Shown here: in pieces, positions 1 to 64,000 of the stretch
Numbering within the stretch: the stretch's first letter is position 1
Layout of the letters: each line of letters begins with the position of its first letter
Source of the DNA: Candidatus Nanoarchaeia archaeon
GTDB lineage: Archaea > Nanobdellota > Nanobdellia > Woesearchaeales > GW2011-AR9
NCBI GenBank assembly: GCA_035288985.1
Contig: DATDYP010000015.1
Coordinates: 27,119-91,118 of the forward strand
Length of the DNA: 64,000 bases
Reading direction: 5' to 3'
Notes under the pieces: model-generated
What the model saw: only the letters and a program-made list of their open reading frames with translations
The model's database searches: none
Told to the model about the DNA's origin: nothing
Made by a program: the position numbers and the translations under genes

Positions 1-61
1 TAATTAAACCTGTGCATCAGACTAATCAGAAATGCACCAGCCATAATCATTCTCTAAGCAA

Positions 62-73
62 CCTTTATATACA
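62..73 (+). promoter_or_regulatory. Archaeal TATA-box-like element (CCTTTATATACA) upstream of ORF 94
   Basis: CTTTATATAC ends about 22 nt before the ATG at 94. The same CTTTATA(A/T)A word recurs upstream of many genes and tRNAs in this window. Confidence 0.5.
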
Positions 74-93
74 TAAAAACATTCATTTGCAGT

Positions 94-2253
94 ATGGTTG
101 AGTTCGGCACAGGATACTTCATGCCTATGGATAGGGAGTATGGAAACACAGAGATAGCTCACGGCCATACTCATGCCCATGATGCAAATCCAAGCAGCGG
201 TTCTACTAATGATGTGGGTATCGGTATCAGTGATATAGGGATGAGTCTAGCTGTCGGTCCCGTTCCCAATGTTCCGGCTATCGGCGCTAAGTTGCGTGCC
301 GGTATGAAAACCTTGGAAATTGGCTTTACGGGAGCGGGAAAGGGGTCAGGACAGCAGCAGACACCTGAATTTTACGGAAAGAAGCAGAGGGAAGCATTGG
401 TAGAGATGGGAAGAGCCAATGAAGTTAATTTTACCACTCACGCTTCCTTCGGCGTGCAGGGTTTAGCCGGGATGGATCAGCAGGGCAATTTCTCTAAATC
501 TAGTAAGAATTTCTCATTGCAGGAGATTAAAAGGGCTGTCGAGTTCGCTGCCGATGTTGCTAATGGCGGGCCGATTGTCGTCCATACTGGAGAATTTCAG
601 CGGCCGATCACGGGAACTGAATGGAATACCCAAGGAGAGTATGCCAACAAGTTCAGGATGTATGAGCATGAGGAAGAACGGGAAACATACAGGGTTGTAG
701 ATGCACGGACAGGCGGCGTTATCCAAGAAGCGCGAAAGAACAGGAAAGTCTCCCGACCGGTATGGAAGCGTTATGAAGAACAGGATGATTTCTGGAAAGA
801 AAACAAGGGGAAAGAGTATAAAGACGAGTTTGACCAAACGGTCAAAAAAGGTGACTACATCGATTATATCGGCAACAAAGTTGATCCAGCCAAGCGCGTT
901 CCTGTCTTTGACAAAGTTTCAGGACATTTCATAGTAAAGCAGTACGATTGGGATGATCTGCAGAAAGAGGCTAAGGAAATGACGGAACGGGCGAGGACGG
1001 AATATGAGCGCTGGGATAAATTATCAGAGAATGAGAAGAAAGATTCGATCTGGCGGGAGCGGGTTCTGGCCGCCAAAAAAACAGGATTAGGGAAAAGTGA
1101 TATTGAAGTGAAACCGGAAGAAGCGTATATCATTGCTACTCTGGAAACAAACGCCGGACACGCCCGTGGATGGGCTTTACAGTACGGCGGGGACTTTGAC
1201 GAAGAAGTCAAGTTGTTTAAAAAATTGAAAGAAGCCAAGAAGTTTTATGAAAAGATCGAAGAGGAAACCGATCCCAAAGAAAAATGGCGGCTCAAGATGC
1301 AAGCCCGCGACAGATACGGCTTAGGAGACTTAATTCCAAGCGAAACGGAATACCCGACGGAAATTATTGATAAACAAATACGGCAGCTTAACCATCGGAT
1401 GGAACAATCTCGGGAAGCTGCTTCTGCCCAGTTTGCACAGGCGGAGGAAGCCATGGAAACTATCAGGCATGTCCAAAGTGCAGAAACGTACGCATTAGAT
1501 GAGGCCTATGATTCCTATGCCCAGGCAGGAATGTTTGCCATGGAGCAGACCAATAAGCTGAAACGGCAGGGTAATTATAAAAAACCGCTGGCGATCGCTA
1601 TGGAAAACCTATTCCCGGAAAGTTACGGCGCGCATCCAGATGAGATGATCACTCTTGTTGAAAACAGCAGGAAACGGATGCAGGAGATGCTGCAGCGGCG
1701 CGGCGTGTCAGAAAATGAAGCGCGGGAAAGAGCGCAAAGCCATATTACTGCTACTTTAGATACAGGACATATCAATATCTGGCGCAAGTACTGGATCGGC
1801 GACCCTAAGAAGAAAATTGAAGAGAACGACCGGGATTTTGATGATTGGGTGGTCAAGAAAGTCGGGGAGATGGCCCAGAGGAATGTTGTCGGGCATATCC
1901 ATCTTGATGATAATTACGGGTACCATGACGATCATCTTGCTCCAGGAGAAGGCAATACCCCTATCACCAGGATGATGAGGACACTGAAAGATAATGGCTA
2001 TAAGGGCGAATTAGTGGTCGAGCCCGGTGCTGACTGGACTACTGATGTTGGAGGCTTTAGCAGCGTCATGAAAACCTGGAGATTATTTGGCAGCCCTGTC
2101 TATGGCGCAGGCGCAGGGCCGGGTGTTGGCAGCCGCGGCTGGGGACAAGTAGGTTATGGGCATTTCGGCCGTAATGAACCGCCGTATTTTATCTTTGGCG
2201 CTTATTCTCCGTCAGAAGAATGGACGTTGTGGAGCGGTGTGCCGTTGGAGTGA
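94..2253 (+). CDS. Xylose-isomerase-like TIM-barrel (sugar phosphate isomerase / AP endonuclease 2 fold) protein split by a ~350-aa charged helical insertion
   Basis: The N-terminal segment (LEIGFTGAG...TTHASF...AADVANGGPIVVHTGEF) and C-terminal segment (TLDTGHINIW...VGHIHLDDNYGYHDDHLAPGEGNTPI...GELVVEP) look like the two halves of this barrel family. About aa 180-540 between them is K/E/R-rich. The tail is G-rich (GAGAGPGVGSRGWGQVGYGHFG). Fold call by eye only. Confidence 0.5.
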   Translation: MVEFGTGYFMPMDREYGNTEIAHGHTHAHDANPSSGSTNDVGIGISDIGMSLAVGPVPNVPAIGAKLRAGMKTLEIGFTGAGKGSGQQQTPEFYGKKQREALVEMGRANEVNFTTHASFGVQGLAGMDQQGNFSKSSKNFSLQEIKRAVEFAADVANGGPIVVHTGEFQRPITGTEWNTQGEYANKFRMYEHEEERETYRVVDARTGGVIQEARKNRKVSRPVWKRYEEQDDFWKENKGKEYKDEFDQTVKKGDYIDYIGNKVDPAKRVPVFDKVSGHFIVKQYDWDDLQKEAKEMTERARTEYERWDKLSENEKKDSIWRERVLAAKKTGLGKSDIEVKPEEAYIIATLETNAGHARGWALQYGGDFDEEVKLFKKLKEAKKFYEKIEEETDPKEKWRLKMQARDRYGLGDLIPSETEYPTEIIDKQIRQLNHRMEQSREAASAQFAQAEEAMETIRHVQSAETYALDEAYDSYAQAGMFAMEQTNKLKRQGNYKKPLAIAMENLFPESYGAHPDEMITLVENSRKRMQEMLQRRGVSENEARERAQSHITATLDTGHINIWRKYWIGDPKKKIEENDRDFDDWVVKKVGEMAQRNVVGHIHLDDNYGYHDDHLAPGEGNTPITRMMRTLKDNGYKGELVVEPGADWTTDVGGFSSVMKTWRLFGSPVYGAGAGPGVGSRGWGQVGYGHFGRNEPPYFIFGAYSPSEEWTLWSGVPLE

Positions 2254-2299
2254 AGTTTCATAATAAGATTTATAAGATAGTTAGTTTCTGCTGTTTTCC

Positions 2300-2998
2300 A
2301 TGGACGATGATTATGAGATGCGGCGGTTAATGAATGCAAAAAGCGACCCTATCAGAATACTATGTCTTCAGCAAAAGATAAAGACGCGCGAAGCTCTGCT
2401 TCTGTACGATAGGGGCTGGGATAGTCTTCTCTCAGCCGCTGATGAGAACATTTTTTCTGACAAAATGCATCATTTCTTACGGGCTTATGCTTCTTTTCGG
2501 CAAGCCATCAAAACAGATCCGCAGTACGCATGTCCGAAGACCGCAATTTTTCTCACGGGTGAAATCCTTACGGAATTAGGGGTTGAAATTCAGGATTTAC
2601 CGGAGGATTTAGAATATAGAGTTTCCTTGTCAGGCAATCTCAAGGGCTGTCAAGTGTTAGCAGAGTCGTGGGAATTCTTGCAAAAATTACAATCCAGAGA
2701 ACATAAGTATGAATGCTCTGCACCTTCCGATGAACCCGGTTTGTTTAGAAGGGTTAGGGATTCTGTCCGTGATCGTGTTGTAAGCTACTCTGTCGATTGG
2801 AAGCAAGATAATGGACAAATAGATGTTGTTTCCGAGATGGAGCTAGATGATTTCGGGCTACATGTTTATGTAACTAGCTCCATGATTCAAACATCAGGCG
2901 ATCAGGCTCCTCAACGGGTGGCTATGACTGTACGAGGGGAGGGAATACCACAAAAACTTGGCGGACTTTTACGTGAGTATAATTTTAGGATGGTATAA
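2300..2998 (+). CDS. Hypothetical protein (232 aa)
   Basis: Long ORF with a TATA-like GATTTATAAGA about 30 nt upstream. No recognisable motif. Confidence 0.5.
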   Translation: MDDDYEMRRLMNAKSDPIRILCLQQKIKTREALLLYDRGWDSLLSAADENIFSDKMHHFLRAYASFRQAIKTDPQYACPKTAIFLTGEILTELGVEIQDLPEDLEYRVSLSGNLKGCQVLAESWEFLQKLQSREHKYECSAPSDEPGLFRRVRDSVRDRVVSYSVDWKQDNGQIDVVSEMELDDFGLHVYVTSSMIQTSGDQAPQRVAMTVRGEGIPQKLGGLLREYNFRMV

Positions 2999-3016
2999 AT
3001 AGGGGATGTATAATCA

Positions 3017-3901
3017 TCAATTGAGAACAACTGCTGTCCTTTGTTGTAATATGGATTGAACTATTGCTTCGAGTTCCCTTCCTTGCACGATGGGTCCTGT
3101 CGGCACTATCCCCACTACGCGCCCCTGATAAGTGTCGAGGTCGATGTGGTTAGCAACCGCAAAGGAATAGCGGTGTATTCTATCAACCGTCCAAGGCCGC
3201 ATTGTTGGTTTTCCATCTTTTGTCGTGCAGTTGAATGTTACCTTCAATAGGGTCGTACTATGCGGAAGACGTTCGCTTGCTAGCTGTAGATAGGAGGTAA
3301 GATCCTGCCCCTTGTTTAGAATATCTAAGACCTTACCAACTGTTCTGTTAGCAGGAGTCCAAACTCCATTCTTTTTAACATATCCTTGACCATTTGCTTC
3401 TTGCACTTCTTCTGTGGTCAAATGGAACACGTTCTCTTTCTGACTTTTCAACTCGTTCCAAGATCCATCGGCAAGAACCAATGCACCTTGATACAACTCA
3501 CTCTCTGCAGTAAGTTCACGAAAATGTTGAGCATCAAGAACTATCAAATGGTCTCCTCCTGTACCTGTAGTAGAGCCATCTCCTGTGAAAAAATAATTAG
3601 TTTGCCATGCTGGTCTGACATCATCTGGAGCCCCCATTCTTCGCTCAAGAACATACGCAAACGAAGCTGGAACACGAGGAACGTCAACAACATTACCAAA
3701 TATATCCTCTCCACGCAATAATCTGGGCATGTTACCTTCTATTCCACCACAAAATTCTCTATGCGGTTCGTCTAAAGCTCTGAAAACTGCTCCACCGTAA
3801 TATTTTTTAAGAACCGATTTGATCATTGCATATTCTTTACCCATTTGTTCTTGGAGTAGTGTTGGTAATCGTTCACTGTGCCCTGATAATTGCAATGTCA
3901 T
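3017..3901 (-). CDS. Hypothetical protein (294 aa)
   Basis: Long uninterrupted ORF with TTTTATAAAC upstream on the minus strand. No recognisable motif. Confidence 0.5.
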   Translation of the reverse strand: MTLQLSGHSERLPTLLQEQMGKEYAMIKSVLKKYYGGAVFRALDEPHREFCGGIEGNMPRLLRGEDIFGNVVDVPRVPASFAYVLERRMGAPDDVRPAWQTNYFFTGDGSTTGTGGDHLIVLDAQHFRELTAESELYQGALVLADGSWNELKSQKENVFHLTTEEVQEANGQGYVKKNGVWTPANRTVGKVLDILNKGQDLTSYLQLASERLPHSTTLLKVTFNCTTKDGKPTMRPWTVDRIHRYSFAVANHIDLDTYQGRVVGIVPTGPIVQGRELEAIVQSILQQRTAVVLN

Positions 3902-4374
3902 TTTTGTATCTATGATTTTTTATGATTTTTGTGCAGAAAAGAGATATTGTTTATAAAATTTTCATGTTAAATGCGATAGACTATTTAAGAGCGATGCATC
4001 ATTTAAAATAAAAAAACCGGGCATAACTTTGCACGCCGCCCGGAAAAAAGGTTTTAGAGGTGTGGTGTTTGAGGTGGTGTTTCAAGTGATACTAAATCAG
4101 CCAACAAAGGCAATTCATAAGAAGGTACGTGTTTTCTATAGAGAAGAAAGACAATCTCCTCGTCAGTCAGTCCGGATACGAAGTTTTTTAACTGATCTAC
4201 CCTTTTTAACTCGCTTATCATCTTCGATCACCCAGTTTTGGAAAGGTCATGCCAGTATATAAAGAGGTTGAAGAGTTGCTCTAGAAGGGCTGTCAGTACA
4301 TAAGCTCCATAAACTTTTTAAAGGGGCCTGTAAATTTGCTACTTAAAGGTAAGATGTAGGAGGGTGGGAACTCT

Positions 4375-5082
4375 ATGTTTCGCTTGTTTTTTACACCAGG
4401 ATGGTTTAACGGATATGATTTATTGTTTGAAGGGATCAGCCTTGTCGTTGCGCTATTGATAGCCGCGTACAGCTGGAAAGTGTACCGTCTCAATAGAGAG
4501 AACAAGTTTGCTTATTTTTCACTGGCTTTCCTGCTGGTTTCAGTAAGTCTGGCTGTCAGCATCTTTGCCAGCGGCGTCTTATATTCCTTCCCAGTGCGGG
4601 AAACTGTCGCACAAGTGCTTTCTCCTGTCACAGGCGAGGGATTGCGTTACGCTGATCTGTATTACCGGATGGCCTTTTTTGCTGAAATGGCTTCCATGCT
4701 GGGCGCCTGGCTGCTGATTTTTTTAATCTCCCAAAAGCCTCGGGACAGATTAAGGAAATATTTTGAATTGAGCCAGATCGGACTATTTGTCTATTTGGTT
4801 TTGCTGATCTCCTGGGTTGCTAATTTCAGGCATGTTGTTTTTTATCTGACCAGCGCGGTCTTGTTGAGCCTGATAGTGTTGAATTACTACAAGAATTATC
4901 TTAACACTAACAGGAACAAAAATGCACGTTCAGTCATGTATGGTTTCTTCCTGATCATGGTAGGAAACCTGTTTTTCGTGTTTGTGTTCCTCAACAATAG
5001 TTTGTATGTTGCCGGACAATTGCTGGTGTTAGGGGGCTTTTTACAGCTTCTGAATACATATCGTAAAGTGGTACGAAGGTAA
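4375..5082 (+). CDS. Integral membrane protein (about 6-7 predicted TM segments)
   Basis: Alternating long hydrophobic stretches (LLFEGISLVVALLIAAY, FAYFSLAFLLVSVSLAVSIFA, LGAWLLIFLI, GLFVYLVLLISWV, and others). Confidence 0.6.
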   Translation: MFRLFFTPGWFNGYDLLFEGISLVVALLIAAYSWKVYRLNRENKFAYFSLAFLLVSVSLAVSIFASGVLYSFPVRETVAQVLSPVTGEGLRYADLYYRMAFFAEMASMLGAWLLIFLISQKPRDRLRKYFELSQIGLFVYLVLLISWVANFRHVVFYLTSAVLLSLIVLNYYKNYLNTNRNKNARSVMYGFFLIMVGNLFFVFVFLNNSLYVAGQLLVLGGFLQLLNTYRKVVRR

Positions 5083-5088
5083 ATCTAT

Positions 5089-5379
5089 ATGGGTGTACGA
5101 CGATCTCGATTGGAACTGGTCTTTGACGTACTGTTAGCTATCCAGAATAAAGGCGGGAAGATCAAGCCCACGCATCTGATGTACAAGTCAAACCTTTCTC
5201 ATAAGTTGCTGAACAGCTACCTGGAGGAGTTGCTCCTGAAGGAGTTAGTTGTGGTTGAAGAAGAGATTGTCAAGAAAAAGAAACGCGCTGCAAAAGTAGT
5301 CAAGATCACTGAGAAGGGACTGGCCTTCTTAGCTGAATTCAGAAGGATGCGAGAGTTTACCGATGCCTTTGGGTTGTGA
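5089..5379 (+). CDS. Small winged-helix DNA-binding protein (COG3432-like archaeal regulator)
   Basis: 96 aa. RLELVFDVLLAIQNKGGKIKPTHLMYKSNLSHKLLNSYLEELLLKELV...ITEKGLAFLAEF is typical of small archaeal wHTH regulators. The gene starts 7 nt after the preceding membrane-protein gene. Confidence 0.6.
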   Translation: MGVRRSRLELVFDVLLAIQNKGGKIKPTHLMYKSNLSHKLLNSYLEELLLKELVVVEEEIVKKKKRAAKVVKITEKGLAFLAEFRRMREFTDAFGL

Positions 5380-5912
5380 TGATGGGAAAAGACCAAACTC
5401 CTGATTACAGACAAACCCATTCTATGCTTATTACTATTGATGGTCAGCGGTTAGATGATCGGCTGCAAGGGAGTTCACTTACTTTTGAAGGAGCTGCTGT
5501 TGCATTTCACTCGAGGCTTGATGCTAGACTCGATCCGTTGGAGCGTTCTGGATACAAGCGCGTGTACACTGTTTATGCAAGTCCAAGTGAAAATCCTCCG
5601 CCAGCATTTGGGAATTCCATACCGTTAGATGTATTATATCACTGTTTGGGTGTTGAGGGAGTGGATGGGGAGCGTGGTGCAGATACTCTTCAATTGGTCT
5701 TTCCCAACAGTTCTCTGGTTTTTCAAGACTATAAGCGGCTCGGACTTGATGTTACTTTCCTTGGCCAAACTCCTTATATGCTCCTAGTGGAAAGAAAACC
5801 TGAAACAAATAGGCGTATCTACCATGAAGGCGAGGCATCTTTGCTACGGAAGATTGGTGTGAGTTTGAGAATTCCTAATCCTTCTAATCAGCTTCTTTCT
5901 ATAAACCATTAA
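5376..5912 (+). CDS. Hypothetical protein (178 aa)
   Basis: ORF overlaps the wHTH gene stop by 4 nt (ATGA-type coupling). No recognisable motif. Confidence 0.45.
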   Translation: MMMGKDQTPDYRQTHSMLITIDGQRLDDRLQGSSLTFEGAAVAFHSRLDARLDPLERSGYKRVYTVYASPSENPPPAFGNSIPLDVLYHCLGVEGVDGERGADTLQLVFPNSSLVFQDYKRLGLDVTFLGQTPYMLLVERKPETNRRIYHEGEASLLRKIGVSLRIPNPSNQLLSINH

Positions 5913-6417
5913 GATAGTCATCGATTGACTTTCGTGCCCGGCACAGTCTTTGTGTTGTTGCTTCTACACTAATGCCCAGAATCCTACTTATCTCTCTTGG
6001 TTTGTATCCTTCCATTGAAAGATTTAGCACTTCCAAATTGCAAGCACTAATGCTTCCTTCTGCAAAACCATCCACTAATCCTGTTAATTCTTTGTTAACA
6101 GCCTCTTGTTCCGGCGTTGGCACTCCCGAGATTATGTTCTCATCTGTTGTCTCAAGCTGTTGTTCCGGACGGTATTTCCGAAAGTAATCCATCACTTTAT
6201 GTTTTGCAATGGCGCAAATCCACCCGTACACATTTTGTACCCTGGATCCTTCAATGGATTGGAAGGCTGCTATGAACGTTTCCTGGACCAGATCTTCCGT
6301 AATATCATTATTTCTGGTTAAGCGTGAGATAAAGCTTCTAACTCTTCTATAATTCTGCGTGTAAAGATCATCAAAATTAGCCAAGCCAGCCTTTTCATAG
6401 GGATTGGATTGTTTCAT
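5899..6417 (-). CDS. ECF-type RNA polymerase sigma-70 family factor
   Basis: Region 2-like segment: DLVQETFIAAFQSI...YGWICAIAKHKVMDYFRK. Region 4 HTH-like segment: LEVLNLSMEGYKPREISRILGISVEATTQRLCRARKSI. The 172-aa length fits group-4 sigma factors. Confidence 0.75.
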   Translation of the reverse strand: MKQSNPYEKAGLANFDDLYTQNYRRVRSFISRLTRNNDITEDLVQETFIAAFQSIEGSRVQNVYGWICAIAKHKVMDYFRKYRPEQQLETTDENIISGVPTPEQEAVNKELTGLVDGFAEGSISACNLEVLNLSMEGYKPREISRILGISVEATTQRLCRARKSIDDYLNGL

Positions 6418-6446
6418 AGTCTGTTCTAGGCTTCTTTTGTTTCAGA

Positions 6447-6818
6447 TTAAGATAAAATTGTTACTTCTGGTAATTTACGAAAATCGTTATCGCAAGTGAT
6501 GAGAACTGCTGGATGTAATGCGGCACTAGCATAAATTAAAGCGTCCATGGCTCCCAATTTGTATTGCAGAGAGAGTTCTACAGCTTTATTGCTTATCTCT
6601 GCCGAGACTGGCACTATCAACATTCTCTTTTTTACAAATTCAAGTGCAGTTGTAATTTCGTTTATGTTAAATTTATCTCGTATAAGCTTTCTTTTTATTT
6701 CAAATAATGACAGGACGGAGAGATGTAAGATCTCTTTTGTCTCAAAGAGGTCTTTGTACTTGCCATGTATTAAATATTCTAACCAGACTGAAGAATCTAT
6801 AAGCTTAGAATCGGTCAT
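6447..6818 (-). CDS. vapC: PIN-domain toxin (VapC-like)
   Basis: N-terminal IDSSVWLEYL (first acidic PIN residue), C-terminal LITCDNDF, 123 aa. Overlaps the upstream antitoxin gene by 14 nt. Confidence 0.8.
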   Translation of the reverse strand: MTDSKLIDSSVWLEYLIHGKYKDLFETKEILHLSVLSLFEIKRKLIRDKFNINEITTALEFVKKRMLIVPVSAEISNKAVELSLQYKLGAMDALIYASAALHPAVLITCDNDFRKLPEVTILS

Positions 6819-7011
6819 GCTTATCTCGCAAGTCTTTCATAATCTGTTTGGAGGAATAGCCTGGACGGCTAAGATATCCAGCAAAACTTTCTTTAACAGT
6901 CGAAAAGATAATTTTTTTGATAGCTTCATCATAGGAAGCTGATTTTGTTTCTTCTTTGACTTTCTTGAGCAATTCTAAGGTGTCGTCTTGGATCTGCACG
7001 GTAGTGACCAT
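6805..7011 (-). CDS. Small antitoxin (COG1753/VapB-like) paired with the PIN toxin
   Basis: 68 aa. TVQIQDDTLELLKKVKEETKSASYDEAIKKII resembles the second antitoxin in this window (TLTITEDAYERLLKAKERDESFSEVI). Overlaps the vapC start. Confidence 0.65.
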   Translation of the reverse strand: MVTTVQIQDDTLELLKKVKEETKSASYDEAIKKIIFSTVKESFAGYLSRPGYSSKQIMKDLRDKHDRF

Positions 7012-7092
7012 GATTTATATAATTATATAGTTATATATAAATATTTCGTTCTGTTCCATCATATTTAAGTAATAATAGCATAAAATATTTCT

Positions 7093-7782
7093 GTGAAGCA
7101 AAAAACAACTGAAACCAGCAAAATAATCGTCGGCGTGGATGAAGCAGGTAGAGGGCCAGTGTTAGGGCCATTAGTCATGGCAGCGTTAGCGTTCAAAGAA
7201 GAAGATCTCAAAAAATTAGAATGGATCGGTGTTAAAGACAGCAAACTTCTCTCTCCGCAGGTGCGGGAAGAGTTATTTGAACGGATACGGGAAATTGTCC
7301 ATGATTTCCGCATCGAAGTGATTGAACCAGATGCCATCGATCTTTCCTTACGCACTGCAGAAACTAACCTGAACTGGCTGGAAGCTGAGACTTCAGCGCG
7401 GCTGGTTTCAGAACTGAATCCTGATAAAGCGATCATTGACTGTCCCAGCCCTAATCTGAAAGCCTATACAAACTATTTTTCCTCTCGGCTGAGCGAAGGC
7501 GTCAGAAAGAACGCAGAACTTGTAGTTGAGCATAAGGCAGATCTCAACTACATCGCTGTCGCTGCTGCTTCTGTGATTGCAAAAGTGATAAGGGATAGAA
7601 GCATCGACAAGATCAAAGCGGAGATCGGCATCGATTTTGGTTCTGGCTATATGTCAGATCCCAAGACGCAGGAATTCCTGCAAAAATATTACCAGCAGCA
7701 TGCTTCTCTGTTTCGCAAGAGCTGGCAGTCATACAAGAATGTTGAAGACAGCAAATTACAGAAGAAGTTAGGGGAGTTTTGA
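7093..7782 (+). CDS. rnhB: Ribonuclease HII
   Basis: VGVDEAGRGPVLGPLVMAA (DEAGRG catalytic motif), DSKLLS, HKADLNYIAVAAASVIAKVIRD. GTG start. Confidence 0.9.
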   Translation: MKQKTTETSKIIVGVDEAGRGPVLGPLVMAALAFKEEDLKKLEWIGVKDSKLLSPQVREELFERIREIVHDFRIEVIEPDAIDLSLRTAETNLNWLEAETSARLVSELNPDKAIIDCPSPNLKAYTNYFSSRLSEGVRKNAELVVEHKADLNYIAVAAASVIAKVIRDRSIDKIKAEIGIDFGSGYMSDPKTQEFLQKYYQQHASLFRKSWQSYKNVEDSKLQKKLGEF

Positions 7783-8167
7783 AGGGGTAGAAAAGATTCT
7801 AAATAATTAACGTCAACGGGATTCGCCAGGACGAATCGGAGTAAATGTTAACCCTAATTCTTTCATTTTTTTTGAAGAAAAAATTTTGGAGTAAGTTAAT
7901 TGATCGTATTGCAAATTATCTTTATATTTGTTGTACCCCCCCATTATAAATTTGATTATATTCATTACACATTGTAATGCGGAAAAAGGGTCTTTTGTTG
8001 TCAGAGCACTTCCACACGGCGAAATCAAATCAATGAACCACCATAATTTTCCCATTCGAAGCAAAAGAAATGTGTTGAAGTTTATAAACTTTAATTTTTT
8101 TCACCCTTTTGTAATCATATCTACAATTAGGAAATATTTTTATATATGCTTTGAGATTCCCGAGTTT

Positions 8168-8902
8168 ATGAATAAATTAATAGGTTTTCACAAAGAATTA
8201 GAAACTGATGAAGATATCAAAATCGAAACTCCTAATTTTACATATGTTTATGGGAAGAATAGCAGCTTACTAGGGAGTGATATGGTTGCTAAAATCTATT
8301 TGACCAATAAAAAGTTGTTATTTCTTACATTTACTGAGTTTTCTGATAAAGTTCCGCTTAATAATTGGCAAAAAGAAGCTTTGGCTTTCAGGGGCAGTAA
8401 AAAAGCAACAAACGCACTTACACAATTCATGGAGAATTTTAGTAATAATATTGGAAACGCTCAAAAATCTTTTGTTGAACTTCTGACCCAGGGTAAAGTT
8501 ACTAAACATGTGAGTCTTATTTGGTTTGAATTACCTCTTGAAGGAATGGATCGTGTTCAGGCGTCTGGAAAGGAGGTTGTAATTAAATACGAGAAACATA
8601 AAAAAAACTGGGTTGATATTTTTAGAGGCAAACCTGAGGTAAGCTTCTTAGTTGAAACTCCTGATGTGTGGAGGATACATCTTGAAGGTTTTATGAAGAA
8701 ACAAAAGGGAAACGACTTAAATTGTCCTCGTTGTGGAACAAATTATCAAAGTGGAACTGTAAAATTTGTAGATTGTTCTGGTTGCGGAGAAAAAGTATGT
8801 AGAGAAAGAGAAGTAAAAAGTATGTTCCGAAAATCATGGGAAACCACTAATTGTTTTGATGATGATGAATATTCTTGTAGGAAATGTCTAAAAAAGAAGT
8901 AA
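8168..8902 (+). CDS. Hypothetical protein with a C-terminal double CxxC zinc ribbon
   Basis: The tracked ORF starts at 7928, but its first 80 codons lie in an AT-rich promoter-like region (TTTTATATATGC at about 8140). An internal ATG at 8168 (MNKLIGFHKE) is preferred. C-terminus: CPRCG...CSGCGEKVC...CRKC. Confidence 0.5.
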   Translation: MNKLIGFHKELETDEDIKIETPNFTYVYGKNSSLLGSDMVAKIYLTNKKLLFLTFTEFSDKVPLNNWQKEALAFRGSKKATNALTQFMENFSNNIGNAQKSFVELLTQGKVTKHVSLIWFELPLEGMDRVQASGKEVVIKYEKHKKNWVDIFRGKPEVSFLVETPDVWRIHLEGFMKKQKGNDLNCPRCGTNYQSGTVKFVDCSGCGEKVCREREVKSMFRKSWETTNCFDDDEYSCRKCLKKK

Positions 8903-8920
8903 AATGGTTTTATCTTACTT

Positions 8921-9979
8921 CTAAATCCATCTTCTCTTTCGGAAATACAACAGCAGAAAGAGAACTATAATCAGCATCCCGCTCATCACCGCATAATACC
9001 CATATTCCCAAGCCAATGCTGGCATGAACGCAAAATTCATACCATACACTCCAGTAATGAAGGTCAAGGGGATGAAAATGGCTCCAATGATAGTCAAGAC
9101 TTTCATGATTTCGTTGGTTCTGTTGTTGACGCTGAACAGATAAACTTCCATCATGCCCGCAAGAAGATCACGGAAGGTTTCGATAGTATCCATGATCTGG
9201 ATAGTATGGTCATAGACGTCTCGTAAATAAATAGCTGTGGTCTTTTTAAGAAGCGCCGACTCTGAACGCATCATCCCGCTCACCACTTCCCGCAGCGGCC
9301 AGATGGAGCGTTGCAGCAAGATCGTTTGTCGTTTAAGCTGATGCATGATCTTAATGGTTTCAGCGGTAGGCCGGCCGATGGACTCTTCTGCTTCCTCTAT
9401 CTGTTCCTCTAGTTTTTCCAAAACGGCAAAGTAATGGTCAACGATGGCATCAATCAAGGAATAGGCTAGATAATCTGGCCCGCGTTTTCGTAATTTTCCT
9501 TTGTTTTCTCGTATTCTTTTCCGGATCGGATCAAAAATGTCACCTTCAATTTCCTGAAAAGAGATGACAAAATTTTTGCCGATGATAATGCTGATCTGTT
9601 CGGTCGTTACTTGTTTTTTATCGTAAGAGAGCATCTTGAGGATGATAAAAATATGGTCTTCGAACGTCTCTATCTTCGGCCGTTGTTCATTGTTCATAAT
9701 GTCTTCTAACAGGAGCGGGTGAAAACCGAAATGCTCCCCTAAATCATGGATGATCTTAGAATCATGAATTCCATCGATGTTGATCCAGGTAATGCTTTTC
9801 TTCTGCCGAAAGGGGAAGCATTCTTCTGCATTTTGCGCTACCTTCTCTTCAAATTTGGTTTCGTTGTAATCAATAATAGAGATTTTTGGCGTATGTCTCT
9901 TAGCTTCTCCAATGTGCATTAACGTACCGGGCGGAAGTCCTGCTTTTTCTGATCTGGCAGAAGTGACCATGCCTTGCAC
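8921..9979 (-). CDS. corA: CorA-family magnesium/cobalt transporter
   Basis: GVYGMNFAFMP (YGMNF signature) between two C-terminal TM helices, with the typical cytosolic N-domain. Confidence 0.9.
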   Translation of the reverse strand: MQGMVTSARSEKAGLPPGTLMHIGEAKRHTPKISIIDYNETKFEEKVAQNAEECFPFRQKKSITWINIDGIHDSKIIHDLGEHFGFHPLLLEDIMNNEQRPKIETFEDHIFIILKMLSYDKKQVTTEQISIIIGKNFVISFQEIEGDIFDPIRKRIRENKGKLRKRGPDYLAYSLIDAIVDHYFAVLEKLEEQIEEAEESIGRPTAETIKIMHQLKRQTILLQRSIWPLREVVSGMMRSESALLKKTTAIYLRDVYDHTIQIMDTIETFRDLLAGMMEVYLFSVNNRTNEIMKVLTIIGAIFIPLTFITGVYGMNFAFMPALAWEYGYYAVMSGMLIIVLFLLLYFRKRRWI

Positions 9980-10077
9980 GGCGATGTGGAGTTTTATAAT
10001 GATTTCGATGGCAGAGTGTATGAAATAGACTCTTTTTTTTATATGTCAGATTTTTGTAGTTTACAAATCCTTTAACG

Positions 10078-10216
10078 CTTTTATGAAACCCTCCCGTTCG
10101 CACCATTCCCAGCAGTAATCAACTATACTAACGGCCATATCTCTTGAAGGGAATGGCACCATTGTCTGACGATTGGTATAGTGCTCACTGGCCAATTGGC
10201 GAGGGTTTCATAAAAG
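10078..10216. repeat. 139-bp palindromic element with perfect 16-bp terminal inverted repeats
   Basis: CTTTTATGAAACCCTC (10078-10093) is the exact reverse complement of GAGGGTTTCATAAAAG (10201-10216). Internal arms also pair (GGGAATGG / CCATTCCC, GTATAGT / ACTATAC). Lies between corA and ORF 10272. Confidence 0.6.
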
Positions 10217-10271
10217 CCAACCTTTAAGCAACATTTATTAACCAAAAAAAAATCCTTCTATCTGAAATTAC

Positions 10272-10940
10272 ATGAATATCTTCCTGATCAATGATAAGGC
10301 TCTCAGCAAGGGAGATAAGGTTCAACTGGGTATCTCATACTTCTTGCAGGCGACCTTAATTGTCGCTATTTTCTATTTTATCTATCACCAGGACTGGGTC
10401 AACACCTTTCTCACTTCAGGTATTTTCATCCTCACCTCCCTGCCGGCGCTCTTCAGGAAAAGCTATAAAGTGCGCCTGCCGGTGGAACTTGATTTTATAG
10501 TTATCCTGTTTATCTACGCCGCTCTTTTCCTCGGAGAAGTTCATGGATATTATACCAAATTCTGGTGGTGGGATATCCTGCTGCATGCCAGTTCTGGAAT
10601 ATTATTCGGTATCGCCGGTTTTTTATTGGTGTATATCCTCAACCAAGAAAAGAAAGTCCGGCTTCATCTCAAGCCCTTCTTTATCGGCCTGTTTTCTTTT
10701 GCTTTTGCTAATGCTTTGGGTGTCCTCTGGGAGATCTTTGAATTTGCCATGGACAGTTTCTTTTCCCTGAACATGCAGAAATCAGGGCTTGTAGATACGA
10801 TGTGGGATTTGATTGTCAATGTTTTGGGCTCGTCATTTATTGCTGTTTTTGGTTACTTTTATAGTAAAAGTAATGCCTCCTTCGTAAAAAATCTTGTGAA
10901 TCATGTCGTCAGAAAGAAAATTCTCTTCTGGAAGCCGTGA
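10272..10940 (+). CDS. Integral membrane protein (about 6 TM), family not recognised
   Basis: Hydrophobic segments throughout, for example ATLIVAIFYFIY, GIFILTSLPALF, FIVILFIYAALFL, GILFGIAGFLLVYIL. Confidence 0.6.
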   Translation: MNIFLINDKALSKGDKVQLGISYFLQATLIVAIFYFIYHQDWVNTFLTSGIFILTSLPALFRKSYKVRLPVELDFIVILFIYAALFLGEVHGYYTKFWWWDILLHASSGILFGIAGFLLVYILNQEKKVRLHLKPFFIGLFSFAFANALGVLWEIFEFAMDSFFSLNMQKSGLVDTMWDLIVNVLGSSFIAVFGYFYSKSNASFVKNLVNHVVRKKILFWKP

Positions 10941-10973
10941 GTTATGAAGCAATACTTTAGCTTTCTGAAGAGA

Positions 10974-11268
10974 CAAATAGGGGCTTGGCCTACAGTTGCC
11001 AAATCTGCTAAACCATTCGCAAGAGATAGCTAAGTGCGAAAATCTTTGATAAGAAGATTAACCTTACTGCTATAATCACAAATAATTTTCGCCAGATTTG
11101 GCTGGCCTGCCCCTATTTTTCTCATTGAGAAGTCAAAGCCGTCTTGGCCAGTAAAATCTACCGAGCCTAGATATTAAAACAGAATTTGATAGGCTCGGAA
11201 CTTAACTTTGACTAAAGTATACATAGTAGATTTTACAAAACGAGGCCTAGACGACGCCTTTGACTTCA
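10974..11268. repeat. Highly structured intergenic region: two adjacent long-stem modules. Either a repeat-family member or an unassigned ncRNA.
   Basis: Module 1 pairs AAATAGGGGC (10974) with GCCCCTATTT (11109), and GCCAAATCTG with CAGATTTGGC. Module 2 pairs GAAGTCAAAG (11129) with CTTTGACTTC (11259), GTAAAATCTAC (11151) with GTAGATTTTAC (11226), and CCGAGCCTA with TAGGCTCGG. Shares TCTACCGAG and GAAAAGTC..GCC..TTGGCC words with the element at 49702. Confidence 0.5.
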
Positions 11269-11326
11269 AGAACCTAGTATTATGTTATGAAGATACTTTT
11301 TTAAAGCAATTCCTCTTTCTTTTCCT

Positions 11327-12124
11327 ATGGTTGTTTTTGAAGGTGTGAAAAAAAAGGAGCTGGAAAAACTCTCCTTCTCCCAAGAGAAAAGCAAGACCAT
11401 CTATGAAGACCTTCGCCTTACCCATAACGGCGTTACGCTGATATTATATACTACCGGAAAACTTCTCCTGCAAGGCAAGGCCGATGCCGTGGAAAAAGTA
11501 GCAAAGAAATTGCAGAAAGCAGGTATCGGTAAACTTGCTGCATCCGATCATTTCAGAAATGAGGCTGGCTGGGTCATCGGCACGGATGAATCGTTGAAGG
11601 GAGATACGTTTGGCGGCTTGGTTGTTGCTGCCGTGAAAGCTGATAGCAGCTTGCGTAAGAAACTCGTAGAGCTAGGCGTTGCAGACAGCAAGAAATTGTC
11701 AGATCCGGAAATATTTCCGATGGCCGAAAATATCAAAAAAATTGTCCCGTGCGAGATAAAAAGCGTCCTGCCTGAAGTGTATAACAGTTTTGGTTCAGTG
11801 ACGCATCTTTTGAACAAGCTGCATCAGGAAAGTGCCCACTACTTATCTCCAGGCAAGCATGTGGTTGATAAATATCCTGGCTGTATTGTTGGCGACATTC
11901 AGGAAGAGAAAGCTGAATCAAAATATGTGGAAGTTGCTGCCGCCTCGGTCCTGGCCAGAGCAGCAGCTCTGAAGCAGCTCGATTATCTTAGTATTGAGGC
12001 AGGGTTCCGCCTGCCCAAGGGAAGCACCCACGTTACCTGGGCCTTGCGCGAATTACAAGAAAAAAAGCTGCCGTTCAGGAAATTTGTAAAAATTGAATTT
12101 AGGAATGTTAAAGAATTTTTATGA
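11327..12124 (+). CDS. RNase HIII-like protein (TBP-like N-domain plus RNase H type 2 core)
   Basis: The N-domain GVTLILYTTGKLLLQG resembles the RNase HIII N-terminal domain. Core: GTDESLKGDTFGGLVVAAV, LGVADSKKLSD, AESKYVEVAAASVLARAA, LPKGSTHV. The first G of the DExGxG motif and the usual KAD aspartate are substituted (L and E). Confidence 0.55.
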   Translation: MVVFEGVKKKELEKLSFSQEKSKTIYEDLRLTHNGVTLILYTTGKLLLQGKADAVEKVAKKLQKAGIGKLAASDHFRNEAGWVIGTDESLKGDTFGGLVVAAVKADSSLRKKLVELGVADSKKLSDPEIFPMAENIKKIVPCEIKSVLPEVYNSFGSVTHLLNKLHQESAHYLSPGKHVVDKYPGCIVGDIQEEKAESKYVEVAAASVLARAAALKQLDYLSIEAGFRLPKGSTHVTWALRELQEKKLPFRKFVKIEFRNVKEFL

Positions 12125-12155
12125 GTTCCTTACTGTTTTTATGTAGTGCAGATAT

Positions 12156-12165
12156 CTTTATAAAC
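12156..12165 (+). promoter_or_regulatory. TATA-box-like element (CTTTATAAAC) upstream of HIT gene
   Basis: Ends 20 nt before the ATG at 12186. Confidence 0.45.
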
Positions 12166-12185
12166 ATTGAAACGGTTATAATTAT

Positions 12186-13085
12186 ATGGCTCCAGGCATG
12201 CCGCAGCTGACGGAAGAACAGCGCAGGGAATTGGAAGAGAAGCTCAAAAACATGTCTCCTGAGCAGCTCAAAGAGTTCCAGAAAAAACAATGCATCTTCT
12301 GCCAGATTACAAGCGGCAAGGTTCCTAGCAAGGCTGTGTATGATGATGCAGTCTGCCTTGCTGTTCTGGACATTAACCCTGCCGCGAAAGGGCATCTTCT
12401 TCTCATCCCAAAAGAACATTATGCCATCATGCCCCAGGTTCCTGACGAAGTCTTGAAGTATCTGTTTCTCATCGCCCGGCATTTTTCGCAAATCATGCTT
12501 AAAGCACTCAGGGCTGACGGCGTCAACCTCTTTGTTGCTAACGGTCCGGCAGCAGGACAGCGGGCGCAACATTTCATGATCCATGTCATTCCACGCAAGG
12601 AAGGGGATAGTCTACTTGCTATTGATGAAAAATTGATTGACCACGAGCTCATTGCAAAAATTAAGTCCGTGCTTGAACCAGCTTTAAAATCAATCCTGGA
12701 AAAGGGCGGGGAGAAAAAGCCGGAATTAAAGCGGGAGAAAAAAGCTTCTCCGGAAGAGCAACGAAAAGAAGAACCTGAGCATTTCATCACCAGTGCTACG
12801 GCAAAGAGATATCATAAAGAAAAATGTCCTTTTGCTCAGAATATCCCTGCTGGGAGCAAAGTCGTTTTTAGCAAAGAACAAGCTCTTCAATCTGGAAAAG
12901 AGCCTTGCACCTGCGTTACTGGCAGGAAAATTCCTCTGAAAAAACCTCCGGAGGGAGCAACGGCAAAAGAGAAGGAACCAGAGAAGAAAATGAAATCGGA
13001 AGGAATGAAGGAAAAAACGAAACGAGAAGAAGCAGAAAATACAGAAGACGTCAGCCTGGATGATATTGCTGACTTGTTCAAATGA
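12186..13085 (+). CDS. HIT-fold protein with degenerate histidine triad, fused to an Ada-like YHxxxC...PCxC metal-binding motif and a K/E-rich tail
   Basis: HIT N-half: CIFCQITSGKVPSKAVYDDAVCLAVLDINPAAKGHLLLIPKEHY. The triad position reads QHFMIHVIPR (H-x-M-x-H instead of H-x-H-x-H). C-terminal RYHKEKCPFAQNIPAGSKVVFSKEQALQSGKEPCTCV. Confidence 0.7.
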   Translation: MAPGMPQLTEEQRRELEEKLKNMSPEQLKEFQKKQCIFCQITSGKVPSKAVYDDAVCLAVLDINPAAKGHLLLIPKEHYAIMPQVPDEVLKYLFLIARHFSQIMLKALRADGVNLFVANGPAAGQRAQHFMIHVIPRKEGDSLLAIDEKLIDHELIAKIKSVLEPALKSILEKGGEKKPELKREKKASPEEQRKEEPEHFITSATAKRYHKEKCPFAQNIPAGSKVVFSKEQALQSGKEPCTCVTGRKIPLKKPPEGATAKEKEPEKKMKSEGMKEKTKREEAENTEDVSLDDIADLFK

Positions 13086-13113
13086 TACTGCATAACTTGA
13101 TACTGGGAGAACT

Positions 13114-13656
13114 ATGAAATGCGAATACTGCGACATCGTGAACAGGGAGAGCAAATCAGAACTGCTCTATGAAGATGCTGATCTGATTATTGCTATCAAA
13201 GATACTGTTCTTACTCCCGGTCAGGTCACTATCTTCCCGCGGCAGCATTTCACAATCTTGGAAATGGTCCCGGAAGAGATTCTGCAGAAGTGTTTTGTCT
13301 ATGCCAATAAGGCCGGCATGGCAGTCTTTGAAGGCTTGCAGTCGCAGGGAACGAATATTATCGTGCAGAACGGTCTCGGCGCTGGCCAGAAAGTGCCACA
13401 TTTTGCCATTGAAGTGATTCCTCGAACTGAAGGGGATGGTTTGCAGCTGCAGTGGCAGCCTAAGCAGCTCATGGAAGACGAGATTGAAAATGTTTTTGCA
13501 ATCCTCAAAGAAGAAGCAGGGAAGATCGATCTTCAGAAGAAGAAAAAGGCTGAACAGGAGAAAGAAGTTGTTGTTAAAGATGAAAAGACGGAGATGAAAG
13601 TCGTAAAGGAAAAAGGGGAAAATTATCTGCTCAAGTCGTTGAGAAGAGTGCCGTGA
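13114..13656 (+). CDS. HIT-fold protein, second paralog, with degenerate histidine triad
   Basis: CEYCDIV...LYEDADLIIAIKDTVLTPGQVTIFPRQHF. The triad position reads PHFAIEVIPR (H-x-A-x-E). K/E-rich tail. Confidence 0.7.
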   Translation: MKCEYCDIVNRESKSELLYEDADLIIAIKDTVLTPGQVTIFPRQHFTILEMVPEEILQKCFVYANKAGMAVFEGLQSQGTNIIVQNGLGAGQKVPHFAIEVIPRTEGDGLQLQWQPKQLMEDEIENVFAILKEEAGKIDLQKKKKAEQEKEVVVKDEKTEMKVVKEKGENYLLKSLRRVP

Positions 13657-13679
13657 TCGGGAGAACAGGAATGATTATC

Positions 13680-14216
13680 TTATGGCGCAAACTTTAACTC
13701 TTTAATAGAATTAAGATTTATTCCATATTTCTTATAAACATCTGTCGTGTTTATTGATGTTGCTTTAGATACTGCAAAGCCAAGTTTTTTAATCATCATC
13801 TCCACGTTTTCTTTTGATTTTCCTTCAATCTCTAAATACGGGGGGATGTGCGGCCAAAAGTCAATCTCAATCTCAACATTATTTAAAACGTAACTTATAC
13901 GTTTGTTTTCCTGATATCCTTTGGCAATAAATCCCAGTTTTCCCAGAAAAAGATGTGTTTTTTCAAAATCATCAACCGAAATCTCCAGTTCTTTTGTCCC
14001 CTCGATGGTGTCATTTTTGATCTCTTTAATGGTGACTGTGGTTTTTGCACCATCAGTTCTGAGCCTGATCCAGGAATTTTTTCTTTTTGGCTTAAAATCA
14101 TAGACAAACCTTTTCTGCATTTTCTCGCCAACTTTTCTAGCCCCTAAAGCATTAAGTTTTGAGATGACTTTATCAACATCTATTTCTAATATTTTTGCTT
14201 CAAATTCGGTTTGCAT
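13680..14216 (-). CDS. CYTH-domain protein (CyaB/ThTPase-type triphosphate tunnel metalloenzyme)
   Basis: N-terminal EFEAKILEI (ExExK signature), WIRLRTDG, TVTIKE, LEIEGKS. The 178-aa size is typical. Confidence 0.75.
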   Translation of the reverse strand: MQTEFEAKILEIDVDKVISKLNALGARKVGEKMQKRFVYDFKPKRKNSWIRLRTDGAKTTVTIKEIKNDTIEGTKELEISVDDFEKTHLFLGKLGFIAKGYQENKRISYVLNNVEIEIDFWPHIPPYLEIEGKSKENVEMMIKKLGFAVSKATSINTTDVYKKYGINLNSIKELKFAP

Positions 14217-14328
14217 ATCTTACCAGAAAGGTCTTATTATATAAATTGTTATGGCCAGAATCACGGCTTTTTCTATATTGTCACTTGTTTCATTAAGTTT
14301 ATATATTCTCTTTTTGCGGAATTAAAGT

Positions 14329-14856
14329 ATGGGATACATTACTAAGTTGGCACCTATTGTACTGGCAGCAGGAATTTCCAGTTGCAATACACCAGCGCCA
14401 AAAACGTTGATGGATTATGATGCTGAACATATTTTTCTCCTTCCCCTCCCTAATGAAGAAGGGGTTGTTTCAGTTTTACAGAATGACATCGGCTGCAGCA
14501 AGGCTGTGGTAACAATGGATCGTTTTGGTTATAAAATTAGTTGCGATGAACACCATTATTTTGAGTACAGCATTCTTAGTTCAGATACTCTACTTAAATG
14601 GGGTAATCTGAGATACGCAGATGTCAATTTTATTGCAAATGAGGCGGCTGCCTTAATTAAGGGTGACTGTTTAGATGGAATTGTTTATGCAGTTACCCCG
14701 AATAATGAACTGGGTTTTCTGAGCGATGATCTTCTGGAAGTAACCGACCAAGTAAAAAGAGAGTACACAGAAGGATTATCTATACTTCAACAACAAAAAG
14801 TTCACCAAGCATGGCAGTTGCGTTGGCTTGGCGATAAAAATAAATGTCCTGAATAA
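14329..14856 (+). CDS. Putative lipoprotein, hypothetical
   Basis: N-terminus MGYITKLAPIVLAAGISSCNTP (hydrophobic core plus a lipobox-like ISSC). Confidence 0.5.
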   Translation: MGYITKLAPIVLAAGISSCNTPAPKTLMDYDAEHIFLLPLPNEEGVVSVLQNDIGCSKAVVTMDRFGYKISCDEHHYFEYSILSSDTLLKWGNLRYADVNFIANEAAALIKGDCLDGIVYAVTPNNELGFLSDDLLEVTDQVKREYTEGLSILQQQKVHQAWQLRWLGDKNKCPE

Positions 14857-14912
14857 TTCTTAACGCTTATTCTACATAATCTTTATATAACAACCACCAT
14901 CCTATTGTGTTG

Positions 14913-17528
14913 ATGGAAATACAGTTTTACCCCTATGATTTTGAGTACCAGGTAGAAGACGGCACGACGTACTTTCATTTCTTTGCAAAACAGGAAGATG
15001 GGCAGAAAATAGTGGTAAAACATCCCTACCGCCCGTATTTCTATGTCTCCTTGGAAGGGGTTGATACCACTCTCTTCACCCCAAAGCTGAACGGTCTTAT
15101 CGTCGACAGCGCTGCTGTTACCGCTTGGGAGGAAGTGGAGAAAGAACTGGTAGGCAAGAAGAGACATTTCTACAAGATCTTTGTCAATTACCCTAAAGCA
15201 GTTCCAGTCATTTCTAATAAATTACAATCTTGGGGCGTGGACTGCTACGAGACAGATATTCTTTATGTGCACCGCTACCTTCGCGACCATGCCTTGCTGC
15301 CGATGAGCTTGACAACGGCTCGCGGCGCTTTTGTTGAGAAGCACAATGTCAAAATAGGACTGGGCGGACCATCGGTCAATAGACCGATGGCATGTTCGCT
15401 TTCGCTCACCGCCCAGCCTAATTTTGAGCACGCAAGTATTCCACAAATAATTAGTGGTTTGCTTGCAAACCACCATTCATTAGAATGGTGGAATACTCCG
15501 CGTTTCAAAGTGCCGCTCTTCCTGGCAGAGGAAGTAGCGCAGAAAGATGCAGCGGCAAAAGTAGACTGGAAGATCCTTGCTGTCGATATAGAAACATATT
15601 CTGTCCGGAAAGAGATCGATAGCCTCAGGAATCCAATTCTGATGATTGCTCTGCGGGGAAAGGACTATCAGAAAGTGATCGCCTGGAAGAAATTTAATCA
15701 CGATTTAGACTACCTGGAGATTGTCGCTGACGAGGCTGCAATGCTGGAGCGCTTTAAAGAAATTATTCACGAACAGCAACCAGATATTCTTACTGGATAT
15801 TTCTCTGATGGGTTTGACCTGCCTTATATCAAAGCGCGGGCGGATAAGCATAATGTCCGGCTCGATCTAGGCTTGGATCATTCTGACATGGTGGTTATCT
15901 CCAAGACCGGATCGCGGAGCGGGCAGGCTGCCATCAAAGGAATTCTGCACCTTGATGTTCTTAAATTTATCAAGAATATTTTTGGAAAAAATCTCAAGAC
16001 TGACAGCTATTCGCTGGACAATGTTTCTAGAGAATTACTGAATCACCAAAAACATGAAGTTAACCTTGACGAGTTGTCAACAGTCTGGGATAGCCGGCCG
16101 GAAGAGCTGGGGAAGTTTTGCGCGTACAATCTTCATGATGCCTATCTGACCTATGAATTATGCCGTAAATTACTCCCTGACATGATTGAATTTACTACCA
16201 TCACCGGCGTGCCCACATTTGACGTAATACGCATGAGTTTTTCCCGCTTGGTGGAAAGTTATATCATGAAACGCTCCATGGAATATGGCGTTCTTGCTCC
16301 TAATAAGCCGGGGAATGAGGAGATCAGCCAGCGGATGGATGAGTCTATCCAAGGAGGCTATGTTTATCAGCCAACTCCCGGTTTGTATCAGGATGTAGTG
16401 GTGTTTGATTTCCGTTCCTTGTATCCAACGATCATCACTGCTCACAACATCAGTCCAGAAGCGTTCCGTTGTTCTTGCTGCAGCAGCAATACCGTTCCCG
16501 GCAAGGAGCAGTACTGGTTCTGCCGGCGGGAAAAAAGATTCATCTCCTCGGTCTTGGAAAACCTGATCATCAAGAGGGTGGAAGTAAAGAATCTCATCAA
16601 GGAAGCAAAAATATCAAAAAAGAAAGATGAAGATACAAAACTCCTGGAAGCGCGTTCCTATGCACTCAAGATCTTGGCAAATTCCTTCTACGGCTACTTA
16701 GGCTTTTATGGAGCGCGGTGGTACTGCCTGGAATGTGCAGCCTCAACGACTGCCTATGCACGTAACTATATCAAGACTACCATTGAAACGGCGCAGAAAA
16801 AAGGCTTTACCGTAATCTATGCGGACACGGATTCCTGTTTTCTGCTCCTGGGTAAAAAGCAATTGCAGGATGCAATGGAGTTTATGGACAGCATTAACAA
16901 AGATCTGCCTGGACAGATGGAGCTGGAATTTGAAGGGCATTTTTCACGGGGCATTTTTGTCGCCCAAAAAGGAACGGCTATGGGAGCAAAGAAGGGAGCC
17001 AAGAAAAAATATGCCCTCATTACTAACGACGGCGCGCTGAAAATTACCGGTTTTGAATCAGTGCGGCGAAACAGCTCAGACTTGGCGAAAGAAGTGCAGC
17101 AGACCGTCCTTCGCTTAATTCTGCAGGATAAAATTAGCGATGCTCTTGCCTATGTTAAAAAAATCGTTGCTGAACTGAAGAATGGCAGGGTGGAGTTAGG
17201 GAAGCTGGTCATCAAGACGCAGATCACCAGGGAATTGTCGCACTATGCTTCGGTAGGACCTCATGTCAAGGTTGCCAGAGACATGGCTGCCAGAGGGGAT
17301 CAAGTCGGAGCTGGAACCTTAGTCAGGTATATTATTGTCAAAGGTTCTGGGCTTGTCCGGGAGAGGGCAAGAATACCTTCTGATGTTGCGGAAGGCGGCT
17401 ATGATGCTGACTATTATCTGAAACACCAGCTGATTCCGTCAGTGTCGGGTATCTTTGCTGTGTTAGGATATTCAGATGATGAGATCTTCAGCAAAGCCAG
17501 CCAGAGAGGCTTAGAGACGTTCTTTTGA
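14913..17528 (+). CDS. polB: Family B DNA polymerase
   Basis: Exo I ILAVDIETYS, Pol A FRSLYPTIITAHNISPE, Pol B KILANSFYGYLG, Pol C VIYADTDS. ATG at 14913 is preferred over GTG at 14907 because CTTTATATAAC ends 22 nt upstream. Confidence 0.9.
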   Translation: MEIQFYPYDFEYQVEDGTTYFHFFAKQEDGQKIVVKHPYRPYFYVSLEGVDTTLFTPKLNGLIVDSAAVTAWEEVEKELVGKKRHFYKIFVNYPKAVPVISNKLQSWGVDCYETDILYVHRYLRDHALLPMSLTTARGAFVEKHNVKIGLGGPSVNRPMACSLSLTAQPNFEHASIPQIISGLLANHHSLEWWNTPRFKVPLFLAEEVAQKDAAAKVDWKILAVDIETYSVRKEIDSLRNPILMIALRGKDYQKVIAWKKFNHDLDYLEIVADEAAMLERFKEIIHEQQPDILTGYFSDGFDLPYIKARADKHNVRLDLGLDHSDMVVISKTGSRSGQAAIKGILHLDVLKFIKNIFGKNLKTDSYSLDNVSRELLNHQKHEVNLDELSTVWDSRPEELGKFCAYNLHDAYLTYELCRKLLPDMIEFTTITGVPTFDVIRMSFSRLVESYIMKRSMEYGVLAPNKPGNEEISQRMDESIQGGYVYQPTPGLYQDVVVFDFRSLYPTIITAHNISPEAFRCSCCSSNTVPGKEQYWFCRREKRFISSVLENLIIKRVEVKNLIKEAKISKKKDEDTKLLEARSYALKILANSFYGYLGFYGARWYCLECAASTTAYARNYIKTTIETAQKKGFTVIYADTDSCFLLLGKKQLQDAMEFMDSINKDLPGQMELEFEGHFSRGIFVAQKGTAMGAKKGAKKKYALITNDGALKITGFESVRRNSSDLAKEVQQTVLRLILQDKISDALAYVKKIVAELKNGRVELGKLVIKTQITRELSHYASVGPHVKVARDMAARGDQVGAGTLVRYIIVKGSGLVRERARIPSDVAEGGYDADYYLKHQLIPSVSGIFAVLGYSDDEIFSKASQRGLETFF

Positions 17529-17600
17529 TTTTCAAGATTTAAGGGCAAACGAGAATAACAAACCACAAAGAATTTAAACTCCCACTTAACTGGAAGATGG

Positions 17601-18482
17601 ATGGTCTTTGTCTTCTTCATCTTGCCGAGAAGCGTACAGGTTCTTATCGTTCTTGCACTTATTGTCTTCTTTGCTGGTATTCGGGTAGTCAGACCGACAC
17701 AACGAGGGATAAAGGAACGTTTAGGGAAATACGCAAAATTCTGCCAGCCTGGATTTCATTGGATTATTCCCCTTATCGATAAGATGTATAAAGTAAACGT
17801 TACTGAGCAGATGGTAGATGCGGAACCGCAGGAAATTATAACTAATGATAATCTTAATGCCCGAGTAGATGCCCAGGTTTATTTCCGGGTCAAGCCTGAC
17901 GAGGCCAGTGTGAAAGCATCCCAGTATGATGTTAATGAGTATCAGAGCCAGATCGTCAGCCTGGCCAGGACGACATTGCGTAACATTATCGGTACTCTGA
18001 CACTGAAATCAGCCAACAGCGAGCGGGACAAGATTAACGGTGAGCTGATGAAGACGCTTAAGAAGGAAACGCATAACTGGGGCATTGAAGTAGTACGAAC
18101 GGAATTGAAAGAAATCGATCCCCCTAAGGACGTCCAGGAGACCATGAATAAAGTAGTCAAGGCCGAGAATGAAAAAATTGCCGCCAAAGATTATGCTACT
18201 GCGAAAGAAACGGAAGCAGACGGCGTCCGGAGAGCTAGAATCAAGGAAGCTGAAGGAACGCGGCAGGCGCGCATCCTCGAAGCGGAAGGGGACGCACAGG
18301 CAATAAAATTAGTCAATGAAGCGGCGGACAAATACTTCAAAGGCAATGCTCAATTATTAAAACAGCTTGAGACAGTGGAGAAATCACTACGGCATAATGC
18401 TAAGGTAGTTATCCCCTCTGGTGCTGAGCTGGTCAATGTCATCGGAGAACTGGCCGGGGTTGTGCCGATAAAGAAGAAGTAG
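17601..18482 (+). CDS. SPFH/band-7 (stomatin/prohibitin-like) membrane protein
   Basis: N-terminal TM followed by RVVRPTQRGIKERLGKY...GFHWIIPLIDKMYKVNVTEQ..., then a C-terminal A/E-rich coiled coil. Confidence 0.85.
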   Translation: MVFVFFILPRSVQVLIVLALIVFFAGIRVVRPTQRGIKERLGKYAKFCQPGFHWIIPLIDKMYKVNVTEQMVDAEPQEIITNDNLNARVDAQVYFRVKPDEASVKASQYDVNEYQSQIVSLARTTLRNIIGTLTLKSANSERDKINGELMKTLKKETHNWGIEVVRTELKEIDPPKDVQETMNKVVKAENEKIAAKDYATAKETEADGVRRARIKEAEGTRQARILEAEGDAQAIKLVNEAADKYFKGNAQLLKQLETVEKSLRHNAKVVIPSGAELVNVIGELAGVVPIKKK

Positions 18483-18547
18483 ATGAGTTTTGATGTATAT
18501 GCATTTAGGCGTTCTGACGACTGAAAAGTAAAGTGAGGAAAAGGCAA

Positions 18548-18844
18548 TTACATCAATAATCTGATGATAGCAATCAAAGCAATAATAGCCCAAATGATAT
18601 TAAGAACGCCAGGTTGGTATGCTTTCTTTTTGAATGAGATATATACTATCCCAAGTGCGCCTGTGCCATTTAATATCTGATACAAAAATGTTGAAGGCAA
18701 AAGCATGTCAAAGCTTACAAGAGCATAAGCAAGTGTGATTGCACAGGCTCCATACCAACCGATTGATTCATCTATTATTTTTCGCTTCATAATATATTGC
18801 CTTAGAGGTTGAAGTTTATAAAAACTCTTTTCCTCCGACTTCAT
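18548..18844 (-). CDS. Small 3-TM membrane protein
   Basis: 98 aa with three hydrophobic helices (WYGACAITLAYALVSF, FLYQILNGTGALGIVYISF, LNIIWAIIALIAIIRLL). Confidence 0.5.
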   Translation of the reverse strand: MKSEEKSFYKLQPLRQYIMKRKIIDESIGWYGACAITLAYALVSFDMLLPSTFLYQILNGTGALGIVYISFKKKAYQPGVLNIIWAIIALIAIIRLLM

Positions 18845-18878
18845 AACAAGTAATTAACAATCTCACTAAGAGACAATA

Positions 18879-19340
18879 TCAACAAGGCTGTATATTCTCT
18901 GCCACCAAGGCCTGCTCAGCGCATACTGCTTCTTCGTCATAAAGAAGTATTTTAGGTGAGATCTTGACCTGCCGTATCTGCCCTGAAACGGAACTGTCAT
19001 AGCTGACGTGCCCTAGATAGACTCCGGCTTTGGTTATCCTGGCATCATTTGCTTCAAAGGTTTCCGCTTTTTGTGCGCCGATGATGTTGATGACCAAGCC
19101 TTCCACATTGGTGTTGATGCCGTTTTCAACTGTGAAAGAGAGGTCTTTCTTTGCTTCGTCATAACAGACCTGCTCCTCGCCGCCGATGACGGAAAATTGC
19201 AGCTCAATGTTAACAGGGCATTCTGCTTCTGATTCTACTTCTGCTCGTCCTAAATTCATCACCACTACTCCTACTGCCACTGCAAAGGAGACCAGAAGAA
19301 GCGTGGTCATCAATGGCGTGATGGCTTTTTTATTCAACAT
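18879..19340 (-). CDS. Archaeal type IV pilin-like protein (class III signal peptide)
   Basis: N-terminus MLNKKAITPLMTTLLLVSFAVAVGVVV matches the archaeal pilin/archaellin N-terminal pattern (K-x-A-[IV]-[ST]-P-[VL]-[IM]...hydrophobic). Confidence 0.6.
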   Translation of the reverse strand: MLNKKAITPLMTTLLLVSFAVAVGVVVMNLGRAEVESEAECPVNIELQFSVIGGEEQVCYDEAKKDLSFTVENGINTNVEGLVINIIGAQKAETFEANDARITKAGVYLGHVSYDSSVSGQIRQVKISPKILLYDEEAVCAEQALVAENIQPC

Positions 19341-19341
19341 C

Positions 19342-19779
19342 TTATCGTTTCCAGTGCGTTTTTTCTTTGTGAAGGATCTCGGTAACTCTATGTAGTGGTA
19401 TAAAAACTTCTTTTCCTTTATCTAAAAATACTAAAAATTCTTTTTCAATGCGTTTCAGTTTGCCTGCATGCAGGAGGAGCTCTTTATCTTTCACATGATC
19501 TTTATATTTGAAATGGAACTCATGTTTTTGTGGATGGCGATGTACTTTTTTTGCTTCAGATTTAACTGGTTTTTCTATTTCCCAGAGAGGATTAGCATCC
19601 TTGAAAATAACTCCTGATAATCCTAACATTGTAATCCCTAAGACTAAACTCAGCCAGGGATTGGAGATGATAGGATGGATGTATCCTAGTCCGTCCCATA
19701 CTCCAGCCCAGAAAAACACTACTCCTATCGTTCCAAAGATATACCAAAAATATTTTTTAATGTCTTCGCCAGCAACCAT
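19342..19779 (-). CDS. Two-TM membrane protein with a C-terminal MJ1316/DUF504-like domain (paralog 2)
   Basis: Two TM helices, then FHFKYKDHVKDKE...FIPLHRVTEILHKEKTHWKR (an IPxHRI...W.R-type ending). Start moved to ATG 19779 (MVAGED), 1 nt after the upstream paralog's stop. Confidence 0.55.
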   Translation of the reverse strand: MVAGEDIKKYFWYIFGTIGVVFFWAGVWDGLGYIHPIISNPWLSLVLGITMLGLSGVIFKDANPLWEIEKPVKSEAKKVHRHPQKHEFHFKYKDHVKDKELLLHAGKLKRIEKEFLVFLDKGKEVFIPLHRVTEILHKEKTHWKR

Positions 19780-19780
19780 G

Positions 19781-20260
19781 TTATAATCTCCAATAGCGTT
19801 TTCCTTTATAGAGCACTTCACTAACTCTGTGCACAGGAATAAATAATTCTTGTTTTTGTTTTGGCGGCACTACTACCAAGGCGCCTTTTTCTATCTTTTT
19901 TACCCAAGCAGCAGGGATAGTAACATACTTTTTTTGTGCCTTGTCATAATACTTGAATTCAAAATTTTTCTTATCCTGATGCGCCTGTATGGAATGCAAG
20001 GTTTTGTCGACTGCCTTTTGGATCCCTCCTAAAGGGTCAAATTCTTTAAAGATAGCTCCGGAAATGGTGAGCATAGCAAAGCCCAAAAAGAGGAACACTA
20101 AAGGAGTACAAGTTTCAAGTTGAATAGAAGCCGGGCAGCTCAAGTCTCCTAGGAAAGGCACTTCATAAAGCCCGTCCCAAATTCCTTTCCAAGTGAAGAT
20201 AATGGCAATAGCTATGTATAAGGATGATAAGAAATGTTTATCCTGCTCACGTAATACCAC
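19781..20260 (-). CDS. Two-TM membrane protein with a C-terminal MJ1316/DUF504-like domain (paralog 1)
   Basis: Same architecture as the neighbour: FEFKYYDKAQKKY...FIPVHRVSEVLYKGKRYWRL. Confidence 0.55.
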   Translation of the reverse strand: MVLREQDKHFLSSLYIAIAIIFTWKGIWDGLYEVPFLGDLSCPASIQLETCTPLVFLFLGFAMLTISGAIFKEFDPLGGIQKAVDKTLHSIQAHQDKKNFEFKYYDKAQKKYVTIPAAWVKKIEKGALVVVPPKQKQELFIPVHRVSEVLYKGKRYWRL

Positions 20261-20433
20261 ATCAACACCTGTTGTTAAGAAGAAGGAATGTTATAAATAA
20301 CTTTCTCTTTACCGGGCTTTTGAGTTTTAGGGCCTTTAAGGTTTTATTCCCTACTAATTAGTGATTAATAACCAAAAAGTTTATAAAGATAAGGTAGGCC
20401 TATGCACCTAACAAATTAAACGAGGTATCACTA

Positions 20434-20688
20434 ATGCCATACAAAACAGCACAAGAAATGATTGATCCCCAAAGCGTTGACTCGGTGCGGGGAATGAGGA
20501 TTCGAAACAGACCAGATACAGATCCAGTAGCTCATTGGCCAGGTCATGTGAATTCGACTATTAGCGATCTTGAACGAGATCTTTTTGATTCCTTTGGAGA
20601 ACACCTGAAAGTAGCAGGGAACCAAGAGCAAGATGCAAAAGTTGCAGGAAAGGATGAAGAAAGGGAATCCTCCTATTTTAATTTTTAA
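20434..20688 (+). CDS. Small acidic hypothetical protein (84 aa)
   Basis: ORF preceded by AAGTTTATAAAGAT (about 20378). No motif recognised. Confidence 0.35.
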   Translation: MPYKTAQEMIDPQSVDSVRGMRIRNRPDTDPVAHWPGHVNSTISDLERDLFDSFGEHLKVAGNQEQDAKVAGKDEERESSYFNF

Positions 20689-20735
20689 TAGTTAATTCCT
20701 AAATCTGGTGATAGATGGTCTAAAAGAGACCTACA

Positions 20736-21374
20736 ATGGACTTGTTGGAATTAAAACGGGAACAACTAAAATTATCCTCTAAAATCGTGCTTCAGGACAG
20801 CTTCAGCGACATCCGCACTATTGGCGGCGCAACTTGCTTGCAAATGGGCGAGAAGCTGGTTGCCAGTGTCGTGGTGTGTGAATTTCCTTCTCTCAAAATG
20901 AAAGAACACAAGACAGCAGTCCTGACTAATCCCCTTCCTTATAAGACTGGCTATCTTGCGTATAGGGAAATGCCGGCGCTCATCGATGCGTATAACCTGC
21001 TTGATGAAGAGCCTGATGTACTTTTGGTTAAAGGTCCAGGTGTTCTTCATCAGCGAAGAATAGGTCTGGCTTCCCATCTAGGCTTAGCCTTGAATATTCC
21101 AACTATTGGAGTTCAGGATGCCCTGACCTTTGGCATCCTTGAAGAAGGAAAAGTCTTGGTCGATGGAGAGGTTCTTGGATCTGAAATTCGTACTAGGGAA
21201 CATTCTAATCCTCTGTATGTTTCTCCTGGACATAATGTTTCGGTAAAAACTGCGCTGGAGATCGTTGCAAAAACAAACGTCTATCCGCATAAGCTGCCTG
21301 AACCGCTGCATCTGGCGCACAAGTTGGGACGGAAAATAACCCGAAAAACAGTAGAGAGTGGGGGTCAAGAGTGA
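20736..21374 (+). CDS. nfi: Endonuclease V
   Basis: IGGATC...VASVVV, YKTGYLAYREMPALIDAY, DVLLVKGPGVLHQRRIGLASHLGLALNIPTIGV, YVSPGH. Confidence 0.85.
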   Translation: MDLLELKREQLKLSSKIVLQDSFSDIRTIGGATCLQMGEKLVASVVVCEFPSLKMKEHKTAVLTNPLPYKTGYLAYREMPALIDAYNLLDEEPDVLLVKGPGVLHQRRIGLASHLGLALNIPTIGVQDALTFGILEEGKVLVDGEVLGSEIRTREHSNPLYVSPGHNVSVKTALEIVAKTNVYPHKLPEPLHLAHKLGRKITRKTVESGGQE

Positions 21375-22042
21375 ACCGCTTTGTTACCTTACCAGCGCTG
21401 CTCTGCGGGCTTCTCAGCTCCTGTGCTCCAAGGCATCTACAGTCTGAAACTCTCCTGCCTGAAACACCTCTGCCTGCTGTTGAACAGGATCTTCTTCAGC
21501 AATACCAGAATGGAAGATATGGCTGGCTGCTCTACTTAAGAGCATTCTCCGCACTAGGCACAGATCTTGGCACGGTCTATATTTATAAGAATAACCTGGA
21601 GGTCGACAGTCCAGCTACCTATTCCCTGGCTGCTGAATCAGAAGTTAGTCCATCCAGGACACTTTCCTTTGCAGAAGATTATCTCGATGATCTTGTTGAG
21701 AAGTACCATGTCACTGCAGAGGAAGCGGAAGTTGTGGCCGATTACCTTGAAAACAGAACGGAAGCCGCTGATCCAGAACGTCTGCGGATTGAGGTCCGCT
21801 ATGCTGCTGGCAAACCAAAAGGGGTTATCTTATTATATGCTCGTGCTCTTTCCAAACCAGGTCCTGAAGGAGATGTTCAGAATACTCTTCTGGCCAGGAA
21901 ACTGATCTCTCCTTCATTGGCTTTGTCGATCATGCATTTTTGTTCTGTAGAGCTGATAGGCTATGATAGCTATAACACCTTCCTTAAATCTGATTATGAC
22001 ATCGCTACAGTTGACGGCAGGATCAAGTTTGTGGACAAATAG
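21371..22042 (+). CDS. Putative lipoprotein, hypothetical
   Basis: GTG start overlapping the nfi stop. N-terminus MNRFVTLPALLCGLLSSCAPR (lipobox-like LSSC). Confidence 0.5.
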   Translation: MNRFVTLPALLCGLLSSCAPRHLQSETLLPETPLPAVEQDLLQQYQNGRYGWLLYLRAFSALGTDLGTVYIYKNNLEVDSPATYSLAAESEVSPSRTLSFAEDYLDDLVEKYHVTAEEAEVVADYLENRTEAADPERLRIEVRYAAGKPKGVILLYARALSKPGPEGDVQNTLLARKLISPSLALSIMHFCSVELIGYDSYNTFLKSDYDIATVDGRIKFVDK

Positions 22043-22083
22043 TGCTATCGGTGTGCGAAGCTTATCTGTTCTAGCCCTTCCTC

Positions 22084-22439
22084 TTCAGTGAGGAATATAC
22101 AATTGTAGTATCCGGATATTTTTTCGTTTTTTCGCTGAGAAAACTCACCTTCGTTCGGGGTCACCGCCAACTCACTTTCCGCTACAACCTCCCTATTGCG
22201 GCTCCTATCAAAAACGTGAAACGTTTTTGGGAGGTTCCAGAAATCACTATTTCTGATACCTTCCCGTAAGGAGCAACCCCTAACGAAAATCGGAGATTTT
22301 CGGGAGGTTCCGGAAAATCGTTGTTTTCCGTTACCTTCCGCAATCAAGGATTATGCGGATTCTACCGTTCGTATTAAGGCGGTGACCCTTATTTTCTCAG
22401 CGAAATAATTTCGGGATACTTCAGTAAGGAATATACAAT
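22084..22439. repeat. Structured repeat element (about 312-bp core) flanked by 20-bp direct repeats; member of the intergenic repeat family
   Basis: Direct repeats TTCAGTGAGGAATATACAAT (22084-22103) and TTCAGTAAGGAATATACAAT (22420-22439) match 19/20. Terminal inverted repeats are GTATCCGGATA... (22108) and ...CGGGATAC (22419), followed by CGCTGAGAAAA / TTTTCTCAGCG and GGGTCACCGCC (22158) / GGCGGTGACCC (22378). The internal word CTCACCTTCGTTCGG matches CTCACTTCGTTCG of the element at 46846-47010. Confidence 0.65.
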
Positions 22440-22445
22440 AGCAAT

Positions 22446-22455
22446 CTTTATAAAG
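22446..22455 (+). promoter_or_regulatory. TATA-box-like element (CTTTATAAAG) upstream of smc
   Basis: Lies 38 nt upstream of the ATG at 22494. An AGGAAAGG purine tract precedes the start. Confidence 0.45.
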
Positions 22456-22493
22456 CAAAAACGAAACATTTCTAAGAAGGAAAGGGCCTTAAA

Positions 22494-25400
22494 ATGACCA
22501 TCATCAACAGGATCACTATACATGGATTCAAGAGCTTCGCCCACAAGACAGACGTCCCGTTTGATGGCAAATACAACTGTATTCTAGGCCCTAATGGTTC
22601 AGGGAAAAGTAATGTAGGAGATGCCCTTTGTTTTGTCCTGGGGAGAATCTCTGCCAAATCGATGCGCGCAGAGAAAGCTGCCAATCTTATCTTTAATGGC
22701 GGCAAGAATAAGAAACCAGCGTCAGCAGGATCGGTGGAGATAGCTTTCAGCAATAAAAACAAGATCTTCCCCCTTGATGCGGAAGAAGTAGTCATCAGCA
22801 GAACCATCACCAAAACAGGGAACAGCATTTACAAGATCAACAACAAAAAGAAAACCCGTTCTGAGGTGGTAGACCTTTTAGGACTAGCGAAAATCAACCC
22901 TAACGGCTACAATATCATCCTCCAAGGTGACATCACCCGGTTTGTAGATATGCCTCCGTTAGAACGGCGGAAGGTCATTGAAGAAATAAGCGACGTGTCG
23001 GTATATGAAGAGAAAAAGCATAAAGCTCTGCTGGAGCTGAATAAAGTAGAGGAGAAACTCAACAATGCCGGGATCATCCTTAAAGAACGCGGCACCTACA
23101 TGAAGGAGCTGAAGAAGGATCGGGATCAGGCCCTGAAATTCAAAGGGCTTAAAGATAAAATCGATTCCAATAAGGCGACTTATCTTCATCTTCATATACA
23201 GGAAAAAGAGGAGATTAAAGGAAAATATGATACAGAAATAGCTGCTCATCAGGAAAAAATTTCTTCATTTGAGGAGAAGATCGGAAAACTGAAAGAAGAG
23301 GTGCAGGCGCAGAAAGATACTATAAAAGATATCAACCAGCAGATCGAGCAAAAAGGGGAGAAGGAACAGCTCAAGGTGCATACTCATATTGAGAACTTGA
23401 AAGTGACCTTGGCAGAAGACAGGACCAGGGTTTCTACTTTAAAAGATGAGATTAACAAGATCAGGCAGCGAAAAGACCAGTTTACCTTAGAGCTGGAAGA
23501 GCTCGGAGAAAAAACTTCTTCTAACAGGAAGCAGCTCAAAGACAATGAGTTGAATCTACAGCGGAAGAGAAAAGAGCTGCAGGACTTGGAAAACAGCATC
23601 GGGCAGTTCAAGAAAAAAAATAAGATTGAAACATCCCAGGAGCTGGAGACGGAAATAGAAAGTAAAGACAAGCTGATTGAAGAAAAGCAGGAAGAAGTGC
23701 AGAAAGTACGCCAGCAGCAGCAGGAGCTGCTAAGGGAAAAAGACCGGGTTGACTACCAGCTCCAGACTATCGACGAGCGGATACAGAAAGTCAAGGAAGT
23801 GGAGAAGCAGAATCAGGACCAGATCAAAGAGCTTCAGCGTTATAAGTCCCAGTTTAAAGAGTCCACTATACGCCTGAATAAATGTCTGGAATCGGACAGC
23901 GGTTTTGCTTCACAGCTTGGCAATGCCAGGCGGAAATTGCAGGAACTGCAGGAAAAACATGCTCATCTTAATGCTAAAACCTTGTCGATCCAGGCCGGAT
24001 TGGCCAGCAACAAGGCAGTCCAAGCTATTCTCGACAATCGGCGGAAATTTGACGGTGTCCATGGCACAATTGCTGAACTGGGCCAGGTCAATGCTAGATT
24101 TGCGCCAGCCCTGGAAGCTGCAGCAGGAGGAAAGATGCACCATGTTGTTGTGGACTCTGACAAAACTGCTGCTGACTGCATCAAATATCTGAAAAATAAC
24201 AAACTTGGATCAGCATCTTTTATTCCTCTCAATAAGATAAAGTACGGCGAGATCTCCAAGGAGGATGAGAAGCTGCGCAAAGAAGCCGGTGTGCATGATT
24301 TTGCGCTCAATCTGATCTCATTCAAGCCGAAATATGAAAAAGCATTTGCCTATGTGTTCAGCAAAACTCTGGTTGTTGAAAATATTGACATTGCACGGAA
24401 AGTTGGGATCGGAAAAATAAAGATGGCCACGGTTGACGGCAGCATCGCTGAAGGCAGCGGCGTGATGCGTGGCGGCTTTCTTGCTAAAAGCTCTGCAGGA
24501 TTTAAGGAGAAGGATTCCCTTGACGATCTTCAGCGTCTGGAGAACGAGATCTCGGAAGTGGAAGGAGTTCTTGCCAATATCGAGCTGAAACGCGAACAGA
24601 ACATGCAGGAGATTTCTTCTCTTCGCAATCACAAAGCTGAGTTGGAAGCAGAGGTAATTAAACTGGAAAAAACCCTTCACCTTGACACTCAGGATCTGGA
24701 TGCTTCTGTTGAGGTAAAGAAAGAGCTGCAGCAAAAATTGAAGGACGTCGAGGCCGGGCTGTCAGCCGTTCAAAAGGATGTCGGCACTATTAACAAAGAT
24801 CTTGCCATGCTCAAGTCGCGGAAAAATACCTTGCGTTCTGAGATCAGCCAGCTGCGCGATCCACGTCTTCTGGCTCAGCTGCAGGCTTTTGAGGAGTCGC
24901 GGCAGAAATGCCGGGAAGATATCTTACGCTTGGAGAATGACCTCAAAAACGCGTCTTCACAGATGGACCAGCTTCTGGCTCCCGAGAAAGAGAAAATTGC
25001 CGAAATCCTGAAGCAGCATCAGAAAGAGGAGGGAACATTTTCAGCTGAGATACAGGCGCTCAGCGCCAGAATAGGCGGGAAAGAAAAAGAGCTGGCAGTC
25101 AAGGAAAAAGAGAGTAAAGAATTCTATTCCAAATACAAGGAGCTTTTTAATAAGCGGGAAGCTGTAAGCTCTGAGATTATGAAGTCAGAGAATGAAATCG
25201 AAGCCCTTCGGGAGAAAGCGCGGAATTCTGAGCGGGAAATTAATTTGGTTTCGCTCAAAAATGCTGAAGTGAAAGCCAGGCTGGCCGGACTGGAGGAAGA
25301 GTTTGCCAAATATAAAGGTGTAGAAGTTTTCAAAAACAAAAGCGTGCAAGAGTTACAGCAGGAGATCAACAAGTTTGAAGTGATGCTGGCGCAAATGTCT

Positions 25401-25982
25401 GCCGTCAACATGAAAGCCCTGGAAGTGTATGAGCAAGTTGAAACTGAGTTCAACAGGCTGATTGAGAAAAAGGAAGGTCTTGAAAAAGAGAAAACTGACG
25501 TTCTTACTCTCATGAACGAGATTGAGTCTAAGAAAAAAGATCACTTCATGAGAACCTTCGATAAAGCTAATGAGAATTTCCAGGCAATTTTCAGCAACCT
25601 CTTTACCAAAGGAAAAGCCTTCTTGCATCTGGAAAACAAGGATAACCCTTTTGAGGACGGCTTGTCCATTAAGGTAAAACTTATCGGAAACAGGTTTATG
25701 GACATCAAATCCCTGTCTGGCGGGGAGAAAACCCTCACTGCGCTATCCTTCATTTTTGCTATCCAGGAGTACCAGCCGGCATCATTTTATATCCTGGACG
25801 AGATTGATGCCGCTCTTGACAAACATAATTCAGAAATATTGGCTAAACTGATCCGCAAGTATGCTGACAATGCACAATATATTGTCATCTCACATAATGA
25901 TTCTATCATCTCTGAAGCCGACACTTTGTTTGGCGTGAGCATGAATGACGGTGTTAGTAAGATTACAAGTTTGAAGATCTAA
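22494..25982 (+). CDS. smc: SMC chromosome segregation ATPase
   Basis: Walker A GPNGSGKSN, long coiled coils, hinge (FDGVHGTIAELG...AAGGKMHHVVVD), signature LSGGEKTLTALSFIFAIQ, Walker B FYILDEIDAALD. Confidence 0.9.
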   Translation: MTIINRITIHGFKSFAHKTDVPFDGKYNCILGPNGSGKSNVGDALCFVLGRISAKSMRAEKAANLIFNGGKNKKPASAGSVEIAFSNKNKIFPLDAEEVVISRTITKTGNSIYKINNKKKTRSEVVDLLGLAKINPNGYNIILQGDITRFVDMPPLERRKVIEEISDVSVYEEKKHKALLELNKVEEKLNNAGIILKERGTYMKELKKDRDQALKFKGLKDKIDSNKATYLHLHIQEKEEIKGKYDTEIAAHQEKISSFEEKIGKLKEEVQAQKDTIKDINQQIEQKGEKEQLKVHTHIENLKVTLAEDRTRVSTLKDEINKIRQRKDQFTLELEELGEKTSSNRKQLKDNELNLQRKRKELQDLENSIGQFKKKNKIETSQELETEIESKDKLIEEKQEEVQKVRQQQQELLREKDRVDYQLQTIDERIQKVKEVEKQNQDQIKELQRYKSQFKESTIRLNKCLESDSGFASQLGNARRKLQELQEKHAHLNAKTLSIQAGLASNKAVQAILDNRRKFDGVHGTIAELGQVNARFAPALEAAAGGKMHHVVVDSDKTAADCIKYLKNNKLGSASFIPLNKIKYGEISKEDEKLRKEAGVHDFALNLISFKPKYEKAFAYVFSKTLVVENIDIARKVGIGKIKMATVDGSIAEGSGVMRGGFLAKSSAGFKEKDSLDDLQRLENEISEVEGVLANIELKREQNMQEISSLRNHKAELEAEVIKLEKTLHLDTQDLDASVEVKKELQQKLKDVEAGLSAVQKDVGTINKDLAMLKSRKNTLRSEISQLRDPRLLAQLQAFEESRQKCREDILRLENDLKNASSQMDQLLAPEKEKIAEILKQHQKEEGTFSAEIQALSARIGGKEKELAVKEKESKEFYSKYKELFNKREAVSSEIMKSENEIEALREKARNSEREINLVSLKNAEVKARLAGLEEEFAKYKGVEVFKNKSVQELQQEINKFEVMLAQMSAVNMKALEVYEQVETEFNRLIEKKEGLEKEKTDVLTLMNEIESKKKDHFMRTFDKANENFQAIFSNLFTKGKAFLHLENKDNPFEDGLSIKVKLIGNRFMDIKSLSGGEKTLTALSFIFAIQEYQPASFYILDEIDAALDKHNSEILAKLIRKYADNAQYIVISHNDSIISEADTLFGVSMNDGVSKITSLKI

Positions 25983-25993
25983 ATTAAAGATAC

Positions 25994-26446
25994 CTAGTTC
26001 TCATTACTTTTTGATATCTGAAATGCTTCCAAAGCAATGTGCTTAACATCCTTCGGCACTCTTTCCTGTTCTAAATCCTCTTGCGAGAACCATTCTGCAT
26101 TTCTCAATTCATTGTTTATTTTAAGGTCGTGCGGATTCTTTGCTTTGCAAAGGTAGAATAAGCAGTAATGATCATGGTCACCGACGGAATGAAGGTTAGT
26201 ATGAAACGGCAAGGCTAGATTCAGTTTTGCGTTTCCAACCAGAGGAACAGCAGATTTGCCGATGATCTCAACATCAAGATTAACCTCTTCCTTGATTTCT
26301 CTCCTCAAAGCCTGGTCGGGAGTTTCATTTTCATCGATGTGTCCACCGACCGGAAGCCAGAGGTTTAGCTTGTTGTGATGTATGAGGAGAACTTTATTGT
26401 TATGGATGATATAACCACCAACCGTTAAGTCGATTTTTCGTTGCAT
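25994..26446 (-). CDS. NUDIX hydrolase
   Basis: Nudix box GGHIDENETPDQALRREIKEEVNLDV (GX5EX7REUXEEXGU). Confidence 0.8.
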   Translation of the reverse strand: MQRKIDLTVGGYIIHNNKVLLIHHNKLNLWLPVGGHIDENETPDQALRREIKEEVNLDVEIIGKSAVPLVGNAKLNLALPFHTNLHSVGDHDHYCLFYLCKAKNPHDLKINNELRNAEWFSQEDLEQERVPKDVKHIALEAFQISKSNEN

Positions 26447-26497
26447 GCTTTGTCTGGATTGGCAAACTATTAAAATTTTCCGTTGCTGAAAAGGAAT

Positions 26498-26507
26498 CTT
26501 TATAAAA
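26498..26507 (+). promoter_or_regulatory. TATA-box-like element (CTTTATAAAA) upstream of ORF 26531
   Basis: Ends 23 nt before the ATG at 26531. Confidence 0.45.
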
Positions 26508-26530
26508 ATTCAACGCTATTCAGCTAAATC

Positions 26531-27181
26531 ATGAGTACGAAATGCTTAATCATTCTTGGCGGCGGCCTGCGTGGAAACCAACTTAATCAACATACTAAAT
26601 TGCGGTACGATAAGGGCCTTGCAATGGAGAAGAAATTTGATTATGTCATCTGCTCTTCTGGAGGGACATACCGGAAAGAGGGTTTGCAACGGAGAATATC
26701 AGAAGCTGAGGCAGGAAAGAGATACCTTGTTAAGAATGGTGTATCTCAGAGAAAAATACTTTTAGAGGATAGATCAAGAGACACATTCTCCAACGCTTAC
26801 TACTCCCGGAAAATCTTGGACAAATTAAAGATAACAGCTTTTACTGTTGTGACTTCCGAGTTTCACCTGAAGAAAGCAAAATTTCTGTTTCAAGTTGTTT
26901 TTCCTGCAGTTGAATACAGGGCAAAATTTATCAAAAGCAAAAATGGCATCATCAGCACAAGAGCTTTGAAAAACAGGAGGATTCATGAGCGATTAGTCCT
27001 CCAATTTTACAAGAAACATCTTTTTACAACATATGGCGTGAAAAAAGGAGATATGAACTCTATTGCGAATTTCCTGAAACGGCATAACTTGGCGACATCA
27101 GGAAGAATGGATCAGTACCAGAGAGAATTAACTGAGAAAATTAACAGGAGATTGGATAAAAAGGGGAAATTGTTGTATTAA
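26531..27181 (+). CDS. DUF218/YdcF-like (ElyC family) protein
   Basis: LIILGGGL...VICSSGGTYR...SEAEAGKRYLVKNGVSQRKILLEDRSRDTFSNA fits the YdcF/DUF218 pattern. Confidence 0.6.
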   Translation: MSTKCLIILGGGLRGNQLNQHTKLRYDKGLAMEKKFDYVICSSGGTYRKEGLQRRISEAEAGKRYLVKNGVSQRKILLEDRSRDTFSNAYYSRKILDKLKITAFTVVTSEFHLKKAKFLFQVVFPAVEYRAKFIKSKNGIISTRALKNRRIHERLVLQFYKKHLFTTYGVKKGDMNSIANFLKRHNLATSGRMDQYQRELTEKINRRLDKKGKLLY

Positions 27182-27218
27182 CTAAAATCCTATCAACTAA
27201 ATAATGCATAAGGTAAAA

Positions 27219-30494
<3,276 letters not shown>

Positions 30495-30539
30495 TTAATG
30501 GGGATTTTTTGGTTTATAAACCTATTGGTGATTTAGTAG

Positions 30540-30998
30540 TTATTTTAAGGTCGCACATTTTAGCATCTTCTTTGCCCGTTCTTTACTGATATATTTAGAA
30601 ACATAGGTATGAACAGTCTCAATTTGTACTGAGGTATAGTGCAGTTCATCTTCTAAATGACGGACAGCATAACAATCCGCTTCTCTCTCGAGGTTATTTA
30701 CTTCTTCTTCAGGGAGCAGCAGATTTTCCACCGCGCCGTGTCCTAGTATAATATGCCCTATCTCATGGTTGAAGATGAATATTTGCACTTCTTCAGGAAA
30801 TCTTCCCAGATACGATGGATCGTACTCGACAAAGGGCTTTCCTTCTTGATTGTATCCCGCTTGCGCACCGCCTTTGACATCTGCTTTTGACATAAAGGCA
30901 ATCTGGTTTCTCCGAGTATCGTATTGGGGTGTTTGTGGAGTGTAAACGGATTGGCAGCTGGAAAGAGTTAGCGCGGCCAGGACTATTGCCTTCTTCAT
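30540..30998 (-). CDS. Lipoprotein with ImmA/IrrE-like (M78-type) HExxH metallopeptidase motif, paralog A
   Basis: MKKAIVLAALTLSSCQ (lipobox-like), FNHEIGHIILGH, then EREADCYAV (E-x-E-A-[ND]-x-[FY]-A). Confidence 0.55.
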   Translation of the reverse strand: MKKAIVLAALTLSSCQSVYTPQTPQYDTRRNQIAFMSKADVKGGAQAGYNQEGKPFVEYDPSYLGRFPEEVQIFIFNHEIGHIILGHGAVENLLLPEEEVNNLEREADCYAVRHLEDELHYTSVQIETVHTYVSKYISKERAKKMLKCATLK

Positions 30999-31077
30999 TA
31001 GGAGTTATTATTTATGTTGAGCAATTTTAAGCCTTTTGCCGAAAAATTTAAATATGCACGTACATACACGTATGTTT

Positions 31078-31311
31078 ATGGCAACGAAAACATTAACTAT
31101 AACCGAAGATGCCTACGAACGGCTGCTAAAAGCAAAGGAAAGAGATGAAAGCTTTAGCGAAGTAATTGTACGGAATTTTCCTAAGCGCTCTCTTTCTGAG
31201 CTGATTGGAATTTTAACTCACAAAGAGGCAGAAGAACTACGAACTCACATCCGGGAAAGAAGAAAGGCATCTAGGGAACGTGTTGATCGCATCGCTCAGA
31301 GGCTGCAATGA
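31078..31311 (+). CDS. Small antitoxin (COG1753/VapB-like)
   Basis: MATKTLTITEDAYERLLKAKERDESFSEVI. ATG 31078 was chosen because AAAAATTTAAATAT lies about 25 nt upstream. Overlaps the vapC start (ATGA). Confidence 0.65.
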   Translation: MATKTLTITEDAYERLLKAKERDESFSEVIVRNFPKRSLSELIGILTHKEAEELRTHIRERRKASRERVDRIAQRLQ

Positions 31312-31697
31312 TACTTGATACTTCATTCGTTGTGGATTTGATGGATCGTCAGCCTGATGCGGTGAATAAGTTTTGGGCAATTCAGGGGCAAGAGAATCTA
31401 TTCGTTACCACTCCCACAATATTTGAACTTTGGAGTGGTATAGCCAGAAGTTCTAGGCCAGAGCAAGAAAAAAGAAAGGTCTTAGAAGTTTTGGATTCTC
31501 AACTGGTTCTGGAGCTTGATGAAGAAAGCGCTGAACAAGGCGGAAAGATAGACGGAATGTTAGTACGTGAAGGCTTACGGATAGAGCCGGAGGACTGCAT
31601 GATCGCAGGGATTGCAAAACATCACCAGGAAAAGGTCCTCACTCGAAATGTGAAACATTTTGGCAGAATCAAGGGACTGTCTGTGGAATCATACTAG
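31308..31697 (+). CDS. vapC: PIN-domain toxin (VapC-like)
   Basis: MILDTSFVVDLM, TTPTIFELWSG, CMIAGIA, VLTRNVKHF. 129 aa. Confidence 0.8.
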   Translation: MILDTSFVVDLMDRQPDAVNKFWAIQGQENLFVTTPTIFELWSGIARSSRPEQEKRKVLEVLDSQLVLELDEESAEQGGKIDGMLVREGLRIEPEDCMIAGIAKHHQEKVLTRNVKHFGRIKGLSVESY

Positions 31698-31711
31698 CCT
31701 TTATCAGATTT

Positions 31712-32230
31712 TCATTTGCCTAAACATTCCTTGAAGCCTGGAACTTCGTCAGGGAACCAGTAAGGCAGGGATTCTTCAAAAATTATCTTCATCTGTTCCG
31801 GCGAGCATTTTAAGACATCTTCAAAATAGTCTATCGCATAACAATTGGCTTCCTTCTCACGTTGAAGAAAAGTAATCCTATCTGGAAGAGGGGATCTGAA
31901 ATGCCTTAGTTTAAAATGACCTATCTCATGATGAAAGACAAAGGCTTGAAATTCTGCAGGATATCTCTGCATGCCTGTCGCATTATAGATGACTGTTGGT
32001 TGGCCGTTTTGGTAATACCCGGACTCCGCCAGATGCCAGCCCCAATCAAGGTCTTCAAACACTATTTCTTTTTCAACATGGTCGTATTGTTTGTGAGGGG
32101 GTAGCACAATACCATTGATGGTTGTAAAAGTACAGGTATTTGGTCTAGATAATGGTTCTGATTCTGTTAAAGGGGAAGAGATGGTCTGGCAGGCAGCCAG
32201 GACGAGCGCAGCTAATGATAATTTTCTCAT
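31712..32230 (-). CDS. Lipoprotein with ImmA/IrrE-like HExxH metallopeptidase motif, paralog B
   Basis: MRKLSLAALVLAACQT, FHHEIGHFKLRH, EKEANCYAIDYF. Same architecture as 30540-30998. Confidence 0.55.
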   Translation of the reverse strand: MRKLSLAALVLAACQTISSPLTESEPLSRPNTCTFTTINGIVLPPHKQYDHVEKEIVFEDLDWGWHLAESGYYQNGQPTVIYNATGMQRYPAEFQAFVFHHEIGHFKLRHFRSPLPDRITFLQREKEANCYAIDYFEDVLKCSPEQMKIIFEESLPYWFPDEVPGFKECLGK

Positions 32231-33195
32231 ACTTCATCAGCTCTCCAATGCGGATTTACTTCCATATCACCATGACTATCTTTGCGCAGGAATCCTTCCC
32301 AGGCGATCATCGCACCCTGATCGCCAGCCAAATCCAGGGGTACTTTGTAGAATTTGGCTTCTCGTTCCTGGCACATCAAATCAAGCATTTCACAGAAGCG
32401 TTTGTTTGCGCCAACGCCGCCGACTAACAATAGTTCTTTCTTACCAGTATGCGCGAGAGCACGTTCAGCTACTTCTGCGCACATGGCGAAAGCAGTTTCT
32501 TGCAAGGAGAAACAGAGATCTTCTTTACTGGCTTGTTTTCGCTCGAATAACTGTTGCGCTTTAGTTAATAGTCCTGAGAAAGAGACATCCATCCCCTTAA
32601 CGATGTATGGCAGCTCGACATACTTTCCCTTCTTAGCCAATTCTTCAATTTTAGGACCTGCGGGAAATCCTAAGCCTAAGATACGGCCAAATTTATCCAG
32701 CATGTTTCCCAAGCCGATGTCCAGAGTTTCGCCCATAACATGATATCTTCCTTCTTTACCCTGTTGTCCTTGTTCCTGCACAATAACTTGTGTATTTACA
32801 CCGGAAACGTACAAATAGGCTGGATCTTTCAACTCGTTCCACAGCTTTCCGATACTGAGATGGGCACAGCAATGATTTACACCGGCCAGTTTTTTCTGAT
32901 GTTTTTTTGCCCATTCTTTGACGATATTATAGCCTTTCCAAAGAGCTGGATCCAAGCCAGGACCGGCAGAATAAGCTATCAGATCAATGTCTTTCCAGTC
33001 CACTTCTGCCGCTTTGAATGCTTCCTTAAGAATTTTATCGGCAACCTTTTCATGATGTTCAGCAATCTCATGCGGGATCATGCCTGCATCTTTAGAAGTA
33101 TAACTATCTTTGACGTTGGCAAGGATCTTGCCTTTATCGGTAATGATGCCGATTCCGAAGGTATGGGCGGTTGATTCTACCCCTAAAATGATCAT
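32227..33195 (-). CDS. kae1: Kae1 / tRNA N6-threonylcarbamoyladenosine synthase (TsaD/Kae1 family)
   Basis: MIILGVESTAHTFGIGI, GPGLDPALWKG, GVNHCCAHL, LLLVGGVGANKRF. ASKHA-fold pattern with no fused Bud32 domain. Confidence 0.85.
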   Translation of the reverse strand: MIILGVESTAHTFGIGIITDKGKILANVKDSYTSKDAGMIPHEIAEHHEKVADKILKEAFKAAEVDWKDIDLIAYSAGPGLDPALWKGYNIVKEWAKKHQKKLAGVNHCCAHLSIGKLWNELKDPAYLYVSGVNTQVIVQEQGQQGKEGRYHVMGETLDIGLGNMLDKFGRILGLGFPAGPKIEELAKKGKYVELPYIVKGMDVSFSGLLTKAQQLFERKQASKEDLCFSLQETAFAMCAEVAERALAHTGKKELLLVGGVGANKRFCEMLDLMCQEREAKFYKVPLDLAGDQGAMIAWEGFLRKDSHGDMEVNPHWRADEV

Positions 33196-33302
33196 GGCTA
33201 AGGAAATTCCGATCTATATTTAAAAAAGTTTAGGCTGCTTAAGGGACTTTGCAAAAAAATACGACGAAAATTTTAAAAACGGTGATACAGAAGACCTCAA
33301 TC

Positions 33303-33884
33303 ATGGCTGAAACACATCATAAAGGATTTGATATAGACAACTCTGGAGACTACGTGACTTTTCTTCCAGTCATTGGAATGTGTCCTCTTTTTGTGACTCC
33401 GGAAGGAGGGATGGAGTATGTAGCTCATATGATAGACACAGAGGAAGAGATACAAGTCCAGGAGGAAATTCAAAAATTGAGAAGTGTTCTCGGGTTTACA
33501 GAAAGGTTTTCCGGAAGAAGAGTGCTTACAGTTCCAAGAGATTTTCCCCGTAACGGATTGCCTGACGAAGCGGAACTAGAAAGGGATGCTAGATTACTAT
33601 TAAGATCCACTAATGTTACCTATAATGGAAGGAATATCTTAGGACAGGAAGGATTATATTTAGTAGAACTATTGATCCAAAGAGCCCCTGGGAAAGATGT
33701 TGCCCCTTTTTTAGGGGGATATTTCAGTTTATTGCAAGCGGCTGCGGATCGATTGGGGTCTGGGGAACTATATAATAGTGGTGTACTCTCTTTTCTAGAG
33801 GAAGTTTGTACTGCAGGAAAAGTGCCTTCTGAACAAAAAGGGATCTTACAAGAAATTCCTGGGAATACTTTCCAAAGAATGTAA
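33303..33884 (+). CDS. Hypothetical protein (193 aa)
   Basis: The tracked ORF begins at a TTG (33249). ATG 33303 (MAETHHKG) is preferred because AAAATTTTAAAAAC lies about 25 nt upstream. No motif recognised. Confidence 0.45.
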   Translation: MAETHHKGFDIDNSGDYVTFLPVIGMCPLFVTPEGGMEYVAHMIDTEEEIQVQEEIQKLRSVLGFTERFSGRRVLTVPRDFPRNGLPDEAELERDARLLLRSTNVTYNGRNILGQEGLYLVELLIQRAPGKDVAPFLGGYFSLLQAAADRLGSGELYNSGVLSFLEEVCTAGKVPSEQKGILQEIPGNTFQRM

Positions 33885-33926
33885 AATTCTGGGTTTATTA
33901 TCTAATTAAAAGCTTAGCCAAAGAAA

Positions 33927-35057
33927 ATGACCTTCACCATAACTCATCAGTCTGGAAACGCACGCGTAGGAAAGCTCAAGACAGCCCATGGCATCATCGA
34001 AACACCATTCTTTATGCCGGCAGCAACCAAGGCTACTGGAAAGTATCTTACCACTGATGATTATCAGAAAGCAGGAGTAAAAGCATTAATTTCCAATGCT
34101 TTAATCCTGAGTTTCAAACCAGGAATAGAGACAGTACAAAAATTATCTGGTCTGCACAATTTCATGAATTTTAAGGGTATTATCTTTACTGATTGCGGCG
34201 GATTCCAGATGTCCCGCACCATGTTCCAGACCAAGAGCAAGAAAGGGCTGCATTTCAGAAACCCGTTCGATAATAGCTCGGTGGTCATAACACCGCAAAA
34301 GATCATGAACATTGAATTAACCTTAGGCAGCGACGTAGCGATGATGCTGGATGACATGTCAGGATATGGAGTAAGCAAGGAAGAAGCCAGAATGGCAATG
34401 GAAAACACCCATCGCTGGGGCAAGGAATCTTTACAATGGCATCAGAAATTGAAAAATGATTCCAAACATTCCAAACAATTATTGTTTGGTATCGTGCAGG
34501 GCAATTTCTATCCTGACTTGCGAGAAGAATCCGCTAAATTCATCAACTCTCTTGATTTTGACGGTATTGCCATCGGTGGAGTAGCCATTGGTGAATCAAA
34601 GGAAGAGATGTATGCTGCTGTTGATGCGGCTCTGCCTTTTATTACTAAAGATAAGCCGCGGTATGTGATGGGTGTAGGAAGTCCTGAAGAGCTGCTGGAA
34701 TTGATTGGTAGAGGTATCGATTGTTTTGATTCTGTCTATCCAACGCAAAATGCAAGACACTGTACTCTTTTTACCGCTACTGGCCGGATATATATTGACG
34801 GATTAAAGTACCAACATGATTTTACTTCTATCGATAAGAAATGCAAGTGCCATACCTGTAAAAACTTTACGAAAGCATATTTACATCATCTTACCAAAAT
34901 AAAAGAACCAGCTGCAAAAAGATTGATGAGCATCCACAATCTTTACTTTGTGCTTCAGCTGATAGAGAAAGCGAAGAAAAATATTAAGACAGGGACATTT
35001 ACAGAGTTTAAGGATGGTTTTTTGAGGAAGTGGAATAGTAATAAGAAAGAGAACTAG
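33927..35057 (+). CDS. tgt: tRNA-guanine transglycosylase, catalytic domain only (376 aa)
   Basis: TPFFMPAATK, FTDCGGFQ, LFGIVQGNFYPDLR, FDGIAIGGVAIGE, YVMGVGSPEELLELIGRGIDCFDSVYPT, Zn site CKCHTC...H. No C-terminal PUA-type extension. Confidence 0.85.
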   Translation: MTFTITHQSGNARVGKLKTAHGIIETPFFMPAATKATGKYLTTDDYQKAGVKALISNALILSFKPGIETVQKLSGLHNFMNFKGIIFTDCGGFQMSRTMFQTKSKKGLHFRNPFDNSSVVITPQKIMNIELTLGSDVAMMLDDMSGYGVSKEEARMAMENTHRWGKESLQWHQKLKNDSKHSKQLLFGIVQGNFYPDLREESAKFINSLDFDGIAIGGVAIGESKEEMYAAVDAALPFITKDKPRYVMGVGSPEELLELIGRGIDCFDSVYPTQNARHCTLFTATGRIYIDGLKYQHDFTSIDKKCKCHTCKNFTKAYLHHLTKIKEPAAKRLMSIHNLYFVLQLIEKAKKNIKTGTFTEFKDGFLRKWNSNKKEN

Positions 35058-35731
35058 TCAAAGAGAGGGGGAGTGTATCGTTGTATTTTCCATTCTTTAC
35101 CATCGTAATTTGCTTCTTGTACAAGATTCAAATCTTCTTCTACACAACCAGCCCATTTTCCAAAATTACAATTTCTCCAGTTCCAAAGTGTAAAATCTCT
35201 TCTACGTTTTGATTGTAGGTCTGGTTTAAGGCCCATGTGAATTGTACCAAAAATTATGCCCAGAAGTGGTTTTCTTCCTACTCTTTCAGTTATAAGGGGA
35301 GCGACAAATTCTTCTATTTTTTGGGCATTAACCGCGTTTCTTTCTTCAATAATTAAATCTTGAAGAATGAATTGATAATTAGCACAAATGTTGAGAACTA
35401 GATTATTTATTTTTTTTGGAGTCGCCCCATAATAGGAATAAAGTGGACCAAGTAATACTGTTGGTATAAAACTTATTATGCCTCGTAAGGATCCAGAAGG
35501 CGTATGTGCTGCATCTGTTCCGAAAACAGGGATATTATTACCGGCACAATACTGAAGTTGGAGTCCATATTGGGGATCATTTTCTAAATAATTTTCTAGA
35601 CGGTCTTCTCCAGTTTCAACCACTAACGCATCAATCCCTTCAAAAATATCAACCTGCTTATTGAGAGTTCTATGATTCCCTAACTGCAAAACATAATCTG
35701 CCTTGTCCGTGCTAAAAGTAGTATAAGCCAT
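35054..35731 (-). CDS. Hypothetical protein (225 aa)
   Basis: Long ORF whose 3' end converges on tgt (4-nt overlap). No motif recognised. Confidence 0.5.
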   Translation of the reverse strand: MAYTTFSTDKADYVLQLGNHRTLNKQVDIFEGIDALVVETGEDRLENYLENDPQYGLQLQYCAGNNIPVFGTDAAHTPSGSLRGIISFIPTVLLGPLYSYYGATPKKINNLVLNICANYQFILQDLIIEERNAVNAQKIEEFVAPLITERVGRKPLLGIIFGTIHMGLKPDLQSKRRRDFTLWNWRNCNFGKWAGCVEEDLNLVQEANYDGKEWKIQRYTPPLFD

Positions 35732-35763
35732 AATTAAAGAACACGTAAAACCACCCCTACTGC

Positions 35764-36363
35764 TTACTTACTACTTATCGCCTGTCGTTCTAAATCCCGT
35801 TTCTTGGCGATAGCTGCGCTTTTCCCGCTGCACATGGCAGCATTAACAAGCTCATCTGCTAATGCATCTTCGATCTTGATCTTCTTGTTGAAGCTGCGGA
35901 CATATGCACCTTGGGTGATATTACGAAGTGCAAGATCGACTCTTCGCTGCGGCGCAACTTCTACTGCTTTCGGATATCTTGCTCCACCGTATTCGATGGA
36001 AATGACTTCCTCGCGTGGAGCGGCATTCTCAACAGCTTTCACCAGCACAGCAAGAGGATTCTTTTTCAGTTTCTGTTCTGCTTTTGCCAGTGCTTTTTGA
36101 GTGATGAGAAGGCCTCTACTTTTCTTTCCGGTGTTATGTCCGGAACTCATAAAATGCTTCTTGCTTCTGTGCCCTGAATTCATAAGTTTGCTGGCCAATC
36201 GCTCAACAATGAAAGTTTGTGACTTATGGAACCTGTTTCCGGCATACCGTGCTCCGGTTTTAGGAACTATTTTCGGCTCAAGGGTGATATAGGTCACTAA
36301 ACCTGGATCTTCCACAGAAATCCCTTCCGCAGTCCATTTGTTAAAAAATTTGATCGTGGTCAT
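35764..36363 (-). CDS. rps7: 30S ribosomal protein S7 (uS7)
   Basis: Position after S12, with motifs RFHKSQTFIVERL, AVENAAPREEV, RRVDLALRNI. Confidence 0.9.
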   Translation of the reverse strand: MTTIKFFNKWTAEGISVEDPGLVTYITLEPKIVPKTGARYAGNRFHKSQTFIVERLASKLMNSGHRSKKHFMSSGHNTGKKSRGLLITQKALAKAEQKLKKNPLAVLVKAVENAAPREEVISIEYGGARYPKAVEVAPQRRVDLALRNITQGAYVRSFNKKIKIEDALADELVNAAMCSGKSAAIAKKRDLERQAISSK

Positions 36364-36372
36364 TTTTAGGTT

Positions 36373-36792
36373 TTACCTTCTTGCCTTCTCTAACTTACCT
36401 CTCAGCAAGGCGTTTAAACTCTGATCGTTCACTTTGATAACTCTCCATCGCACGCCGGGAATATCTCCCTTTGCACGTCCCATCTTTCCGCCGATACATT
36501 CAACTATAACTTCATCGTGCTCGTTAATCAATTTCTGCGCACCGTCGCCAGGCATGAAGGCAGTAATCTGTTTTCCATTCTTCACCAGCTGCACCCTGGC
36601 GCATTTCCTCATGGCTGAGTTAGGCTGTTTTGCTTCGACCTGAATCTTTTCTAAAACGATCGCTTTTGCCTGCGATGAGCCTGCGAGGGGATCAACCTTC
36701 TTTTTCAGCTTAGTCCTGCTCTGGAGCCGGAACTGCTTGCGCCGCTTCTTCAGCTTATTTGCCGATCCTAATCCTCGTGACTTGTTTGCCAT
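36373..36792 (-). CDS. rps12: 30S ribosomal protein S12 (uS12)
   Basis: [30 protein letters not shown]...[14 protein letters not shown]. Confidence 0.9.
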
Positions 36793-36881
36793 TATAGTTT
36801 TTGACCGATCTTTTGGTTTTAGATATGGGATACTGGTTTATTTATAAAGATAACGGAAATTCTCAGAATTTCCGTTTTTTC

Positions 36882-37298
36882 CTATGCCACCTTCACTTCT
36901 TTATTAAAAAACCGTTTTACGGCCCTGTTGATCAATTGCAGATTTTTACCGCCCCTGCCGATGAGCAGGCTTCTGGTTCTCTTGTTGGCGTCTCTGATCA
37001 TTACACTATCGTCTGCTTCAATGATCTCTTCAGCAGTAACGGGGTAAATAACATTCTTGACAAAACCGACTGGATCGTCAGCAAATTCAATGATCCTGAT
37101 TTTTCTTCCTAATTCCTGCTGGACTCTCTTAACATTTGCTCCTTTCTTGCCCACGGCCTTGCCCAGGAAGCCTTGAGCGACAATGAAATAAATTATGCCG
37201 TCATCATCCTTAAAGCAGTCTTTAACACGTGTGCCGGTAATCCGTTCCATCAAAGAAGATAACCCGAATGTCTCTTGGTCCAGTATTACTTTTTTCAT
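36882..37298 (-). CDS. nusA: Archaeal NusA-like protein (two KH domains)
   Basis: GKAVGKKGANVKRVQQELGRKIRIIEF and LIGRGGKNLQLINRAVKRFF (GxxG KH loops). Conserved position between L30e and S12. Confidence 0.8.
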   Translation of the reverse strand: MKKVILDQETFGLSSLMERITGTRVKDCFKDDDGIIYFIVAQGFLGKAVGKKGANVKRVQQELGRKIRIIEFADDPVGFVKNVIYPVTAEEIIEADDSVMIRDANKRTRSLLIGRGGKNLQLINRAVKRFFNKEVKVA

Positions 37299-37313
37299 GA
37301 TCCCCTTTACAGT

Positions 37314-37598
37314 TTACTCTTCTGTTCCAAGCACCGCTATCAAGAAGTTTTTCTTGCAGAATAATCCCAGCTCTTCATTATCTAACTCTAATTGCAAAAC
37401 AGGAACCCCTGCCAATGCAGCGTAATGCATCACATCACCCTTTGTCTTCACCGGGCAATTGCTGGAGAGAAACACTTTGGTCACGGCATTCTTCCTCAAG
37501 GCTTTCAGGACCCTGTCAGCACCAATAACTACTTTCTGCTGCTGGAGTTTTACTTTCAGATCTTTTAAATCATTGCTTATGTCTTCTTTTTGTGCCAT
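37314..37598 (-). CDS. rpl30e: 50S ribosomal protein L30e
   Basis: 94 aa. VVIGADRVLKALRKNAVTKVFLSSNCP...HYAALAGVPV (L7Ae/L30e fold). Canonical position after rpoA''. Confidence 0.8.
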   Translation of the reverse strand: MAQKEDISNDLKDLKVKLQQQKVVIGADRVLKALRKNAVTKVFLSSNCPVKTKGDVMHYAALAGVPVLQLELDNEELGLFCKKNFLIAVLGTEE

Positions 37599-37609
37599 TG
37601 TCTCATTCC

Positions 37610-38752
37610 CTACTTCATTTTGGTCATCAAACCAGGGAGTCCTGTTCCGAGAGGAACCGGCTGGTTAATCATGACATTTTCTACCACCGAGGTCAAATTA
37701 TCAACTTCGCCTTCCAAGGCAGCATTGATCAGGTGTTTTATGGGGGTTTCGAATGATGCCCGTGCCAGGACGCTGGCTTTTTCTTTCACTACACCGTATC
37801 TAGTGATACCTCGGACTTCTCCTGTTGCGCACATGATGTCAGCGACAAGCATGATATGCCTTATGTCAATGTTCAATCCCTGTGCTTCGATAACTCTGAA
37901 TACTTCATTAATGATCGTCTCCCGGGCTGCTTCAATGCCCAGGACAGCATGGATCTCGTAAATATCATTGCTGAAAGTTCTGATAGCATCAACTTCAGGA
38001 AGAGCAAGGATATCTTTCAAGTTAGTTCCAGACGTGAGTACGATATATTCCTCCCCCCGCCGCACCGGGAGAACCTGCTTTATCCCTTTGATGCCCAGTA
38101 TTTTAATATCCTTTATTTTCTCTTTAAGATTGTAAAGGTCTTTGATATCCTCAGCTTTCCCTTTTTTGGTGAAGAGGATCTCTTCGTCACTGCTTTGGAT
38201 GGTGAAGCCCTTAGCTTTGGTCTTGACGAATTTAACCAGCTCCTTTCCTGGCAGGTTATAGTCGTCTAATACTGCTTTGTTAAGCTTTACTTTCAGCACC
38301 TGATCAAAAATATTTAGTGAATATTCAGAAACAAGCTCTCCCAGAACAGTTTCCTTGATCTTTGTGGCAAACTGCTTGACGTTTTCGATGGAGTTGTGAG
38401 TGCTTTTCAAAAAGATTTCCATCATCGGCGTTTTAAGCTCCTTCCGCGCGTCAAAGATCTCAATAATCCTCGGCAGACCGGTAGTGACGTTCATCTCAGC
38501 AACTCCGGCAAAGTGGAAGGTGTTAAGCGTCATCTGCGTGCCAGGTTCGCCGATACTTTCTGCGCTTACCAGCCCGACACATTCGCCAGGGCTTATCTTT
38601 GTAGAGTTATAGGTAGCAACAATCGTTTCCATAACTTTGGAAAGATCCGATTTTGAGATGCCGCTAGGAAGGTGTCTTTTGACTTCTTCGCGTATTGAAT
38701 CTGGAAGGATGTGCGCATAGCTGTCAATTACTGCTTCATGTTCTGCTTTCAT
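37610..38752 (-). CDS. rpoA2: DNA-directed RNA polymerase subunit A''
   Basis: [64 protein letters not shown]-like block, FETP. Confidence 0.9.
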
Positions 38753-38835
38753 TGTATTCCCCCGGAATGATTGAAAATCTGATAGATTTTCATTGTATTC
38801 CTCCAGAATGCTTGAAAATCTTTATAGATTTTCAT
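38749..38835 (-). repeat. Tandem 42/41-nt duplication of the rpoA'-rpoA'' junction, forming a 28-codon mini-ORF coupled at both ends by ATGA overlaps
   Basis: The minus strand reads GGAGGGGAACAATGAAA / ...GGAGGAATACAATGAAA / ...GGGGGAATACAATGAAAGCAGAA. The mini-ORF is [28 protein letters not shown]. Its ATG overlaps the rpoA' TGA (38832-38835) and its TGA overlaps the rpoA'' ATG (38749-38752). Confidence 0.7.
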
Positions 38836-41405
38836 TGTTCCCCTCCGGTCATTTGTTCAATAATCTCTTTTACGTCGATGACGCCGTTTTTGGTTTTGGA
38901 AACATCCAATGAGTCTTCTCCATAGGAGAACTGAACTATTTTCCCACTGGCGTCCCGGACAGAGTTGTCATAGGCAACTTTAAGATCCTGCATGGCGTTT
39001 GATAATCTTCGGTACAGGTATCCTGATTTCGGCGTCCGTAAGGCCGTGTCCATCAGTGCATCCCTTCCAGTCATGGCGCCGAAGAAGAATTCACTCGGCG
39101 TCAGCCCGCTCTTAAAATTATTCCTGATAAACCCTCTCGACTTGGGGCTTAGATCATTTTTCTTGAAGTACGATAAAGTTCTTTCCTTGAACCCGGTTTC
39201 GATTCGCTTTCCCCGCAAGGCTTGTTGGCCTACTACTGCAGTCATCTGCGCGATGTTAAGGGGATTTCCTCTCGATCCGCATTTTGCCATCGTCAAGGCT
39301 GTGCTTTCACGAACCTGGCGTATGGCGATGTCGCCGCTTTTGTTTCGCGCTTTATTTAGAACTTCTAAGATTCGCAGTTCCAGTGTTTCTGCCATGGTTC
39401 TTCCTGGGAGGATTTCTAATTTTCCGGCATAAAAATCATCAATCAACTTTAGCGCGTCTTCCTCTGCTTTCCTGATAATGGCATCAATCTCTTCCCGCGT
39501 CTCTTCAGCAAGATCAAGGTCTCTCACACCTATGGAAAAACCGCGCCGCGCCAGGACAGCAATTCCCAGCTTGGAAATCTTGCCTAAAAGGTCTGCGGTG
39601 TAGGCAGGACCGTATTTCTCATACATATTTCGCAGCATCAGACCGCTTTCCTGGCCTAGATTTGCTTTATCCATCAAACCGGTCTTTAGGATTCCATTTA
39701 CAATTTTGACTTCGTTACTGCTCTTATCCTTGCCGGTGAAGGTGAAGTCTTTTGGCAGCAATACAGAAAATACTCTCTTCCCGTCAATCTTATCTTTGTC
39801 AGGCAAAGAGGAGAAATCTTCCACGCCGCAACTGTACAGCAAGTCTACAGCTTCATTCCTGCTTAATACCAATTCTTTGGTCAGCAAATAATTTCCAGTG
39901 ATAGCATCATGGATGCAGCCGACCACGCTTAAGCCGTAACGCGGGCTGATGATCTGTGTTTCTACCAGCATCAAAATCTTTGCTTCTGCCCGGGCTTCTT
40001 CATTTTGTGGGATATGGAGATTCATCTCGTCACCGTCAAAGTCAGCGTTGTAGGGGTTGCAGACAGATGGATTGAGGCGGAAGGTCTTGCCGGGTAAAAC
40101 TTTGACCAGATGGCACATCATGCTCATCCTGTGCAAGGACGGCTGCCTGTTGAAAAGAGCAATATCACCATCAACAAGATGCCTGTCGACAATATACCCT
40201 TCTTCAAGCTCTTCCAGGATCTCTTCTTTGGTTTCTTCTGTGATCGTTTTTCTTCGTCCATTAGGCTTGATAACATAATTAGCACCAGGATACTTCTTAG
40301 GGCCATTCTCTACGATCTTGCGGAGATGTTGCTTATTCCATTCGGTAACCCGTTCTGGAACAGTAAGGTGCATGGCCATGCTTAGAGGCACTCCTACGCC
40401 ATTGAGGGAGATTAATGGATCCGGACTGATGACGGTCCTGGCTGAGAAGTCCGTCCTTTTACCAGCAAGATTATGCCGGATACGCCCTTCTTTGCTCTTG
40501 ATACGTTCGGTCAGCGTTTTCAACGGCTGTCCGCCCCTGTGCCGGGCCGGCGGTAGTTGTGAAACAGAATTGTCAAAGAACGTCGTAATATGATACTGAA
40601 GCAGATCCCAGAGGTCTTCAATGATAACTTCCGGTGCTCCTGCATTGATGTTTTCGAAAAGGCGCTGGTTGATCCTGACAATGTCTCCGAGCTTGTGGGT
40701 CAGATCATCTTCGCTTCTTTCTCCAGATTCCAGAGTAATGCTCGGCCTCATCGTTACCGGAGGGATCAGCATCGTGGTAATCACCATCCATTCCGGCCGG
40801 ATCTGTCCTGGAGTGTATCCAAACATGATCAGGTCCTCGTCGGGGATCTTTTCAAGGCGTGCCCGCACTTCAATCGGGCTTAATCTAATCTCTCCTTCAT
40901 AGAAGTTGTAAGGCTTCTCGATCCTGATTTTTTCCTGCTTGGTGTCACAGTGAGGACACTTGTCTTTTGTTTTATACCTCGTGATGATCTCTTTGATCCT
41001 TCTTCTCTTTGCTTCGAAATCATCTTCTGCATCAATCTTAGCCAGCATTGCGCTGTAGCTTTTGATTTTATTATCAGGGATGACTACTCTGCCGCATGAT
41101 TTACAGCTGGAGCGGAGGATATCTAAAATTTGACGGACAAAATTAATATGCACTACTGGCCGGGCTAGTTCAATGTAGCCAAAATGCCCAGGGCATTCTT
41201 TCAGTTTCTGGCCGCAGGTCTTACATCGTAAGCCAGGATCAATAACACCGAGGCGAAGGTCCATCAATCCTCCGTCAACTGGGTATCCTTCCCGGTCGTA
41301 CAGCTCTGGAGTTACAATTTTTGCCGCTGCAGAATCGGTCATCTGTTTTGGTGAAAACAAACCGAAAGAGATACTTTTGATTTTTTTGTGTATGCTATGG
41401 ATCAT
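38832..41405 (-). CDS. rpoA1: DNA-directed RNA polymerase subunit A'
   Basis: Zn motifs CKTCGQKLKECPGHFG and CKSCG, catalytic NADFDGDEMNLH, RQPSLHRMSMM, bridge-helix region. Confidence 0.95.
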   Translation of the reverse strand: MIHSIHKKIKSISFGLFSPKQMTDSAAAKIVTPELYDREGYPVDGGLMDLRLGVIDPGLRCKTCGQKLKECPGHFGYIELARPVVHINFVRQILDILRSSCKSCGRVVIPDNKIKSYSAMLAKIDAEDDFEAKRRRIKEIITRYKTKDKCPHCDTKQEKIRIEKPYNFYEGEIRLSPIEVRARLEKIPDEDLIMFGYTPGQIRPEWMVITTMLIPPVTMRPSITLESGERSEDDLTHKLGDIVRINQRLFENINAGAPEVIIEDLWDLLQYHITTFFDNSVSQLPPARHRGGQPLKTLTERIKSKEGRIRHNLAGKRTDFSARTVISPDPLISLNGVGVPLSMAMHLTVPERVTEWNKQHLRKIVENGPKKYPGANYVIKPNGRRKTITEETKEEILEELEEGYIVDRHLVDGDIALFNRQPSLHRMSMMCHLVKVLPGKTFRLNPSVCNPYNADFDGDEMNLHIPQNEEARAEAKILMLVETQIISPRYGLSVVGCIHDAITGNYLLTKELVLSRNEAVDLLYSCGVEDFSSLPDKDKIDGKRVFSVLLPKDFTFTGKDKSSNEVKIVNGILKTGLMDKANLGQESGLMLRNMYEKYGPAYTADLLGKISKLGIAVLARRGFSIGVRDLDLAEETREEIDAIIRKAEEDALKLIDDFYAGKLEILPGRTMAETLELRILEVLNKARNKSGDIAIRQVRESTALTMAKCGSRGNPLNIAQMTAVVGQQALRGKRIETGFKERTLSYFKKNDLSPKSRGFIRNNFKSGLTPSEFFFGAMTGRDALMDTALRTPKSGYLYRRLSNAMQDLKVAYDNSVRDASGKIVQFSYGEDSLDVSKTKNGVIDVKEIIEQMTGGEQ

Positions 41406-41415
41406 GGTTCGTGCC

Positions 41416-43221
41416 TCAATATTTGCTCTCCAAATTCAGTTTTGCGTAGATTCCTAAAGTTCTTATTTCATCCAGCAGAAGCTTGAAGGCGTAACTCATC
41501 TCTACATTGGACATGTCTGAAGTATCTCCATAGAGCGGTGAGATTGCTCTTCCGTTCTTCCGCTCGTCATAGTATCCCATCAATCCAGACTTCTCGCAGA
41601 CCGGCACGGTGGTCCTGTCGGAATCAAACCGTTCTTTGAGGAGGAGTGTGGCTCCATGGGCGATAAAGGTGTCTTTCTCCATCTCTCCCAGCCGAAGCCC
41701 TCCTTCCTTAGCCTTTCCTTCTGTTGGCTGTCGGGTTAACAACTGGATCGGTCCTCTGGCTCTGGATTGCATCTTGTTTGCAACCATATGGCGGAGGCGC
41801 AAATAATACATATTTCCAACGAAAATCTTAGCCAGCATCCGCTTACCGGTCCTTCCATCGTAGAAAACTTCCGTTCCGTCTTCTCTGAATCCGCCTTCCA
41901 ATAATTCCTTCCGCAGCATTTCTTCCTGTTCTCCTTCAAATAAGGTTCCGTCAACAAATCTTCCTGCCAGCGCTCCAACTTTTCCGCCGACTAATTCAAT
42001 CAGGTGGGAAACGGTCATCCTTGAAGAGACCCCATGCGGAGTGAAAATCAAATCTGGAATGATCCCTTTTTCTGAAAATGGTAAATCCTGCGCAGGAACC
42101 AAAATTCCAGTAACTCCTTTCTGCCCATGCCGAGAGGTGAACTTATCGCCGATCTCAGGAATCCGTTCTTCACGCAGCCGCACTTGAACCAGCTTATTCC
42201 CTTCTTCGTTCTCTGTGAGGATAACAAAGTCAGCCACTCCATTTTCACCGTGCTTCAGGCTGAGGGAACTTTCCCGGCGGATTCCAGCAGAGAGGTTATA
42301 TTCATCCATGCTGCTCAGGAAACGCGGCGGGCTGGTCCTGCCGATGACAACATCTCCTTCCTTAACATTTGCTTCAGGATGGATGATTCCATCGCCTTCC
42401 AGGAAGCGGTAATCATGCTCACTTCTATACCCTTTTACATCTTTGTCAGGAACGGAAATTTCGTCGATCAATCCGCCAGAGTAGCGTAGTTCTTGGGCTT
42501 CGACCGGCCTGAAATAGGTGCTTCGCGCCAGTCCGCGTTCTACTGATGCTTTCCCAAGTATGACTCCGTCTTCCATGTTGTAGCCATCATAACACATCAC
42601 TGCTACGATCATATTCTGTCCAGAAGGATGTTCATCATAATCGGTGATAGTATGAATTTTTGTCTTGACGATCGGGAACTGAGGGTAATGAAGGATATTT
42701 GAATCCATGTCCATACGCAGGTGGTAATTTGCTGCGTAAAAGCCAAGAGCCTGTTTCTGGTTCTTGCTTCCGATGATCAGACGTTGCGAGGGCATGAAAT
42801 TACCGAATGGCACCAGCGAGGTCGCGATCCCGCAGATCGATCCCTGCGTGATTTCCATGTGGGTGTGGTTTGGTGTGATCTGCTCCTCATTATAAGCAAC
42901 CAGGGCATTTTCCTCTTCGCTGGCATCAAGGTACTCGATGACTCCCTGCCTGACCAAATCAACCCAGGTGATTTCACCTTCTGCCAATTGTTTGACGTGC
43001 TTCTCTGTCAGCAAAGACTTGCTTTCCTTGACGATGATCAGCGGCCGGCGTGCTCTTCCTTCGTCGCTGCTGACGTGAATCTCTTTTGCGGCTTCGTCAG
43101 AATATACATTGATCTCTTCTGATAAAGAACCTTTACGGCGGAGATCCTTGATCTCTTCTACAAAGTGCCTGGCATCTTCCACAGTTCCGATAAATCTTGA
43201 ATTTAAGTATACTTCTGTCAT
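41416..43221 (-). CDS. rpoB1: DNA-directed RNA polymerase subunit B' (C-terminal part of split B)
   Basis: GDKFTSRHGQKGV, PDLIFTPHGVSSRMTVSHLIE, LRHMVANKMQSRARGP, GGLRLGEMEKD. Confidence 0.95.
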   Translation of the reverse strand: MTEVYLNSRFIGTVEDARHFVEEIKDLRRKGSLSEEINVYSDEAAKEIHVSSDEGRARRPLIIVKESKSLLTEKHVKQLAEGEITWVDLVRQGVIEYLDASEEENALVAYNEEQITPNHTHMEITQGSICGIATSLVPFGNFMPSQRLIIGSKNQKQALGFYAANYHLRMDMDSNILHYPQFPIVKTKIHTITDYDEHPSGQNMIVAVMCYDGYNMEDGVILGKASVERGLARSTYFRPVEAQELRYSGGLIDEISVPDKDVKGYRSEHDYRFLEGDGIIHPEANVKEGDVVIGRTSPPRFLSSMDEYNLSAGIRRESSLSLKHGENGVADFVILTENEEGNKLVQVRLREERIPEIGDKFTSRHGQKGVTGILVPAQDLPFSEKGIIPDLIFTPHGVSSRMTVSHLIELVGGKVGALAGRFVDGTLFEGEQEEMLRKELLEGGFREDGTEVFYDGRTGKRMLAKIFVGNMYYLRLRHMVANKMQSRARGPIQLLTRQPTEGKAKEGGLRLGEMEKDTFIAHGATLLLKERFDSDRTTVPVCEKSGLMGYYDERKNGRAISPLYGDTSDMSNVEMSYAFKLLLDEIRTLGIYAKLNLESKY

Positions 43222-43225
43222 TTTC

Positions 43226-44698
43226 TTACGCTGATTCTTTCAGGCCTATATTTTTTAATTTATCCAGGACAGCTTCATCTTCAACATTTTGTGAGATCGA
43301 ACAAAGCATGGCCAAATTCTTTCTGAGTCCAATATTTGTACCTTCCGGCGTTTCAATTGGACATAATCTGCCGACATGAGTACAGTGTAATGCACGGGCG
43401 TCGAAATTCTCCTGCGACGTTGACAAAGGACTGGCTACTCTCTGCAGGTGCGAGACCATGTCTAGGAAATTAGTCCTGCTCATCCTCTGCGAGACTCCCT
43501 GCCTGCCGCCGACCCATTCTCCCGTAGCCATGGAAGAATATAAACGTGAGGTGAGGAGCTTTCCCCTGATGATGACTCGGATTGAAGGCAGCTTCCCTCT
43601 CTTGATAATCCGCTGAAAGTTATAAAGTATGTCTCCTACCAGGATCTTAAAATTAACTCGGAATAGATCTATGAGCAAGTCCCCGCTCATCCGCAACCGT
43701 TTATTCATGTAGTGGTCTTTGTCATCTGCAGGGCGTGCGCCGCTGCTGATGTCAATAAATTTTTTCAGCATCTTGCAGATATTTACAGCTTTCGTACGCC
43801 GCGCAGGTGTTTCCACGCCGATATTAGGAAGCAGATACTTATTAAGAATCTCTTTGGTGCGTTCCATCCGGATATCTTTTGGCTGCGTCACGCCGATTCT
43901 CTTGCCGATATAATCAATGGCATCATCTTGTGTTTTCACTTCAACAAATTCAAAGAGGTTAAGGATGATCTCTTCATAATTCTTTTCCATAGAGATTGAT
44001 TTCATGATCTCTTCGTCTTTAACCAGGCCGAGGGCCTTGAGAACTATGATGATCGGCATGCTTTTGACGCGGGTGAAACTCATGTAGTAAATTCCATCCT
44101 TCTTCCGCTCAAAGGTGTGCGGGATCTTGTACGATCCTTTGGTCGCAAAGAACCGGCCATTGAATCCGGAAGCTCCTTTCTCGACCATAAAATTGTTGCC
44201 GGCCAGATCTTCAACAGTGACAATCAGTTTTTCCGTGCCATTGATGATGAAATACCCGCCTGGATCGCTGGGATCTTCGCCATGTTTGATAAGATCATCC
44301 CTGCTCAACCCGCTGAGATGGCAGAACTTGCTCCGCAGCATGATAGGCATCTTTCCAATTTCGGCGACGAAATTCTCTCTTTGGATATCATTAACATAGG
44401 TGCTGATCTCTAAATTTATTGGCGCGGAGTATGAAATCTTTCGCAGTCTTGCTTCAACAGGATAAATTGCCCTCTTACTTCCGTCAGCTTCAGTGATCTC
44501 TGGTTTCCCGACGGTGAGTCTGCCAAAACGGATCTTAAACTTTTCAATGTTATGCGGGATGATGGTCGGTTCTGCTTCCTTGTTTTCTTCGATGACTTCC
44601 TGCAGGCCTTTCTCCATCAGGTTATTGAATGACTGGATATTGCTCTCCACAAACTTTTTCTCTTCAAAATACTTTTTGATAAGGACTGATCTATCCAT
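43226..44698 (-). CDS. rpoB2: DNA-directed RNA polymerase subunit B'' (N-terminal part of split B)
   Basis: GGYFIINGTEKLIV, DDKDHYMNKRLRMSGDL, CPIETPEGTNIGL. Start moved to ATG 44698 (MDRSVLIKKYF), giving an 8-nt overlap with the rpoH stop rather than an 80-nt overlap. Confidence 0.9.
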   Translation of the reverse strand: MDRSVLIKKYFEEKKFVESNIQSFNNLMEKGLQEVIEENKEAEPTIIPHNIEKFKIRFGRLTVGKPEITEADGSKRAIYPVEARLRKISYSAPINLEISTYVNDIQRENFVAEIGKMPIMLRSKFCHLSGLSRDDLIKHGEDPSDPGGYFIINGTEKLIVTVEDLAGNNFMVEKGASGFNGRFFATKGSYKIPHTFERKKDGIYYMSFTRVKSMPIIIVLKALGLVKDEEIMKSISMEKNYEEIILNLFEFVEVKTQDDAIDYIGKRIGVTQPKDIRMERTKEILNKYLLPNIGVETPARRTKAVNICKMLKKFIDISSGARPADDKDHYMNKRLRMSGDLLIDLFRVNFKILVGDILYNFQRIIKRGKLPSIRVIIRGKLLTSRLYSSMATGEWVGGRQGVSQRMSRTNFLDMVSHLQRVASPLSTSQENFDARALHCTHVGRLCPIETPEGTNIGLRKNLAMLCSISQNVEDEAVLDKLKNIGLKESA

Positions 44699-44993
44699 CA
44701 GACTCACTCTCCTCAGGCTCTTCGCTTCTGGACATCGCACTGGTCCGCTGTGCTTTCGCGCTGTCGACAACTGCCCGGTAATATGCTGTTCTCCCGGCTG
44801 TTTTGCTTTGCCTTTCTATTTTCACAAGATCGCCTACTTTTAGGCTGAGATGCATGATTGCAGGATCGTCTTTCATGATTTTTGGCAGGGCTTTAGAATC
44901 GATATTATATTTTTTGAACAGAGATTCTTTCTCTGCGTCGCTTGCTTTAAGGTGCTTGTTAACCAGTTGATGGGTGTCTACCTTGAATGCCAT
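44691..44993 (-). CDS. rpoH: DNA-directed RNA polymerase subunit H (Rpb5-like)
   Basis: THQLVNKHLKASDAEKESLFKKYNI...LPKIMKDDPA...GDLVKIERQSKTAGRTAYYRAV. First gene of the rpo operon. Carries an acidic C-terminal tail. Confidence 0.8.
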   Translation of the reverse strand: MAFKVDTHQLVNKHLKASDAEKESLFKKYNIDSKALPKIMKDDPAIMHLSLKVGDLVKIERQSKTAGRTAYYRAVVDSAKAQRTSAMSRSEEPEESESDG

Positions 44994-45031
44994 TTTGTTT
45001 TGTACCTGTTTTGTACTTTCTTGAGCATGAG

Positions 45032-45119
45032 CGGGCCGGAAGGGATTTGAACCCTCGACCGCTTGATGTCCTTCAGCTTGCTAAAAGTCAAGCGCTCTAC
45101 CAAGCTAAGCTACCGGCCC
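45032..45119 (-). tRNA. tRNA-Lys(UUU) with one 14-nt intron at 37/38
   Basis: Acceptor GGGCCGG/CCGGCCC. D arm GCTT-AGCTTGGTA-GAGC. Anticodon stem CTTGA/TCAAG. Loop CTTTTA[intron 45068-45081]A. T arm GAGGG-TTCAAAT-CCCTT. Discriminator G, no encoded CCA. Confidence 0.85.
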
Positions 45120-45163
45120 ACGCTGGAGTGGAAAGGCCAAATCATGCGATTTGGCCAGTCAAG

Positions 45164-45321
45164 CGCCCTGGCCGGGATTTTCTTTGATTGTCAATCAACT
45201 ACAACCACCTTTGAACCCGGGTCGAAGCCTTGCTGTAAACTCCCGAAGGTCTCTTTTGATGAAACTTTTCGTAAAAGTTTCCGACAGGGCTTCATGCTAG
45301 GCCGAACTACACTACCAGGGC
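45164..45321 (-). tRNA. tRNA-Asp(GUC) with two introns (37/38 and T-loop 59/60)
   Basis: Acceptor GCCCTGG/CCAGGGC. D arm GTGT-AGTTCGGCCTA-GCAT. Anticodon stem AAGCC/GGCTT. Loop CTGTCG|A. Intron 1 (51 nt, 45231-45281) sits in a textbook BHB: AAAC:GTTT, bulge CGG, CTGT:ACAG, bulge CAA, AAGCC:GGCTT. Intron 2 (32 nt, 45178-45209) splits the T-loop TTCAAA|T between T-stem halves CCGGG/CCCGG. Mature length 75 nt. Confidence 0.8.
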
Positions 45322-45434
45322 AGTAGTGATGACAGCGCTTCTTCTACAGGTCATCTGTTTTAGAGAGTGAATTGTAGAGAACCGGCTGCCATTTTCCAGC
45401 TAAAACTACGGCTTGTTTATAAAGCTTTCTATTT

Positions 45435-46070
45435 TTAGTTAAGAAAGGGAAGAACTTTCCTTAAATCATCGCCTTCTACAACATGGCTTGCCGCTTCTTT
45501 CAATTCCTTTGATTTTGAGTTGAAGGCGATGGATAAGCCGACGTACTCACAGGCATGAATATCGCTTTCCGAATCACCAATGAAGATCACTTCTTCTGGC
45601 GGTATGCCTAAATCTTTACAAAGGTGGCTGATGATCTCTACTTTTTTCTCCGTACCTGCTCCCAGCGGCCAGACAAACTCGCCAGTTACGAGGTTATTTT
45701 TAATGATAAGTTCATTGGCATAAATGAAATCGATGCCCAGATCGTGCTGCGCTCTTCGTGCCAAATCAATGCTTCCGCTGCTTACAATTGCTACCAGCAA
45801 GTCCTGTTTTTTGATCTGACGAAAAAGCTCCTGTACGCCATCAGAATAGGGTATTGTTTTTACCAGACTATAATACGATGTTGCATCTTTTCCTTTCCAT
45901 AGCTTGGTGACGACTTCTTCCACTAACTTGGCGTAATTAGTATAGAGGTATTTTTTCGTCAGTTTCTTTCCTTCTTCCAAGGTGCCAAATACTTCATGCA
46001 GCCGTAACCAGAAGTTGCTGTCCTTAAAGATGACTCCGTCCATGTCGAAGCAGATGAGTTTATATGTCAT
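45435..46070 (-). CDS. HAD-superfamily hydrolase (phosphoserine-phosphatase-like subfamily)
   Basis: Motif I ICFDMDGVIF, motif II IVSSGS, motif IV FIGDSESDI. Confidence 0.75.
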   Translation of the reverse strand: MTYKLICFDMDGVIFKDSNFWLRLHEVFGTLEEGKKLTKKYLYTNYAKLVEEVVTKLWKGKDATSYYSLVKTIPYSDGVQELFRQIKKQDLLVAIVSSGSIDLARRAQHDLGIDFIYANELIIKNNLVTGEFVWPLGAGTEKKVEIISHLCKDLGIPPEEVIFIGDSESDIHACEYVGLSIAFNSKSKELKEAASHVVEGDDLRKVLPFLN

Positions 46071-46100
46071 AGTAAATCTGCCCTAGTAATTGAAAGGAAG

Positions 46101-46281
46101 TCCCCCCTCCCGGATTTTCATGCAACAAATACTTGATTGCTATTCGAACCGGGGATCCCTCGGTAGCTATTGGCTGGCTCTTTTTCATATAAGTCTTGAC
46201 GACACTTCCAAAGAGCATCTACAGCCGAGTGTTCTAGCCGTTGTTCCCTATTTTTTTTAGATAGGTCTAAACTAAGGGGGG
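46101..46281 (-). tRNA. tRNA-Tyr(GUA) with three introns (D-loop 15/16, 37/38, T-loop 59/60)
   Basis: Exons: CCCCCCT TA GTTT AG | C GGCTA GAAC A CTCGG CTGTAG | A CCGAG GGATC CCCGG TTCGAA | T CCGGG AGGGGGG A (73 nt mature). Introns: 26 nt (46241-46266), 54 nt (46165-46218), 28 nt (46115-46142). BHBs: GTTT:GAAC with bulges AGA/AAC; CTGT:ATAG with bulges AGA/CTA; TTCG:TGAA with bulges AAT/AAT. Confidence 0.75.
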
Positions 46282-46414
46282 ATAGGTGTCTAAATTAGTA
46301 TCAGGCTTATTAAGTTTTTGTTCATTTATTGGTATAATCAGTCCTTATCAAAAACAAAACTATTATAAATGAAATAGTATTTCTTAACATATATCATTAA
46401 GAGGTGATAGTTTG

Positions 46415-46795
46415 ATGGCAAAAAAAATGAGTATGTTGCGAAGCGGAGATAATATGCTGGGGAGCTGGTCTTTCTTAGTGGGCTTGGTTCTTGCAGTGCT
46501 TCTAGGCTTAGGCTTTACCGGCTCATACCAATCTCAGATGTTATGGGCAGTATTCTTGCTGGGCTTAGTGGTGGGAGTGTTAAATATTACATCCCAGGAA
46601 ACCTCGGCTTTCTTGACCAGTGGAGCAGTATTAGTATTAGTGGCATATCTTGGTGCAGACGTATTATCAAGTGCTGCTGAAACAGGATTAGGAGTAGACA
46701 GATTAGTAAATGTCCTTAATGCTATCTTAATGCTCTTTGTTCCAGCAACAATTATCGTAGCCCTTAGATCAGTTTTTGGATTGGCAAAACGATAA
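46415..46795 (+). CDS. Small membrane protein (about 4 TM)
   Basis: SD-like AAGAGGTGAT lies 7 nt upstream of ATG 46415. Hydrophobic helices include WSFLVGLVLAVLLGLGF, MLWAVFLLGLVVGVL, ILMLFVPATIIVAL. Confidence 0.5.
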   Translation: MAKKMSMLRSGDNMLGSWSFLVGLVLAVLLGLGFTGSYQSQMLWAVFLLGLVVGVLNITSQETSAFLTSGAVLVLVAYLGADVLSSAAETGLGVDRLVNVLNAILMLFVPATIIVALRSVFGLAKR

Positions 46796-46845
46796 GAAGT
46801 TATTTCTTTTTTTTAATTTCTTTTTACTGGTAAATATTTTACAAT

Positions 46846-47010
46846 AGGCTCTGTCCTAAAGTCAGCGCCATCAGGTCAAAACTCCTCCTTTCTTCTCCAT
46901 CTGGCGCGTCGCGAGGGGTCGCTCCCTACGGGAACGCAGCGCAATACTTTAAACAGAAGCGAGAGTTTTGAAGGCGCTGAACGAACGAAGTGAGATTTAG
47001 GACAGAGCCT
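46846..47010. repeat. 165-bp element with perfect 15-bp terminal inverted repeats (intergenic repeat family)
   Basis: AGGCTCTGTCCTAAA (46846-46860) pairs with TTTAGGACAGAGCCT (46996-47010). Internal pairs: CAGCGCC/GGCGCTG and TCAAAACTC/GAGTTTTGA. The right end in reverse complement (GGCTCTGTCCTAAATCTCACT) matches the left end of the element at 53628 with one mismatch. Confidence 0.7.
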
Positions 47011-47057
47011 CTACAACAAAAAAGTTTATTAATAATTCCTTTTATTCTCCGCTTTAT

Positions 47058-47153
47058 GCGGTAGTAGTATAGTGGTTAGTATACGGCCTTGCCAGAGATT
47101 TTGTAAAAGTCTGTAATGAGGCTGTGACCGGGGTTCGACTCCCCGCTACCGCA
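47058..47153 (+). tRNA. tRNA-Gly(GCC) with one 24-nt intron at 37/38
   Basis: Acceptor GCGGTAG/CTACCGC. D arm GTAT-AGTGGTTA-GTAT. Anticodon stem CGGCC/GGCTG. Loop TTGCCA[intron 47095-47118]A. T arm CGGGG-TTCGACT-CCCCG. Discriminator A. T-run after the 3' end. Confidence 0.85.
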
Positions 47154-47214
47154 TTTTTACTCATAGCATGACTGTAAAGAAATAATTATATACCCCTTCT
47201 CTTTTATTATTCTC

Positions 47215-47793
47215 ATGAACTGGGAATTACCTCAAAAACTGTATTCAATCTCTTTTTTCATCGTATTATTGTTTCTCTTCGGTTGTGAGGAAGTTTCAAC
47301 TCCAGTAGAAGAAATAAAAGAAGTGGAAGAAACGGCTCCACCTTCAGAAACTCCCAAAGAAGTTACAGTAGAAGAGCCTCTTCCAAAGGTTGGCTGTGAA
47401 TACAATTCAGATTGCGGACAAGGCTTGTTGTGCATCGACCAGGAATGTAAACCCTTAGCTAGCTTGTATAAAACTGATTGCGACAATAAATGTACTATTA
47501 CAGCCGTTGCGGTAGAAACCAGCGACGGGGAAGAGTATGATCTGGCCTTAGGGCAAGGAAGCTATACTGCTGCCGGGGCCTTGGAATGGAAATTATTGAA
47601 AACACCAGATTATTGTCAGGGAGAAGATCCATTAGTGGCTGTGAATATTATCAAGAAGACTACGGGTAAGGTGGTTGGTGAGCAAGTATTAACGCTACAT
47701 AAAGGCGATACCAGCGAGATAATCACTCATCCTACTGTTAAGAGTGTGAAGTTTACCGCTACGCTGGCGGATGTTACTGAGAGTTGTTCTTAA
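47215..47793 (+). CDS. Putative secreted/lipoprotein, Cys-rich, hypothetical
   Basis: N-terminus ...ISFFIVLLFLFGCEE (lipobox-like LFGC), then a P/E/T-rich linker and several Cys residues. Confidence 0.5.
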   Translation: MNWELPQKLYSISFFIVLLFLFGCEEVSTPVEEIKEVEETAPPSETPKEVTVEEPLPKVGCEYNSDCGQGLLCIDQECKPLASLYKTDCDNKCTITAVAVETSDGEEYDLALGQGSYTAAGALEWKLLKTPDYCQGEDPLVAVNIIKKTTGKVVGEQVLTLHKGDTSEIITHPTVKSVKFTATLADVTESCS

Positions 47794-47806
47794 AGAAATA
47801 AAAAAA

Positions 47807-48002
47807 TGGCCCTGCCGGGACTTTCAAAGCTTCTCTCGTTGTGTGGGGCTGAGCGCAGCGAATGCCGCACCTCGCTCCGGGTTGGCGAAAGAACCCCTTT
47901 GAACCCAGGACCTCTGGCTGTCCAAGCTGATTAATGGCATGTTTGCGTGAACCATTAACGGTCATATAAGACCAGCGCTCAACCAGGCTAAGCTACAGGG
48001 CC
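47807..48002 (-). tRNA. tRNA-Ile, apparent anticodon UAU, with two introns (37/38 and T-loop 59/60)
   Basis: Acceptor GGCCCTG/CAGGGCC. D arm GCTT-AGCCTGGTT-GAGC. Anticodon stem CTGGT/GCCAG. Loop CTTATA|A. Variable AGGTC. T stem CTGGG/CCCGG. T-loop TTCAAA|T. Discriminator A. Intron 1 is about 45 nt (47920-47964; its BHB is relaxed, CTTA:TTGG). Intron 2 is 77 nt (47821-47897) with a perfect central helix TTCA:TGAA and bulges AAG/AGT. The body resembles archaeal tRNA-Ile. Confidence 0.65.
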
Positions 48003-48116
48003 GGATTGGAAAGAAGTACCTTCCTTTAAAAGATTTTCTTCATGCTTTTCTCTACCTTATAATTACTACAAACTTATTTAAAGCAAAAAATAAGCATTTT
48101 CAGTACTGGCAGTACC

Positions 48117-48986
48117 ATGAATGTAAATCAAGTCAAGAAATTAATGGACCGGAAGAAGACTTCCCATAAAGGAGAGAACGGCTATGCCTTGGTCATCGGC
48201 GGTTCTGAAGAGTATGTCGGTGCTGTCGTCCTTGCCGGCCTGGCTGCTCTAAGGGCGGGTTGTGATGCAGTAACAGTCGCGGCGCCGGAAAAGATCGCCT
48301 GGGCAGTCAACCAGTACAGTCCTGACCTGATGACCTACAAAGTTAAGGGCAGTACTTTCAGCATCAAGAATGCCAAGGAAATGATCAAGTATGCAGACAA
48401 GTTTGATGCTGTCCTGATCGGCAACGGCATCACCAGGAAAGCTGACAAGTTCTGCCAGCATTTCATCAAAAAATCGCCGAAGCTTAAAGTAATCGATGCT
48501 GATGCCTTAAAGTCCTTGTCGTTTAAGGAGTTCAGCAATTCCATCATCACTCCGCATGAAACCGAGCTTGAAGTGATGTTAGTGAACAGCCATAAGGAGT
48601 TTTTAATACCAAAATTGCGCAGTTCCAATGCTAAGGAAAAGGCTGAAATTCTTCAAGGCAATCTTCGCTATTTCCTGCAGAACAATAACGTCCTGCTGGT
48701 TAAGGGCCCTACTGATATCATCATCTCCCGCAACAAGATCGCTTATAACAGGACTGGTAATCAGGGCATGACTAAAGCAGGTACTGGTGATATTCTTGCA
48801 GGACTTACTGTAGGATTCCTGGCTAAGACTAAGGATCTTTTCAAGAGTGCAGTTGCGGCATCCTACATCAACGGCTATGTCGGCGATCTTCTGCTCAAGA
48901 AAAAGAGAGGATATACATTCATTGCCTCTGATATCCTTGAAGATCTGGAAAAGATTGACCGGAAAAGCAAGAAAAAGAAGAAGTGA
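48117..48986 (+). CDS. nnrD: NAD(P)H-hydrate dehydratase (YjeF C-terminal / carbohydrate kinase family)
   Basis: HKGENGYALVIGGSEEYVGAVVLAGLAALRAGCD, ITPHETE, GTGDILAGL. Confidence 0.8.
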   Translation: MNVNQVKKLMDRKKTSHKGENGYALVIGGSEEYVGAVVLAGLAALRAGCDAVTVAAPEKIAWAVNQYSPDLMTYKVKGSTFSIKNAKEMIKYADKFDAVLIGNGITRKADKFCQHFIKKSPKLKVIDADALKSLSFKEFSNSIITPHETELEVMLVNSHKEFLIPKLRSSNAKEKAEILQGNLRYFLQNNNVLLVKGPTDIIISRNKIAYNRTGNQGMTKAGTGDILAGLTVGFLAKTKDLFKSAVAASYINGYVGDLLLKKKRGYTFIASDILEDLEKIDRKSKKKKK

Positions 48987-49082
48987 AATCGTAACAAGTC
49001 ATAAACCGCATCCTTTTTATAGGATGGAGTATTACTTCCTGTTGAATAAGATTACCAAGTCTTAAAAAAAGAGGTGATTGTA

Positions 49083-49313
49083 ATGAATTGCTGTGACGGT
49101 GTGTGTATGAAATGCCATGGGATTAAGAAGGTAGTATTTGGTTTGCTGCTTCTCTTAAATATGTTTGTCTGGCCTAAATGGTTAGGCGTTGACGGCTGGG
49201 TAGCATGGTTAGCAGTATTGTTAGTCCTTGCAGGTGTCCTGAAGCTGGTTAAGCCTACGTGCGGGCATTGTGACTCAATGATGCCTTCAAAGATGAGCGG
49301 CAAGAAAAAATAA
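49083..49313 (+). CDS. Small Cys-rich membrane protein
   Basis: SD-like AAGAGGTGAT lies 6 nt before ATG 49083. MNCCDGVCMKCHG, then two TM helices, then CGHCD. Confidence 0.4.
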   Translation: MNCCDGVCMKCHGIKKVVFGLLLLLNMFVWPKWLGVDGWVAWLAVLLVLAGVLKLVKPTCGHCDSMMPSKMSGKKK

Positions 49314-49379
49314 AAACTTTATTTTTTTTATTTTTTAACTGTCAAAAACTTTAAATAGGAAAGCTCTTTTCTGTAAGAT

Positions 49380-49643
49380 ATGGGATTATATGCTATGTAC
49401 CAGCATCCGTTTATGTTTGGGTTTTCCCTAGCTCTTATCGGACTCTGGACGTTGGTGTGGAAAGGCTTAGGATTATGGTATGCCGGCAAACATCAGCAGA
49501 AAGGCTGGTTTATCGCTATTTTGCTTCTTAACCCTGTTGGCTTATTGTCAATAATTTATTTGCTCTGGTTCAGGCCGAGGACGCGGCGGAATGCAGAAAG
49601 TATGGTCATGAAGCGTTCTGTGCGCAGAAAGGCAAAGAAGTGA
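49380..49643 (+). CDS. Small two-TM membrane protein
   Basis: FMFGFSLALIGLWTLVW and WFIAILLLNPVGLLSIIYLLWF, with a basic tail. Confidence 0.45.
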   Translation: MGLYAMYQHPFMFGFSLALIGLWTLVWKGLGLWYAGKHQQKGWFIAILLLNPVGLLSIIYLLWFRPRTRRNAESMVMKRSVRRKAKK

Positions 49644-49692
49644 TAAAACAAAACTCTTATTGCTAAATTCTAATTACTAAAATTATCTCATA

Positions 49693-49884
49693 ACTAAATC
49701 CGGTTCTGTAGAAAATCTCTGAAAAGTCGCCTTGGCCGCTCATTCGGTCAATTCTTGCTTTGTATCTTTTTGTAAAAAGCATGATTTTTTGAAGGAATTG
49801 AACTACCAATAGGTCTTACGAAAAGCAGTTCCTCATTCGCAACGTGGCCGAGGCGGCGACTTTTTCTACCGAGTCACTAAATCC
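49693..49884. mobile_element. MITE-like element (174 bp, 49702-49875) flanked by a perfect 9-bp direct duplication ACTAAATCC
   Basis: ACTAAATCC occurs at 49693-49701 and 49876-49884. Terminal inverted repeats GGTTCTGTAGAAAA / TTTTCTACCGAGTC match 11/14. Inner inverted repeat AAAAGTCGCC / GGCGACTTTT. The left end resembles the family consensus GGCTCTGTCCTAAATCTC. The right duplication contains the stop codon of the RimK-like gene. Confidence 0.65.
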
Positions 49885-50956
49885 TAAACTCTTCGACGTT
49901 CAGTTTTCCTTTCCTGGCCTTGACAAGGTACTCTCTCCTGTCATTGAAGCCAGTTATCTTGGTGATCAATTCCGGAAGAAGAATCCGCTCACCACGCAGC
50001 GTCAAGTGGGTGATGATCTCATGCCCAGCATCAGGATCAGCAGAGAGCTCTTTCAACACTTTTGTTGTTGCTACCTTATGACTGGCATTAAGGATCGCGT
50101 CAGTCTTCCTGAACAGGAATTTGGCAATCTCATCGGCAATATCAATGGTTGAAACTTCACTTAACCCCTGTAACCCTGGAGAGATGTTGGCTTCTATCAC
50201 CAGCGGACCCGACGGTCCTTCCAGTATATCTACGCCGCAAATCTCTGCTTTCAAGGCTTTGGCTGTATCTAGCGCAATGTTGATAGTGTCCCTGTTTAGC
50301 TGGACGGCTGCGCCTTTTCCTCCGGCATGCAGATTAGCCCGCTTATCTTCCGTCTGTGATTTCCGCTTCATCGCGGCAACGACTTTTTCCCCAACAACAA
50401 GAGCTCGGATATCCTCCCCGCCAGTCTCAACGTATTCCTGAATGATAAAAGGCTGGTTCAGTACGCCCAAAGCATCTAACAGTGAAGAGGCCGAGCTGAT
50501 CGAATCCGCAAACATCACACCCTTGCCCTGCGTCCCTTCCGGGAATTTCATGACGATCGGATAGTTGACCAGTTTCAGCAGTTCTTTCGCTTCTGCTGCC
50601 GATGGCGAGATATACGTCCTGGGCATGGGAATATTTTGCTGCTGCAGGATCAAATGGGTGAGAAGTTTGTTATGCACTGTTGTGAAAGTACTTGAAGGAA
50701 GCGGCATGTAGGGGACTTTTCCTTCCAGCATCGAAGCGATGGAGCAGAGCAGATTGGCATACCTGTACGATCCTTTCACATAGACACAGTCATAATTATC
50801 TAGCTCCTTCCCTTGATATGAAATTCCAGCTTCCTTGCCTAGATGCACTTCAATCTGTTTCAGCTGGATCATGTCAACCTTGGTAAAATATTTTTTCATC
50901 GCTTCCGCTGTCATTACTGAGCTGGTACTTCCCATGGAAATGAGTGCGGCTTTCAT
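49877..50956 (-). CDS. RimK-type ATP-grasp ligase
   Basis: YPIVMKFPEGTQGKGVMF, FIIQEYVETGGEDIRALVVG, ANLHAGG, ICGVDILEGPSGPLVIEANISPG. About 70 aa of C-terminal extension. Confidence 0.8.
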   Translation of the reverse strand: MKAALISMGSTSSVMTAEAMKKYFTKVDMIQLKQIEVHLGKEAGISYQGKELDNYDCVYVKGSYRYANLLCSIASMLEGKVPYMPLPSSTFTTVHNKLLTHLILQQQNIPMPRTYISPSAAEAKELLKLVNYPIVMKFPEGTQGKGVMFADSISSASSLLDALGVLNQPFIIQEYVETGGEDIRALVVGEKVVAAMKRKSQTEDKRANLHAGGKGAAVQLNRDTINIALDTAKALKAEICGVDILEGPSGPLVIEANISPGLQGLSEVSTIDIADEIAKFLFRKTDAILNASHKVATTKVLKELSADPDAGHEIITHLTLRGERILLPELITKITGFNDRREYLVKARKGKLNVEEFRI

Positions 50957-51306
50957 AAGTTTGGATCGATCAGGAAATTTCCCTTCTTCAAGATATTCTG
51001 CCCGATAAGTACTCTGTAGGTCATGTGGCTTCTGTCAGCGATGGTGACTTCTTCTTCAATCTCCTTGCCTTTTATTATAATTGTTGCTTTCACGATAGGC
51101 CTTTGCTTGACTCCTGAGGCGGATTTTACAACCTTCGTCCGTATCACCGGACCAAGTTCAAGTTCTTCCGCCAGGTGCTTGCCGATTGAGGAGGATGTAG
51201 CGCCGGTGTCTATCCGTGCGGTAAGTTCTATTTCTTTCCCGGACTTTCCTTTTATGGTTATAGTTTCGGTGAGGCCTAAAATTACTTTTCCCGGCATAGC
51301 AAGCAT
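50953..51306 (-). CDS. Retropepsin-like aspartic protease (DUF785 / RimK-associated 'zinc protease' family)
   Basis: LTARIDTGATSSSI (DTGA), YRVLIGQNILKKGNFLIDP. Overlaps the rimK-like start by 4 nt. Confidence 0.7.
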   Translation of the reverse strand: MLAMPGKVILGLTETITIKGKSGKEIELTARIDTGATSSSIGKHLAEELELGPVIRTKVVKSASGVKQRPIVKATIIIKGKEIEEEVTIADRSHMTYRVLIGQNILKKGNFLIDPNL

Positions 51307-51387
51307 ATTTCCTGCCAGTTTTATAAGATTTGCTGTTACGAGTGCTGGGATGTTGTCACATTAAGACAGAGCCAGCTGCACCCAAAA

Positions 51388-51397
51388 CTTTATAAAA
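51388..51397 (+). promoter_or_regulatory. TATA-box-like element (CTTTATAAAA) for tRNA-Glu
   Basis: Ends 24 nt upstream of the tRNA 5' end at 51422. Confidence 0.55.
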
Positions 51398-51421
51398 GAT
51401 CTCAAGAATTTACAGTCCAAT

Positions 51422-51544
51422 GCCCCGGTGGTGTAGACGATAAATCAATCTTTGATTTATTGACACTCTCCGGACTATCATACTGCCCTTTCGTCCAGAA
51501 AGGGAAGATAGGCAGTGACCCGGGTTCGAATCCCGGCCGGGGCA
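51422..51544 (+). tRNA. tRNA-Glu(UUC) with two introns (D-loop 15/16 and 37/38)
   Basis: Exons: GCCCCGG TG GTGT AG | TCCGGACTA TCAT A CTGCC CTTTCG | A GGCAG TGAC CCGGG TTCGAAT CCCGG CCGGGGC A (75 nt). The D-loop intron is 32 nt (51437-51468), with BHB GTGT:ACAC, bulges AGA/TCT, and outer helix CGATAAATCAA:TTGATTTATTG. The anticodon intron is 16 nt (51494-51509), with BHB CTTT:GAAG and bulges CGT/ATA. T-run terminator follows. Confidence 0.8.
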
Positions 51545-51552
51545 TTTTCTTT

Positions 51553-51984
51553 TCAGGGCTTATCTTTTTCATCTTTCTCTCTACGTCTTTTCTCAAAACT
51601 GTTTCTCTCAATTTCTTCTCTAAACCATTTATACGCTTCAAAGGAAGTTTTACAGATGTCCCTGAATGTTTCTTCGCTGATGTCCCGGCGAAGTTTTGTT
51701 TCATACCACAATTCTTTGGTCAGGCTAGTGCTATCGATATTAAGGTTAGGGACAGTTTCTTTTGTATAAATGGCGTTTCCATTCTTTGTCTGGCATTTGT
51801 AGGCGCTGACCATACCTTCATTAAATCTGAGATCATAGCTGCAGGTTGCGGCTTCGGCAATGCAGTTACGATGCGCTTCCTCCGCACTTGTTTGATAGAA
51901 TGTGGTGGTTTCTTGAACGGGAAGGTTTGTCGGCTGGGCGGTGCAGCTGCTTGCCAAAAGCACCAAGCTTACGATTTTTCTCAT
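51553..51984 (-). CDS. Putative lipoprotein, hypothetical
   Basis: MRKIVSLVLLASSCTAQP (lipobox-like ASSC). K/E-rich C-terminus. Confidence 0.5.
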   Translation of the reverse strand: MRKIVSLVLLASSCTAQPTNLPVQETTTFYQTSAEEAHRNCIAEAATCSYDLRFNEGMVSAYKCQTKNGNAIYTKETVPNLNIDSTSLTKELWYETKLRRDISEETFRDICKTSFEAYKWFREEIERNSFEKRRREKDEKDKP

Positions 51985-52064
51985 TCTGCTTCAGGAAATA
52001 CCGCTTTTTAAAAATATATCTTTCAAAAGATAATATTTATAATGTTTTTAAGTATTTTATCACC

Positions 52065-52319
52065 ATGGACAGCATTGATATGATTCTGTACCAGACTGGC
52101 GCTGATGATGGGGAGGAAACCCAGTTCTACATACGCGCTGTTTTTGATGATGCTGATACCGATAGATACATCAAAGGATTTCAAGAACTGGGAGCAAAGC
52201 TTATCGATAAATTTCATAGCATTCCCATGGATAAATTTACGCAGATTGCTGACCTGACCTGCCGATATAAAGGGCCGCTGGAAGGATTCATGAAGGAGTT
52301 TACCCGTGTTTTCCACTAA
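52065..52319 (+). CDS. Small hypothetical protein (84 aa)
   Basis: ATG 52065 (MDSIDMILYQ) was chosen because the upstream part of the tracked ORF runs antisense through the neighbouring gene. An AT-rich promoter region lies at 52020-52055. Confidence 0.4.
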   Translation: MDSIDMILYQTGADDGEETQFYIRAVFDDADTDRYIKGFQELGAKLIDKFHSIPMDKFTQIADLTCRYKGPLEGFMKEFTRVFH

Positions 52320-52442
52320 GATAGGGGTTTTTGCGCTCAGTTTCCCTGTTTTCAGTGATCTGTAAACATAAGAAAAGGGCATTTTACAAGCAATGTTTTA
52401 TAAAGAGAACACCTTTATGGGAACGTAAACATTGTAGCGAAG

Positions 52443-52736
52443 ATGCAATTCTTCGGCTATATGAACATGAGGTACGAAAATAAAATGGATAACAGAAGGG
52501 ATAAAGGAAACCGATCTCGTTCGCAAGGAAGAAGCGATCGAGGAGATCGAGGAGGAAGTTTTGGCGGCGGGAATTTTAGAAGCAGAGGCAGCTTTGACCA
52601 AGGGCCTAGGGAAATGCACCCAGCTACATGCGCAGAATGCGGCTGCAGCTGTGAAGTTCCGTTTAAGCCTACCGAAGGCAAGCCAGTCTACTGCCGGGAT
52701 TGTTTCAGGAAGAAAAATCCAAATCCGCGCTTTTGA
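52443..52736 (+). CDS. RGG-rich small protein with a CxxC-x17-CxxC zinc-ribbon domain
   Basis: CAEC + 17 residues + CRDC (CAECGCSCEVPFKPTEGKPVYCRDC), preceded by an R/G/S/D-rich low-complexity region. GTTTTATAAAG lies about 40 nt upstream. Confidence 0.6.
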   Translation: MQFFGYMNMRYENKMDNRRDKGNRSRSQGRSDRGDRGGSFGGGNFRSRGSFDQGPREMHPATCAECGCSCEVPFKPTEGKPVYCRDCFRKKNPNPRF

Positions 52737-52828
52737 TCGGCAAAACATAACGTAAATACGGTCATTTTTGCATATTTTCAATGTGCAAGGTGATGTTTTT
52801 TACTTTTTTGTATATTTTTCTTTGTTTT

Positions 52829-53563
52829 TTACCAGAGTAAGAAGGCAAGCCCTTCGTAGATGAATTTTAAACTTATCAGTCCGATAATGAGCAGTACAAA
52901 CTTTCTAAATGAAGGCTGCGGGATCGCATCAACTACTTTCTTACCTATATAGGAACCAGCAATGGCAATTATAAACAGTGCCGGAAGATAGACATAGAAT
53001 CGCGGCTCAAGGAAGCCGCTTCCAAGATAGATCGGAATTCTGGTTATATCTACTGCCAGTGCAATAGCCGCGGCGGTGGCAATGTAGACATTTTTCTGTA
53101 GGTTAAATGCTGTAAGGAAGGCACTTCGCAAGGCCCCGCCAGTGCCGATCAACCCTGCCAGGAAGCCGGAAACACCACCGCCAATAACTGCTGTTTTATT
53201 GGAAGCTTTGAATTTAAAATCAGGTTTTACCATTGAGATAATCGCGAATAGGAGTAAAAAGATTCCCAGCCCTAATTTTAACACCTCCTGAGAGGTATAG
53301 TTCACTAAAAGCGCGCCAACGATAGTGAGGAGTACGCTGGGCAGACCAAAAATGAACAGCAGCCTTTTGTCTAACCCATGCCTGAAGAAAGCTATCCTGC
53401 CCAGATTGCCGGAGATATGGAAAAAAGCAACAAGGAGCAATGCTGTTTTGAAATCGACGAAAAACAAGGCCAGCGGCAGGAAGATGGTCGAGGAGCCGAA
53501 TCCTGCTATGGTGCCGATGACTTCTGCTACGAATGCTGCAATGAAGAATAATAAACTTACCAT
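52829..53563 (-). CDS. TauE/SafE (TSUP, DUF81) family anion exporter
   Basis: About 8 TM helices with an internal duplication. GFGSSTIFLPL and GTGGALRSAFL motifs. Confidence 0.75.
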   Translation of the reverse strand: MVSLLFFIAAFVAEVIGTIAGFGSSTIFLPLALFFVDFKTALLLVAFFHISGNLGRIAFFRHGLDKRLLFIFGLPSVLLTIVGALLVNYTSQEVLKLGLGIFLLLFAIISMVKPDFKFKASNKTAVIGGGVSGFLAGLIGTGGALRSAFLTAFNLQKNVYIATAAAIALAVDITRIPIYLGSGFLEPRFYVYLPALFIIAIAGSYIGKKVVDAIPQPSFRKFVLLIIGLISLKFIYEGLAFLLW

Positions 53564-53627
53564 GTTATCTATACTTCAATTAGTCTATAAAAGGATTTTG
53601 TTTTCACAATCAGAGAGCTAATCTGAC

Positions 53628-53912
53628 GGGCTCTGTCCTGAATCTCACTCATGAAAATAAACAACGATTTATTTTCAGAGCTGAAATGAAGTCGTTGCTT
53701 TATTTCAGGCTTTGTTCGGGTTAGCGTGACCTCGCTTTTGGGAAATATGATAATAATGCGGCATCCCCGTACATGAAATTAAGAAACTACTTAATTTCAG
53801 TACAGAAAATCAATAGGTTTTGATTTTCTTGTAAGGGACAACCCCCTGCCGCAATCAATGCAATATCCAAGAAACGCTCGTACTCACACGCTAACCACAT
53901 TCAAGACAGATC
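53628..53912. repeat. 285-bp element of the same inverted-repeat family, with extra internal perfect hairpins
   Basis: The left end GGGCTCTGTCCTGAATCTCACT pairs imperfectly with the right end ...ATTCAAGACAGATC. Inner pair GGTTAGCGTG/CACGCTAACC. The word CTTTGTTCGGGTTAGCG resembles CTTCGTTCGGGGTCACCG of element 22084. Four perfect 9-10-bp hairpins are present (for example TGAAAATAAA/TTTATTTTCA and TGAAATTAAG/CTTAATTTCA). Confidence 0.65.
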
Positions 53913-53954
53913 TTATCCAACGATTAAATTTATAAGGAACAAAGGAGTACTATA

Positions 53955-54878
53955 GTGAAGATCAGGATGGAAAAAAGAGGACAGGTTACAGTATTTATAA
54001 TTGTAGGCATTATGATAGTGTTGCTTTCCTTAGGTTTCTTTCTTGTTAAAAACAGTTTTCTTACCGAGAGCCTGGCTGCCGAAGAGAAAGGACTACCGGT
54101 AGGGGTAGTGCAAAGCACTGTCGAATCATGCCTGGAACGAAGTACAAAAGATGCGCTGGTCATAGTCGGAAAACAGGGAGGGTATTATAAGGCGCCTCTT
54201 GACTCTGAATTTCTGTTCGGTTCCTATGTTCCCTATTATGTTTATGAAGGGGAGGATGCGGCTCCTGATTTGGAGGATCTGGAGAAGCAACTCTCTCTAG
54301 CTGTCAGTGACCTGCTTCCCGAATGCCTGGATCAGATCGTCGAGTTCCATGCCCGCGAGGGGGTTGTTGTTGAGTACCGCATTGATAGGATCAGCGCCAT
54401 GATCCGTGATGACGCTATTTCTCTGGAAGGAAATATTCCAGTAGCAGTACGCTTGAAAGAGGAGCAAAAAGTTGAAGCAGAATTGTCCCATTTTGCGGTC
54501 ACGCTGGAAGTACAATATAAGGAATTGTATGAATTCAGCACGGAAATAGCACGTTTGCAGAAGACAGACCTGCAGTGGTTTATGTTTGGAGACCTTTCTG
54601 ATCTGAGCTATAAATCTGGTATACAGTTTGAAATTCTCGCTCCGCAGCAGTTTGTCAGCGAACGAGAAGAGACTGGTGCAGAGATTGTACCTGACAATGA
54701 TCAAGAGGATTATAATAAGATCCTCATTTCCCTGGTCAGCCGGGATTTTTTCGACGAGCCATATTATTACACTTTTGGAATCCTTTTTGATGCGGATTAT
54801 GATGCCGCTTTTAGTAAAGATGCTGAACTGGAAGAAACGATGCTGCAGGAGGTTGACCTAGCATTAGCAGAAGAATGA
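53955..54878 (+). CDS. Pilin-like surface protein (class III signal peptide, KRGQ motif)
   Basis: SD-like AAGGAG lies upstream. N-terminus M(KIRM)EKRGQVTVFIIVGIMIVLLSLGFFLV is a short basic leader, G-Q, then a hydrophobic helix, as in archaeal prepilins processed before Gln. The rest is acidic with no motif. Confidence 0.5.
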   Translation: MKIRMEKRGQVTVFIIVGIMIVLLSLGFFLVKNSFLTESLAAEEKGLPVGVVQSTVESCLERSTKDALVIVGKQGGYYKAPLDSEFLFGSYVPYYVYEGEDAAPDLEDLEKQLSLAVSDLLPECLDQIVEFHAREGVVVEYRIDRISAMIRDDAISLEGNIPVAVRLKEEQKVEAELSHFAVTLEVQYKELYEFSTEIARLQKTDLQWFMFGDLSDLSYKSGIQFEILAPQQFVSEREETGAEIVPDNDQEDYNKILISLVSRDFFDEPYYYTFGILFDADYDAAFSKDAELEETMLQEVDLALAEE

Positions 54879-54879
54879 T

Positions 54880-57800
54880 GTGGATGATATGAACAGACAC
54901 CGACAATTCATCAAGAGGACTGGATTTCTCGCTGTAATCCTTGCGTTTATGTTAGTGCTCGCGCCGCTGGTTCTTTCCCAGGGCGAGGAAAGTGCTAGTG
55001 TGTATGATCCTTCCAAACCAGGAGAGTTTGATTACGCAAAAGGAAGTGAGCAGGACAAAATGAAGTATCTGGAAGATGTCTATGGCGTGAAAGGCCTGCC
55101 CAGCGGATTAGCTGGCGTAACTTTGGCAGGGGATCAATTAATTGTCAGCAATTCAGCTTTCACTCTCAACGGCGCCAATTTCCAGGGCGGAACAGTCAAG
55201 CTGGGCAAAGGGGGAGAATTACTCAGCGTACAAAGCACTGAAGTGAAAAATGATTTGTCATTGAAAGGCAGCGTCGTCACTGGTATTTTCAGCTTTTCCG
55301 GGAATTCAATTACCATAGAAAAGGGAAAGCTAGCTCTTGGAAATGATGCCAGCTCCCAGTTGACAAAAGTTACAGCACGGAAGGGAACAACTGTTGATGT
55401 TTCTAGAGGAACAGGATATACAGGAACGATTACTGCCGAGCAAGGGCCTTTTAATCTTGGAACGACGGAGCAGCAGGTTTCAGTTGGGAAGAGTGTTGCT
55501 GTCAAAGATGGGAAGATTGACAAGGGCGAAAGCATTACTGCCGTGACACCAGTCAAAGGGCTTTTTGCTGGCATTCCTGATGACCTTGAAGTGTCAATGA
55601 CTAATGGTAAGGTTGACGGCAATACTATTGAGAGCAGCAGATACTGCCTCTCAGCAAACTGTTTTTCCTCCAAGGACGGTTCGGCAGCTTCAAAAGTGGA
55701 GATTACGAAAAGGCAGGATGAAGGCGATCACAAACTAACAATTACTGGAACCAATGTGCGTTACCGCTGGAAAGGGGAATTACAGCGCATTATCAGTTCC
55801 CCGAATGGCGCAACGTTAGAACAACAGCCCTCTCAATTCCTTGAAGCCGGGGAAAAATGGAGGTTAACGCCAGGCACGACGGTAACAGAAGTAAAAGCAG
55901 GAGGAGCTTCTTCAACTATTTCTGTTTCTAAAGAGACGCTTTATTCTCCTCGCGGTTTTCGAGATGATTGTAATGATATCCCTGGTAGTTGTATTGCCAT
56001 CGACCAGTGGAATTCCGTCCGCGTCAAGGTGCAAGGCAACAACAAGATCACAGTGAACAATTTTATGGCCATGCCGACAATAACTGTTGATAAGATTGAT
56101 GACCAAAGCACGGTCGAATATATTGAGCATAATCTGGACAGTGCCGTCAAGGAGAAGGATAAAGTCAAATTGAAGTTTAGCAAGGATCCTCTCCAGATCT
56201 ACCCTGCTGCTAACCTTAAACATCTGCAAACACGAGTATTTCACGAGTATACCGGCAGGGATGATCAAAGGCACGCCTTGGAATTAGATACTGCCGGGAA
56301 AAGTGTTGCGGTTGATGGGAAGATTCTTGGGCATTATGATGAATGGGTTCAGAAGAATTATTACCGCACCCGGTTCAGTGATGTCATCAGCCAGGATAAG
56401 AAGAGAGAAATTGAAGACCTTATCCATGGAGAAATTCCAGTAGGAGAGTACGCCGCCTTTACTGAGGAGCAGAAAGATGCGCTCATCATTCTTACGTATA
56501 ATAATCCTGAAGCTGTCAAGGGCAAGCTTCAGCCGATCGGTTTTAACATCAAACAGTCCTTTGACAAACTTCCAAAGGATCTAGATAAGGGGGAATTCCT
56601 CCGGAAAGCCTCTACTTATCTGGGAGGACAAGATCCGTTGACGGTATCATCAGATCCGTATCTAACAATACTGCCGAAAGAAGCGGCGGAGTTGGAAGAG
56701 TTGTATAGCCAAATGAACATTGTGAGCGGCAATTACATCTTAGAAGCACAGGTCCTTGATGCTTATCAGGACGGGAAAATAAGCAATGCAGCAGTTGCCG
56801 GGTTTACAAAAAGGTTTCTTGCTGACGGCTCTAAAGGAGAGCAGCTTCCCTATAGCGCGGAAGAGGCGCAGGTCTTTGTGACGGTATTAACAAAAGTTCC
56901 TACAGATAAGGCGAAAGTGGACCAGCGCCTGCAAGAATTAGGTAATGTCGACGAGTTTTATCAGAAATATCATCAGGGAAACGCGCGTCTGGCGCTCTTT
57001 GATACGGCGGGAAGTCTTCTGGAAACAGGGACAATTACGATTAATGAAAATGATCTTGCGGTTCCCCCTTCGCTGCAGGGAAAAGTTCCTCAATTCATTA
57101 AAACATGGAGCAATTGGGAAATAATGGAGATCTCTTCAAGCATGGATTTAGGTTCTTCCCTTTTAGTCTGGGAGCATGAGCCAGAGCTTGTGAAAGTGGC
57201 TGAAGGTTGGTCTGCTGAGAAAGGCGGGCTCACTAGCGTTCCGCAGGAATTCAACAGGGATGTGCGTGAGCGGATCGAAGTGCTAAAAGCTCTTGCTAAG
57301 GCACGAAACAATCCTGCATTATCAGAGGATCTGCGATTCGGATTCTCGGTCACATTTGCATCAACAAGTTCCAAGCTAGGCACATTGATCAATCACCTGG
57401 GCCATGTCGGACAGGAAGACCAGAGAGGAGCCCTTGTTGAAGCCCTGCCATCGGAAGTCCAGCTTGAAATACTAAACACGAGGTTATCAATATTAGGAGA
57501 GGACGAAGGGTTGTATACATCCAGTGTAGCAAAGATATTCAAAAGTTTAACCACAAAAGTCGGCGGCGGGGAACATTTTGTTGATTTCATGGAAAAGCAG
57601 GGGGAAGAGTACAAATTAGGCGGTAGCCATGCTAACAATATTTTACTGATTTTAGCAGCATCCGGGCAACTCGGCGAGGTGGTTCCAGCGGATCCAGCGA
57701 GGCGTAAGATGGTCTATTCAGGTGTGATAGGCACTTTCATTGACGAGCATCCTTCTCTTGCTGCGGTGGCAATACGGCAGATCCTTTCCAACGCAAACTA

Positions 57801-58692
57801 TAAAGATGAGTTTTCAGAGACGTTCTTACAGGAATATGTGAAGGCAGAGAAAAACGCTGCACAGTCCAAAGAGGACGCAACAAAACGGAACGTCTTTCAA
57901 TTTATCGTGCGGCAGAACTTGGACAAGTTTAATGCTGCTGATCCTACAGTTGCAAGTATTGTGAGAAACCCCAGCCCGGCAGTCCAGAAAGTAGAAGCAA
58001 GTTTAAACATCCCTGCCCAGCGATGGATCCAGGAAGCAGAGAAAAAAACTGACGGAACTCCTGTCATCAGGCATTTAGTCGGGTGGGTAAACACTGAAGA
58101 TAAAAATGAAGAGATAGCGTATAAGCAGTACAAGACTTCAAGTCCTGGTTACCTTGTCGTTTCTGAGACAGATACGGGATACGTTCTTGAAAAGAGAGGG
58201 ACGATCGTGGTCGTTGAAGAAGGAAAACCAGTCACAAAAAATGTTGTCTTTCAGAAAGTAGTGACAAAGAGCAGGGATGAATTCGTCCAGCAATCACGAT
58301 CCGAGAAGTATCAACTACAATCCTGCCGAGGACATTCTTATGGCTGCGGCGCGGTGGCACAAAAATTAAGTCCGGCAGACGTGAATATCTTTGGCTCCTG
58401 CGGCGGCGTTGCTGACTTTGATGCCATGAAATCCAAAAATCCTTCCGCAGCCTACATAGGCACGACTAAGACAGGCCTAACCGATATCAATGATAATCTG
58501 GATCAGCATATCGAAAGCTCTTTCGCCTCATGCAGCGATTATAAATGCTCCTGGGATTTTGTCACGCAGCAGGCAACTGTGGATATCGAAGATAGGGGGT
58601 ATGTTGGCCCCGTGGAAAATATTTATGGTGCTCTTAATGAGCGGCGTGAGGAAAGCGGCACAGCACCGAGTGGAGTGGCTGCCAGCCAGTAG
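54880..58692 (+). CDS. Giant secreted/surface protein (1270 aa), no recognised domain
   Basis: Starts 2 nt after the pilin-like gene (GTG 54880 or ATG 54889). Signal/anchor FLAVILAFMLVLAPLVLSQG. Long non-repetitive body. The C-terminal region has conserved-looking Cys/His (CRGHSYGCG...GSCGG). Confidence 0.6.
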   Translation: MDDMNRHRQFIKRTGFLAVILAFMLVLAPLVLSQGEESASVYDPSKPGEFDYAKGSEQDKMKYLEDVYGVKGLPSGLAGVTLAGDQLIVSNSAFTLNGANFQGGTVKLGKGGELLSVQSTEVKNDLSLKGSVVTGIFSFSGNSITIEKGKLALGNDASSQLTKVTARKGTTVDVSRGTGYTGTITAEQGPFNLGTTEQQVSVGKSVAVKDGKIDKGESITAVTPVKGLFAGIPDDLEVSMTNGKVDGNTIESSRYCLSANCFSSKDGSAASKVEITKRQDEGDHKLTITGTNVRYRWKGELQRIISSPNGATLEQQPSQFLEAGEKWRLTPGTTVTEVKAGGASSTISVSKETLYSPRGFRDDCNDIPGSCIAIDQWNSVRVKVQGNNKITVNNFMAMPTITVDKIDDQSTVEYIEHNLDSAVKEKDKVKLKFSKDPLQIYPAANLKHLQTRVFHEYTGRDDQRHALELDTAGKSVAVDGKILGHYDEWVQKNYYRTRFSDVISQDKKREIEDLIHGEIPVGEYAAFTEEQKDALIILTYNNPEAVKGKLQPIGFNIKQSFDKLPKDLDKGEFLRKASTYLGGQDPLTVSSDPYLTILPKEAAELEELYSQMNIVSGNYILEAQVLDAYQDGKISNAAVAGFTKRFLADGSKGEQLPYSAEEAQVFVTVLTKVPTDKAKVDQRLQELGNVDEFYQKYHQGNARLALFDTAGSLLETGTITINENDLAVPPSLQGKVPQFIKTWSNWEIMEISSSMDLGSSLLVWEHEPELVKVAEGWSAEKGGLTSVPQEFNRDVRERIEVLKALAKARNNPALSEDLRFGFSVTFASTSSKLGTLINHLGHVGQEDQRGALVEALPSEVQLEILNTRLSILGEDEGLYTSSVAKIFKSLTTKVGGGEHFVDFMEKQGEEYKLGGSHANNILLILAASGQLGEVVPADPARRKMVYSGVIGTFIDEHPSLAAVAIRQILSNANYKDEFSETFLQEYVKAEKNAAQSKEDATKRNVFQFIVRQNLDKFNAADPTVASIVRNPSPAVQKVEASLNIPAQRWIQEAEKKTDGTPVIRHLVGWVNTEDKNEEIAYKQYKTSSPGYLVVSETDTGYVLEKRGTIVVVEEGKPVTKNVVFQKVVTKSRDEFVQQSRSEKYQLQSCRGHSYGCGAVAQKLSPADVNIFGSCGGVADFDAMKSKNPSAAYIGTTKTGLTDINDNLDQHIESSFASCSDYKCSWDFVTQQATVDIEDRGYVGPVENIYGALNERREESGTAPSGVAASQ

Positions 58693-58727
58693 TCATGTTT
58701 AAAAAGAATTGAGATTTTTGGCACAGA

Positions 58728-59576
58728 ATGACCGTTAATGTTAAACCGGTGCTACTTTCTGTGCTTGTTGCCTCTTGCGCACCGCAGGCAGTTTCTTTCC
58801 GGGAAGAAGCATATGAAGCATCCCTGCAACAGGAAGAAAAAGAGAGAGCCGATGGAGTTCCGCCTGCTGCATCGTTCCACTTTTTAGAAGCCAACAGAAA
58901 AAGCCAGGAAAATCAAGAAAAAAGTATAGATGACAAGATCTATCAACTCTCAGAGCAATTTGCGGAAAAACATCAACGGGAAGATCCCAGAAAGAGGGAA
59001 TACTTCAATTCAGATAAACCATTGCAGGAGATTATCCAATCCTATTCTGAGACAGACGCTGGATCTGCTCATCAGCAGCGCCGGATCGTTGTCCGTAAAT
59101 CTGAACGGCTTTTATCGCTTTACATAGGGGAATCACTATTGAAAGAATATCCGGTAGGGCTGAGTGTAGGATCTAGAAAAGACAAAGAACAGGAAGGAGA
59201 CGGACAAACTCCCGAAGGGACATTCTACATTTCTCTAAAAATTTTAAAAGGTACCTATGATAAATCACTTCTGATAAGCTACCCCGACAAGGAAGATGCC
59301 GAGAGAGGTCTTCAGGAAGGTCTTATCAGTAAAGGAGAATATAGAACTATCGTTAGTGCGATTGATTCTTGCAAGGCTCCTCCACAAAAAACTGCTTTGG
59401 GAGGAGAAATTTTAATTCACGGCGGTTCTGGCAGCTATGATTGGACTGCCGGATGTGTCGCTCTTGATGAGCATGACGAGATTTATGCTTTTGCCAGAAG
59501 CGGATGTTATTGGGCCAGGGATGAGCAGGGTAGAAGAATGTTGATTCCAAAGACAGTAGTTGAGATAAGGAAATGA
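58728..59576 (+). CDS. L,D-transpeptidase (YkuD/YafK-like) lipoprotein
   Basis: VLLSVLVASCAPQ (lipobox-like). RIVVRKSERLLSLYIGESLLKEYPVGLS...KEQEGDGQTPEGTFYI...LLISYP...GGEILIHGG...TAGCVALD (the HG...GC catalytic signature of YkuD domains). Confidence 0.8.
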   Translation: MTVNVKPVLLSVLVASCAPQAVSFREEAYEASLQQEEKERADGVPPAASFHFLEANRKSQENQEKSIDDKIYQLSEQFAEKHQREDPRKREYFNSDKPLQEIIQSYSETDAGSAHQQRRIVVRKSERLLSLYIGESLLKEYPVGLSVGSRKDKEQEGDGQTPEGTFYISLKILKGTYDKSLLISYPDKEDAERGLQEGLISKGEYRTIVSAIDSCKAPPQKTALGGEILIHGGSGSYDWTAGCVALDEHDEIYAFARSGCYWARDEQGRRMLIPKTVVEIRK

Positions 59577-59605
59577 AGATTCTTCTTCTACACCTGACGC
59601 TAATA

Positions 59606-62600
59606 CTACTCGTCCAAATTCTGAGTTTTTTCCAAAGTTTCCATCTTTAAATTATTTTTATCAAAAACAACTACTTTTCCATCTACATATAGGGTAAGAG
59701 TAGTGGTATCTTCTCTGAGGTATTGTCCGCGGACTTCACTCACTGCTGAGCCGCGATAGACGGCAGGAAAAGTTCCCTCAACTACGATCTCATCTCCTTC
59801 TATAATTAGTTTGTTAAAGTCGATGGCATTAAAAGGCACTACTATTTGTCTGCCATCATCCAATCGGGTGACTTTAATTTTACCTTCGGAAAAACCATCA
59901 AATCTAACTACAGCTGTACTAGGTGTTTCAAAAGAAGGTACTCTTTCAGTTAGCCGTAGCAGATCTCCTTCTACAATTAAAGAGTTGAGATCAACTGATA
60001 GTAACGGAATAAGGTCAGAGTCACTGATCACTCCAGAAGTTTCAAAATCAAAGCCATTCTTCATATTGATATCAACCTCATCAGTTATGGGCGAGTTAGC
60101 AACATTCTTAAATTCTCCACCCCGGATATGTCTCTTGTCAGTATACGAAAATATAAGAAAATTTCTTCCTTCTTCCAAATCAGCAAGAGTCCTAGGGTAA
60201 TTCACTTTTTTCTCAACCCTTGCTGCTTCCAATTGATTATGTAAATCGCTGCCAACAGGTATTTCTTTATCTGCCCAATACCACCTCTCTCCGGCGTATT
60301 GGTTGGTAACAGCATCATAAGTATATGTTCTTCCTTCCAACTTTACTCCCCCTGTAACATGATAAGCATCGGTGTCTACGGTAGGTAGTGTACAACCTAT
60401 ACTTGCAGCTTGCCCGACTATCGCTCCGCCAGGAGGGCAGGGAGGTAAGTCTAGTGATTTAAGTTCTTCTCCTGCTTTCTTCCGCGACACTAACACTAAA
60501 CCTTCATCGATGTTATCTAATGTAGGCAGGCTGGAACGTTCAACATCAAGCTCCCAGCCGGCGCTTTCCATAATTTTATAGGCTGGCGTTTCTTTGATGG
60601 CTTCAACCGGCGTAGCGCCAGGATTTCTTCTCAAGTAATCAATGTACGGATCACGATTTGTGCCGGTCAAGAATCCTTTCACGTAATCTACTTCCGGATG
60701 CAGCTCTCCCGTTTGCTGCATGATGCGGCGGTTAACTCCCGCGCCTTGATAGTCCGGCGCAACGAACGTAAAGTCAATTTCCATTTCGTTGCCATTAACC
60801 TTGTAGTAATGCGAGGCTATCGGCTGATCAGTGATGGGATTTTTTATTTCAATCGCCAATGAGCCGTCAGGGAGATACTTGATGGTCTGCACCCCTTCCA
60901 CTACTTCATCACGTGTGAAGAAGAATAAAAATTTATTTTTCTTGGTGGTGTAAAACTTACCTTCACCGATGATGACGGGCGCTTTTGATGCTGCCGCTTG
61001 CTGTTGTAGTTTTACTCTTCCTTCCGGTGAAACAGCTTCTTTCCATTCAGGAATGCTGTCTTCAACGCGTCTGGGCAGGCCTTCCACCGCTTTGGCGTTA
61101 TCTATCTCTGCAAAAATTTCCGGATGCTGTGTTTTGTCTATCCTCTCATCCCATGGAGGGAAGGCTCTCTTACGTTTTACTGTTCCTTGAGCAGTTTCAT
61201 AATACTCTTCTCCCCCTAACAGGAATGCATCCCTGCCTTGGCTGTCTTTTCCTTTGTAGAGGGCTTCAGGCGCTGCTTCAAGAGGAGCATCTGGAGTTAT
61301 TATCCTCACGCCTGAAACAGGTTCAGAAATTGCTGCTGCCTGGCTAGGAGTACTTACTTTCTCTACAGGGGGAAATCTCTTTGCAACTGTAGGAACTTGT
61401 GTCGAGGTTGAAATCTCAGGAAGATTTCTAGCAAGATCCTCAGGATCAACAAAGGTCAAAGGAACATGGTCCAGATCAGTGATATATAGCCTATGAATCC
61501 GTTGTTTAGGATTAGAAATATACTGGACAAGTTCGTTCAATTCATTCTCATTCGTAACTCCTAAATTCCGCAGGGCCACTTGCAAATCATCAAGGCTGGC
61601 TTCTTCTATAGCCTTGGCAAATTCAGGGGTTCTCTTTTTGAAGTTGAGAGATTTTTTTGCAGCCTCTAACGGCCCTTCTATGGTTCTTTGCACACTAAAA
61701 TCAACACGCCTCTTATCAATACCAAGAATCCTATTAAAGAAACGCTTAATGGAACCATCTTGCCCCCATTCCATTACATCTATAGTTACAAAATCTCCTT
61801 GTTTGTATCTGATAACTTCCCCATTTCTAACAACATCAAAAGGTTCATCAAGAATCATGACTTGTTCATCAATCGGCTTGGCACCAGCTTTTACTGCTTC
61901 GGTAAGTTCATCTCTGAATTTATCAATCCTTTCCGGTGTCAAATATTGTACAAGTTCCTGATCAGACATGTCAAATAACTGTTTTCCTGGAACTCTGTCA
62001 GTTACTAAATATGGAACACCATCTATTACATAGATGCCATGATACTTTGGGCAGGCCATGTGCTTACACACTCCCTCAGCGTTCTCTAATTCTTTAAAGA
62101 GCCCATCAACATTCTCCTGCAAACCACGCCGCGGCGTATCCACCTTGGCTGTTTTGAAAGCTAAATCTTCACCTACACCGGGTATACTGCCTCCGTATAC
62201 AACACCTACTTTTCCTTCACCGATCTTTCCCTTGAAGATGACTTCTGCTTTTTCAACTTTAATATCTGAATGCTCTTTGATAATTGTTTCTAAATCTATT
62301 CCTTGGCTCTGATAACCTTGTTTAATTGTATTTATTTCTTGAGAGATTTCTGCTGGTGCTCTTTCCGAAATAGGGAGGGGTTCAGGAATTCTAGCTACTG
62401 GCACTTCTACTCTTAGCGGTGGAGCGATTTTCGCAGACTTTTTGACATTTTCTAATCTTCTTTTGATTAAGATTTCAACATCATCATCAGATAAGGGAAT
62501 CCTTGTAGTAAATGAAGGATCTTTTGCAGCTTGCTCGGAAAATTCACGGAACACCTTAACAATTTTAGGATCTGCAGCACGGGAATCAATGCCAAAGGGG

Positions 62601-64000
62601 AAGACTTTCCTTTTTAGAGCTTCCAAGGGCGTTCCTCTTCCAACAAAAGATGATGGTAAATAGTTTTCGTTAATAAAATCAAAACCAGTCATGGAATCTA
62701 CATCGTCAACAAGTTTTACCAAACCTTCATCATAAGTGATTCCTAAGCTGCCTCCACCCGGGAGGTCCCTTAGACCTCTAGCTTCAATGAATTCTCCCCA
62801 GTTAAGATAAATTCTGGCTTGATCCTGGCTAATTCCAACCTGTTCATTTGGCAGTAAGGCTCCTTTGGCATGAACATTTATATCATGGAGAGCTTCATCT
62901 CCCTGCGTGGCAAGCGGAAGTTTACCTTCATAGGCCCAACGCCTGAGATAATCTTCCGGAAAGACACGGCCAGTAGCGTCATAGAATCGTATGTTGGTCT
63001 TTAATTGAGGATCTTGAACGAGAGCGTCTAATCTATCTAACCTTACATTAAGCTCTGTCGCATCAGGGAGTAATATAAGGTTAGAACCTTCTTTTGTAAT
63101 TCCTAATTGTGCAGCCGCAGCTTCGCCAAAGATTTGGATATTGTCCTCTGGATTGCCTCTAAACCTGTCGCCATCTCTGATATTATAATTCACCCAACTG
63201 TCTAGATTTTGGTCAAGTTCAAGAACTCTCAATCTTCCCCCAGCATCTCCTGATATAGTTCCGGCCATGCGGTATGATGTAGGTTGCCCATCAGCTCTGA
63301 TGAAGGTTGTTTCTGCATTTGTTGTATCTAATGGCACTACAGTACCATCAGTTCTTGTAAATTCATCAACAACCTCAGGAATCCTACAAGCAGATCCAAC
63401 AATTATTCCTGGAGCACTCTTGCAGCCGTCAAAGATACCAGAAACGCCCGCTCTTCCCTCAAACAACTCCTCTCCCACTATTGAATTTCTATATTGCCCT
63501 GCAACCCCTGAACTCGCTCCTTCACCAACCACATCAACGATTCTCCCAGTTTCAGCATCAACAACAATCCGTACAGCAACGCTGTTGCCTAGCACTTCCT
63601 GCGGTACAGAGCCGACTCCCTGGATGCGCATGCTGGCTGGATCAACATGAACAACGAGATTCTGTTTTCCATCAATAGTTGGCACCCTATTGGTCTGGTC
63701 AAGAATCCGCTGTTGGTGAAGATTAAATTCCAAGCCAGGATTGGAAACACCAGCTCTGGATGTAGTGGTAAGGCTGGGAAGATCAAGGCCATTCTTAGGA
63801 ACAGAGCGTGGCGTTCCCCGGATGTCCAGATAGAGATTTGCCTCATCTTCGCCGAGATATTTTCCGACATACAGATCACCTGATAAATCTTGTCCTCCAA
63901 CGCCTCTTCGAGGACGGGAACGTATATGGATCGGTTCCCCTGCTGGAACAACATTGCCTAAAGGAATTTTCTGCTGTACTTTCTTTTCTGGGAAGAAATA
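59606..64000 (-). CDS. Giant multidomain protein, 5'-partial (at least 1464 aa), with a protein-kinase-like segment and a GNAT-like segment
   Basis: The tracked start (63733) is an internal TTG. Manual translation of the same frame from 63734 to 64000 meets no stop (...PAGEPIHIRSRPRRGVGGQDLSGDLYVGKYLGEDEANLYLDIRGTPRSVPKNGLDLPSLTTTSRAGVSNPGLEFNL...), so the gene continues beyond the window. Kinase-like segment: GKIGEGKVGVVYGG...LAFKTAK...YLVTDRVPG. GNAT-like segment: FTFVAPDYQGAGVNRRIM. Confidence 0.65.
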   Translation of the reverse strand, partial: YFFPEKKVQQKIPLGNVVPAGEPIHIRSRPRRGVGGQDLSGDLYVGKYLGEDEANLYLDIRGTPRSVPKNGLDLPSLTTTSRAGVSNPGLEFNLHQQRILDQTNRVPTIDGKQNLVVHVDPASMRIQGVGSVPQEVLGNSVAVRIVVDAETGRIVDVVGEGASSGVAGQYRNSIVGEELFEGRAGVSGIFDGCKSAPGIIVGSACRIPEVVDEFTRTDGTVVPLDTTNAETTFIRADGQPTSYRMAGTISGDAGGRLRVLELDQNLDSWVNYNIRDGDRFRGNPEDNIQIFGEAAAAQLGITKEGSNLILLPDATELNVRLDRLDALVQDPQLKTNIRFYDATGRVFPEDYLRRWAYEGKLPLATQGDEALHDINVHAKGALLPNEQVGISQDQARIYLNWGEFIEARGLRDLPGGGSLGITYDEGLVKLVDDVDSMTGFDFINENYLPSSFVGRGTPLEALKRKVFPFGIDSRAADPKIVKVFREFSEQAAKDPSFTTRIPLSDDDVEILIKRRLENVKKSAKIAPPLRVEVPVARIPEPLPISERAPAEISQEINTIKQGYQSQGIDLETIIKEHSDIKVEKAEVIFKGKIGEGKVGVVYGGSIPGVGEDLAFKTAKVDTPRRGLQENVDGLFKELENAEGVCKHMACPKYHGIYVIDGVPYLVTDRVPGKQLFDMSDQELVQYLTPERIDKFRDELTEAVKAGAKPIDEQVMILDEPFDVVRNGEVIRYKQGDFVTIDVMEWGQDGSIKRFFNRILGIDKRRVDFSVQRTIEGPLEAAKKSLNFKKRTPEFAKAIEEASLDDLQVALRNLGVTNENELNELVQYISNPKQRIHRLYITDLDHVPLTFVDPEDLARNLPEISTSTQVPTVAKRFPPVEKVSTPSQAAAISEPVSGVRIITPDAPLEAAPEALYKGKDSQGRDAFLLGGEEYYETAQGTVKRKRAFPPWDERIDKTQHPEIFAEIDNAKAVEGLPRRVEDSIPEWKEAVSPEGRVKLQQQAAASKAPVIIGEGKFYTTKKNKFLFFFTRDEVVEGVQTIKYLPDGSLAIEIKNPITDQPIASHYYKVNGNEMEIDFTFVAPDYQGAGVNRRIMQQTGELHPEVDYVKGFLTGTNRDPYIDYLRRNPGATPVEAIKETPAYKIMESAGWELDVERSSLPTLDNIDEGLVLVSRKKAGEELKSLDLPPCPPGGAIVGQAASIGCTLPTVDTDAYHVTGGVKLEGRTYTYDAVTNQYAGERWYWADKEIPVGSDLHNQLEAARVEKKVNYPRTLADLEEGRNFLIFSYTDKRHIRGGEFKNVANSPITDEVDINMKNGFDFETSGVISDSDLIPLLSVDLNSLIVEGDLLRLTERVPSFETPSTAVVRFDGFSEGKIKVTRLDDGRQIVVPFNAIDFNKLIIEGDEIVVEGTFPAVYRGSAVSEVRGQYLREDTTTLTLYVDGKVVVFDKNNLKMETLEKTQNLDE

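What the first reader, a model, noticed from the sequence alone, without database searches (positions are those of the whole stretch)
5899..6417. Bacterial-type ECF sigma-70 factor encoded in an archaeal genome context
Seen in sequence: The 172-aa ORF has recognisable sigma region 2 (DLVQETFIAAF...YGWICAIAKHKVMDYFRK) and region 4 HTH (PREISRILGISVEATTQRLCRARKSI). Established knowledge: archaeal RNA polymerase, encoded in this same window in its split A'/A''/B'/B'' form, initiates with TBP/TFB and does not use sigma factors. Sigma-70 proteins bind bacterial core beta'/beta. Inference: the gene is probably a horizontal acquisition from a bacterium. It sits in a block of unrecognisable ORFs (2300-6417) together with a wHTH regulator. 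Its function could be exapted, could target a bacterial host or partner polymerase, or could be absent. A chimeric assembly is the trivial alternative.
Basis: partly seen in the sequence, partly recalled or inferred. Interest (0 to 1): 0.6.

Follow-up and report, generated by a model that had tools for sequence, protein, structure and literature searches.

The report
ECF-type sigma factor in Woesearchaeota
A tiny groundwater archaeon (Woesearchaeota, DPANN) carries an intact, long-resident gene for a bacterial-style ECF sigma factor although it has no bacterial RNA polymerase. Sigma genes in these archaea have been reported before, and their function is still unknown.

Summary
Window 5899-6417(-) encodes a 172-aa ECF (group 4) sigma-70 protein. 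It passes the curated cut-offs of Pfam Sigma70_r2 and r4_2 and of TIGR02937. Its AF2 model is sigma2-linker-sigma4, and its best PDB matches are ECF sigmas.

It is not a chimera. Ten contigs from eight samples give the same join, and its composition is host-like. A 49%-identical ortholog sits in the same slot of a related organism.

The host is a ~1 Mb Woesearchaeales genome with split archaeal RNAP, TBP and TFB. No bacterial beta subunit marker was found (0 of 41 genomes), and no zf-HC2 anti-sigma.

Sigma70_r2 genes occur in 162 of 401 genomes of the phylum, including RpoD-like ones. Castelle et al. 2021 already reported this. From my memory, so did Rinke et al. 2013.

What this report adds:
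- The gene is an accessory insert in a variable slot between two core genes.
- A recently mobile vapBC cassette lies 20 nt upstream of it, so it is probably transcribed from the vapB archaeal TATA promoter.
- It keeps the sigma2.2 and DNA-reading residues but has lost conserved region-4.1 residues.

Best reading: a domesticated DNA-binding regulator. The mechanism is unproven.

The parts
5899..6417 (-). ECF-type (group 4) sigma-70 family gene, 172 aa
   Evidence: The start codon is supported by the conserved N-terminus (NPYEKAG) in four orthologs.
6154..6375 (-). Sigma2 domain (residues 15-88). Keeps DLVQETF (region 2.1/2.2), W66, I70, A71, D77 and R80.
   Evidence: Pfam Sigma70_r2 on residues 18-83; helices H15-34, H37-57 and H63-88; conservation.
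6115..6153 (-). Flexible sigma2-sigma4 linker (residues 89-101). There is no sigma3 domain.
   Evidence: pLDDT is below 50 at residues 89-97. No Sigma70_r3 match in the own genome.
5905..6114 (-). Sigma4 domain (residues 102-171) with the HTH. The recognition-helix arginines R160 and R162 are kept. The region-4.1 'LP' motif and L132 are lost.
   Evidence: Pfam Sigma70_r4_2 on residues 129-164; helices H102-122, H125-135, H140-147 and H151-171; column comparison with 33 bacterial ECFs.
6447..6818 (-). vapC (PIN-domain toxin), 29 nt upstream of the sigma on the same strand
   Evidence: Pfam PIN 65 bits. 96-97% aa identical to copies in other genera.
6805..7011 (-). vapB antitoxin, overlapping vapC by 14 nt
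   Evidence: Weak VAPB_antitox match. 97-98.5% aa identical to copies in other genera.
7034..7041 (-). Canonical archaeal TATA box (TTTATATA) starting 30 nt upstream of the vapB ATG. It is the probable promoter of a leaderless vapB-vapC-sigma transcript.
   Evidence: Sequence. Genome-wide, TATA-like motifs peak at -32 to -28 from start codons.
6437..7158 (.). Mobile vapBC cassette. It is 91-93% nt identical to cassettes in genus g61, against about 76% for the flanking core DNA. Its end lies 20 nt upstream of the sigma ATG.
   Evidence: blastn.
5376..5912 (+). orf178, an unknown variable gene. Its 3' end overlaps the sigma's 3' end by 14 nt (convergent).
   Evidence: no family hit. Absent from L124. 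Weak similarity to other fillers of the slot, E 0.016.
5089..5379 (+). HTH_45 / Sso10a-family winged-helix gene. This is a core gene, not part of the insert.
   Evidence: Pfam 63 bits and NCBIfam Sso10a_fam 53.9 bits, which is below that model's curated cut-off of 60. 84-93% identical across the family.
4375..5082 (+). 235-aa polytopic membrane protein (DUF6962-like). This is a core gene.
   Evidence: Present in 104 of 114 family genomes.
37610..44770 (-). Context: split archaeal RNA polymerase genes rpoB''-B'-A'-A''
   Evidence: Pfam Rpb1/Rpb2 domains. The nearest named relatives of A'' are Woesearchaeota/Nanoarchaeota.

Best explanation
The gene encodes a real, intact ECF-type sigma-70 family protein of bacterial ancestry. 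It has long been resident in a Woesearchaeales (DPANN) lineage as an accessory gene.

Shown:
- It lies in a variable slot between two core genes, the HTH_45 wHTH gene and RNase HII.
- It was already in that slot before this organism and the L124 organism diverged.
- It has evolved fast but under purifying selection.
- It has host-like codon usage.

Inferred from sequence:
- It is expressed by the archaeal machinery. Its orthologs and its paralog carry a TATA box 27-32 nt upstream of the ATG.
- In this genome a recently arrived vapBC cassette sits 20 nt upstream of the ATG. The sigma is therefore most likely the third gene of a leaderless vapB-vapC-sigma transcript, driven by the vapB TATA box and under VapBC autoregulation.

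Inferred mechanism:
- No bacterial core polymerase and no anti-sigma factor is encoded. It therefore cannot act as a classical sigma in its own cell.
- I think it most likely acts inside the archaeal cell as a sequence-specific DNA-binding transcription regulator. It would use its retained sigma4 HTH, and possibly its sigma2 domain.
- Its amount would be set by transcription, not by an anti-sigma.
For: Identity.

Not an artefact:
- The identical gene with the same neighbours on both sides appears on 10 listed contigs from 8 samples (ENA, JGI, Logan), 99.9-100% identical to the window.
- The sigma, the wHTH and RpoA' each report a longest contig of 154,039 bp.
- GC z-score is -0.46, GC3 z-score is -0.65, and the codon score is at the 73rd percentile of the genome.

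Archaeal host:
- Split RNAP, TFB and TBP.
- RpoA'' is 72-77% identical to Woesearchaeota/Nanoarchaeota proteins.
- The bacterial beta-specific domain PF10385 is above cut-off in 0 of 41 genomes, against 10 of 10 control bacteria.
- zf-HC2 is above cut-off in 0 of 41 genomes.

Retention:
- Ortholog P0009 (49% identity) sits in the same slot in L124. Its flanks are 57-93% identical.
- pN is 0.335 against a saturated pS of 0.745.
- The residues invariant among the four orthologs are the classical sigma2 and sigma4 motif residues.

Lineage-wide: Sigma70_r2 is above cut-off in 26 of 41 relatives (matched in 27) and in 162 of 401 genomes of the phylum. RpoD-like copies carrying r3 occur in 16 of 41.

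Expression signals:
- The genome's dominant promoter signal is a TATA box at -32 to -28.
- vapB has TTTATA exactly at -30.
- Orthologs and the paralog have a TATA box at -27 to -32.
- The vapBC cassette boundary is at window position 6437.
Against: - No expression, protein or binding data exist.
- The gene is the fastest-evolving of the syntenic genes: dN 0.44 against 0.05-0.39 for its neighbours.
- Orthologs are rare. Only 3 proteins reach E<=1e-30 among 1.8 billion representatives, and 15 of 114 family genomes have any hit at E<=1e-5.
- The G087 copy carries a frameshift.
- The sigma's own upstream region has no canonical TATA box and no SD-like motif, so it could be poorly expressed here.
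- Free ECF sigmas are not generally known to bind duplex promoters well without core. This is established knowledge, not tested here.
- Strict retention of the core-binding helix DLxQETF is not explained by a stand-alone HTH role.
Confidence: 0.5

Rival explanations
1. The protein is a true polymerase-binding factor of the archaeal RNAP. Sigma2 would dock on the Rpo1N (A') clamp coiled-coil, the homolog of the beta' clamp helices. The protein would then direct or modulate initiation at a small regulon, possibly competing with TFE or Spt4/5.
For: The sigma2.2 helix (D42 L43 Q45 T47 F48), W66 and R80 are invariant in all four orthologs at 40-56% overall identity. The only known role of region 2.2 is binding the clamp coiled-coil (established knowledge). 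RpoD-like relatives in the same family keep the full 'DLIQEGNxGL...YKFSTYATWWIRQ' box. Conserved region-4.1 residues, which in bacteria face the beta flap, are lost. That fits a polymerase without a flap-tip helix.
Against: In an ungapped alignment, the three E. coli beta' clamp-helix residues I recall as critical for sigma binding (R275, E295, A302) align to I, L and H in this organism's A' (the residue list is from memory). No position-specific upstream motif other than the TATA box and an SD-like motif exists in the genome. The sigma2.2 helix is also part of the domain's hydrophobic core, so its conservation may be structural. No complex model or experiment was possible.
Confidence: 0.12
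2. The gene is a functionless or nearly neutral passenger of the flexible gene pool. It is carried along in a variable slot and is slowly decaying.
For: It lies in an insertion hot spot that is empty or filled differently in most relatives. It is the fastest-evolving syntenic gene. Its distribution is patchy. The G087 copy has a frameshift. The vapBC insertion cut it off from its own promoter. It deviates at N73 and at the region-4.1 LP motif.
Against: The frame is intact in the window, in L124, in L127 and in P0002, although synonymous sites are saturated. pN/pS is below 0.5, with dS at least 3.7. The changes avoid the motif residues. Codon usage is fully adapted. The G087 frameshift lies in an A-run and may be an assembly error.
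Confidence: 0.2
3. The sigma is made for a bacterial partner or prey. It would be delivered into a bacterium and would redirect that cell's core RNAP.
For: All parts needed to bind a bacterial core and promoter look intact. DPANN archaea are generally thought to be symbionts (abstract of PMC8204110).
Against: The sequence has no signal peptide or hydrophobic segment. No secretion-related neighbour was found. The known DPANN hosts are archaea (my own knowledge). Conserved sigma4.1 residues that contact the beta flap are lost.
Confidence: 0.04
4. The gene is an assembly chimera or bacterial contamination of the bin.
For: None found.
Against: Independent assemblies give identical joins on both sides. 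There is a syntenic ortholog in another organism. Composition is host-like. Bin contamination is 0.3%. Castelle et al. also ruled out mis-binning for this gene family.
Confidence: 0.01

Closest known systems
Sigma-70 family genes of DPANN archaea (fam00359 of Castelle et al. 2021, Front Microbiol 12:660052, PMC8204110). From my own memory, also 'complete sigma factors in Archaea' in Rinke et al. 2013, Nature 499:431.
   Same: A sigma-70 family gene inside real Woesearchaeota chromosomal context. Mis-binning is excluded, no anti-sigma factor is found, and TBP and TFB are present (and here).
   Different: This copy is of the short ECF (group 4) type, not RpoD-like. The paper gives no loci, orthogroups or promoters. 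Those are added here: the variable slot, the vapBC operon, the syntenic ortholog and the relaxed region 4.1.
Bacterial ECF sigma factors with solved structures: M. tuberculosis SigE, SigL and SigH; E. coli sigmaE; P. aeruginosa AlgU; B. subtilis SigW
   Same: The sigma2-linker-sigma4 architecture, the motifs DLxQETF and W..IA...D..R, and the sigma4 HTH with conserved arginines. Sequence E-value 6.7e-12 to SigE and Foldseek probability 1.00.
   Different: Only 20-27% identity. No bacterial core RNAP in the cell. No anti-sigma gene. Archaeal TATA promoters in place of an autoregulated -35/-10 promoter. The nearly invariant N73 and the region-4.1 LP motif are replaced. It reaches no NCBIfam subfamily or equivalog cut-off.
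RpoD-like (group 1-3) sigma genes of the same Woesearchaeales family (for example L013, L016, L017)
   Same: The same lineage and the same puzzle: a sigma without a bacterial polymerase. Sigma2 and sigma4 signatures are retained.
   Different: Those genes are 380-730 aa, with region 3 and long N-terminal extensions. The own genome (79% complete) shows none of them, only two ECF-type genes.

Membership tests
ECF (group 4) sigma-70 family | Sigma2 domain (regions 2.1-2.4) | tested here: met
   Pfam Sigma70_r2 55.3 bits against a cut-off of 24. Three helices at residues 15-88.
ECF (group 4) sigma-70 family | Sigma4 domain (regions 4.1-4.2) with HTH | tested here: met
   Sigma70_r4_2 27.4 bits against 25.7, which is marginal. 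TIGR02937 over the whole length 66.7 bits against 42.9. Four helices at residues 102-171.
ECF (group 4) sigma-70 family | No region 1.1 and no sigma3 domain; short protein | tested here: met
   172 aa. The linker is disordered. No Sigma70_r3 match in the own genome.
ECF (group 4) sigma-70 family | Fold like solved ECF sigmas | tested here: met
   The 28 best Foldseek PDB matches are nearly all ECF sigmas, at probability 1.00. Whole-chain TM is only about 0.4 because the two domains are oriented differently.
ECF (group 4) sigma-70 family | Binds bacterial core RNAP (beta' clamp helices, beta flap) | not testable with these tools
   No bacterial beta marker in the own genome or in 40 relatives. 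Conserved region-4.1 residues are replaced.
ECF (group 4) sigma-70 family | Cognate anti-sigma factor encoded next to it (common, not universal) | tested here: not met
   No co-directional downstream gene. zf-HC2 is above cut-off in 0 of 41 genomes. The neighbours have no anti-sigma family hit.
ECF (group 4) sigma-70 family | Autoregulated ECF-type -35/-10 promoter | tested here: inconclusive
   The upstream regions of the orthologs show only archaeal TATA boxes at -27 to -32. No other positional motif exists genome-wide. A small regulon could escape this test.
A defined ECF subgroup (NCBIfam subfamily or equivalog models) | Score above a subgroup's curated cut-off | tested here: not met
   The best subgroup scores are 59-64 bits against cut-offs of 126-212. 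In the tree it forms its own clade with three orthologs (SH-aLRT 93) and has no resolved bacterial sister.
DPANN sigma-70 genes (Castelle 2021) | Sigma-70 family gene flanked by taxonomically informative archaeal genes in a DPANN genome | tested here: met

The most novel reading that the evidence does not exclude
Archaea of this lineage use bacterial-derived sigma factors with their own archaeal RNA polymerase. The ECF-type protein would dock through its conserved sigma2.2 helix on the A' clamp coiled-coil. Having shed the flap-binding residues of region 4.1, it would recruit or redirect the polymerase to a small stress regulon. In this genome that regulon would be switched on together with the vapBC toxin-antitoxin module. 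This would be a sigma-dependent mode of initiation or regulation in the archaeal domain.
Probability: 0.1. Interest if true: 0.9.

Novelty: new member of a known kind. Interest (0 to 1): 0.33.

Why it matters
Sigma factors and the TBP/TFB system are textbook markers that separate bacterial from archaeal transcription. About 40% of genomes in a whole archaeal phylum keep sigma genes without a bacterial polymerase, and this is unexplained.

This locus gives a compact test case. The protein is small (172 aa) and easy to express. It has a syntenic ortholog for comparison and a defined operon context.

It also gives a specific pattern of kept and lost residues: sigma2.2 and the DNA-reading residues are kept, and region 4.1 is relaxed. 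That pattern predicts which interaction partners survived.

Because the occurrence is already published, and this scan has met many such genes, the value is incremental unless the function is tested.

Tried and rejected
Mis-assembly was judged only from independent assemblies, and expression not at all.
- Donor search: the genome-contig scan returned only generic bacterial ECFs at 25-36% identity from many phyla. No donor was found.
- Phylogeny: the backbone is unresolved. An AU test that forces all 16 Woesearchaeal ECF-like proteins into one clade gives p 0.495. A single origin is therefore neither rejected nor shown.
- Virus or defence-island reading of the block: PHROGs gives only the generic sigma family plus unknown-function families for the wHTH and PIN genes. 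PADLOC gives nothing. Rejected.
- wHTH plus membrane gene as functional partners of the sigma: rejected. They are core genes, present in 104 of 114 genomes, mostly without a sigma next to them.
- orf178 as an anti-sigma: no family hit, and it is not conserved in the ortholog's locus. It has only weak similarity to other fillers of the slot.
- ECF-type promoter search by positional 5-mer enrichment: only the TATA box, an SD-like motif and a weak BRE-like signal were found.
- The conserved leader upstream of the membrane gene as a structured RNA: z-score +1.3, so not supported.
- Literature: Rinke et al. 2013 is not held. The Castelle supplements that are held do not contain fam00359. The ECF re-classification paper does not mention archaea.

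Full report
**Observation**

- It passes Pfam Sigma70_r2 (55.3 bits, cut-off 24) and Sigma70_r4_2 (27.4 bits, cut-off 25.7).
- It passes NCBIfam TIGR02937 sigma70-ECF (66.7 bits, cut-off 42.9). It reaches no subfamily or equivalog cut-off.
- By sequence, the nearest solved protein is M. tuberculosis ECF SigE (E 6.7e-12, residues 8-169), followed by E. coli sigmaE, SigL, CnrH, SigH and SigW.
- An AF2 model built on a 37-row alignment has mean pLDDT 87.3. It shows a three-helix sigma2 (residues 15-88), a disordered linker (89-101) and a four-helix sigma4 (102-171).
- Its 28 best Foldseek matches in the PDB are nearly all ECF sigma factors, at probability 1.00.
- There is no region 1.1 and no region 3.

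**Host and context**

The window carries the split archaeal polymerase genes B'', B', A' and A'' (37610-44770, minus strand), NusA-KH, S12, S7, a family-B DNA polymerase and SMC.
- The assembly is 989 kb in 32 contigs, 79% complete, with 0.3% contamination.
- RpoA'' is 72-77% identical to proteins named Woesearchaeota, Nanoarchaeota or archaeon GW2011_AR9.
- The genome has one TFB and one TBP.
- The bacterial beta-specific domain PF10385 is above cut-off in none of the own genome and 40 relatives. It is above cut-off in all ten control bacteria.
- The zf-HC2 anti-sigma domain is likewise above cut-off in 0 of 41 genomes.

**Not an artefact**

- The identical protein is on 14 contigs. The ten shown come from eight samples (five ENA assemblies, one JGI metagenome, two Logan runs), all with the same neighbours on both sides.
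- These contigs are 99.9-100% identical to the window, so they represent one population assembled independently.
- The sigma, the wHTH and RpoA' each report a longest contig of 154,039 bp.
- Gene GC (z -0.46), GC3 (z -0.65) and synonymous codon score (73rd percentile of 858 ORFs) are ordinary for this genome.

**Relatives of the protein**

- Among 1.8 billion representative proteins, only three reach E<=1e-30: the protein itself, P0009 (49% identity) and P0010 (41%). Everything else is at E>=1e-14.
- P0002 (56% identity) is on a 951-bp contig.
- A scan of 185,579 species genomes found only bacterial ECFs at 25-36% identity. They come from Bacteroidota, Acidobacteriota, Actinomycetota, Bacillota and other phyla. 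No donor can be named.
- In a tree of 127 ECFs, the window protein groups with P0002, P0009 and P0010 (SH-aLRT 93) on a long stem, without a resolved sister.
- Forcing all 16 Woesearchaeal ECF-like proteins into one clade costs no likelihood (p-AU 0.495). One origin is therefore neither shown nor excluded.

**Vertical retention**

- P0009 lies in L124 (JGI 3300025150) in the same place and orientation. The order there is PolB ... HIT, HIT, RNase HII, DUF2238, RNase HII, [slot with sigma], HTH_45, 235-aa membrane protein ... AP_endonuc_2.
- The flanking proteins are 57-93% identical. The sigma is 49% identical.
- Synonymous sites are saturated everywhere (pS 0.75-0.86).
- The sigma has pN 0.335 (dN 0.44). 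Its neighbours have pN 0.045-0.31.
- It is therefore the fastest-evolving gene of the stretch, but it is clearly under purifying selection.
- The residues invariant among the four orthologs are the classical ones: D42, L43, Q45, T47 and F48 (region 2.1/2.2), W66, I70, A71, D77 and R80 (2.3/2.4), E142, R160 and R162 (4.2).
- Of 21 positions that are at least 75% conserved in 33 bacterial ECFs, the orthogroup departs at five. These are A40, N73 (now H/H/C/Y), the 'LP' at 122-123 and L132. The last three lie in region 4.1, which in bacteria helps hold the beta flap (established knowledge).

**Lineage-wide picture**

- The own genome has a second ECF-type gene on contig C25 (202 aa, P0017) and no Sigma70_r3 match.
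- Sigma70_r2 is matched in 27 of 41 relatives of the family and order (26 above cut-off), and is above cut-off in 162 of 401 genomes (145 of 281 genera matched) of the phylum.
- Many of these are full RpoD-like proteins of 380-730 aa. They carry 'YKFSTYATWWIRQ', 'IRIPVH' and a region 4.2 signature. Region 3 is above cut-off in 16 of 41.
- This is the phenomenon published by Castelle et al. 2021: sigma-70 genes prevalent in Woesearchaeota, mis-binning excluded, no anti-sigma found, mechanism unclear.
- From my own memory, it was also announced by Rinke et al. 2013. That paper is not held.
- The ECF re-classification paper does not mention archaea.
- Earlier notes of this scan describe at least eight such RpoD-like cases with the same conclusion. 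They are leads, not independent evidence.

**Anatomy of the locus**

- The 235-aa membrane gene is a core gene, present in 104 of 114 family genomes.
- The backbone AP_endonuc_2, membrane protein, HTH_45, [slot], RNase HII, DUF2238 is conserved.
- The slot is nearly empty (124-490 nt) in G018, G091, G124, G125, G119 and G092.
- It holds other unknown genes in G088, G093 and G098.
- It holds vapBC in G083, G085 and G087.
- It holds the sigma only in the window and in L124.
- The vapBC cassette (window 6437-7158) is 91-93% identical in DNA to the copies in genus g61. The adjacent core DNA is about 76% identical. The cassette has therefore moved recently.
- The cassette's end lies 20 nt upstream of the sigma ATG.
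- Two other orthologs (L127 and G087:C127) lie in a different context, convergent with a 150-aa coiled-coil/wHTH gene. L127 also has a serine recombinase 1.3 kb away.
- In the own genome, the homologs of those flanks are on C18 and C24, without a sigma.

The gene thus belongs to the flexible gene pool of the lineage.

**Expression signals**

- Genome-wide, TATA-like hexamers peak sharply at -32 to -28 from start codons (326 in that range, over 848 upstream regions).
- An SD-like GGAGGTG peaks at -15 to -8. No other positional signal exists.
- vapB has TTTATA exactly at -30.
- The orthologs in L124, L127 and G087 and the paralog on C25 have TATA boxes at -27 to -32.
- The window's sigma has only TTTTATCTTAAT at -40 to -29. 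That sequence is the end of vapC. There is no SD-like motif.
- The simplest reading is a vapB-vapC-sigma transcript. The sigma's former promoter was displaced by the cassette.

**Mechanism**

What is shown:
- An intact, selected ECF-type protein.
- An archaeal host without a bacterial core polymerase and without an anti-sigma.
- Archaeal promoters.

What is inferred:
- Its activity. I favour a regulator that works inside the archaeal cell by sequence-specific DNA binding (confidence 0.5).
- The alternative is docking on the archaeal clamp coiled-coil. The strict retention of the sigma2.2 helix and the loss of flap-facing residues support it.
- Against it, the three beta' residues I recall as critical for sigma binding (R275, E295, A302) align to I, L and H in this A'. 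No sigma-type promoter motif was found either. I give this alternative 0.1-0.12.
- The other readings are neutral passenger (0.2), a factor aimed at a bacterial partner (0.04) and chimera (0.01).

**Verdict**

This is a real and cleanly documented ECF-type member of an already published class of archaeal sigma genes. It is a new member of a known kind, of moderate interest. It would make a convenient small test object for an open question.

Noticed in passing
window 6437-7158; L138, L139, L145: The vapBC cassette is 91-93% nt (96-98.5% aa) identical between this genome and three genomes of another genus. The flanking core genes are about 76% nt (70-86% aa) identical. This looks like a toxin-antitoxin cassette that has spread recently within Woesearchaeales and always landed in the same slot.
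   Followed up: partly
window 5380-7092 and the equivalent region in L133-L145: The interval between the core HTH_45 gene and RNase HII is an insertion hot spot. It is 124-490 nt and empty in six genomes. Elsewhere it holds unknown genes, vapBC, a LAGLIDADG/TrmB-like gene, or the sigma.
   Followed up: yes
G000 contig C25:50075-51230 (L011:1447-2600); also L034, L037, L038, L041: The genome's second ECF-type sigma (202 aa) overlaps by 4 nt a Methyltransf_3 O-methyltransferase (182 aa, 68 bits). The same sigma-methyltransferase pair recurs in four other genomes of the family, which makes it a conserved two-gene unit. Lipobox-bearing proteins flank it.
   Followed up: partly
L014 (G019:C39:17762-20959): One open frame of 1552 aa holds three separate Sigma70_r2 matches. 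The part that was read shows two sigma-like modules in tandem, one degenerate and one RpoD-like. Other relatives have RpoD-like modules behind N-terminal extensions of 200-490 aa.
   Followed up: no
L033 (G087:C127:899-1464): The ortholog in G087 is split by a one-base frameshift in or next to a GAAAAAAG run. This is either a pseudogene or a homopolymer assembly error.
   Followed up: partly
window 4054-4221(-) and 4222-4374: A 55-aa ORF is conserved at protein level with L124 (50% identity, E 4e-16). The roughly 150 nt upstream of the membrane gene are unusually conserved in DNA (blocks TATATAAAGAGGTTGAA, CTCCATAAACTTTTTAAA, GGAGGGTGGGAACT), although synonymous sites are saturated. No stable RNA fold was found (z +1.3) and there is no Rfam hit.
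   Followed up: partly
L127:5874-6671 and G000:C18:9448-10254: A serine recombinase (Resolvase plus Recombinase domains) is 95% identical between the two organisms, while its neighbours are 79-83% identical. In L127 it lies 1.3 kb from the sigma ortholog. This may mark a mobile element.
   Followed up: no
L124:6113-7825: A 354-aa LAGLIDADG/TrmB-like ORF ends with the N-terminal motif of RNase HII (KIIVGVDE.G). The adjacent RNase HII gene lacks that N-terminus. This could be an intein-like insertion or a fusion in RNase HII.
   Followed up: no
window 45031-45119(-) and 47058-47154(+): Two long tRNA genes of 87-96 nt. ARAGORN cannot name the anticodon of the first one. They probably contain introns.
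   Followed up: no
window 7093-7782 and 11327-12124: Two RNase HII paralogs (229 and 265 aa) lie within 5 kb of each other. Both are conserved in the related locus L124.
   Followed up: no

Follow-up and report, generated by a model that had tools for sequence, protein, structure and literature searches.

Six interrupted tRNA genes with one to three predicted protein-spliced introns each in a Woesearchaeota/Nanoarchaeota archaeon

The locus described here raises the question of whether a set of tRNA sequences, every one of them interrupted and several of them in the D- or T-loop, can represent working genes from which introns are removed by archaeal splicing proteins. We use "the window" for the whole stretch of DNA that was analyzed, which is 64 kb long and whose RpoB'' sequence places it in the Woesearchaeota/Nanoarchaeota (DPANN). 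Our analysis indicates that the window very probably carries six functional tRNA genes of such an archaeon, each with one to three protein-spliced archaeal introns, the splicing and its enzymes being predicted from the features described below.

The gene set and its detection

The window holds six tRNA genes, all interrupted, with 11 introns in total. Position 37/38 is used by six of these introns, 59/60 by three and 15/16 by two. A preliminary description of this DNA, based on manual folding, had already put every gene and intron in the right place, including the five introns outside the anticodon loop (59/60 in Asp, Tyr and Ile, and 15/16 in Tyr and Glu). The minus strand contains tRNA-Lys(UUU) at 45032-45119 (exons 45082-45119 and 45032-45067; Rfam tRNA score 60.6 bits), tRNA-Asp(GUC) at 45164-45321 (exons 45282-45321, 45210-45230 and 45164-45177), tRNA-Tyr(GUA), with three introns, at 46101-46281 (exons 46267-46281, 46219-46240, 46143-46164 and 46101-46114) and tRNA-Ile(UAU) at 47807-48002 (exons 47965-48002, 47898-47919 and 47807-47820). 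The plus strand contains tRNA-Gly(GCC) at 47058-47153 (exons 47058-47094 and 47119-47153; Rfam 53 bits) and tRNA-Glu(UUC) at 51422-51544 (exons 51422-51436, 51469-51493 and 51510-51544).

Once spliced, the sequences are 74 (Lys), 75 (Asp), 73 (Tyr), 72 (Gly), 74 (Ile) and 75 nt (Glu) long, in line with the length range proposed, and each is recognized by ARAGORN as a standard cloverleaf bearing the anticodon given above. The additional proposal that the acceptor, anticodon and T stems are fully complementary needs a qualification: all of them pair throughout, but only when G-U pairs are counted. The restored cloverleaves show U8, G18G19, U33, GTTCRA T-loops and G53:C61, and the spliced tRNA-Tyr has the identity features C1:G72 and A73. 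We also read from the sequence TATA-like boxes approximately 22-37 nt upstream of the Tyr, Gly, Ile and Glu genes and T-runs downstream of Gly, Ile and Glu. It could be objected that the exons came from manual folding and that three free deletions always allow some stems, so that the cloverleaves would reflect an assembly or binning artefact or deletions hand-picked until a cloverleaf appeared. The independent identification of all six spliced sequences by ARAGORN speaks against this objection, to which we assign a practically negligible probability.

Standard tRNA finders were expected to miss or miscall several of these genes, and this is what we observed. Default ARAGORN finds two of the six, both mislabelled; the Gly gene, for example, is called Tyr and becomes Gly(GCC) with the intron search and after splicing. 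The intron search (ARAGORN -i) finds three genes and calls Glu a Pro tRNA. Rfam at its gathering threshold finds two of the six, and Glu (41.7 bits) is reported in relaxed mode only. Asp, Tyr and Ile are missed by ARAGORN in both the default and the intron search, and by Rfam also when a 3-kb slice was searched in relaxed mode. Neither program detected an intron-less tRNA in the window. A looser scan of the window gave many false positives and no additional convincing tRNA, and the candidates with G+C-rich tRNA-like stems were solely the six known genes. One candidate of the loose scan, at 46846-47009, has a perfect 7-bp "acceptor" and proved to be a MITE; it belongs to a MITE family and lies beside the tRNA genes.

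Bulge-helix-bulge geometry at the junctions

In the precursor, four nucleotides near the 3' end of each intron would pair with four exon nucleotides ending 2 nt before the 5' splice site. The exon partner would be positions 32-35 for the 37/38 introns, positions 54-57 for the 59/60 introns and the D-stem 5' strand (10-13) for the 15/16 introns, and the pairing would form a 4-bp helix between two 3-nt bulges (bulge-helix-bulge, BHB). Plain MFE folding gave the predicted central helix in just 3 of the 11 introns, an outcome that is common for BHB motifs but does not speak for them; we therefore tested the register directly, with off-register positions as controls. At the exact register the central helix is perfect in 9 of the 11 introns and has three of four pairs in Asp 59/60 and Ile 37/38, compared with 3.9% perfect helices, and 32% with at least three of four pairs, in the controls (P ~1e-11 for the perfect helices). 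The view that most introns sit in BHB motifs is thus upheld, and the coincidence of junctions predicted from the cloverleaf with the BHB register is further evidence against hand-picked deletions.

Six introns have the strict hBHBh' motif, all with a 4/4 central helix. Five of these are 37/38 introns: the Lys intron (45068-45081, minus strand, 14 nt; CTTT:AAGG, bulges TAG/ACA, outer helix 7 bp, inner helix 2 bp), Asp intron 1 (45231-45281, minus, 51 nt; CTGT:ACAG, outer 7, inner 8), Tyr intron 2 (46165-46218, minus, 54 nt; CTGT:ATAG, outer 5, inner 2), the Gly intron (47095-47118, plus, 24 nt; TTGC:GTAA, outer 7, inner 7) and Glu intron 2 (51494-51509, plus, 16 nt; CTTT:GAAG, outer 7, inner 2). 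The other is Ile intron 2 in the T-loop at 59/60 (47821-47897, minus, 77 nt; TTCA:TGAA, outer 5, inner 5), which is G+C-rich and structured (GC 0.61, MFE -30.3 kcal/mol).

The remaining five introns have relaxed motifs. Ile intron 1 (47920-47964, minus, 45 nt, 37/38) has one mismatch in its central helix (CTTA:TTGG, 3/4), with an outer helix of 5 bp and an inner helix of 1 bp. The T-loop 59/60 introns of Asp and Tyr are of the hBH type, with the 5-bp T stem as outer helix: Asp intron 2 (45178-45209, minus, 32 nt) has TTCA:AGAA (3/4) and no inner helix, and Tyr intron 3 (46115-46142, minus, 28 nt) has TTCG:TGAA (4/4), bulges AAT/AAT and an inner helix of 0 bp. The boundaries of these two introns can slide by 3-4 nt (3 nt in Asp) because of A runs, and the BHB register picks 59/60. 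The two D-loop 15/16 introns are of the HBh' type: Tyr intron 1 (46241-46266, minus, 26 nt) has GTTT:GAAC (4/4), bulges AGA/AAC, no outer helix and 5 bp of inner helix, and Glu intron 1 (51437-51468, plus, 32 nt) has GTGT:ACAC (4/4), bulges AGA/TCT, an outer helix of 1 bp and an inner helix of 11 bp. In Tyr the intron is paired to the D-stem 5' strand, and in Glu the helix is present in the local MFE fold. Both helices had been recognized correctly; the suggestion that the intron strand copies the D-stem 3' strand fails for Glu, where the real 3' strand is TCAT and the intron ACAC is a better complement.

The introns outside the anticodon loop are mostly of the relaxed type, and they could be thought to be removed without EndA, by self-splicing or trans-joining, or to be kept as expanded loops. 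At 14-77 nt, however, the introns fall far below the size of group I or group II ribozymes, and no Rfam ribozyme or intron family matched at E values up to 10, so self-splicing introns of these groups are ruled out. The exons of each gene are colinear inside 88-196 nt of a single locus, which rules out split or permuted tRNA genes and leaves nothing to point to trans-joining. Retention is argued against by the tertiary structure: G18/G19 could no longer interact with the T-loop if 26-77 nt were inserted into the D- or T-loop. Four of the five non-anticodon introns have a 4/4 helix in the exact BHB register. Passages of PMC3239211 report that the classic alpha4 EndA cuts strict BHB motifs only, which would favor removal by other means; passages of the same paper and of PMC5829648 state that relaxed motifs need a broad-specificity EndA and that such enzymes cut the same motif types in vitro. 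We therefore consider removal without EndA, or retention, very unlikely and EndA-dependent excision the better reading.

Conservation across related genomes

A custom spliced alignment to 80 related loci (L001-L080) recovered orthologues in 69 related genomes. Spurious alignments reached at most about 0.6 of the maximum score and contained 4-10 "introns", compared with 0.90-0.97 and 1-3 introns for real ones, a separation that again argues against chance cloverleaves. Across these loci, window included, the six tRNA families contain 313 introns, of which 61% have a perfect helix and 90% at least three of four pairs, far from the control rates. By position, 166 lie at 37/38, 86 at 59/60 and 9 at 15/16. 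About 94% of the 198 orthologous genes are interrupted, with a mean of approximately 1.7 introns per gene and a mode of two, so the load is a clade trait and not special to the window genome. Intron load is not clearly related to RpoB'' identity to the window (Spearman rho 0.15, P 0.22), and the window's subclade is therefore not demonstrably richer in introns. The preliminary description had proposed that introns proliferated in this genome at a small set of preferred sites. The three sites do dominate, and 59/60 introns of nearly the same sequence turn up in different tRNAs among related genomes, but most window introns are common to its nearest relatives, which makes the proliferation a property of the clade rather than an event in this genome.

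The same data bear on the possibility that the interrupted loci are decaying pseudogenes, or copies disrupted by mobile elements, with intact intron-less genes elsewhere. Such a reading draws on the fact that only 64 kb of the genome is in view and that MITEs insert beside these genes (46846-47009 in the window). However, the interrupted genes adjoin rpoH-rpoB in dozens of independent MAGs, and the recurrence of the same exon/intron structures in many independently assembled MAGs from different studies also speaks against an assembly artefact. The exons are conserved and their stems have compensatory changes, for example CCCCCCT/AGGGGGG, CCCTCCA/TGGGGGG and CCCCGCT/AGCGGGG in the Tyr acceptor stem, and GAGGG/CCCTT and GCGAG/CTCGT in the Lys T stem. 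The introns occupy fixed sites; some orthologues lack them, and in others their lengths run from about 12 to 150 nt. The inserts have BHB geometry. Intron-less orthologous genes number only 11 of 198, and small DPANN genomes usually have one gene per isoacceptor. Read by eye, the junctions showed neither MITE-type flanking repeats of 9-10 bp nor terminal inverted repeats, and nhmmer with the MITE profile matched no tRNA intron. Taken with these observations, the pseudogene reading appears extremely unlikely, and we retain the view that the genes are functional.

MITE or IS insertion into the tRNA genes was rejected on the same two grounds, the lack of terminal repeats or duplications by eye and of any nhmmer match. 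A 13-nt motif is common to the MITE and some long introns of relatives, yet the profile finds no intron, so that an origin of the long introns as MITE insertions is unsupported. A K-turn reading of the CAAGTG-hairpin-CACGA module in long introns was also rejected, as by hand it fails the K-turn consensus.

Orthologues that lack an intron have the junction sequence exactly as predicted and score 52-74 bits with Rfam tRNA. The spliced Lys sequence of the window is identical to the intron-less Lys of L058 (72.4 bits); the intron-less Asp orthologues of L022 and L056 score 60.5 and 55.7 bits, and the Ile orthologue of L058 scores 56.6 bits. The Ile anticodon loop CTTATAA is invariant in nine sequences, window included. 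In Tyr orthologues from which the D-loop or T-loop intron is missing, the D-loop is the same (AGCGGCTA) and the T-loop reads TTCRAAT, and the Glu gene of L008, which has no D-loop intron, has a D-loop (AGTCCGGACTA) identical to that of the window. The introns can be followed in the same way. Asp intron 1 shows 96% identity to its counterpart at this site in L008, and Tyr intron 2 is 91-94% identical to introns of L013, L008 and L005. Asp T-loop introns are found in 45 orthologues, 35 of them in the 59/60 register. The Tyr 15/16 site is also used in L005, L007, L008, L012, L032 and L066, where the inner helix has changed in a compensatory way; the Glu D-loop intron has orthologous introns in L010 and L047; and the module GGCATTC...CAGCCCCAC is common to the Ile 59/60 introns of the window, L008 and L031. 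Judged by these sequences, the window introns are mostly inherited within the clade, and 59/60 introns appear also to have moved between tRNA genes in relatives.

In the relative L032, tRNA-Tyr contains four introns, above the published maximum of three. Apparent four-intron Gly genes (L031, L039 and L057) and a four-intron Ile gene (L058) were discarded as aligner artefacts with long "introns" in acceptor stems.

Predicted splicing and relation to known systems

Excision by a broad-specificity EndA followed by RtcB-type ligation is the most likely route, with the enzymes, the splicing and the breadth of specificity all predicted. In each bulge, EndA would cut after the second of the three nucleotides. 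Structurally, 37/38 and 59/60 would be twins, each consisting of a 5-bp stem and a 7-nt loop that is cut 3' of its sixth base, while the 15/16 introns (HBh', outer helix absent) would keep the D-stem 5' strand captive until removal. The three motifs of pre-tRNA-Tyr are predicted to be local and independent, so they could be cut in any order. An RtcB-type ligase would then join the exons and free the D- and T-loops for the tertiary fold. Pfam scans found neither EndA nor RtcB among approximately 50 ORFs of the window; a motif regex, and tblastn with an M. jannaschii EndA sequence, gave no match in the window or in L001-L080. According to passages of PMC5829648, DPANN EndAs with an L3 loop accompany heavy tRNA disruption, and this literature suggests an alpha4 EndA with an "L3" insert for the present lineage.

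Parts of this picture are known from other archaea. In the Thermoproteales (Crenarchaeota), passages of PMC4090602 that draw on Sugahara 2008 and Fujishima 2010 describe tRNA genes with as many as three BHB introns, non-canonical sites such as 59/60, a heavy dependence on a broad-specificity endonuclease, and near-identical introns in different tRNAs, read as intron transposition. Multiple introns, the 59/60 site and, in the window's relatives, near-identical introns across tRNAs are shared with our case, which belongs to DPANN and not to TACK. The expected enzymes differ as well, alpha4 EndA with L3 in the window lineage compared with (alpha-beta)2 with a Crenarchaea-specific loop in the Thermoproteales. 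The positions given in those passages are 20/21, 22/23, 25/26, 29/30, 30/31, 45/46, 53/54, 56/57, 59/60 "etc.", without 15/16 being named, whereas the window clade uses few sites, 37/38 followed by 59/60 and 15/16. A DPANN parallel is ARMAN-2 (Ca. Micrarchaeum), for which the passages of PMC3239211 considered report 56% of tRNA genes disrupted, relaxed hBH introns at 59/60, a tRNA-Ile(UAU) with a 37/38 intron, and an epsilon2 EndA that cleaves both motif types in vitro, including the 59/60 hBH motif. The window shares the 59/60 hBH introns and the tRNA-Ile(UAU) 37/38 intron, exceeds the reported ARMAN-2 load (all six window genes and the clade-wide values given above), and has D-loop 15/16 introns, which those passages do not report for ARMAN-2. 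According to PMC5829648, the pre-tRNA-Glu(UUC) of Methanopyrus kandleri has a canonical intron and a D-loop HBh' intron; the (alpha-beta)2 enzyme of Aeropyrum pernix (APE) removes the latter efficiently, and M. kandleri's own (alpha-beta)2 EndA, which has no specific loop, cuts it poorly. The window Glu(UUC) gene is the same isoacceptor with one 37/38 and one D-loop HBh' intron, the M. kandleri D-loop intron lying further 3' (fragment A21 to G37).

The literature thus already covers tRNAs with several introns (up to three), introns at 59/60, their transposition and the heavy disruption of tRNA genes in DPANN (PMC4090602, PMC3239211 and PMC5829648). PMC5829648 analyzed one Woesearchaeota genome (RBG_13_36_6), and the gene-level description for Woesearchaeota that we give here is absent from its main text as far as it was available. 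A bolder reading, which we consider doubtful, is that Woesearchaeales-type DPANN, as a clade, may exceed all tRNA intron loads described so far (about 94% of the sampled orthologous genes interrupted, a mode of two, a four-intron Tyr in L032), with a load maintained by an alpha4-type EndA whose specificity insert is unconventional and fed by mobile structured 59/60 introns hopping between the T-loops of Tyr, Ile, Gly, Lys and Thr; on the same reading, these introns may exchange sequence modules with the co-resident MITE family.

For annotation, it matters that half or more of this lineage's tRNA genes escape the standard finders. Incomplete tRNA sets point to undetected disrupted genes, according to passages of PMC5829648, and the window supplies an example. 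The tRNAs that seem to be "missing" from DPANN MAGs, and that enter into completeness estimates and arguments for host dependence, owe their absence at least in part to limits of detection. Our results do not overturn the current understanding; they extend it to a poorly described lineage and supply concrete test substrates. Averaging approximately 1.7 introns per tRNA gene, the clade is well suited as a natural system for asking by what route a simple EndA gains broad specificity, why introns build up at sites that mimic anticodon-loop geometry, and how BHB introns move between genes.

Six interrupted tRNA genes and the geometry of their introns

The introns of the six tRNA genes in the window were derived after exact placement of every exon on its sequence. 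Three genes lie within 45032-46281 (-): tRNA-Lys-UUU, with a 14-nt intron at position 37/38; tRNA-Asp-GUC, with introns of 51 nt at 37/38 and 32 nt at 59/60; and tRNA-Tyr-GUA, with introns of 26 nt at 15/16, 54 nt at 37/38 and 28 nt at 59/60. The other three are tRNA-Gly-GCC (47058-47153 (+); 24 nt at 37/38), tRNA-Ile-UAU (47807-48002 (-); 45 nt at 37/38 and 77 nt at 59/60) and tRNA-Glu-UUC (51422-51544 (+); 32 nt at 15/16 and 16 nt at 37/38). The 11 introns counted in the preliminary description were thus recovered, as were its 72-75-nt cloverleaves after intron removal: ARAGORN folded all six spliced sequences into standard cloverleaves that carry the expected anticodons. Its prediction that standard finders would probably miss or mis-call several of these genes also came true. 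On genomic sequence, default ARAGORN detected two genes, both mislabelled, and with intron search three, with Glu labelled 'Pro'; Rfam at the gathering threshold reported only Lys (60.6 bits) and Gly (53 bits), its relaxed mode added Glu (41.7 bits), and Asp, Tyr and Ile had no Rfam match even when the search was restricted to 3 kb. Neither tool found an uninterrupted tRNA in the whole window.

The bulge-helix-bulge (BHB) motif defines archaeal introns: the splice junction dictates which four exon bases and four intron bases pair, and this register was scored for all 11 introns. The central helix is perfect in nine and has three of four pairs in Asp 59/60 and Ile 37/38; off-register controls gave a perfect helix in 3.9%, hence a binomial P of ~1e-11. 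Plain MFE folding formed the predicted helix in 3/11 introns. Six introns (Lys, Asp 37/38, Tyr 37/38, Gly, Ile 59/60 and Glu 37/38) have the strict hBHBh' form. The T-loop introns of Asp and Tyr are of the relaxed hBH form, in which the T stem serves as the outer helix, and the D-loop introns of Tyr and Glu are HBh', their D-stem 5' strands pairing with the intron (GTTT:GAAC and GTGT:ACAC) as had been proposed.

The genes have further features of their own. AUA is decoded by the tRNA-Ile at 47807-48002 (-) with a genome-encoded UAU anticodon, not by a CAU modified to agmatidine; the UAU is invariant in nine sequences, the window among them, and a genome-encoded tRNA-Ile UAU has likewise been reported in ARMAN lineages. 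tRNA-Asp and tRNA-Lys are probably transcribed together, because their spacer (45120-45163 (-)), which holds an 8-bp hairpin, is only 44 nt and tRNA-Lys lacks its own TATA box. The sole clear TATA-like box for tRNA-Asp is ~90 nt upstream (45322-45434 (-)), which implies a long leader. At 33927-35057 (+) the window encodes a 376-aa tRNA-guanine transglycosylase of the TGT family that has the catalytic domain only; should this be the archaeosine enzyme that acts on G15, the base it targets would be the last exon nucleotide before the Tyr and Glu 15/16 introns.

Conservation of introns among related genomes

The tRNA genes adjoin the archaeal operon rpoH-rpoB''-rpoB'-rpoA'-rpoA'', after which come genes for a NusA-like KH protein, S12 and S7. 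Identity to the RpoB'' of the window is 62-86% among 80 MAGs that carry Woesearchaeota, Nanoarchaeota or Nanoarchaeia labels, with none in the collection closer than ~86%, and because of these matches we assign the window to a Woesearchaeota-type DPANN archaeon. Several of the matched loci (L001-L080), at 64-86% identity, were deposited as 'uncultured Methanosarcinales archaeon', evidently a wrong taxonomic label. Elsewhere in the window, a GyrB gene of 1083 aa (27219-30470 (-)) carries an intein, its Intein_splicing domain spanning residues 457-881. A 172-aa ORF (5899-6417 (-)) encodes region 2 and region 4 domains of bacterial sigma-70 and may have entered this archaeal genome by horizontal transfer.

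The six spliced tRNAs were compared with the 80 loci using a spliced aligner written for the purpose, which matches a mature tRNA to a genome with long gaps permitted. Directly upstream of the rpoB'' match, a Tyr-Asp-Lys cluster is widely kept, and Gly often lies close by. Exon sequence is conserved, with compensatory changes in the Tyr acceptor stem (CCCCCCT/AGGGGGG, CCCTCCA/TGGGGGG, CCCCGCT/AGCGGGG) and the Lys T-stem (GAGGG/CCCTT, GCGAG/CTCGT, GGGGG/CCCCT), and introns are absent or range from ~12 to ~150 nt at constant positions. Orthologues without a given intron have exactly the junction predicted for the window, such as the Tyr D-loop AGCGGCTA in L013, L014 and L069 and the Glu D-loop AGTCCGGACTA in L008. 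The Rfam tRNA model gives intron-less or single-intron orthologues 52-74 bits, including 72.4 bits for the Lys of L058, which is identical to the spliced Lys of the window.

With the window included, 313 introns were gathered: 166 at 37/38, 86 at 59/60 and 9 at 15/16, with minor groups near 20/21, 22/23 and 45/46. All four pairs of the BHB helix are present in 61% of them, and three or more in 90%, versus 3.9% and 32% in controls. Only 11/198 orthologous genes are intron-less and the commonest state is two introns, so a load of 1.83 introns per gene, as in the window, is nothing unusual in this clade. A few four-intron calls in this table were rejected as aligner artefacts. Most window introns are common to the nearest relatives (Asp 37/38, 96% identity with L008; Tyr 37/38, 94% with L013).

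Shared intron modules and neighboring mobile elements

Near-identical 59/60 introns occur in different tRNA genes: Tyr and Ile of L013 (94% over 36 nt), Tyr of L069 and Ile of L007 (95% over 41 nt, 92% over 37 nt), and Tyr of L012 and Gly of L008 (91% over 33 nt). The three-intron tRNA-Thr(UGU) at L018:3420-3640 (+) has a 59/60 intron of the type found in the Tyr, Ile and Gly genes of relatives. Taken together, these cases point to transposition of introns, or to gene conversion, from one T-loop to another; the signature is the one interpreted in Thermoproteales as intron transposition (PMC4090602). The proliferation at preferred sites suggested in the preliminary description is accordingly supported for the clade, but not as an event specific to this genome.

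The 77-nt Ile intron of the window has a GGCATTC...CAGCCCCAC module (47843-47866), which recurs in Ile introns from L008 and L031. It is a related variant of a module, CAAGTG plus an 8-bp hairpin plus CACGA, in the long introns of L007, L013, L040, L045 and L049, one copy of which lies outside any tRNA, upstream of rpoH (L068:4528-4559 (+)). A K-turn reading of the CAAGTG module was rejected for lack of fit.

Between tRNA-Tyr and tRNA-Gly lies a MITE (46846-47009 (-)), a 164-nt hairpin with a 14-bp terminal stem and no Rfam family. The 20-mer at its terminus is present in 31 metagenome contigs, many copies are bordered by 9-10-bp direct repeats (target-site duplications), and the same terminal repeats bracket a DDE_Tnp_1 transposase gene at L097:538-1441. 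Copies of the same superfamily occur, diverged, in the window at 53629 to ~53910 (folding z = -8.3) and ~22125-22400 (both +), and in relatives (L008:8850-9020 (-); L010:7531-7695 (+)). Some of these copies have different terminal repeats, yet a conserved core hairpin (GUUCCCGUAAGGGAGCAACCCCU-like, with covariation) and nested hairpin insertions. The 13-nt motif CTCACTTCGTTCG from the MITE subterminus is present too in hairpin loops of long introns.

Proposed splicing and relation to known systems

The preferred intron sites follow one common logic. The 59/60 site repeats the geometry of 37/38: a 5-bp stem carries a 7-nt loop that is interrupted behind its sixth base, and loop bases one to four form the central helix together with the intron. 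At 15/16 the D-stem 5' strand supplies the exon half of the helix, with the outer helix absent. By analogy with established archaeal tRNA splicing (PMC4090602), the endonuclease EndA would cut both bulges to leave 2',3'-cyclic phosphate and 5'-OH ends, which the ligase RtcB would join. Neither enzyme was found within the 64-kb window. A tandem pair of overlapping 159-aa ORFs (19342-19821 (-) and 19781-20260 (-)) have an MJ1316 'RNA cyclic group end recognition' domain each and may be relevant to 2',3'-cyclic phosphate ends such as those EndA produces. Among EndAs, only those that have an additional specificity loop cleave relaxed HBh' and hBH motifs at non-canonical sites in vitro (PMC3239211 and PMC5829648, the latter including one Woesearchaeota genome).

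Earlier papers (PMC4090602, PMC3239211, PMC5829648) already describe tRNAs with as many as three introns, the 59/60 site, the hBH and HBh' motifs, the occurrence of tRNA-Ile(UAU) in DPANN, the transposition of introns and the association of EndA inserts in DPANN with disrupted tRNAs. For Woesearchaeota tRNA disruption, our full-text search found PMC5829648 alone, which treats it at summary level. The Woesearchaeota MAG locus L032:2375-2592 (+) (JAZDQB010000035.1) has an orthologous tRNA-Tyr(GUA) with four introns, 24 nt at 15/16, 50 nt at 37/38, 29 nt at 45/46 and 42 nt at 59/60 (central helices 4/4, 3/4, 4/4 and 4/4), whose spliced product ARAGORN accepts. Three per gene is the published maximum we found (PMC3239211), and our literature search found no archaeal tRNA gene with four. 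What is added here is a gene-level account for this lineage, with recurrent 15/16 introns, a clade-wide extent of ~94% of genes interrupted, and 59/60 as the dominant second hot spot.

Follow-up and report, generated by a model that had tools for sequence, protein, structure and literature searches.

Genes and repeats at the locus

The window analyzed here is a 64,000-nucleotide stretch of DNA from a Woesearchaeales genome (contig DATDYP010000015.1), and all coordinates given without a locus name refer to it. Its genes have their best relatives in assemblies that carry the labels Woesearchaeota, Nanoarchaeota, or Nanobdellota. Two intact genes converge within this window: a RimK-like ATP-grasp gene on the minus strand (49877-50956; Pfam RimK, 3.2e-44), whose homologs align with its product up to residue 358-359 of 359, and a DUF5652 gene on the plus strand (49380-49643; Pfam DUF5652, 1e-19). 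Most of the 233-nt gap between them is taken up by a 174-bp segment (49702-49875, minus strand), which we interpret below as a MITE. The segment is bracketed by two copies of the 9-bp sequence ACTAAATCC, one farther from the ATP-grasp gene (49693-49701) and one on the gene side (49876-49884), and the latter holds the TAG stop codon of the ATP-grasp gene (49877-49879). This sequence is present only at these two places in the whole window, and the chance of a 9/9 match at one fixed position is ~4.5e-6 with this base composition.

The two ends of the segment are inverted repeats, with 11 of 14 positions matched between GGTTCTGTAGAAAA and the reverse complement of TTTTCTACCGAGTC. Inside them lies a sub-terminal inverted pair on the plus strand, formed by a left arm AAAAGTCGCC (49722-49731), which is conserved across the subfamily A described below, and a right arm GGCGACTTTT (49855-49864). 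All of these features had been described in an earlier reading of the DNA letters (hereafter, the sequence-only reading), including the position of the stop codon inside the right-hand repeat, and our recomputation returned each of them at the same coordinates. When the ends are compared with those of the wider family, the terminal inverted repeat at 49702-49719 (plus strand; GGTTCTGTAGAAAATCTC) is of the IRR type, with one mismatch to the family consensus GGCTCTGTAGAAAATCTC, and the one at 49858-49875 (minus strand; GACTCGGTAGAAAAAGTC) is of the IRL type, with the ...GTAGAAA(A)GTC... asymmetry that is also present in the left end of the corresponding insertion sequence (IS), GGCTCTGTAGAAAGTC. 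Read on the minus strand, the element therefore runs from an IRL-type to an IRR-type end, which is the order of the ends in the transposase-bearing IS.

The coding content of the segment is limited to a 48-codon ORF that overlaps it and starts outside it. The family transposase, used as a tblastn query, gave no match in the window, in agreement with the earlier statement that no transposase gene is encoded there, and BLAST with the element as query returned nothing above chance level elsewhere in the window, and so no second copy of subfamily A. The outer bases of the two ends (GACTCGG and GGTTCTG) have drifted from the consensus GGCTCTG and, judging from this drift, the copy in the window may no longer be mobilizable.

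The segment is absent from an otherwise collinear site in a close relative

The convergent arrangement of the ATP-grasp and DUF5652 genes is kept in ~40 Woesearchaeota loci, in 28 of which the gap between the genes is 120 nt or shorter, and the element is absent from the orthologous site in all of these ~40 loci. In the window, the 233-nt gap corresponds to 50 nt plus 183 nt, the latter being the element and one copy of the repeat. Orthologs of the ATP-grasp protein (54-79% identical) are also filed under the labels Candidatus Omnitrophota bacterium (L075, CP070655.1) or Methanosarcinales; the Methanosarcinales-labeled loci, many of which are titled "uncultured Methanosarcinales archaeon", keep the convergent DUF5652 neighbor, as do the loci labeled Woesearchaeota, and the taxonomic labels of these Omnitrophota and Methanosarcinales records look doubtful.

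The closest comparison is provided by a Logan contig (SRR22388040_11470496; locus L206) that encodes an ATP-grasp protein, P0002, 93% identical to that of the window. This contig carries a single GGATTTAGT, directly followed by the homolog of the far flank of the window, with no insertion between them. Its ATP-grasp gene ends in ...TTC AGG ATT TAG T, the same ...AGGATTTAGT as in the window, and the two proteins share the same C-terminus (…EEFRI). From this point the contig reads TGTGAGAGAATTTTAGTAATTA, which is homologous to TATGAGATAATTTTAGTAATTA, the sequence found 3' of the far repeat copy in the window. When the element and one repeat copy are removed, the window aligns collinearly with L206 across the junction, and the uninterrupted junction sequence is AGGATTTAGTTGTGAGAG. 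L206 is a textbook empty site, and the segment at 49702-49875 was inserted into an ancestral site that lacked it.

This comparison also settles the origin of the stop codon. The sequence-only reading had proposed that the duplication supplies the stop of the ATP-grasp gene; since the TAG is present in the uninserted site as well, it predates the element. Insertion took place one base after the native stop, which lies within the duplicated target, and left both convergent genes intact. The insertion is found in each of nine contigs that encode the identical ATP-grasp protein; these contigs are 100% identical, and no polymorphism was seen within the population. The window was also examined for a reciprocal empty site of a related insertion (L114), and the two loci proved only partly collinear.

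Related elements occupy unrelated sites, most with a 9-bp duplication of their own

Among 80 loci of relatives that encode an ATP-grasp ortholog, one holds a homologous element (L008, a Nanoarchaeota assembly; nhmmer E 2e-14). This element lies 3 kb off the orthologous position, between two copies of another perfect 9-bp repeat, GTCAGAAAA. Searching metagenome contigs for the shared right-end motif GAGATTTTCTACARARCC yielded at least 120 stretches and, among the matches listed, a left end of the type GGCTCTGTAGAAAA is present 50-900 bp upstream in 44 of them, which represent 43 distinct insertions with sizes clustering at 150-166 bp. Perfect 9-bp direct repeats flank 27 of the 43 insertions, and repeats matching at 8 of 9 positions flank 10. 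The flanking repeats all differ from one another in sequence. No perfect repeat of 8 or 10 bp flanks any of the 43 insertions, and controls with shifted flanks always had at least three mismatches. Viral contigs, scanned with both end motifs as a control for chance matches, gave 10 isolated motif matches with neither a partner end nor the body of an element. The mobile element suspected in the sequence-only reading is thus represented by further copies with matching ends, whose consensus is GGCTCTGTAGAAAATCTC.

Many of the metagenome contigs end ~90-105 nt from the end motif, a behavior expected of multi-copy repeats. Eleven pattern matches in the metagenomes were rejected as MITEs since they lie inside a conserved protein-coding gene; these matches (L098, L100, L119, L125, L127, L138, L140, L147, L174, L094, and L135) all fall at the start of one ~360-aa gene, on the opposite strand.

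The copies of the family form two subfamilies, A and B, and a sub-terminal stem GTCGCC...GGCGAC is characteristic of subfamily A. A profile HMM of subfamily A, built from six other copies (from the L008 genome assembly and the metagenome Ga0209542) with the window left out, matches the window end to end at 49703-49873 on the minus strand (profile positions 3-150, E 5.7e-24). Within subfamily A, the copies L114 and L189 are 99% identical, lie at different sites, and have different perfect duplications, which points to recent transposition. The ~72 kb available from the genome of the window contain one copy of subfamily A, with no second one found, and three or four copies of subfamily B.

Some duplications, such as TTTTCTACA and CTACACAGG (among insertions that include L167:1107-1295 and L095:587-752), resemble the element's own end, and the target sequence in the window, ACTAAATCC, resembles the subfamily B end variant CCTAAATC. 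Such likenesses may reflect insertion into or beside other copies, or may be coincidental.

A partner insertion sequence of the IS5 family

The sequence-only reading had pointed to a transposase with matching terminal repeats as the expected partner, and such a gene was found among metagenome contigs. Locus L146 carries an 898-bp element (1261-2158) with the same ends, a perfect duplication TTGATAACC, and one ORF of ~272 codons; its right end, reverse-complemented, is identical to the family consensus. The protein matches Pfam DDE_Tnp_1 (PF01609; 3.4e-15), and its best NCBIfam model is that of the IS5 family, NF033579, over the full length (125 bits, E 3.5e-36); this score lies below the curated 140-bit cut-off of the model, and the next model scores 41 bits. 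The protein also carries a Y-(2)-R-(3)-E-(6)-K signature (YWQRNIIECLFSALK) that is invariant in 22 homologs. On these grounds, assignment of the predicted partner element to the IS5 family is well supported.

Homologs of this transposase form 405 clusters at E<=1e-20, typically of 270 aa, most of them on ~1-kb contigs that correspond to the IS itself. Further copies of the IS were found in L164 and in L210-L215, the latter being 898-899 bp long. The transposase ORF enters the right terminal repeat: most copies have its TAA 3 nt away from the terminus (TTCTACTAAACC), the right end of L146 reads TTCTACAGAGCC with the ORF continuing into the flank, and the MITEs carry a stop-less version of this end. 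The two ends of the IS differ from each other (...GTAGAAAGTC... versus ...GTAGAAAATCTC...), and the same asymmetry is kept in the MITEs. No flanking duplication was seen around five other full-length copies of the IS; three of these share one flank and differ in the other, which suggests chimeric assembly across repeats.

No transposase gene was found in the ~72 kb available from the genome of the window. One copy of the IS (L214) comes from the same ENA sample as this genome, and tetranucleotide composition gave no link between the two (correlation 0.83, rank 61 of 162). Since neither a transposase gene nor a second copy of subfamily A was found in these ~72 kb, mobilization in this genome is inferred.

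The copies, the consensus ends, the transposase-bearing partner, and the empty site bear out the earlier proposal of a non-autonomous DNA transposon with a 9-bp target duplication. We conclude, with a probability of roughly 93%, that the segment at 49702-49875 is a MITE, a non-coding derivative of a ~900-bp IS5-family insertion sequence common in Woesearchaeota-like (DPANN) archaea.

The partner IS raises the alternative that a full-length IS inserted at this site and lost its interior in a single event, in which case the segment would not belong to a self-propagating MITE lineage. The element has just ~18-20 bp per end in common with the full IS, and it is the sole subfamily A copy in the available part of its genome, both of which would fit such an event. 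Against it, the six other subfamily A copies align with the element end to end and belong to the same length class, they share with it the GTCGCC...GGCGAC stem and parts of the interior, and this interior has no similarity to the transposase gene. We consider a private deletion very improbable. As to the enzyme, several IS families make duplications of 8-10 bp and none of the transposases could be tied to this genome, so that a MITE mobilized by a transposase not of the IS5 type (IS4, for example, or another family that makes 9-bp duplications) can be envisaged, but the sole coding elements found with the exact ends encode an IS5-type DDE protein and the MITEs preserve the asymmetry of its two ends, which makes this scenario hardly credible.

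RNA folding and a conserved core in subfamily B

The plus strand of the element folds into a long branched hairpin (-55 kcal/mol, z = -3.3 relative to shuffled sequences), and some inner stems of the family keep their pairing through two-sided changes. These properties would be expected of a non-coding RNA gene with a conserved structure, or of a hairpin native to the locus (in a 3'-UTR or as a terminator), the flanking repeat then being a coincidence. However, the segment is missing from L206 and from the ~40 orthologous loci, and homologous copies stand at unrelated loci with 9-bp duplications of their own. The strong fold is accounted for by the terminal and sub-terminal inverted repeats. 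In addition, no Rfam model matches the element, whether at the gathering threshold, at E<=5 with the entire window scanned, or at E<=1 in a more sensitive scan of the local sequence. An RNA gene or native hairpin is extremely improbable on this evidence, and a MITE whose inverted repeats fold remains our reading of the segment.

The only matches in the Rfam scans of the window, and of two elements locally, were three intron-bearing tRNA genes, at 51422-51544 (plus strand), 47058-47154 (plus strand), and 45031-45119 (minus strand). The tRNA gene at 51422 apparently contains two inserts, of 40 nt and 19 nt; it was missed by ARAGORN and was detected by Rfam in E-value mode only.

Subfamily B has an internal core with the consensus aGGGGttGctCCnTaCGGGaa inside a CTGACA...TGTCAG stem, a region that was not selected for by the search pattern (loci L083-L197). 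Pairing in this core is kept through double changes, from CG to UA in 4-5 of 16 copies, and the core persists in elements whose terminal repeats are changed or decayed (46847-47009, 53629-53913, and ~22131-22404). Conservation of this kind is unusual for the interior of a MITE. GNRA-like motifs at 22084 and 53628 that resemble those of SRP RNA or RNase P (...CGTAAGG AGCAAC...) were rejected as such; they are the subfamily B core read on the opposite strand, and Rfam gives no match to them. In view of this conservation and of a density of ~70 elements per Mb in a small DPANN genome, it is conceivable, though unlikely, that the core is a selected RNA or protein-binding motif spread through Woesearchaeota genomes by transposition, and that the family is more than selfish DNA. 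If so, the motif might be a terminator, processing, or regulatory signal in 3' regions, and the element at 49702-49875 might have such a role between the two genes that converge on it. That this element supplies T-tracts or a hairpin to the shared 3' region is speculation.

Other elements in the same genome

The sequence-only reading had grouped the element with intergenic elements at 10974, 22084, 46846, and 53628. By profile HMMs and alignments, the relationship holds for those at 46846 and 53628 and probably for that at 22084, and it fails for that at 10974, where no similarity was found.

The element at 46847-47009 (plus strand, 163 bp) is a MITE of the sister subfamily B (subfamily B HMM, E 1.7e-7) and aligns end to end with other copies of this subfamily. 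Its end variant, GGCTCTGTCCTAAA, is compensated, its arms form a perfect 15-bp inverted repeat, and its flanks, TTTACAATA and TCTACAACA, match at 7 of 9 positions.

The element at 53629-53913 (minus strand, 285 bp) matches the profile in two collinear segments and is a derivative of subfamily B with extra internal hairpin modules. Its ends match at 13 of 18 positions and its flanks, AATCTGACG and TATCCAACG, at 6 of 9. A close sibling of this element, a 227-bp MITE, lies in the same genome ~7.1 kb before position 1 of the window (L208:1012-1238), with ends GGCTCTGTCCTGAATG... and ...GAGATTTAGGATAGAGCC and the perfect 9-bp duplication GGAGAATAA, which indicates that this lineage, too, was recently active in this genome. 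The two hairpin modules of the element (53651-53710 and 53770-53830; ~60 nt) recur alone elsewhere with 76-90% identity (L137:2285-2342, L168:2714-2771, L028:3925-3964, L085:3-45, and L101:4862-4902), and may represent another, smaller family of repeats located inside the MITE.

The element with approximate boundaries at 22131-22404 (minus strand) is probably an old derivative of subfamily B: three collinear HMM segments match it weakly, the core GGGGTTGCTCCTTACGGGAA among them, and it has degenerate ends (CGCTGAGAAAA) and inverted arms at 22127-22143 and 22392-22408. No clear target duplication is visible at this site. The element, which precedes an SMC gene, is bracketed by a 21-nt direct repeat (CAGTRAGGAATATACAAT...; 22084-22104 and 22419-22439, 95% identical) that lies ~25 and 17 nt outside the inverted ends, too long and too far out for the 9-bp duplication.

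The region at 10955-11138 is an intergenic hairpin with 30-nt arms that are 73% complementary, and it has no detectable relation to the MITE profiles or to the loci fetched for comparison. Nor does a second intergenic hairpin, at 10077-10217, with perfect 17-nt arms 107 nt apart, resemble these profiles or loci. The segment at 11129-11267 (minus strand), adjacent to the first of these hairpins, is a possible decayed remnant of subfamily A, proposed with low confidence from an HMM match at profile positions 9-130 (E 0.006); it keeps the inner stem, lacks recognizable terminal repeats, and has no BLAST matches elsewhere.

Comparison with known insertion sequences and archaeal MITEs

The closest known parallel is IS903/IS903B, of the IS5 family, on enterobacterial plasmids. 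It makes a 9-bp target duplication, as does the archaeal family, and this length is the rule for the IS903 subgroup (PMC8431375). A plasmid copy of IS903B shows the 9-bp duplication CGTTGTGTC, and thousands of plasmids carry the IS903 terminal sequence, the associated genes being annotated as IS903 or IS903B transposase. Between the IS903 end GGCTTTGTTGAATAAATC and the archaeal GGCTTTGTAGAAAATCTC, 14 of 18 positions agree, including all of the first 8 bases. Both elements encode a single DDE transposase for which NF033579 is the best NCBIfam model. A profile of the archaeal transposase aligned with IS903B by hhalign gives a probability of 81% (E 1.2e-5, 228 columns), with the DDE residues in register, whereas the two proteins are only ~22% identical and their pairwise BLASTP match is not significant (E 0.9). 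The archaeal IS is also smaller, with 898 bp and ~270 aa compared with 1057 bp and 307-322 aa in IS903, and its host is a DPANN archaeon and not a bacterium; the window holds the non-coding derivative only. Judging by the ends, the length of the duplication, and the transposase profile, the archaeal IS likely falls in an IS903-like subgroup.

Among plasmid records, the closest annotated matches to the transposase are haloarchaeal IS5-family elements (e.g., ISHvo2-like), whose "IS5 family transposase" proteins are 24-30% identical to that of the archaeal partner over more than 90% of the length, a distant relation.

MITEs are known in archaea (review, PMC10969869). Those of Sulfolobus (SM1-SM4), Halobacterium, and Haloquadratum are likewise short and non-coding, with terminal inverted repeats and target duplications; like the family described here, they are multi-copy and mostly intergenic, and they are mobilized in trans by a related IS, as we propose for the present family. 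In a census of 8220 archaeal genomes, a Woesearchaea genome is among those with the highest MITE densities, at 105 per Mb (PMC11602168). The texts compared here contain no description of the present family, whether of its ends, its IS5-type partner, or its two subfamilies. The element is of an ordinary, well-known kind.

Proposed mechanism and implications

We propose that a ~270-aa DDE transposase, produced from a full-length copy elsewhere in the cell, would have bound both ends of the element (consensus GGCTCTGTAGAAAATCTC) and made cuts staggered by 9 bp at the target GGATTTAGT, which comprises the last codons and the TAG of the ATP-grasp gene. The element would then have been joined in, with repair of the gaps duplicating the 9 bp. 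Having landed in a ~50-bp spacer between convergent genes, it would have altered neither protein. On this proposal the element was mobilized in trans by the partner transposase, and movement would have been either cut-and-paste or replicative, as in IS903 (PMC8431375).

These results leave the current understanding of transposition unchanged. They provide a documented pair of a MITE and an IS for Woesearchaeota (DPANN), with both ends, the length of the duplication, an empty site, and a transposase. For annotation, the intergenic blocks of 150-300 bp that form hairpins in these genomes are to be masked as repeats and not taken for new RNA genes. Such blocks also explain contig breaks in DPANN assemblies, and the family can be used to trace recent genome change between closely related strains. 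Finally, the very small genomes of these presumed symbionts retain active IS and MITE families at high density.

What the first reader, a model, noticed from the sequence alone, without database searches (positions are those of the whole stretch)
53955..59576. Cell-surface module: prepilin-like protein, 1270-aa secreted giant and a bacterial-type L,D-transpeptidase lipoprotein
Seen in sequence: Three co-directional genes have 2-nt and 35-nt gaps. The first has a class III-like signal (EKRGQ followed by a hydrophobic helix). The second has an N-terminal signal/anchor and no recognisable domain. The third has a lipobox-like signal plus a clear YkuD/YafK catalytic core (ILIHGG...TAGCVALD). Established knowledge: YkuD enzymes act on peptidoglycan stem peptides (3-3 cross-links, lipoprotein attachment or cleavage). 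Archaea lack murein, and only some methanogens have pseudomurein. Inference: in an archaeon with DPANN-like features, an exported L,D-transpeptidase next to adhesin-sized proteins could act on the wall of a bacterial or pseudomurein-containing partner, or could cross-link its own surface proteins. This may be an interaction or attachment system not described as such. The grouping into one functional unit is an inference from adjacency only.
Basis: partly seen in the sequence, partly recalled or inferred. Interest (0 to 1): 0.7.

Follow-up and report, generated by a model that had tools for sequence, protein, structure and literature searches.

The report
Archaeal surface cassette with DpaA-like enzyme
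A tiny DPANN-type archaeon carries a conserved three-gene surface cassette (a pilin-like anchor protein, a huge secreted protein of unknown fold, and a bacterial-type wall enzyme that resembles the E. coli 'lipoprotein-detaching' amidase DpaA), which most likely helps it work on the cell wall of a bacterial partner.

Summary
The three genes are real and sit on an archaeal (Woesearchaeota/Nanoarchaeia-like) contig found in at least 11 independent assemblies. Their grouping is not an accident of adjacency. The trio recurs in 6 of 7 divergent lineages of the 1270-aa protein (B). A parallel trio built on a second family (B', about 625-1065 aa) recurs in other Woesearchaeota genomes. A YkuD gene directly follows the partner in 10 of 19 B/B' cassettes but in only 1 of 76 other cassettes (p≈1e-7).

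Gene 1 belongs to a large DPANN family (>343 genomic relatives) with an invariant KRGQ class-III-like signal. It is almost always followed directly by a large co-directional, often overlapping gene. Some of these partners carry murein hydrolase domains (SLT, RlpA-like, amidase_3, M23).

The YkuD enzyme keeps its catalytic His and Cys. It lacks the Arg typical of true L,D-transpeptidases and is closest to E. coli DpaA/YafK, so it is more likely a hydrolase than a cross-linker. B ends in an uncharacterised His/Cys domain.

Most likely this is a bacterial-wall-directed contact module. The target has not been shown experimentally. I found no description of it in the searchable literature.

The parts
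53955..54878 (+). Gene A: 307-aa (303 aa if translation starts at ATG 53967) member of a large Woesearchaeota/Nanoarchaeia family with a class-III-like (prepilin-like) signal. Proposed membrane or filament anchor and adaptor for the protein encoded directly downstream.
   Evidence: ORF. No Pfam or NCBIfam hit. There are 4 close homologs and >343 genomic relatives, all from DPANN MAGs. 95 of 106 family genes are followed directly by a large co-directional gene. The AF2 model has mean pLDDT 62.8 with a confident core at residues 45-70 and 105-200. Foldseek against the PDB found no significant hit.
53967..54047 (+). Class-III-like signal of A: MEKRG|QVTVFIIVGIMIVLLSLGFFLV. The KRGQ codons lie at 53973-53984.
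   Evidence: K7 R8 G9 Q10, F14 and I15 are invariant in alignment A1. The KRGQ plus hydrophobic pattern recurs in the A homologs of all loci listed. Cleavage itself was not tested.
54129..54326 (+). Two invariant cysteines of A (C59 at 54129-54131 and C124 at 54324-54326). They may form an extracellular disulfide.
   Evidence: Invariant columns in alignments A1 and A4. The disulfide is an inference.
54880..58692 (+). Gene B: 1270-aa secreted protein with an N-terminal Sec-type signal (residues ~1-34, ending LVLSQ). It belongs to a very rare family and its start is tightly coupled to the end of A.
   Evidence: ORF. No Pfam domain. Only 19 hits at E<=1e-3 among 1.84 billion representatives, about 8 of them full length. 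Homologs in L003, L005/L012, L011, L094 and L095 always follow an A gene. No PDB sequence match.
58090..58620 (+). C-terminal His/Cys domain of B (residues ~1071-1247), with RGHSY at 58327-58341 (His1152) and GSCGG at 58393-58407 (Cys1174). Candidate catalytic domain of unknown fold.
   Evidence: H, S, G-x-C-x-G, G and N are invariant in alignment A6, which includes the non-B proteins P0097 and P0098 that share only this domain. No Pfam hit and no PDB hit. The AF2 model is unusable (pLDDT 40.7).
58728..59576 (+). Gene C: 282-aa exported DpaA/YafK-like YkuD-fold enzyme. It has a lipobox-like signal (VASC, 58767-58778), a ~100-aa low-complexity linker and a catalytic domain at 59079-59501 (His231 within 59409-59426, Cys243 within 59445-59465).
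   Evidence: PF03734 at 57.5 bits. The catalytic domain is 50-57% identical to bacterial YafK-like proteins. It has Ala at Cys+2, like DpaA. DpaA is the closest E. coli paralog. The closest solved structure is 8ikr.
59606..64000 (-). C-terminal 1375+ aa of a convergent 4461-aa giant protein that runs off the window. It is probably part of the same surface gene island.
   Evidence: Called as 4461 aa on other assemblies. It is homologous to giants that flank the trio in L003, L019 and L049. Only sub-threshold Pkinase and GNAT hits were found.

Best explanation
The three genes are one cassette of a DPANN (Woesearchaeota/Nanoarchaeia) cell-surface system that is directed at bacterial cell walls.

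Protein A is exported with a class-III (prepilin-like) signal. Its conserved N-terminal ~200 residues keep it in the membrane or in a pilin-like assembly. Its variable C-terminal part holds the large Sec-secreted protein encoded directly downstream. In this window that partner is B, which carries an uncharacterised His/Cys domain at its C-terminus.

Protein C is an exported, possibly lipid-anchored, DpaA/YafK-like YkuD-fold enzyme that works together with B. Using its Cys243/His231 dyad, it most likely hydrolyses amide bonds at the meso-diaminopimelate of murein stem peptides. These could be protein-murein tethers (the DpaA reaction) or terminal residues (LD-carboxypeptidase activity). It probably does not make 3-3 cross-links. 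The effect would be to loosen or remodel the envelope of a diderm bacterial partner at the contact site, alongside the lytic transglycosylase, amidase and M23 domains carried by sister cassettes.

Shown here: the gene structure, the archaeal context, the conserved synteny, the retention of the catalytic residues, the DpaA-like active-site signature, and the link between the A family and murein-hydrolase giants.

Inferred: the A-B physical pairing, export and processing, the hydrolase chemistry, and the bacterial target.
For: Synteny:
- The A-B-YkuD order is found in the window/L001, L003 (53/38/40% identity), L005=L012 (39/30/30%), L011, L094 and L095.
- A parallel trio, A-B'-YkuD, is found in L024, L031, L037, L049, L064, L067, L081 and L087. 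L003 and L094 hold both types in tandem.
- YkuD lies directly after the partner in 10 of 19 B/B' cassettes against 1 of 76 other A cassettes (Fisher p=9e-8).

A as a general partner:
- 95 of 106 A-family genes are followed within -80 to +200 nt by a large co-directional gene.

Link to the bacterial wall:
- The A-partner giant in L070 has SLT (2.6e-21) and DPBB_1 (2.3e-22) domains.
- The L024 giant, of the same class and immediately upstream of a trio, has Amidase_3 (2e-23) and Peptidase_M23 domains.
- The literature already proposes bacterial hosts for these lineages on the basis of such giants (PMC8204110, PMC9723730).

The enzyme:
- The YkuD domain scores above its cut-off.
- The IHG...WTxGC[VI]A motif is conserved in the archaeal copies.
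- Ala at Cys+2 is the DpaA/LD-carboxypeptidase signature described in PMC8263019.
- A profile of the archaeal enzymes scores 51.6 bits against E. coli DpaA, 8 bits against LdtB, and has no hit to LdtD.
- The archaeal copies cluster together, apart from the bacterial ones, which fits an old acquisition that has been maintained.
- All copies carry N-terminal export signals.
Against: - No biochemical or expression data exist.
- The archaeal YkuDs have no murein-binding domain such as LysM or PG_binding.
- A lipobox-type anchor would hold the enzyme at the archaeon's own membrane, and it is unclear how it would then reach a bacterial periplasm.
- The enzyme fails the NCBIfam DpaA equivalog cut-off by a wide margin (23 bits against 365) and is only about 27% identical to E. 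coli DpaA.
- B and B' have no recognisable wall-binding or wall-degrading domain.
- The tight linkage of YkuD specifically to B/B' could equally mean that B/B' is its substrate.
- The window's own neighbouring giant has no detectable murein hydrolase domain.
- One B lineage (the P0087 contig) lacks the adjacent YkuD, and one (L094) has the catalytic Cys replaced by His.
Confidence: 0.5

Rival explanations
1. Self-directed protein processing. The YkuD-fold enzyme acts on the archaeon's own surface proteins. It would mature, release or (iso)peptide-link B/B' and/or A, in the way a sortase or pilin-processing enzyme does, and murein would not be involved.
For: - YkuD is linked specifically to the B/B' class of A cassettes and not to A cassettes in general (10/19 against 1/76).
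- A probably inactive Cys-to-His copy is still kept in the same position in L094, which suggests a binding relationship with B.
- The archaeal copies have no murein-binding domains.
- The lipobox-like anchor would keep the enzyme at the cell's own surface.
- By established knowledge, the archaeon has no murein.
Against: - The catalytic domain is 50-57% identical to bacterial YafK-like enzymes and keeps their active-site signature, which argues for a conserved mDAP-containing substrate.
- Ribosomal proteins have no D-centres or mDAP.
- A, B and B' have no conserved C-terminal Lys or other obvious acceptor or donor motif.
- Sister cassettes are demonstrably murein-directed.
Confidence: 0.2
2. 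Endogenous wall polymer. The archaeon makes a murein- or pseudomurein-like peptide-containing polymer, and the enzyme remodels it.
For: The enzyme is exported and possibly anchored to the archaeon's own membrane. DPANN genomes contain many bacterial-type genes (PMC8204110).
Against: No report of such a polymer in Woesearchaeota was found. The ORFs of the window that were scanned include no Mur-type ligases. YkuD occurs in only part of the lineage and always inside the surface cassette rather than with biosynthesis genes.
Confidence: 0.07
3. No functional unit. The genes are neighbours by chance, or the YkuD gene is a bacterial contaminant or chimeric join.
For: The YkuD domain is of bacterial type, and its best named hits are Deltaproteobacteria and Acidobacteriota.
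Against: The same order occurs on at least 11 independent contigs together with archaeal RNA polymerase genes. The order recurs in many divergent archaeal MAG contigs, next to archaeal-type genes such as Rpb5-like RpoH, LSM and SepF. Composition is uniform across the region. The archaeal YkuDs form their own cluster. The association is statistically strong.
Confidence: 0.02

Closest known systems
E. coli DpaA (YafK/LdtF), peptidoglycan meso-DAP protein amidase (PMC8263019; structure 8ikr)
   Same: Both have the YkuD fold, a His/Cys dyad, Ala instead of Arg two residues after the catalytic Cys, and an N-terminal export signal. DpaA is the closest of the three E. coli YkuD paralogs compared, DpaA, LdtB and LdtD.
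   Different: The window protein is encoded by an archaeon without murein. It is only ~27% identical to DpaA and scores far below the NCBIfam equivalog cut-off. It has an extra ~100-aa low-complexity linker and a lipobox-like signal. It sits in a conserved cassette with a pilin-like protein and a giant secreted protein. Its activity is untested.
Giant extracellular murein lytic transglycosylase proteins of Woesearchaeota/Pacearchaeota (Castelle et al. 2021, PMC8204110; Vigneron et al. 2022, PMC9723730)
   Same: Same lineages, same extracellular location, same proposed bacterial-wall target. In the loci examined here, giants of this kind (L070 with SLT and DPBB_1; L024 with M23 and Amidase_3) are partners or neighbours of the same A family.
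   Different: B and B' have no SLT, amidase or M23 domain. The enzymatic activity here is supplied by a separate small YkuD gene. Neither the A-family adaptor nor the YkuD link is mentioned in those papers.
Minor pilin plus large tip adhesin (bacterial PilY1-type) and archaeal type-IV-filament loci that encode large adhesin-like proteins (bioRxiv 10.64898/2026.04.22.720090)
   Same: A protein with a class-III/prepilin-type N-terminus is co-encoded with a large Sec-secreted protein.
   Different: No filament ATPase, platform protein or signal peptidase lies nearby in the window. A shows no detectable sequence or structural similarity to known pilins, and B shows no sequence similarity to PilY1-type adhesins. 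The large family of paralogous A cassettes seen here is not known for PilY1 systems.
Tlde1-type T6SS effectors (YkuD-fold toxins that act on a rival cell's murein). Recalled from memory, not checked with the tools.
   Same: The concept is the same: a YkuD-fold enzyme used against another cell's peptidoglycan.
   Different: Tlde1 is delivered by a bacterial type VI secretion system. The producers are bacteria and they carry immunity proteins. No homology beyond the shared fold was tested here.

Membership tests
YkuD superfamily (Pfam PF03734) | Domain match above the Pfam gathering score | tested here: met
   57.5 bits against a cut-off of 23.4, residues 118-258. Ten archaeal homologs score 45.9-69.8 bits.
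YkuD superfamily (Pfam PF03734) | Catalytic His and Cys present | tested here: met
   His231 (ILIHGG) and Cys243 (TAGCVAL). Both are conserved in 17 of the 18 archaeal module-linked copies examined; L094 has Cys replaced by His.
True L,D-transpeptidases (LdtA-E type) | Conserved Arg two residues after the catalytic Cys (motif [S/T]xGC[IV]R) | tested here: not met
   The window has GC-V-A and the archaeal copies have GC[VI]A. E. coli LdtB has GCVR and LdtD has GCVR. The criterion comes from PMC8263019.
DpaA/YafK-like amidases (also LD-carboxypeptidase-like YkuD enzymes) | Ala or Asn at Cys+2 | tested here: met
   Ala245 in the window. E. coli DpaA has GCYA. Criterion from PMC8263019.
DpaA/YafK-like amidases | Closer to DpaA than to the other E. 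coli YkuD paralogs | tested here: met
   By BLASTP the window protein matches DpaA at E=4e-7, with nothing significant to LdtB or LdtD. The archaeal profile scores 51.6 bits against DpaA and 8.1 bits against LdtB. The only PDB hit is 8ikr, a YafK-type sequence.
DpaA/YafK-like amidases | NCBIfam equivalog NF040599 score at or above its cut-off | tested here: not met
   23.2 bits against a cut-off of 365. The protein is therefore DpaA-like, not a DpaA equivalog.
DpaA/YafK-like amidases | Hydrolysis of the mDAP-protein amide bond | not testable with these tools
   Needs an enzyme assay on Lpp- or OMP-bearing sacculi.
Archaeal class III signal peptide (type IV pilin-like) proteins | Short charged N-terminus, [KR]-G at -2/-1, then a ~20-residue hydrophobic helix | tested here: met
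   The sequence is MEKRG|QVTVFIIVGIMIVLLSLGFFLV. KRGQ is invariant in the family and recurs in homologs across loci.
Archaeal class III signal peptide (type IV pilin-like) proteins | A class III signal peptidase (FlaK/PibD/EppA) and filament machinery encoded in the genome | tested here: inconclusive
   None was found among the multi-TM ORFs of the 64-kb window (no GxGD motif, no Peptidase_A24 hit). The rest of the genome is not available.
Archaeal class III signal peptide (type IV pilin-like) proteins | Pilin-like globular fold | tested here: inconclusive
   The AF2 model (pLDDT 62.8) shows a long N-terminal helix and a helix plus 4-stranded sheet core. Foldseek against the PDB gave no hit at E<=0.001.
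Clan CD-like (caspase/CHAT-type) cysteine peptidases, considered for the C-terminal domain of B | His then Cys, each after a hydrophobic strand, with detectable homology or a matching fold | tested here: inconclusive
   The order and the invariance of H1152 and C1174 fit the pattern. However, there is no Pfam hit, no PDB hit and no usable model (pLDDT 40.7).
Woesearchaeota/Pacearchaeota giant lytic transglycosylase proteins | SLT or other murein hydrolase domain in the large protein | tested here: not met
   B has no such domain and neither does B'. Other A-partner giants do.

The most novel reading that the evidence does not exclude
The cassette could be an archaeal covalent attachment or detachment device. 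In this reading, the pilin-like A presents B at the cell surface. The DpaA-like enzyme, perhaps together with B's novel His/Cys domain, makes or breaks amide links between proteins and the meso-DAP of a bacterial host's murein. That could unhook the host outer membrane from its sacculus, or even tether the archaeon's own protein to the host wall. This would be a cross-domain use of protein-peptidoglycan linkage chemistry that has not been described. The A family would then be the general anchor for the giant surface proteins of DPANN archaea.
Probability: 0.15. Interest if true: 0.85.

Novelty: new variant of a known kind. Interest (0 to 1): 0.6.

Why it matters
How ultrasmall DPANN archaea recognise, hold and exploit their hosts is an open question, and for Woesearchaeota and Pacearchaeota even the identity of the hosts (bacterial or archaeal) is unsettled.

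This analysis turns one odd gene into a testable system. It defines a lineage-wide pilin-like adaptor family that is paired with nearly all of the large secreted proteins examined, including the murein-lytic giants already noted in the literature. It also defines a specific sub-cassette that has kept a bacterial DpaA-like enzyme with its catalytic residues over long evolutionary distances.

If the enzyme acts on murein-protein tethers, that would point to diderm bacteria as hosts and would suggest a concrete step in contact: loosening the outer membrane from the sacculus. The work also yields two new protein families (B and B') and a new conserved His/Cys domain for structural and biochemical study.

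Tried and rejected
1. Homology between B and B'. BLAST gave only marginal hits. hhalign gave a weak N-terminal match (probability 62%). The two C-terminal His/Cys regions gave nothing significant (probability 0.2%). I therefore treat B and B' as analogous, not as proven homologs.

2. Domain searches. B, B' and several A-partner giants had no Pfam or NCBIfam hits.

3. PDB sequence searches with the B, B' and His/Cys-domain profiles returned only chance-level hits.

4. The structure of A was modelled at moderate confidence, but Foldseek found no neighbour (best E=0.009, TM<=0.19). A pilin fold is neither confirmed nor excluded.

5. The model of B's C-terminal domain was unusable (pLDDT 40.7 with a 2-sequence alignment) and was not sent to Foldseek.

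6. The contexts of the stand-alone His/Cys-domain proteins P0097 and P0098 were uninformative.

7. A search of the window for a class III signal peptidase found nothing.

8. A viral or mobile origin is unlikely: no A-family relative was found in the viral contigs.

9. The idea that the window's neighbouring giant carries murein hydrolase domains was not supported.

10. Literature searches for YkuD, YafK or L,D-transpeptidase in DPANN or other archaea found no prior description.

Full report
**1. Observation**

The three ORFs exist exactly where reported: 53955-54878 (A, 307 aa), 54880-58692 (B, 1270 aa) and 58728-59576 (C, 282 aa), all on the + strand. A's stop codon (TGA, 54876-54878) is followed after one base by B's GTG. 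Gene callers on other assemblies chose the ATG at 54889 instead. The B-C spacer is 35 nt. C is convergent with a giant ORF that ends at 59606.

A and B have no Pfam or NCBIfam domain. C has a YkuD domain (PF03734, 57.5 bits against a cut-off of 23.4).

The window is archaeal. It has RpoB split into B''/B' and RpoA split into A'/A'', a family-B DNA polymerase and two intron-containing tRNAs. Composition is even across the region.

The identical gene order, on the same contig as the RNA polymerase genes, is present in at least 11 contigs from ENA, JGI and Logan assemblies. A chimeric or contaminating origin is therefore excluded.

**2. The trio is a conserved unit**

A has only four close homologs in the 5.8-billion-protein set. 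Their contigs show the same order:
- L003 has A(303)-B(1263)-YkuD(291).
- L005/L006 has A(323)-B(1308)-YkuD(293, convergent).

The exhaustive HMMER search shows that B is a very rare family, with 19 hits at E<=1e-3 among 1.84 billion representatives and about eight of them full length. I looked up three further divergent members:
- L095 (32% identity) again shows A-B-YkuD.
- L094 (27% identity) again shows A-B-YkuD.
- The contig of P0087 shows an upstream ~324-aa gene followed by B, but no adjacent YkuD.

Together with L011, that makes 6 of 7 B lineages with the full trio.

**3. A is a large DPANN family paired with large secreted proteins**

A scan of one genome per species found more than 343 relatives. 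All of them are in Woesearchaeota, Pacearchaeota or Nanoarchaeota/Nanoarchaeia MAGs, plus several TPA bins labelled 'Methanosarcinales' that are probably mislabelled.

The KRGQ motif followed by a hydrophobic helix is invariant, and two cysteines are conserved.

In the 80 loci retrieved I found 106 A-family ORFs. Of these, 95 are followed within -80 to +200 nt by a large co-directional ORF of 158-2819 aa, often overlapping A's end. The partners fall into a few families:
- a class of 28 giants;
- a 19-member class that I call B' (about 625-1065 aa, alignment A3);
- several smaller classes.

This regular, translationally coupled pairing suggests that A is an adaptor or anchor for its downstream protein. 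That is an inference.

The conserved part of A is the N-terminal ~200-230 residues. The C-terminal part varies in length with the partner class.

**4. YkuD is linked specifically to the B/B' classes**

Thirteen of the 80 reference loci contain a YkuD ORF. In eleven of them the YkuD gene lies directly after the partner gene of an A cassette, usually convergent. In one more (L082) it lies directly upstream of A, and in L019 it lies about 7 kb upstream.

By class, YkuD lies directly after the partner in 10 of 19 B/B' cassettes and in 1 of 76 other cassettes (Fisher p=9e-8).

L003 and L094 carry a B-type and a B'-type cassette in tandem, with YkuD genes beside or between them.

**5. What the enzyme is**

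The catalytic domain of C is 50-57% identical to bacterial proteins annotated as YafK-type. The named ones come from Deltaproteobacteria and Acidobacteriota.

The active-site motif IHG...WTxGC[VI]A is kept in the archaeal copies (L024 and L095). The one exception is L094, where the Cys is replaced by His (TKGHIEM).

According to the DpaA paper (PMC8263019), true L,D-transpeptidases have an Arg two residues after the catalytic Cys, whereas DpaA-like proteins and LD-carboxypeptidases have Ala or Asn there. The sequences compare as follows:

| Protein | Motif | Residue at Cys+2 |
|---|---|---|
| Window C | TAGCVAL | Ala |
| E. coli DpaA | SIGCYAM | Ala |
| E. coli LdtB | SHGCVRL | Arg |
| E. coli LdtD | SSGCVRV | Arg |

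In direct comparison with the E. coli paralogs, the archaeal enzymes hit DpaA (E=4e-7 to 4e-13; the archaeal profile scores 51.6 bits). They barely hit LdtB (8 bits) and do not hit LdtD. The only solved structure found by sequence is 8ikr, a YafK-type protein.

C is nevertheless far below the NCBIfam DpaA equivalog threshold (23 bits against 365). It is DpaA-like, not a DpaA ortholog.

In a neighbour-joining tree, all archaeal copies but one (L051) group together with P0002 and P0003, apart from the bacterial sequences. The tree is crude and has no support values. It fits an old acquisition that has been kept with the cassette rather than repeated recent transfers.

All copies have N-terminal export signals. 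About half have a lipobox-like Cys, and one has a twin-arginine motif. None has a LysM or PG_binding domain.

**6. The link to bacterial walls**

The 3246-aa giant immediately upstream of the A-B'-YkuD trio in L024 contains Peptidase_M23 (3e-8) and Amidase_3 (2e-23) domains. It belongs to the 28-member class of A-partner giants. The hydrolase domains sit in a region that its homologs lack.

Another member of that class, in L070, carries SLT (2.6e-21) and DPBB_1/RlpA-like (2.3e-22) domains. A third, in L075, ends in a Hint module.

[quoted passage not shown] Neither paper mentions the A family or a YkuD enzyme. Literature searches for YkuD, YafK or D-transpeptidase with DPANN or other archaea found nothing relevant.

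So the A family is part of a surface system that is, at least in part, demonstrably aimed at murein. This makes a murein-related substrate the most economical reading for the DpaA-like enzyme.

**7. What B is**

B has a Sec-type signal. Its N-terminal ~480 residues are rich in Gly, Ser and Thr (direct reading of the sequence). Its C-terminal ~180-residue domain has invariant residues in the motifs RGHS(Y), G-x-C-x-G, TG and IN.

The same domain occurs alone, or in other contexts, in P0097 and P0098. P0098 lies on a probable Gram-negative contig. So it is a genuine, mobile domain that is absent from Pfam.

B' also ends with a His...Cys pair (TGHH, then ~45-50 residues, then FSACNT). Profile comparison does not show homology to the B domain.

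The order His-then-Cys, each after a hydrophobic segment, recalls clan CD peptidases and transamidases. No HMM, PDB or model evidence supports that, so I leave it as a lead.

**8. Structure of A**

The AF2 model was built from only four sequences, because only window sequences and database hits could be submitted. Its mean pLDDT is 62.8, with a confident core. It shows a long N-terminal helix, two further helices and a four-stranded antiparallel sheet. Foldseek found no significant PDB neighbour. The prepilin-like assignment therefore rests on the N-terminal signal alone.

No signal peptidase or filament machinery was found in the window.

**9. Mechanism and rivals**

Best-supported model (confidence about 0.5):
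- A anchors B at the cell surface.
- C is a DpaA-like hydrolase that works with B on the envelope of a bacterial partner.
- C most plausibly cuts amide bonds at meso-DAP, meaning protein-murein tethers or terminal residues.
- This activity would complement the glycan- and amide-cleaving domains of the sister cassettes.

Main rival (about 0.2): C processes or links B and/or A themselves. This rival is favoured by three observations:
- YkuD is linked exclusively to the B/B' classes.
- The Cys-to-His copy is retained in L094.
- The archaeal copies have no murein-binding domains.

It is disfavoured by the strongly conserved bacterial-type active site and by the lack of suitable D-centre or mDAP chemistry in ribosomal proteins.

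An endogenous wall polymer (about 0.07) and chance adjacency or contamination (about 0.02) are poorly supported.

**10. Verdict**

- This is a conserved DPANN surface cassette.
- The enzyme is DpaA-like rather than a classical transpeptidase.
- The pilin-like gene belongs to a lineage-wide family that partners with giant secreted proteins, including murein hydrolases.

I rate it a new variant of a known kind (archaeal bacterial-wall-directed surface proteins; pilin plus large-protein cassettes), with new families and a new domain. It is of moderate to high interest because it gives concrete, testable handles on DPANN-host contact.

Noticed in passing
window 59606-64000 (-), continuing beyond the window: C-terminal part of a 4461-aa giant protein, convergent with the YkuD gene. 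It has only sub-threshold protein-kinase and GNAT hits. It is homologous to giants that flank the trio in L003, L019 and L049, so it may be a fourth member of the island.
   Followed up: partly
window 27219-30470 (-): DNA gyrase B gene interrupted by an intein (Intein_splicing domain spanning residues 457-881) in this archaeal genome.
   Followed up: no
window 45031-45119 (-) and 47058-47154 (+): Two tRNA genes of 88-96 nt that evidently contain introns. ARAGORN could not assign the anticodon of the first.
   Followed up: no
window 18879-19340 (-): A 153-aa ORF with a typical archaeal pilin-like N-terminus (MLNKKAITPLMTTLLLVSFAVAV) and no Pfam hit. It is a second candidate class III signal protein, unrelated to the A family.
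   Followed up: partly
window 19342-19821 (-) and 19781-20260 (-): Two tandem, overlapping 159-aa paralogs, each with an MJ1316 (RNA cyclic group end recognition) domain.
   Followed up: no
window 49877-51306 (-): A RimK-type ATP-grasp ligase gene overlapping a small RimB-like aspartyl protease gene. This is a bacterial-style RimK/RimB pair in an archaeon.
   Followed up: no
window 52443-52736 (+): A 97-aa protein with an Arg/Gly-rich N-terminal half and a treble-clef zinc finger (zf_Tbcl_2, 66 bits).
   Followed up: no
L094 9932-10570 (-): The YkuD homolog next to the most divergent B homolog has its catalytic Cys replaced by His (TKGHIEM), and the IHG motif is altered. It is a probably inactive copy kept in the conserved position.
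   Followed up: partly
L075 11914-18780 (+); L081 14558-18871 (-): One A-partner giant ends in a Hint (autoprocessing) module, as polymorphic toxins do. In L081 a 1437-aa thermolysin/InhA-like metalloprotease sits directly beside the YkuD gene.
   Followed up: no
loci L012, L014-L018 and others: Many TPA MAGs labelled 'uncultured Methanosarcinales archaeon' carry this Woesearchaeota/Nanoarchaeia-specific gene family. Their taxonomic labels are probably wrong.
   Followed up: no
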